Origin: an uncultured archaeon
GTDB taxonomy: Archaea > Iainarchaeota > Iainarchaeia > Iainarchaeales > CSSED10-239
Direction of reading: 5' to 3'
Assembly: GCA_964463155.1 (NCBI GenBank)
Contig: CAYXAY010000018.1
Location: forward strand, 1-14,808
DNA length: 14,808 nucleotides
Shown here: piece after piece, positions 1 through 14,808 of the stretch
How positions within the stretch are numbered: the stretch's first letter is position 1
Layout of the letters: each line of letters opens with the position of its first letter
The notes under the pieces: model-generated
Seen by the model: only the letters and a program-made list of their open reading frames with translations
Told to the model about the DNA's origin: nothing
Databases searched by the model: none
Made by a program: the position numbers and the translations under genes

Positions 1-63
1 TATATTGGAAAAAGAGTTTATGTTATAGTTACAAAATAGTTTTGTCCCAAAGCCTGGTTTATT

Positions 64-1824
64 TTAAAACCTTGGAATCCTCTTTGTGCTTTTTGAAATC
101 AAGAGATACAGTATAAACAAAATAAACAAAACAGCTATAGCAACCATTACATAGTTTGTCTCCTGCTTGTCTGCTTTTTTCATATTATCTACTTTGTCAA
201 ATATCTTGCTTTTTTCTATCTCTTCTTCTGTAAGCTCTTTTTCATGGTTTTCATCAAACACCGGTAGATTTTCTATGGTTGGTAATATTGCTATGTTTTT
301 AGAAGCACTAAAGTCTCCAGATATTGAATAATTAAAACTTGTGTCTTCCAATTGAGTGAATGTTCTTGTATATGTTACGGTACTGTATTTAGGTATATTT
401 TGTGAATCAGAATAGTTTGTGCCATTATAATCAAAATTATAGTTAATCGTTTTGTCTATCTTTGTGTAATTAAATGCCTTGTTTTCAAATATCAATTGGT
501 TGTCTTTAAAATAAATTACTGGGTCATAAGAGAAAAACAATTCTTGATATATTCCTTTGTTGTGATGTATGTTTACTTTTTCCATTTTATCTCCAAATTG
601 TGAGGAAAAGCCAAATTCATAAATATAAGAGTTGTTTAAATCAGGTAATTTAAAATAATAATCAATTGTTTTTTCTTCAAATGGCTTAAGATAGTAAACT
701 GTCTTTTTTGTTTTTGGATATATTTGTAAAAAATCAGTAGCCAATTGGCTAGTTACTAAAATTGTTATTGGATTAGAATAATTGTTCTTTAGTTTTAGTT
801 TAACAATGTGTGGACTTCCTTGCAACGCATCTTTTGCAAAATCTAATGACATGTTAATAACATTTTCATAACCTTGCTCACTAAACATCTTTGCTTCTGT
901 TCTTACAATCCTTTGTTTCTTTTCTCCAAACACTACAGTTACTTTCTCTGTTGATGTCACGCTTTCTTTTGATTCAACTGGGTCTTTTAGTTTTTCTAAA
1001 GATATGTGTGTTGCATCAACTAAACCAACTTCGTTGTATGTAGGATCCACCGGTATCCAATCTTGCCCTGGAACATAAACCTCTAACCACGCGTGTGCCC
1101 CCCATTCTTGGCCGGTGTTTGCATAGCCTACAACATATCTTACTGGATAACCTTGCGCTCTTAGTATTGCTGCTTCAAGTATTGAGAATTCGTCACAAAC
1201 TCCTTTTTTTTCAGCAAGAACTGTTAAGGCATTATTGACAACAGAAACATATTCCAAGTCATATTCTAGATAACCGTGCACCCAATTTGTGACATTAACT
1301 AGGTTTTCTAAAGGGTCGTCACTTGATTTAAGAAAATTTGCTAATGTTCTTATTTCGCTTGTGTCTGATTTTATGAATTTTGTTTCTTTTGTGTAATCTT
1401 TTAATTTTTCTGAAATGTCTGCTAAATTTCCTGTGTTGTTTGTTATGTTTGTCTTGTTTTCAGAAATCACGTTTCCTGAAATAAAAAAAACATATTCGCT
1501 TCTTTCTATTGGTTTAATATTAAATGTCGCATAGCTGTTTCCATTCTCTTGTTTTGTGTTTGCAAAGATCTTGTTGCCGTTGTTATCATAATAATATGCT
1601 TCAAAGTTCGCCTGTTGGTTTGTTGAATCATAAAACACCGGGATTTTATAAATAATCTCGTCTTTGTTTGTGTAGTTTGAAAAATAGATTGTTGATTCTA
1701 TATTAATATTAACAGAAATTGATTTTGTTTTCATTGCTGAAAAGCCAAGAGCTGAGTTATTGTCTTCTGCATGGATTGTTGACAACAATACAAACATCAA
1801 TAACAAGATTGGTAGTTTCTTCAC
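64..1824 (-). CDS. Transglutaminase-like (Cys-His-Asp papain-fold) surface protein with N-terminal signal peptide and C-terminal membrane anchor
   Basis: 586-aa ORF. The N-terminus MKKLPILLLMFVLLSTIHA looks like a signal peptide. The core GVCDEFSILEAAILRAQGYPVRYVVGY...GAHAWLEVYV...WIPVDPT matches the transglutaminase-core Cys/His/Asp pattern. The C-terminus has a hydrophobic helix (YVMVAIAVLFILFILYLLI) followed by a basic tail (KSTKRIPRF). Many N-x-S/T sequons. Confidence 0.75.
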   Translation of the reverse strand: MKKLPILLLMFVLLSTIHAEDNNSALGFSAMKTKSISVNINIESTIYFSNYTNKDEIIYKIPVFYDSTNQQANFEAYYYDNNGNKIFANTKQENGNSYATFNIKPIERSEYVFFISGNVISENKTNITNNTGNLADISEKLKDYTKETKFIKSDTSEIRTLANFLKSSDDPLENLVNVTNWVHGYLEYDLEYVSVVNNALTVLAEKKGVCDEFSILEAAILRAQGYPVRYVVGYANTGQEWGAHAWLEVYVPGQDWIPVDPTYNEVGLVDATHISLEKLKDPVESKESVTSTEKVTVVFGEKKQRIVRTEAKMFSEQGYENVINMSLDFAKDALQGSPHIVKLKLKNNYSNPITILVTSQLATDFLQIYPKTKKTVYYLKPFEEKTIDYYFKLPDLNNSYIYEFGFSSQFGDKMEKVNIHHNKGIYQELFFSYDPVIYFKDNQLIFENKAFNYTKIDKTINYNFDYNGTNYSDSQNIPKYSTVTYTRTFTQLEDTSFNYSISGDFSASKNIAILPTIENLPVFDENHEKELTEEEIEKSKIFDKVDNMKKADKQETNYVMVAIAVLFILFILYLLISKSTKRIPRF

Positions 1825-1927
1825 GGTTTTTGCTCTCTTATTTTTTAATAAAATAAAAGAAACAACAATTTATAATGGTTATTATATCTAAATCAAATTA
1901 GTGATAAATATATTTAAATTAAATAAA

Positions 1928-2551
1928 ATGGAAATGCTTATTGTTTTACTTGTAGTTGTATATGCAATTACTGCGTTTCTTCTTTATCCATTAATGCCAT
2001 CAACGATAGCAACACATTGGAATGCTTTCGGGGTTGCTAATGGTTTTTCCCCATGGCCTTGGGAGATTTGATTCTTCCGATATTCTTTGTAATACTTGTT
2101 GTAATCCATTCCTTGTTTACTAGAAGCGATTTTTTCAAGAACATTAATCTTAGAAGGCAACTTGACATAACGATTGTTCTTACAATCTTGTTTTTGTTTT
2201 ATATTTCTATTCTGTCTTTGGTTTATAATTCCGGAAAGATATTTAATGTGAGTTATTTTATTATCCCAGCAACGGCAGCATTATTTATTGCTCTTGGAGT
2301 CATTCTAAGAAACATTAAGGAAAGAAATCTTTTCTTTGGGATTAGAACGCCATGACTATTGTTGATGATGTGTGGGTAAAGATACATGGGCTTGGTGGCT
2401 GGTTGTTTATAGTTTTAGAAATAATAACACTTACAGCAATATTTTATCTTAAATATTTTGTGACTATTTTTTTATAGCAATCGTTGTAATACTTTTGATA
2501 ACAATGATTTATTCATCTGTCATTTACAAGAAAAAGCATAATAGAAAGTAG
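1928..2551 (+). pseudogene. SdpI/DUF1648-family membrane protein gene broken by three frameshifts
   Basis: Four consecutive pieces in different frames together rebuild one family-typical protein. Piece 1 is 1928-2071 (MEMLIVLLVVVYAITAFLLYPLMPSTIATHWNAFGVANGFS...). Piece 2 is 2041/2053-2355 (...ALGDLILPIFFV...NLFFGIRTP). Piece 3 is 2352-2477 (TIVDDVWVKIHGLGGWLF...). Piece 4 is 2477-2551 (AIVVILLITMIYSSVIYKKKHNRK). HWN..G and GIRTPW-T..S/D.VW.K.H..GG are the motifs I recall for DUF1648/SdpI. The shifts lie at T5C4 (2044-2052), at tg-a where tgg is expected (2353-2355) and at a T7 run (2467-2473). Confidence 0.6.
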
Positions 2552-2612
2552 TAATTGTTTTTCTTTTGGGACTTTGCCCGCTTTTCTTTTTTGAAAAGAA
2601 AGGTGGTTTAAA

Positions 2613-2694
2613 TGCAGGAAACAGGATTCGAACCTGCGAAGCACTAAGCACACGGTTCTTAGCCGTGCCCCTTTGACCGCTCGGGAATTCCTGC
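2613..2694 (-). tRNA. tRNA-Leu, class II with long variable arm, anticodon read as AAG
   Basis: The reverse complement folds as GCAGGAA-TT-CCCG..GGG-CACGG-CTAAGAA-CCGTG-(13-nt variable arm)-GCAGG-TTCGAAT-CCTGT-TTCCTGC-A. It has a 7-bp acceptor stem and a canonical T-loop. The 7-nt anticodon loop is C-U-AAG-A-A. No CCA is encoded. Confidence 0.85.
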
Positions 2695-2762
2695 AATAAT
2701 CGGTTTCGCGCGATTCGTGCGCAATAGTTCCCGCAGTTATCTGCGGGTGGTTGCGGTCATGC
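2695..2762 (-). ncRNA. Candidate structured leader RNA (copy E1) abutting the 5' end of tRNA-Leu
   Basis: Minus-strand sequence: GCAUGAC-CGCAA-CCA-CCCGCAG-AUAA-CUGCGGG-AACUA-UUGCG-CACG-AAUCG-CGCGAAAC-CGAUU-AUU, then the tRNA. The architecture and conserved loops match 13100-13166. It is a GC-rich island in AT-rich DNA. Confidence 0.5.
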
Positions 2763-2795
2763 TAAACAAATCGCATAAGCGATTCTTGGCATTCT

Positions 2796-2813
2796 AAAAA
2801 CCAATTGGTTTTT
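2796..2813. repeat. Perfect 18-nt palindrome aaaaaccaattggttttt within the tRNA-Val/tRNA-Leu spacer
   Basis: The sequence is its own reverse complement. On either strand it gives a 9-bp hairpin ending in a T5 run, so it resembles a bidirectional terminator. Confidence 0.85.
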
Positions 2814-2880
2814 ATGAGCTCGCGCCCAGCTAGAACTTTGATGGCACTAACTGGTTTCACGTACTATCCTACAACCAAAC

Positions 2881-2895
2881 AAAAAAATAAATAAA
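2881..2895 (-). terminator. Oligo-T tract directly after tRNA-Val (archaeal-type terminator)
   Basis: The minus strand reads TTTATTTATTTTTTT immediately 3' of the tRNA-Val discriminator base. Confidence 0.5.
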
Positions 2896-2968
2896 TGGAT
2901 CTGGGCGGATTCGAACCGCCGGCCCCCACCTTGTAAGGGTGATATCATAACCGCTAGACCACAGATCC
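2896..2968 (-). tRNA. tRNA-Val (anticodon UAC)
   Basis: The reverse complement is GGATCTG-TG-GTCT-AGCGGTTA-TGAT-A-TCACC-CTTACAA-GGTGG-GGGCC-GGCGG-TTCGAAT-CCGCC-CAGATCC-A, a 73-nt cloverleaf. No CCA is encoded. Confidence 0.9.
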
Positions 2969-2984
2969 ATTCTAAAAAATTAGA

Positions 2985-2998
2985 AACTATATATAATA
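2985..2998 (-). promoter_or_regulatory. TATA-box-like promoter for tRNA-Val
   Basis: The minus strand reads TTATATATAG centred about 23-27 nt upstream of the tRNA 5' end, which is typical archaeal TATA spacing. Confidence 0.45.
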
Positions 2999-3072
2999 CT
3001 AAAATGAAAATATATATAAATATATAACACCAATAATATAATATTATACTTACAAAAAAAAAGGGGGAAATT

Positions 3073-3453
3073 ATGAGTAAATTAAATGTCTATAAAACAA
3101 TCGCGACATTCATTATCACTCTGTCTATTTTATTATTGGTTTTTTCAGTAGTAGATCTTTTTAATAAAGTAGATTATATATCAGAGTATAAGCTTTGTAC
3201 TAGTTTATCTAGCATGGACACAATGCTGACATCCTGTAGAACAAATGCTTCAACAGGACTTGGTTTTAAAATCAGAGAAAACCAATTGGATTTATCAATA
3301 AGCCAGTATCTGATGGTTTATCTTGTGTCTTTAATGAAGATATTGTTTTCAATAACTGTTTTGATAATGGGCATTAGCTTTTATACAAAAGCACAACTAA
3401 AACCAACAACAACAGTTTCAAAACCAGTTGTTAAGAAAAAGACGAAAAGATAA
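3073..3453 (+). CDS. Hypothetical small membrane protein (two predicted TM helices, Lys-rich tail)
   Basis: 126-aa ORF preceded by aaGGGGGaaatt-ATG. Hydrophobic segments are IATFIITLSILLLVFSVV and YLMVYLVSLMKILFSITVLIMGISF. The C-terminus is KPVVKKKTKR. I recognise no family. Confidence 0.55.
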   Translation: MSKLNVYKTIATFIITLSILLLVFSVVDLFNKVDYISEYKLCTSLSSMDTMLTSCRTNASTGLGFKIRENQLDLSISQYLMVYLVSLMKILFSITVLIMGISFYTKAQLKPTTTVSKPVVKKKTKR

Positions 3454-3467
3454 TTTTATCTTTTCCA

Positions 3468-5282
3468 TTATTTATTTAGTTCTTGATAAGTTAGAACATG
3501 TATCTGACTGTCTTTTATTCCTGCAGAACCTCTGACCACAAGAATACTTGCGCCTTTCTCTTTTGCTAAACTCTTAATTGTATCGTTTAGCTCTTGATCA
3601 ACAGCGATAGCAAACAGCTTATCTGAAGTAAAGTCTTTTAGTTTATGTTCAAGGTCTGTGGCGCCACAGCTGCTTATCCTTCTAAACTTTTCATTTAAAA
3701 GCCTTGCTTCTTTTTTGTCTTTGATGTCATCAACAATCTTTCCAAGATTTGTCTTTATCTCTTCAGTAATCTTTGGAAGAACTATTTGTTTCTTTTTTGA
3801 TTCTTCTTTTTTTTCTATTCTTTGAACTTCTTGTATTTCTTTATTAACAAAAACATCTGTGGGTTCAATTGTTGTGTTTGGTGCTTCCATTCCTCTTGTG
3901 TGTGGAAGATCAAGCTTTACTTGCAGCCCTTCAGACATTGAGGAAAGGATTTCTTCTTTTAAACTTGGTTGTTCAATAGTTGGTTGTCTTGCAAGGTTTA
4001 ATTTTGACTGAAGGTTTTGTGCTTCTTCATTAACCATGTCAATTATTGATTTTTCTCTTCTTTCAAATCTTGGTTTGTCCTTTAACGGTCTTTGTCTGTT
4101 GAAGTTGTTTCTATCTCTATTATCTCTTCTATTGTCTCTATCTCTTGGGGCTCTATCTCTTGGGGCTCTATCCCTTGAGTTAGAATCCCTACTTAAGTCA
4201 ACTCTCTCAATCTCTGGTATTTCTGAAAGAAGTTGAGCAAATGCATCTCCTGCCGAAGAATGATCGTGTATTGGTTTATGCATCGGGGGGTTATGAGAAA
4301 ACTTGTTTCTGTTTTCAAAAGGTTTTTGCTCAAATGTTTTTACTTCTAAATTTCTTGGAGTTGAAACCTTGTGGTCGTTTGTTGTTGAGAACTTTGTGGC
4401 TTTAACAATTCCTGGTTGCTTTGTAAGATTTGAATTGAATTGTGGTTGTGATTGTTGGCCACTTGAAACATAGTTTGATTTTATTCTTCTTCTTAGAGCT
4501 TGGTTGATTTCTTTTTGTGTTAGTTCTTCAACTTCTTTACCATCTGGGGCTCTTGCAATATAGTCTACTTTAATTGCTTTTAACAATTGCTGTTGTTGTA
4601 TGTTTCCTCCGTGGTCCCCATCCAAAAAGATTGTTACAGACTTGTGTTTAGATATTTCTTCAAGAGTTCTTGGTATTCTTGCACCACCAGTTGCAATAAC
4701 ATTTGTAAAACCATATCTTAGAAGAGTTAAAACATCTGCTCTCCCTTCAACAACAATTAATTCTTTACTTGAATCAACTGTTGGACCTGCAGCTAGTTTT
4801 TCTAGACCATAAGAAATTATGTCTTTTGTCTTAAAAGTATCCATTATTTCTTCCATTAATTCTTTGGTGTCAGGGATTTCTTCTTGCATTAGTCTTCCAA
4901 GAAGTTCAATTGCTCTTTCTTTAATTTGTTGTCGCTTTAATCCTCTTGTATCTTCTATTTGTTTAATCTTAAAAAACGCATCACAAGGTCCTACTTTTTC
5001 TATAGTTTCAATTGATGCTGCAATTATTGCGGTTTCAACCATAGAAACACTACATGGAAGTTTTAAAACTCCTCTTACTTTATTTTGTGTTTGGTTGTGT
5101 TCTATTTCTATTCTTCCAATCTTTCCGTTTTGTTGAAGTTCCTTGATATCAAGATTTACTCCTAAAAGGCCTTCAGACTGTCCAAAAATAGCACCAATAA
5201 TGTCTGGTCTCTCGACAAGACCGTTTACTTCAAAATCAGCAACAATCATGTACTTGATTGTTTCTATATATGTTTTTCCCAT
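3468..5282 (-). CDS. dnaG: Archaeal DnaG-type primase/exosome subunit (TOPRIM) with an expanded low-complexity linker
   Basis: The N-terminus KYMIVADFEVNGLVERPDIIGAIFGQSEGLLG is the archaeal DnaG signature. TOPRIM motifs are LIVVEGRADV and FLDGDHGG. The conserved C-terminal module (...ILVVRGSAGIK...LTYQEL) is present. AAGGAGTGA lies about 14 nt upstream of the ATG. At 604 aa it is longer than the ~400-470 aa I recall as usual for this family. Confidence 0.9.
   Translation of the reverse strand: MGKTYIETIKYMIVADFEVNGLVERPDIIGAIFGQSEGLLGVNLDIKELQQNGKIGRIEIEHNQTQNKVRGVLKLPCSVSMVETAIIAASIETIEKVGPCDAFFKIKQIEDTRGLKRQQIKERAIELLGRLMQEEIPDTKELMEEIMDTFKTKDIISYGLEKLAAGPTVDSSKELIVVEGRADVLTLLRYGFTNVIATGGARIPRTLEEISKHKSVTIFLDGDHGGNIQQQQLLKAIKVDYIARAPDGKEVEELTQKEINQALRRRIKSNYVSSGQQSQPQFNSNLTKQPGIVKATKFSTTNDHKVSTPRNLEVKTFEQKPFENRNKFSHNPPMHKPIHDHSSAGDAFAQLLSEIPEIERVDLSRDSNSRDRAPRDRAPRDRDNRRDNRDRNNFNRQRPLKDKPRFERREKSIIDMVNEEAQNLQSKLNLARQPTIEQPSLKEEILSSMSEGLQVKLDLPHTRGMEAPNTTIEPTDVFVNKEIQEVQRIEKKEESKKKQIVLPKITEEIKTNLGKIVDDIKDKKEARLLNEKFRRISSCGATDLEHKLKDFTSDKLFAIAVDQELNDTIKSLAKEKGASILVVRGSAGIKDSQIHVLTYQELNK
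4136..4177. repeat. 15-bp tandem repeat (about 2.8 copies) inside dnaG
   Basis: ctctatctcttgggg occurs at 4136-4150 and 4151-4165, with a partial ctctatcccttg at 4166-4177. On the coding strand this encodes RDRAPRDRAPRDR. Confidence 0.9.
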
Positions 5283-5357
5283 TGTTAAATGTCACTCCTT
5301 TTTATTTATGACATTCAAAAATAGATTTATTAAAACCTTTTAATAAAGAAGACAAGT

Positions 5358-5558
5358 TTAAAGGAATTTAATCAATTTATTATTTGATCTTTCGCCTTTT
5401 ATTATTTTAATATTATACTCTAAATCTTTAAATATTTCAACTATTTGTTTATTTGCTTTCCCTGCTATAGGTAAGGCCTTAATTTTTAACTTATAGCTTT
5501 TGTCATCAAGCTTTTGTAACTCTGTTTCCTTTGCATTACAAATAACATGCAAAGTCAC
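5358..5558 (-). CDS. DUF167/YggU-like small protein
   Basis: 66-aa ORF. LKIKALPIAGKANKQIVEIFKDL....IKIIKGERSNNKLI resembles the DUF167 core (V.A.P..GKAN..L...L......V.I..G..S..K.V). It is shorter than typical family members. Confidence 0.55.
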   Translation of the reverse strand: MTLHVICNAKETELQKLDDKSYKLKIKALPIAGKANKQIVEIFKDLEYNIKIIKGERSNNKLIKFL

Positions 5559-5716
5559 TATTTATTCTTTTTGAAACATTTTCGTCTTTAAACTTAAAAT
5601 CTTTAATAAAAAATTTAATCTATTGTTTGAATAATAATTTTAATTTAATATATATATTAATAGACAAAAACATATATAAATAAGTCCTTTCTTATATATA
5701 CTATACTAATTTTAAT

Positions 5717-6130
5717 ATGGAAATCATCATGAAAAACAAACAAAAAGGCTCAAATGCTGAAAGAGAATTACTTTTTGCTCTTTTTAATAAAGGATTTGTA
5801 GTATCTAGAGTGGCCGGGTCTGGTTCTTCACAACTTCCAACGCCTGACATCCTCGGTTTTAGAGCTGGAAAGGCATTAGCCATTGAATGTAAGACAAAAA
5901 AAGGGGAATATTTAAACATCAGAGAAAAACAAGTTGAAGAACTTATACTTTGGGAGAAACTTAGTGGGTTAAAGGCTTATGTTGCTTGGAGACTTGGGAA
6001 AGACCATTGGTGCTTTATTGGGCTTTCTGGGCTTAAAAAAACAAAAAAAGCATATTCTATTAAAAAAGAAGAAATTCAAAAAAAGGGATTACCTTTTGAT
6101 AAATTTATTGCAGAATTTGAACGCAAATAA
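5717..6130 (+). CDS. hjc: Holliday junction resolvase Hjc
   Basis: KGSNAERELLFALFNKGFVVSRVAGSG....PDILGFRAGKALAIECKTKK matches the archaeal Hjc nuclease motifs (E...SG..PD...E.K). A TATA-like ttatatatac lies about 20 nt upstream. The start could instead be Met at 5729. Confidence 0.85.
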   Translation: MEIIMKNKQKGSNAERELLFALFNKGFVVSRVAGSGSSQLPTPDILGFRAGKALAIECKTKKGEYLNIREKQVEELILWEKLSGLKAYVAWRLGKDHWCFIGLSGLKKTKKAYSIKKEEIQKKGLPFDKFIAEFERK

Positions 6131-6197
6131 TAGCTTTAAATACTCTTTCTTTCATAAATATATATTACTAAAATCTAATTAAATAAGTGAAATAAAA

Positions 6198-6341
6198 ATG
6201 GCATACTTAGAAATTGAAGACATAATAAACTCTCTTGACAGAGAAGCAAAAAAAGAAAAAAGTTTAAGGAATAAATGCCTTTATGAAACTGCAATAAAAG
6301 CATTAAACGAATTAAAAGAAAGAAAAATAAATAATAAATAA
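6198..6341 (+). CDS. Possible 47-aa charged helical small protein (unannotated in the ORF track)
   Basis: ATG at 6198 to TAA at 6339-6341 gives MAYLEIEDIINSLDREAKKEKSLRNKCLYETAIKALNELKERKINNK. It fills an otherwise empty gap, but its Lys/Glu-rich composition is what AT-rich DNA yields by chance. Confidence 0.25.
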   Translation: MAYLEIEDIINSLDREAKKEKSLRNKCLYETAIKALNELKERKINNK

Positions 6342-6353
6342 TTATTATTTATT

Positions 6354-7067
6354 TTATGGTTCTATTTTTTTCCCTTTTGCTTTAAATACGCCGCCGTATA
6401 ATCCCCAAATTATTGTATTAAAAATAACATTAAATAATAGGTCGCCTTTCTTGTCTTTATTTATTTTTTTTAATATTTCCGGATTACTATTTTCAAGCGC
6501 TTTTCTTACTGCAGTTTCTGCTTCAGGGAATGCATTTCTTAATTCTCTTGGAGTTAAAGACAATAAATATTTTGCATAATCTAATTCTCCAACTCTATTT
6601 ATTATTTTTTTTCCTAAAGTTGGGTTGTGTATTGCATTTTCTTCAATAAGTTTTACTCTTTCTAAAATTAAATTATTAATTTTTGCTTTTTCATTTCTTG
6701 GAATAATGCTATTAATTTGACTTAATCTTGTTTGATCAAAATAAACAGATTTAATTTTTTTACCATCATAGAAAAAAATTTGTCCTAATTTTGCTTTTTG
6801 ATTATAAGAATTAACTGTTTCTCTTATTAAGTTTGGATTTCTTGAATTTATCTTTGGAACTTCTAGATTTTTATCTTCTTGCTCAATTACAGATTTTACT
6901 ATAGATCTTTGATCATGGGACTTAAGTGGATTATTAACTTCTCGAATACCTACATTTAATGATCCTGCAAGTAATCCCATTGCAACTCCTGTTGCGATTC
7001 TGTTTTTTAATGTTGGTTTTTCATATTTTGGTTTTATAGAGGTTTGTCTTTTATTTAATACTGCCAT
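6354..7067 (-). CDS. Hypothetical membrane protein (N-proximal and C-terminal hydrophobic helices)
   Basis: 237-aa ORF with GGAGATGA upstream of the ATG. Hydrophobic segments are IATGVAMGLLAGSLNVGI and LLFNVIFNTIIWGLYGGVF. I recognise no family. Confidence 0.6.
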   Translation of the reverse strand: MAVLNKRQTSIKPKYEKPTLKNRIATGVAMGLLAGSLNVGIREVNNPLKSHDQRSIVKSVIEQEDKNLEVPKINSRNPNLIRETVNSYNQKAKLGQIFFYDGKKIKSVYFDQTRLSQINSIIPRNEKAKINNLILERVKLIEENAIHNPTLGKKIINRVGELDYAKYLLSLTPRELRNAFPEAETAVRKALENSNPEILKKINKDKKGDLLFNVIFNTIIWGLYGGVFKAKGKKIEP

Positions 7068-7175
7068 TCTTTAATCATCTCCGATATTTATTATTAATTT
7101 TATAAATAAACAGAAAACCGATATATATATATCCTTTGGTGATGGGACTCGAAAAGCGCCCAAGAATTAGTGATA

Positions 7176-8435
7176 TTATTTAATTAACCATTTCCAGAGT
7201 GGAATAAATTTAATGACTTTATTGCTTATCTTTTCTTCTTTGTCTAAATCGTTTGTTACTATTGTGCCTTCTTTTAATCCAAATTTATCGCAAGCATACA
7301 ATAGTGATTTTAATTCTCTTTCTTTTGTTTTTTTATCTGTTAAATCGTAACAAACTTGTATTGCAGAAACTATTTTTGTCTTATCTTGAATTATAAAATC
7401 AACCTCCCAACTATTCTCTGCTTTATAAAAATAAATTTTGTGACCTCTTCTTAATAATTCAATAAATACTGTGTTTTCATATAGTTTCCCTAAATTTTCT
7501 GAAAACTTAAATGCTATTTGATTAATTAATCCAGTATCTATACAATATATCTTTTTTGCAACATTTTCTTGTTTTTTCAAAGAGGGATCGTATTTACTTA
7601 ACTCAAATAAAACATCTGCATTTACTAAATAAGAAACATACTTCTTTGCCGTATGAGTGCTACCCATATTAAAATTATTTTTAAGTGAAGTATATGAAAA
7701 TTCTTTAGAAAAATTAGTAATTAAAAATAATGCCAATTTCTTAAATGTATTTTCATCAGTTATTTTGTATCTATTAAGTATATCTTTATTTATAACATCA
7801 TCATATATTGAACCCAATATGTCTGAATTATTATAAACTACAACTTCTGGAAAACCTCCATTTTTTATATATTCATTTAAATATCTTTTAATTTCTACTC
7901 TCCCCTCAGTAATTTTTGGGTTTTTTTCAAATTTATTATATGCTAAATATTCTTCAAATGAGAATGGATAAATCTGTATATCAAAATGCCTTCCGGTTAA
8001 GTAAGTAGATATTTCTTTACTTAATAATTCTGCATTAGATCCGGTTATAAAAAATCTATATCCTTCAGTATATAATCTATTTACAAATTTATCCCAATTG
8101 GGTTTTCCTTGTATTTCATCAAAAAAAAATATTTTTCTTTCTCCAAATTGTTCTAATAAGGTTTCATGTAATGTCTGGAAATCTGCTGTTTTAAAATCTT
8201 GTATCCTTTCATCAGAAAAATCAAAGTAGTAATAATCTTTTCTATAAAATTTATTCATCCATTGTAAAAGAAATGTTGATTTCCCGGATCTTCTGTGTCC
8301 AGTAATAACAATATTTATCTTGTGGTCAATAAAAGAAGTAATCTCTTCTAATTTTTTTCGTAGTAATCCTTCAGACAATTTCTTTAATCTATTATTTTGA
8401 TCTAAAACAACCCGAGTTAAATATTCTTTATCCAT
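7176..8435 (-). CDS. AAA+ ATPase of the AAA_14/DUF4143 type
   Basis: Walker A is ITGHRRSGKST and Walker B is KIFFFDEIQ. The C-terminal half (YENTVFIELLRRG...EVDFII...IQVCY) has the DUF4143 restriction-endonuclease-like pattern. I start it at MDKEY (8435) rather than the upstream ATG at 8474, which would run through the promoter and operator region. Confidence 0.85.
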   Translation of the reverse strand: MDKEYLTRVVLDQNNRLKKLSEGLLRKKLEEITSFIDHKINIVITGHRRSGKSTFLLQWMNKFYRKDYYYFDFSDERIQDFKTADFQTLHETLLEQFGERKIFFFDEIQGKPNWDKFVNRLYTEGYRFFITGSNAELLSKEISTYLTGRHFDIQIYPFSFEEYLAYNKFEKNPKITEGRVEIKRYLNEYIKNGGFPEVVVYNNSDILGSIYDDVINKDILNRYKITDENTFKKLALFLITNFSKEFSYTSLKNNFNMGSTHTAKKYVSYLVNADVLFELSKYDPSLKKQENVAKKIYCIDTGLINQIAFKFSENLGKLYENTVFIELLRRGHKIYFYKAENSWEVDFIIQDKTKIVSAIQVCYDLTDKKTKERELKSLLYACDKFGLKEGTIVTNDLDKEEKISNKVIKFIPLWKWLIK

Positions 8436-8467
8436 ATATAATACAGAACAAAAGGATTTAAAAATTG

Positions 8468-8486
8468 TGTGCATTTACATTGCACA
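8468..8486. promoter_or_regulatory. Palindromic operator-like site 1: TGTGCA-N7-TGCACA
   Basis: tgtgcatttacattgcaca has perfect 6-bp inverted arms. It lies just upstream of a TTTTTAAA TATA-like box (8455-8463 region) for the ATPase gene. Confidence 0.5.
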
Positions 8487-8500
8487 AATTTTGGCATTTT

Positions 8501-8519
8501 TGTGCATTTATATTGCACG
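8501..8519. promoter_or_regulatory. Palindromic operator-like site 2: TGTGCA-N7-TGCACG
   Basis: tgtgcatttatattgcacg is a near-identical direct copy of site 1, 33 bp (about 3 helical turns) away. A third half-site, tgtgct, lies at 8525-8530. Confidence 0.5.
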
Positions 8520-8533
8520 ACATTTGTGCTAAT

Positions 8534-8881
8534 CTACAAAAGCTTATATTTTCCTGTAAACTGATCAATTTCTGTTTCTTTGATTGGACCAATGCCAAGA
8601 CAAGTAATGTCTGGTTCTGGCAATTGTGTTTTTGCGGCATCTTTGATTAGAACACATGGAAATTTGTTCTTTATTGATTGATAAAGTTCAAGAAGTTCTT
8701 TTTTAGAATCAATCTTTAAAACAACTTTCTTCTGACCTTCTTCTAGCCAATATTCTGTGGCTCTTGGATCTTTCTTAGAAGTAAGAATATAAGATTCAAC
8801 TGCTGCATGACTTACTTGACCAGCAATCTTTCCTTTACTAAGTTTTAAATCATTTCTAAAAATTATAACTTGCTTGTACAT
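8534..8881 (-). CDS. pth2: Peptidyl-tRNA hydrolase, archaeal Pth2 type
   Basis: 115 aa. KQVIIFRNDLKLSKGKIAGQVSHAAV is the PTH2-family N-terminal signature, and size and C-terminus (GIGP...) fit. Confidence 0.9.
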   Translation of the reverse strand: MYKQVIIFRNDLKLSKGKIAGQVSHAAVESYILTSKKDPRATEYWLEEGQKKVVLKIDSKKELLELYQSIKNKFPCVLIKDAAKTQLPEPDITCLGIGPIKETEIDQFTGKYKLL

Positions 8882-8959
8882 TTTTTTCCTTAAAAATAAG
8901 AATTTAAAAGAGAAAGTTTTTCTCTTCTATTCTTCATACATTTCTGTATTTACTTTTTC

Positions 8960-9283
8960 TTAATCTCCAACAACTGTTCCGTTGTATGTTACTATAAAAG
9001 AAACATGTTGCTTACCCCAGAGGGAAGTTACTGTTTTTGATTCTCCCATATAGAATATTGCATTGTACTCATAGCTTCTGTGCTCTTCCTTAACTGTATA
9101 ATGTCTATCATATTCTAGTTGTGCACCATTTGATCTTACCGCAAGTAATTTAAAAATATAAATTCCACCACTTAATTCAAATTGTTCATCTATACCTACT
9201 TCAATATCTTTCTCTTCTTTTGAGTTTTTCTTTGGGTTTTCCATATCCACTACTTTTTTTACTATATGAAACTTTGCTTTCAT
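8960..9283 (-). CDS. Hypothetical 107-aa protein downstream of kae1
   Basis: I start it at MKAKFHIV (ATG 9283), which is preceded by AAGGAGCGAAAGGCA. The longer 139-aa version overlaps the kae1 3' end and has no RBS. I recognise no family. The composition looks beta-rich. Confidence 0.55.
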   Translation of the reverse strand: MKAKFHIVKKVVDMENPKKNSKEEKDIEVGIDEQFELSGGIYIFKLLAVRSNGAQLEYDRHYTVKEEHRSYEYNAIFYMGESKTVTSLWGKQHVSFIVTYNGTVVGD

Positions 9284-9372
9284 TGCCTTTCGCTCCTTGT
9301 TTTTCAGTATTTTTAAAAATATATTCTTCCTTATTAAAAATAAGATAAATAGGTTTAAAAATAGATTTGCTT

Positions 9373-10380
9373 TCACCAATCAATCTTTACCTGGTCTGTC
9401 CTGAATTTGGGGTTGATTACGGTTTCTTTTAGTTTCATTCCGCATTTGCCTTTGTTGGTGTGGATAAAATGTTTGATTCCTAGGTCTGCAATTAATAGAC
9501 CATTATCAAGGCAAACAATTGCAGGGGGGATATAAAGCTTAACTTTGTTTTGTTTACAAAGCTTTTCAAGCATTTCTCCTAGAGCCTTACTTGCAGCAAC
9601 GCCACCAATAACAATTACTTCTTTTTTCTTAGTGTATGATAATGCTCTGTCTGTTACTTCAAGAAGCATAGCATAGGCTGTGTGCATAAAAGAATATATA
9701 AGATCTTCTTTTTTTTCTGTTGCTATTTTCTTTCTAGCTGCTGTTTGAAGACCAGAGAAAGCTAAATCCATTCCTTTTACTGAATATGGTAGTTCAATGT
9801 AATATCTATTTTTGTTTTCCATATAGGCTTTGTCAAGAACTGGACCACCAGGAAAGCCATAACCAATGTCTCTTGCAAAGGAATCAAATAGGTTTCCAAT
9901 ACCAATATCTAAAGTTTCTCCAAGAATCTTATAGTAACCATTGTCTTTAGCAATAATTTGGGTGTTTGCACCAGAGGTATAGATGACAAGAGGGTCTTTA
10001 CATTTAAGAATGGTTTTACCAATCTCAATATGAGATACACAATGATTAACACCAATAATTGGTTTATTATATTTGTCTGAAAGACAACGAGCGATGGTTG
10101 CTGAAACTGAAAGACAAGGTGCTAGACCTGGGCCTTTAGAAAAAGCTACAACATCTAGGTCTTTCATTTTTAGCTTTGCTTCTTTTAGGGCTTCAGATAC
10201 AACATCAACAGCCCAAACATAATGATTAATAGAAACATCAAATGGTTTTAGACCTTGCCCGTCTTTTGCGGTAAATTGTCTTTTACAATTTGCAAGGATT
10301 TTTCCTTTGGAATCAATAATACCAACACCAAATGTGTGTGCAGTACTTTCTATTCCTAGGCAAATCTTTGCTTTATTCAT
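9373..10380 (-). CDS. kae1: tRNA N6-adenosine threonylcarbamoyltransferase Kae1 (KEOPS catalytic subunit)
   Basis: GIESTAHTFGVGII, VNHCVSHIE (metal-binding His pair), GGPVLD and VIGGVAASKAL match Kae1/TsaD-family motifs. The 335-aa stand-alone form has no fused Bud32. GTGAGGT lies upstream of the ATG. Confidence 0.92.
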   Translation of the reverse strand: MNKAKICLGIESTAHTFGVGIIDSKGKILANCKRQFTAKDGQGLKPFDVSINHYVWAVDVVSEALKEAKLKMKDLDVVAFSKGPGLAPCLSVSATIARCLSDKYNKPIIGVNHCVSHIEIGKTILKCKDPLVIYTSGANTQIIAKDNGYYKILGETLDIGIGNLFDSFARDIGYGFPGGPVLDKAYMENKNRYYIELPYSVKGMDLAFSGLQTAARKKIATEKKEDLIYSFMHTAYAMLLEVTDRALSYTKKKEVIVIGGVAASKALGEMLEKLCKQNKVKLYIPPAIVCLDNGLLIADLGIKHFIHTNKGKCGMKLKETVINPKFRTDQVKIDW

Positions 10381-10441
10381 CTATGAAAACCTCACAAATA
10401 TCATATGTCCTTTTTGTTTTTAAATCTATTTTTCTCTACAA

Positions 10442-10658
10442 GAACACTTATCTATCCGTGCGTAGTTTTTTTGTATTTGTGTTGTTAAAGACTAGAGGCA
10501 CACCTTGTTAAGTTCGTAAGTAGAGTGCTAGCACATTCATAAACACGTGCGTCCTACTTTGCAAAGCAAAGTACATTGGCACAATGAATTCACGTGCGTC
10601 TCTTACTTATTAACTACGAGTACCCCATAGTCAATATTATTAGTAAGCATAATGTATA
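10442..10658 (-). ncRNA. Candidate structured non-coding region 3' of the IS110-like transposase relic (possible bridge/seek-RNA-like region)
   Basis: Three copies of a module lie at 10442-10463, 10529-10553 and 10577-10600. An 8-bp hairpin tactttgc-aaa-gcaaagta lies at 10555-10573. A closing helix pairs attcat (10535-10540) with atgaat (10584-10589). The palindrome gtgctagcac is also present. GC content is locally elevated. The strand assignment follows the transposase and is not proven. Confidence 0.35.
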
Positions 10659-11310
10659 TTAGGTTAACATTTTTCTAGCAATTGCTACAATTGCTTTTTG
10701 TCTCCATTTTCTTTTTTCTAATCTTTCAAACATTTCTTTGAAATGTTACAATTGATAATATATTATCTAATGCCAATCTGTCTGCATATGGCAATTCAAT
10801 TTTTGTTAGCCATTCCATTTCTCCTTTCCCAAATATGTCTGTGTATTTTGCCTTTATTCCATTTTTTAACAAAATGGAATGTGTGTGATGTTTAAGATTA
10901 CTCCTTTGTCTTACTAAATATGTTCTATTTCTAATAATTGATCTTCTAAATCTCACATGTTTTGGTGGCACGTAGCTTTCAGGTATTAATTTTACTCTAA
11001 GTAAATCCGCAAGGATTTTTGCATCAATTTCATCTGTCTTCTTTTTAGAATAAGCAATTGCTTTTACTTTTAATGGATGAGCAACGGTTACTTCGTAACC
11101 TTGCTCTTCTATTCTATCATATATTGGTTCATACATTCCACACGCTTCCATAGCAAAAGCAGTATCTTTGTCTTGTTTTTCTAAAAAATAGTCTAGTGCT
11201 TTTGTGGTATTTAATAACCTGTGATTATTAATGCCCTCTCCTTAGTCATTAATAACACAGCCCTGTATTTCTTCTTTGTGGATATCTAATCCAACAAAAT
11301 ATTTTGTCAT
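10659..11310 (-). pseudogene. Degraded IS110/IS1111-family (DEDD) transposase
   Basis: The ATG at 11310 gives MTKYFVGLDIHKEEIQGCVIND, then an in-frame TAA at 11242-11244. Reading continues ...AFAMEACGMYEP...AHPLKVKAIAYSKKKTDEIDAKILADLLR (DEDD RuvC-like N-domain) to a TGA at 10726. A +1 shifted frame then reads FERLEKRKWRQKAIVAIARKMLT-stop (10659), which is the family-typical extreme C-terminus. The central catalytic Tnp domain is missing. Confidence 0.8.
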
Positions 11311-11334
11311 TATATATCACCTCACATATTTTTG

Positions 11335-11362
11335 AATTGATATCATCTAAATGATATCAATT
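11335..11362. repeat. Perfect 12-bp-stem hairpin/palindrome upstream of the transposase start
   Basis: aattgatatcat-ctaa-atgatatcaatt has 12 of 12 complementary positions and contains two GATATC sites. On the + strand it is followed by tttt. Confidence 0.85.
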
Positions 11363-11445
11363 TTACGAGGTTTTCATAACAACAAAAATATCTCTATTTA
11401 AGATATATTTTTAATAACTATATTATCTAATTTCTATGAAGAACT

Positions 11446-12891
11446 ATGAGTATTAAACTATATAACACTGCGACTAAGAAAAAAGAGACATTTAAGTCTG
11501 TTGTTCTTAATCAATTAAAGATTTATGTTTGTGGGGTAACTATTTATGATGATGTTCATTTGGGACATGCGTTTTCATATATTAATTATGATATACTTGT
11601 GAATTATTTTCATTATTTCCTTGGCTATGATATTACTTATGTTAGAAACATAACAGATGTTGGACATTTAACAGACGATGGATTATCAGACACTGGAGAA
11701 GACAAGATAGAAAAAAGAGCAAGTGAAAGAAAAGTTCATCCTATGGAACTTGTTTATATGTATTCCCATAGAATGTGGCAATTCTTTGATGCATTAAAGA
11801 TATCTAGACCTAACCTAGAACCACAGGCATCAGCACATATCCTTGAGATGCAAGAATGGATTAAGAAAATGCTTAGTAATGGTTTTGCCTATGAAGTTAA
11901 TGGAAACATCTATTATGATATTTCCAAGTTTAAAGACTATGGTAAGTTTGCAAACAAAAATCTAGAAGAACTAGAGAAAAACACAAGATTTGAAAATGAC
12001 CCTAACAAGAAACACCATGGAGACTTTGCTTTGTGGATAAAAGCAAAACCAGAACACATACTAAAATGGTCATCGCCTTATGGAGAGGGTTATCCTGGTT
12101 GGCATCTTGAATGTTCAGTTATGGGAACCAAGTATCTTGGCGAGAAATTTGATATACACGGCGGAGGAATAGAACATCTTTTTCCTCATCATCAAAACGA
12201 AATTGCTCAAAATTACGGTTATTTCAAACACGATGTTGTTAACTATTGGGTGCATACAGCTATGCTTTTGGTTGATGGAAGAAAGATGGGAAAATCTCTT
12301 GGAAATTTTATAACAATTGAGGACTTTTTAAAGAAGCATTCTGCTGAATCACTTAGATATCTTTTCTCAACAGGACATTATAGAAAGCCACAGAACTATA
12401 CTGAGAAAGCAATTGCGGATTCTGAAGTTGCGATAGACAGACTTAATAAATTTATTAAAAGACTGCAGGCAATAAAAAACAATAAAGACACAAACAACGC
12501 AAAAGAAATAATCAACACTGCAATTGAAAACTTCAAGAATGCAATGAACGACGACCTTAACACCCCCTCTGCTTGGGCAAATATTTGGTTACTTGTTAAA
12601 GAAGGAAACAGATTAATGGACCTTAATCAATTAACAGAAGAAGAATCACATCAGATTCTGGACTTCTTGCAGAAAGTAAATTTTGTTTTTAAGGTTTTTA
12701 ATTTTGATATTGGTTGTCCTCTTGAAAAAGCAAGGATACAAAAAAAAGAAATTGAAGAACTAATTGAAAGAAGAAACGAGCTTAGGAAAAACAAAAATTG
12801 GGAAAAATCAGATCAAATAAGGCTTAACCTTGAAAAGAAAGGAGTAATACTAAGTGACTCCCAAACCGGAACCACTTGGCATTATGAATAA
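11446..12891 (+). CDS. cysS: Cysteinyl-tRNA synthetase
   Basis: YVCGVTIYDDVHLGHAFSY is the class I HIGH motif (HLGH). WHLECS supplies zinc and cysteine-binding residues. KMGKSLGN is the KMSKS motif. The protein is 481 aa. Confidence 0.93.
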   Translation: MSIKLYNTATKKKETFKSVVLNQLKIYVCGVTIYDDVHLGHAFSYINYDILVNYFHYFLGYDITYVRNITDVGHLTDDGLSDTGEDKIEKRASERKVHPMELVYMYSHRMWQFFDALKISRPNLEPQASAHILEMQEWIKKMLSNGFAYEVNGNIYYDISKFKDYGKFANKNLEELEKNTRFENDPNKKHHGDFALWIKAKPEHILKWSSPYGEGYPGWHLECSVMGTKYLGEKFDIHGGGIEHLFPHHQNEIAQNYGYFKHDVVNYWVHTAMLLVDGRKMGKSLGNFITIEDFLKKHSAESLRYLFSTGHYRKPQNYTEKAIADSEVAIDRLNKFIKRLQAIKNNKDTNNAKEIINTAIENFKNAMNDDLNTPSAWANIWLLVKEGNRLMDLNQLTEEESHQILDFLQKVNFVFKVFNFDIGCPLEKARIQKKEIEELIERRNELRKNKNWEKSDQIRLNLEKKGVILSDSQTGTTWHYE

Positions 12892-13026
12892 ATTACATCA
12901 GCAACTTTAAATGTCGTCTTAACTTCTTATATTCAAAATACACCTGCATTTTATAAAAATATATATTACCAAAACATTTTAAAAAGCGTACAAATTTTTC
13001 GAGTTACATATATCCCAAATAGAATG

Positions 13027-13099
13027 CGCCCCAGGTAGGATTTGAACCTACGACCTATCGATTAACAGTCGATTGCTCCAACCACTGAGCTACTGAGGC
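13027..13099 (-). tRNA. tRNA-Asn (anticodon GUU)
   Basis: The reverse complement is GCCTCAG-TA-GCTC-AGTGGTTGG-GAGC-A-ATCGA-CTGTTAA-TCGAT-AGGTC-GTAGG-TTCAAAT-CCTAC-CTGGGGC-G, a 73-nt cloverleaf. No CCA is encoded. Confidence 0.92.
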
Positions 13100-13166
13100 A
13101 CAGCCTGTTTCGCTAGGCTGGTGCGCAATGGGTTTTGCAGTTTATCTGCAATGATTACGCGCGACC
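13100..13166 (-). ncRNA. Candidate structured leader RNA (copy E2) between the asnS stop and tRNA-Asn
   Basis: Minus-strand sequence: GGUCGC-GCGUAAU-CAU-UGCAG-AUAAA-CUGCA-AAACCC-AUUGCGC-AC-CAGCC-UAGCGAAACA-GGCUG-U, then the tRNA. It shares its architecture and the motifs GCAGAUAA(A)CUGC, AUUGCGCAC and GCGAAAC with 2695-2762. Confidence 0.5.
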
Positions 13167-13181
13167 TAACTATTTCTTTAT

Positions 13182-14483
13182 TTAAGGTTTAAAACGAACC
13201 ATGGTTCTTGGGAATGGTATTGTGTCTTTGATGTTATCAACGCCTGTAATGTAAGCTATTAATCTTTCTACACCCATACCAAAACCTGCGTGTGGAACAG
13301 AACCATATCTTCTTGTATCTAGATAAAATTCATAATGTTTTGGATCTTCTCCATCACTTAAAAGTCTTTGTTTTATCTTCTCTATGTCTGGCTCTCTTTC
13401 ACTTGCACCAATAATCTCTCCATAACCTTCTGGACCAATACAGTCAAAGCCAAGAACAACTTTGCTATCTTTTGGGTCTTCTTTCATGTAAAAGGCCTTA
13501 ACAACTTTAGGATATCTTGTTACAATTGTGAAAGTGTCATGCATTCTACTTAACTTATCCTCTTCAATTGTTCTTAAATCTTTACCCCATTCAACTTCCA
13601 GGTCTGCTTTTTCTTTTAAAAGTTTTAAAACTTCAGTATATGTCATTCTTATGAATGGTTTACCTATTGCTGTTTCTAAAAGCTTTGTATCTCTCTTTAA
13701 GATTTCTAAATCTTCTCTGTGTTTTTCTAAAACTGTTTTAATAACGTACTTGATTAAACCTTCCCCATAGTCTTGTAATTGTTCAAAATCAATCCATGCC
13801 CCTTCCATCTCAGCATGCCAGTATTCTGTTAGATGTCGTGAAGTTTTACTTTTCTCGGCTCTAAAAGATGGAGCGACTGTGTAAATCTTTCCTAAAGAAA
13901 AAATTGCTGGTTCAGCATATAGTTGCCAGGTTTGAGCTAGGGAAACTCCTTCTTCTTCAAAGTAGTCTACTTTGAAAAGACTTGACCCCCCCTCACATTG
14001 AACAGATTGAAGTATTGGTGATTGATATTCATAAAAACCTTCTTTTCTAAAATATTCATGAATTGCACCAATTACTGTTGATCTTATTTTTAAGATTGCA
14101 GTCATCTTTCTGCTTCTTAGCCACAAATGTCTAACATCTAAAAGAAATTCTTCAGAGAAATCTTTAGATATTGGATAGTTATCTGATTTTCCAACAAGTT
14201 CTATTGAGTCAATATCAACTTCATAACCTTGAGGAGATCTTTCTTCTTTTCTTAATTTTCCATGAACGATTATTGATGACTCTATTCCTAAAGCTTTTGC
14301 AGTTGCAAACTCTGCTTCTTTTAATTTGTCTTTTGCAGCAACTAACTGAATGATTCCGGTTTCATCTCTAATTGTTATAAAGATGTTATCTTTTTGATCT
14401 CTTATTCTATATACCCATCCTCTTAAAGATATTTCTTCAGTTTTACTTTCTAAAACTCCTTTAACACTTAAATATTTTTTCAT
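13182..14483 (-). CDS. asnS: Asparaginyl-tRNA synthetase (class IIb)
   Basis: It has an N-terminal OB anticodon-binding domain. Motif 2 is FRAEKSKTSRHLTEYWHAEME. Motif 3 and the C-terminus are GFGMGVERLIAYITGVDNIKDTIPFPRT. The IPFPRT ending and the SRHL context fit AsnRS better than archaeal AspRS. The cognate tRNA-Asn lies directly downstream. Confidence 0.85.
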   Translation of the reverse strand: MKKYLSVKGVLESKTEEISLRGWVYRIRDQKDNIFITIRDETGIIQLVAAKDKLKEAEFATAKALGIESSIIVHGKLRKEERSPQGYEVDIDSIELVGKSDNYPISKDFSEEFLLDVRHLWLRSRKMTAILKIRSTVIGAIHEYFRKEGFYEYQSPILQSVQCEGGSSLFKVDYFEEEGVSLAQTWQLYAEPAIFSLGKIYTVAPSFRAEKSKTSRHLTEYWHAEMEGAWIDFEQLQDYGEGLIKYVIKTVLEKHREDLEILKRDTKLLETAIGKPFIRMTYTEVLKLLKEKADLEVEWGKDLRTIEEDKLSRMHDTFTIVTRYPKVVKAFYMKEDPKDSKVVLGFDCIGPEGYGEIIGASEREPDIEKIKQRLLSDGEDPKHYEFYLDTRRYGSVPHAGFGMGVERLIAYITGVDNIKDTIPFPRTMVRFKP

Positions 14484-14808
14484 AATTTCTTTTCACTTCC
14501 ATTTTAATTATTAACTATTGATAAACAAATATATTAAAAACAAAACACTTATTTCAAAAAACCTTGACAATAAATTACTATGCGAATAAATAAAGTAGTG
14601 ACCTACTGGCCATTAAAGTTATTGATAACTATACAAAACTTTGATTTAAAATCAGAATCTTCTAAAACAATTTTGTATATCATAAATAAAATAAGAAAGA
14701 AAAAGTTTATAAAAGAGAAGGAAATTCTCTTTTAGGATTTGATATATAATAATTTAGTTAGTCCATTACAGTATATTTAAAGTAGGTGTCAGCTACACAA
14801 CAGGTAGT

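Follow-up and report, generated by a model that had tools for sequence, protein, structure and literature searches.

The question raised by this locus is why two unrelated tRNA genes carry the same structured sequence directly at their 5' ends. The DNA analysed, a stretch of 14,808 nt referred to as the window, stems from a DPANN archaeon with a G+C content of 31%. The closest homologs of the flanking genes belong to Candidatus Iainarchaeum/Diapherotrites, those of Woesearchaeota and Nanoarchaeota being more distant. Neighbouring genes in the window encode AsnRS, CysRS, Kae1, Pth2, Hjc, a DnaG-type primase and a transglutaminase-like protein. Three tRNA genes, all on the minus strand, were identified by ARAGORN and Rfam: tRNA-Leu(AAG) at 2613-2694 (51.2 bits with the Rfam tRNA model), tRNA-Val(UAC) at 2896-2968 and tRNA-Asn(GUU) at 13027-13099. 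The element precedes tRNA-Leu as copy E1 (2695-2762) and tRNA-Asn as copy E2 (13100-13166), both on the minus strand and ending 1-2 nt short of the first tRNA nucleotide, G1; tRNA-Val lacks it.

Architecture of the two copies

E1 and E2 are built on a common plan. From 5' to 3', an outer pairing (P1) is followed by an apical hairpin (P2), an A-rich joint, the invariant core AUUGCGCAC, a second hairpin (P3), U or UU, and G1. In both copies P2 contains GCAG-AUAA(A)-CUGC, and the P3 loop consists of 8 nt ending in GCGAAAC. In E1, CGCAA and an internal loop are followed by P2 and the joint (2726-2747), composed of CCCGCAG-AUAA-CUGCGGG (2730-2747) and AACU (2726-2729), which leads into the core (2717-2725, defined by sequence comparison). 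P3 of E1 (2697-2716, assigned by pairing counts) comprises GAAUCG (2711-2716), the loop CGCGAAAC (2703-2710) and CGAUU(A) (2697-2702), and is separated from G1 at 2694 by UU (2695-2696), a position at which most relatives have one U. In E2, GCGUAAU (13154-13160), the 5' strand of P1, pairs with AUUGCGC, one U-G pair included. It is followed by CA, and P2 and the joint fill 13130-13151 with UUGCAG-AUAAA-CUGCAA (13135-13151) and AACCC (13130-13134). The core, again recognised by sequence comparison, lies at 13121-13129. The linker and P3 (13100-13120) comprise CAGCCU (13115-13120), the loop AGCGAAAC (13107-13114), AGGCUG (13101-13106) and a single U at 13100. The 5' strand of P1 is a second copy of the loop motif SSGMAAC; in E1 this is CCGCAAC (2750-2756), of which CGCAA pairs with UUGCG of the core, and in relatives it is CCGAAAC (L005), GAGCAAC (L064) and AUGCAAC (L119; L numbers designate the loci examined).

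The 23-nt signature ATTGCGCAC-N7-GCGAAAC matches the window twice, compared with no match in 200 shuffles. Both copies fold better than shuffled sequences (z approximately -2.9 each). When leader and tRNA are folded together, the leader hairpins form independently of the tRNA acceptor stem, and the E2 fold also retains the full cloverleaf. The minus-strand sequence agrees with a preliminary description of the locus, which had recognised a two-hairpin architecture adjoining the 5' ends of tRNA-Leu and tRNA-Asn. It had rightly placed E1 next to tRNA-Leu but had set the tRNA start one base off, the true start being 2694 and the end of E1 2695.

Further copies in related genomes

One genome per species and JGI metagenomes were scanned with a pattern consisting of P2, the core and the loop motif. 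The scans yielded 83 stretches, and the only low-GC archaeal ones among them were L002 (=L045), L005, L051 and L064. In each of these the element ends 1 nt 5' of a tRNA, namely Gly(CCC) in L002, Leu(UAG) in L005, Asn in L051 and Gly(UCC) in L064. The other approximately 78 matches are GC-rich bacterial sequences, and none of those inspected has a tRNA next to it. A core-loop pattern gave 19 matches in viral contigs, which were dismissed as chance because all are GC-rich and none has a fully paired P3 (only 0-5 of 6 pairs). Syntenic contigs, fetched through homologs of AsnRS and the primase and limited to fragments of at most 20 kb per genome, contributed copies at tRNA-Asn (L096/97 and L090/91) and diverged copies at tRNA-Leu(AAG) (L088, L096/97 and L090-92). 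An extra copy at tRNA-Leu(UAG) of L119 was reached through P0241, a spurious ORF that spans the element and the tRNA-Leu.

In total, at least 12 distinct copies were found, at least 10 of them beyond E1 and E2, and all in one DPANN lineage (Iainarchaeota/Diapherotrites). The element recurs at the 5' ends of five tRNA species in related genomes: Leu(AAG), Leu(UAG), Asn, Gly(CCC) and Gly(UCC). All element-bearing tRNAs begin with GC. A covariance model, R1, built from seven compact copies, assigns 71-81 bits to compact copies and 19-52 bits to variants.

The element corresponds to no known RNA family. An Rfam 15 cmscan of the window at E<=1 returned only the three tRNAs and one spurious antisense-tRNA match, with no hammerhead, twister, pistol, hatchet, HDV-like or riboswitch match, and an Rfam search of seven related loci at gathering scores returned only tRNAs and SSU rRNA. 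The earlier statement that no RNA family is recognisable therefore stands. Inspection of E1 and E2 by eye revealed no hammerhead core (CUGANGA), no bulge-helix-bulge at -1/+1, no C/D or H/ACA boxes, and no complementarity of core or loop to tRNA bodies or trailers. No prior description of the element was found in the literature.

Conservation of the hairpins

Across the seven compact copies, 97.6% of the cells in P2 and P3 are paired, and 9 of the 12 pairs differ on both sides. None of 500 shuffles paired equally well, nor did register shifts come close. Across 12 copies of core plus P3, pairing in P3 amounts to 88.9%, and six different stems are represented. Since pairing survives these stem changes in both sets, it was concluded that P2 and P3 are both maintained. 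P1 behaves differently: the outer helix of the preliminary description exists in E1 and E2, and also in L064, L096 and L119, but L051 and L002 have a weak P1 or none, so that it is kept in only part of the relatives. The core is invariant although its P1 partner varies. An H-type pseudoknot between CGC of the core and GCG of the loop was considered and rejected; 86% of its cells are paired, but it displays no two-sided changes and is broken in diverged copies.

The preliminary description had also argued from a G-U pair that the structure belongs to a minus-strand RNA. The argument is valid, but it is based on very few pairs.

Gain, loss and exchange of modules

Comparison of orthologous loci revealed that the element comes and goes. 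At tRNA-Asn it is present in the window, L096 and L091 and missing in L120 and L089. The AsnRS of L120 is 96% identical to that of the window, and its tRNA-Asn is preceded only by an AT-rich spacer with a TATA-like box at about -30. In L093-95 tRNA-Leu(AAG) is likewise free of the element and lies 24 nt after tRNA-Val. By this comparison, close relatives can do without the element at one and the same tRNA.

The P3 stems of E1 and E2 are wholly different (GAAUCG/CGAUU(A) and CAGCCU/AGGCUG), which the preliminary description had read as compensated pair swaps. The copies at tRNA-Asn lead to another explanation, because they display all four combinations of two P2 and two P3 arms: GCAG with CAGCCU in the window, GCAG with GAAUCG in L051, CGUGC with CAGCCU in L096, and CGUGC with GAAUC in L091. 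This indicates recombination between copies, and the supposed compensated swaps are replacements of whole arms rather than stepwise compensation. In addition, core and P3 agree at 30 of 30 positions between copies from different genomes that precede Gly(CCC), Leu(UAG), Asn and Gly(UCC).

Some copies contain nested modules, 52-59 nt in length, whose point of insertion is always the junction of the 5' P3 arm with GCGAAAC. P3 of the L091 tRNA-Asn copy harbours a promoter-like hairpin A and a hairpin B; hairpin B and a further module, H0, are nested in L119, L084 and the ftsY gene of L090 (see below); and P3 at tRNA-Leu of L090 contains two A5...U5 hairpins. For the 57-nt H0 module a filled P3 loop (L119) can be compared with an empty ortholog (L005). 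In L084 the whole composite element is inverted and fills the gap between the AsnRS stop codon and tRNA-Asn; this inverted copy is known from one assembly, L085 being probably the same data. In L088, 49 nt delimited by the motif are duplicated in tandem, and L087 has a solitary half-site of core and P3a at 16932, after a gene.

The sequence upstream of E1 contains the same modules. The H0 module (2757-2790, minus strand, identified by blastn) consists of the hairpin AAUCGC-UUAU-GCGAUU and GUUUAGCA and recurs in relatives within P3 loops (L119, L084, L090 ftsY). It is adjoined by the A module CATAAAAACCAATTGGTTTTTAGAAT (2791-2816, minus strand, also identified by blastn), a hairpin with a promoter-like box that recurs within the P3 loop of the L091 tRNA-Asn copy; its stretch TTTTTAGAAT|G corresponds to positions -10 to -1 of tRNA-Val. 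Farther upstream, at 2816-2854 on the minus strand, lies the relic of an older, diverged copy, designated type B, consisting of CCAGUUAG...CUAGCUGG, then GCGC, then GAGCUC. This decayed 5' half shows homology to the tRNA-Leu leaders of L096 and L088, which are intact. The order in the window upstream of E1 is the relic first, then the A and H0 modules.

Copies within ftsY

Model R1 also matches the sense strand of ftsY, the gene of the SRP receptor, at three places. In L090 and L092 an in-frame insertion of 99 nt (33 codons) in the N-terminal variable region comprises the core, P3a, H0, GCGAAAC, P3b and T. It is absent from L091, whose primase is identical, and from L093, L096 and L098. A compact core plus P3 occupies a second site in ftsY of L096, and a decaying copy a third site in ftsY of L091. 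All three lack P2 and an adjacent tRNA. The lack of P2 could mean that an RNA-level activity of the P2-containing form is not tolerated by mRNAs. In the filled/empty pair a possible target repeat amounts to at most 3 nt (GCC...GCT). A protein search with the peptide encoded by the insertion retrieved only the spurious ORF P0241 and no more in-frame insertions.

These findings do not agree with the earlier view of a dedicated tRNA leader shaped by compensated point changes: the element is dispensable, its modules are swapped, one copy is inverted, and others reside in ftsY. Gain and loss, module swaps, the inversion and the ftsY copies point to mobile or recombining repeat DNA.

Promoter and processing context

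Ahead of the element-free tRNA-Val lies an AT-rich, TATA-like sequence (about -29 to -21). Upstream of E2, the preliminary description had noticed a TATA-like sequence, and this is TTAAATAAAG at 13176-13185 on the minus strand, overlapping the AsnRS stop codon (13182-13184). The box would set the start of transcription at about the 5' edge of E2. In L120 a box homologous to TTAAATAAAG probably drives the element-free tRNA-Asn. In E2, L064, L005 and L051 the distance from a TATA-like box to the downstream 5' edge of the element is about 25 nt. As stated earlier, there is none between element and tRNA; the boxes are found only upstream of the elements, and for this reason the element is most likely transcribed as a leader. 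As had been proposed, it most probably becomes a 5' leader in need of removal. The other tRNAs of the lineage look leaderless, with TATA at about -25.

Genes for Rpr2/Rpp21, a protein of RNase P, are present in L090, L093, L096 and L098, and L096 belongs to the same MAG (DAOOUC01) as L002; both carry the element. Since Rpp21 is present, ordinary removal by RNase P would be available, which weakens the notion of the element as a substitute for RNase P and deprives it of its motive. Another candidate function was rejected as well: ATTGCGCAC at -30 to -22 is too GC-rich for a TATA box and has copies in a coding region.

A proposed mobile repeat at the tRNA 5' edge

Based on these observations, we give about even odds (a probability of roughly 0.5) to the interpretation that E1 and E2 are members of a lineage-specific family of small, modular, palindromic mobile repeats positioned directly 5' of tRNA genes, from whose transcripts RNase P cleaves them as a leader. 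The unit would read, from 5' to 3', an optional H0, SSGMAAC, P2, the A-rich joint, AUUGCGCRC, P3 with GCGAAAC at the end of its loop, and one U. According to this scenario, elements settle between the TATA box and the tRNA +1; their transcript would form a structured 5' leader, folded independently of the tRNA, and RNase P would remove it. Transcription followed by RNase P removal would make the tRNA site a safe harbour. The promoter-like A module of some copies could keep the tRNA expressed, and tolerant coding regions such as the N-terminus of FtsY would offer a second refuge. Mobilisation would be brought about by a presumed enzyme that recognises the conserved core and loop.

Several observations fit this interpretation less well. 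In the loci examined, which comprise fragments of at most 20 kb per genome, neither a transposase nor a recombinase could be connected with the element. The IS110 remnant in the window (10726-11151) was considered as the mobiliser and rejected, its flanks being free of the element motif. Neither terminal inverted repeats nor a clear target-site duplication were found, and the copy number is low, with few copies per genome fragment. Random insertion followed by tolerance does not explain why the junction lies 1-2 nt from G1 at no fewer than five independent tRNA loci (at least 5). Moreover, the near-uniform orientation with transcription and the near-perfect hairpins would also be expected of a functional RNA.

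The last point leads to the possible, albeit unlikely, alternative of a dedicated cis-acting RNA, a leader selected at some tRNAs that has spread by concerted evolution of a useful cassette. It might tune RNase P processing or the stability of the pre-tRNA, bind a protein, or be released as a small RNA. The hairpins in all tRNA-linked copies, the invariant core and GCGAAAC loop, the fixed spacing to G1, the orientation with transcription of about 12 of 13 copies, some G-U pairs on the tRNA strand, and the lack of P2 in ftsY are all compatible with such an RNA. Arguing against it are the dispensability at the same tRNA in close relatives, the in-frame core plus P3 in a protein gene, the inverted copy, an invariant core whose P1 partner is variable or missing (L051, L002), a candidate pseudoknot devoid of covariation, and the lack of a match to a known RNA family. 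A further, improbable possibility is that the long form, the one with P2, is a mobile element active as RNA; it would insert exactly at the transcription start (+1) of tRNA genes devoid of leaders and disappear from the RNA by its own chemistry or by offering a tRNA-processing enzyme a mimic of a tRNA arm. If this were true, insertion would be costless to the host, and only the inactive, P2-less form would survive in mRNAs. Self-processing has also been weighed for a leader proper, in the form of a small ribozyme or a mimic of the acceptor arm recognised by tRNase Z that would generate the tRNA 5' end without RNase P. P3 ending 1 nt from G1, the GC start of all carrier tRNAs, a compact hairpin with a possible pseudoknot beside the cut site, and the leaderless look of the other tRNAs of the lineage, with TATA at about -25, speak for the idea; we nevertheless consider it very improbable, given no ribozyme match by cmscan at E<=1, Rpp21 in the lineage, including an element-bearing MAG, an unsupported pseudoknot, and core plus P3 within the ftsY mRNA. 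Also counted against it is that no small ribozyme is known to cut at its own extreme 3' end.

Two further explanations place the function in the DNA. In one, the core, P3a, the junction before GCGAAAC, and P3b form an att-like hairpin site for site-specific recombination, with the tRNA-proximal copies as resident sites and the fixed point in the P3 loop as the place where a recombinase would insert and exchange modules. All observed rearrangement breakpoints fall after the 5' arm of P3 and before GCGAAAC (L091-Asn, L090-Leu, L119, L084, L090 ftsY, the relic in the window, and L087 at 16932), and a variable stem with a conserved flank and loop is reminiscent of the integron attC, which is recognised by its structure. 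This explanation is doubtful nonetheless, as no recombinase gene lies nearby in the loci examined, only AAC of the attC pair RYYYAAC/GTTRRRY is present, the L088 duplication can be ascribed to ordinary recombination between two copies of the motif, and the inserted modules contain no genes. In the other, the palindromes are binding sites of a transcription factor or part of an unusual tRNA core promoter with its start at +1. The placement of ATTGCGCAC at -30 to -22, where a TATA box is expected, the BRE-like CGAAA before it and the palindromic TGCGCA prompted this consideration, which is hardly tenable for a GC-rich box in a genome of 31% G+C whose other tRNA promoters are AT-rich. Stems that change completely yet remain paired, copies inside ftsY, and normal TATA-like boxes upstream of the elements likewise contradict a promoter or operator.

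Whole-stem swaps among repeat copies imitate covariation, which calls for caution in RNA-motif discovery. Selfish repeats can yield structured leaders, portable promoters and new peptide segments, such as the 33 residues in FtsY.

Comparison with known systems

Rickettsia palindromic elements (RPEs) are small palindromic repeats inserted in-frame into genes (PMC10969869). The element resembles RPEs and the MITE-like repeats BOX, Correia and ERIC (PMC10969869) in being small, non-coding, multi-copy and hairpin-forming and in its presence/absence polymorphism between close genomes. Its in-frame occurrence in a protein gene (ftsY) is an analogy to RPEs, not a homology. Like pneumococcal BOX it is modular, and like Correia it has some modules with promoter-like sequences. 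Unlike all four it has no sequence similarity to any of them, belongs to another domain of life, shows no terminal inverted repeats or target duplication in the copies compared, has so far a low copy number, prefers the exact tRNA 5' edge, and nests at one fixed point of a hairpin loop. By the definition of a MITE, it is small, non-coding and multi-copy with presence/absence polymorphism; its inverted repeats, however, are not terminal but are the internal P2 and P3, and its left end (core or P2) and right end (P3b-T) do not form an inverted pair. SSGMAAC flanks P2, the core and P3a as a direct repeat, the two copies of which are non-identical in most elements.

The minimal unit of core plus P3, about 31 nt, is an imperfect palindrome with a conserved 5' head, as in REP/BIME sequences (RAYT, IS200/IS605-like); the AUUGCGCRC head and a hairpin of 5-6 bp correspond to the REP type. 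By analogy, recognition of hairpin and flank could take place on single-stranded DNA. REPs lie outside genes, mostly on their 3' side, exist in hundreds of copies and share one stem sequence, whereas the stems of the element vary, its copies lie 5' of tRNAs or within a gene, and no RAYT-like gene was seen in the loci. The core pair of the integron attC was not found either; the loop ends with AAC, there is no GTTRRRY partner, and the loci contain no integrase.

In choosing a safe site upstream of tRNA genes in a gene-dense genome, the element resembles yeast Ty3 and Dictyostelium TRE5-A and DGLT-A (PMC6101501). The latter are eukaryotic, autonomous, kilobase-sized and guided by Pol III factors, in contrast to an archaeal element of 50-150 nt that would join the pre-tRNA itself. 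The flush position at the tRNA +1 suggests a safe-harbour strategy akin to that of the eukaryotic tRNA-targeting retrotransposons, on a scale of 50-150 nt. With ordinary leaders removed by RNase P and with engineered structured leaders (PMC8925977) it shares a location between promoter and +1 and a structure separate from the acceptor stem, and the lineage has a gene for Rpp21. Leaders of natural archaeal pre-tRNAs are short and not conserved; the element is long and structured, is common to unrelated tRNAs and occurs also away from tRNAs.

The genomes of DPANN archaea are very compact, and little is known of their mobile DNA. By the Rfam and literature searches, the element would be the first small repeat family in Iainarchaeota/Diapherotrites. 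Small palindromic mobile repeats as such are known; new are this family, its lineage, its abutment to the tRNA +1 and its fixed nesting point.

Apparent remodeling of the leader elements

Upstream of E1, the copy of the two-hairpin leader element that abuts tRNA-Leu in the window (2695-2762, minus strand), a relic of an earlier, diverged element survives at 2816-2854 (minus strand); what remains is its decayed 5' half, CCAGUUAG..CUAGCUGG GCGC GAGCUC. The intact tRNA-Leu leaders of two related sequence stretches, L096 and L088, are homologues of this relic, from which it follows that E1, together with its promoter-like hairpin module A and its optional 5' hairpin H0, was added between the relic and tRNA-Leu. 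In L088, two 49-nt units stand in tandem upstream of tRNA-Leu (18745-18862; AGCGCAGC, hairpin, GCUGCGUGC, GAGCUG); they are bounded by copies of the loop motif of the element, and the arrangement looks like the outcome of unequal recombination between the two motif copies.

At L084 11303-11415 the whole composite element, made up of P2, the invariant core, the 5' arm of the P3 hairpin (P3a), hairpin module B, H0, GCGAAAC and the 3' arm P3b, occupies in inverted orientation the space from the AsnRS stop codon to tRNA-Asn and is flush with both. The source of this copy is a single assembly, with L085 probably representing the same data, and the inversion may be an assembly artefact. A lone core with the 5' arm of P3 (ATTGCGCGC-GAGCTC) directly follows the stop codon of a 117-aa gene in L087 (16925-16990); at this site both the GCGAAAC/P3b partner and a tRNA are absent, and the solitary copy may be a half-site that remained after rearrangement. 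Three separate copies of core plus P3 occur on the sense strand of ftsY, at L090 18278-18376 (equivalent to L092 10709-10807), L096 19412-19445 and L091 18551-18595. One of them is a clean insertion of 99 nt, or 33 codons (TKEAIAREPMTIEGSQGTKKSQSDLFSASETGS), which is missing from the near-identical L091.

Other features of the window

A truncated IS110-family transposase (DEDD_Tnp_IS110, 141 aa; 10726-11151, within 10381-11445, minus strand) is contained in an insertion of ~1 kb that separates CysRS from Kae1; relatives have only ~60 bp between these two genes. The flanks of the transposase contain no motifs of the tRNA-leader element. Two direct copies, 33 nt apart, of a 29-nt sequence with an internal palindrome, TGTGCA...TGCACA, lie at 8465-8526, immediately upstream of the gene for an AAA_14/DUF4143 ATPase (7176-8474, minus strand), and may be an operator.

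tRNA-Asn and element-free tRNAs

The tRNA-Asn of L120 (11339-11411) differs from that of the window (13027-13099) at ~8 positions, whereas the adjoining AsnRS is 96% identical between the two; the tRNA-Asn of L096, L091 and L084 is identical to that of the window. One lineage may have had its tRNA-Asn replaced, either alone or together with the leader. Among tRNAs of the window (2969-3000 region, minus strand), L005, L064 and L084-L099, those that lack the element (Val, Thr, Glu, Ile, Gln and Gly-GCC) are preceded by a TATA-like, AT-rich box that spans roughly -30 to -21 relative to +1. This suggests that leaders in the lineage are very short or absent, despite the encoded RNase P protein Rpp21.
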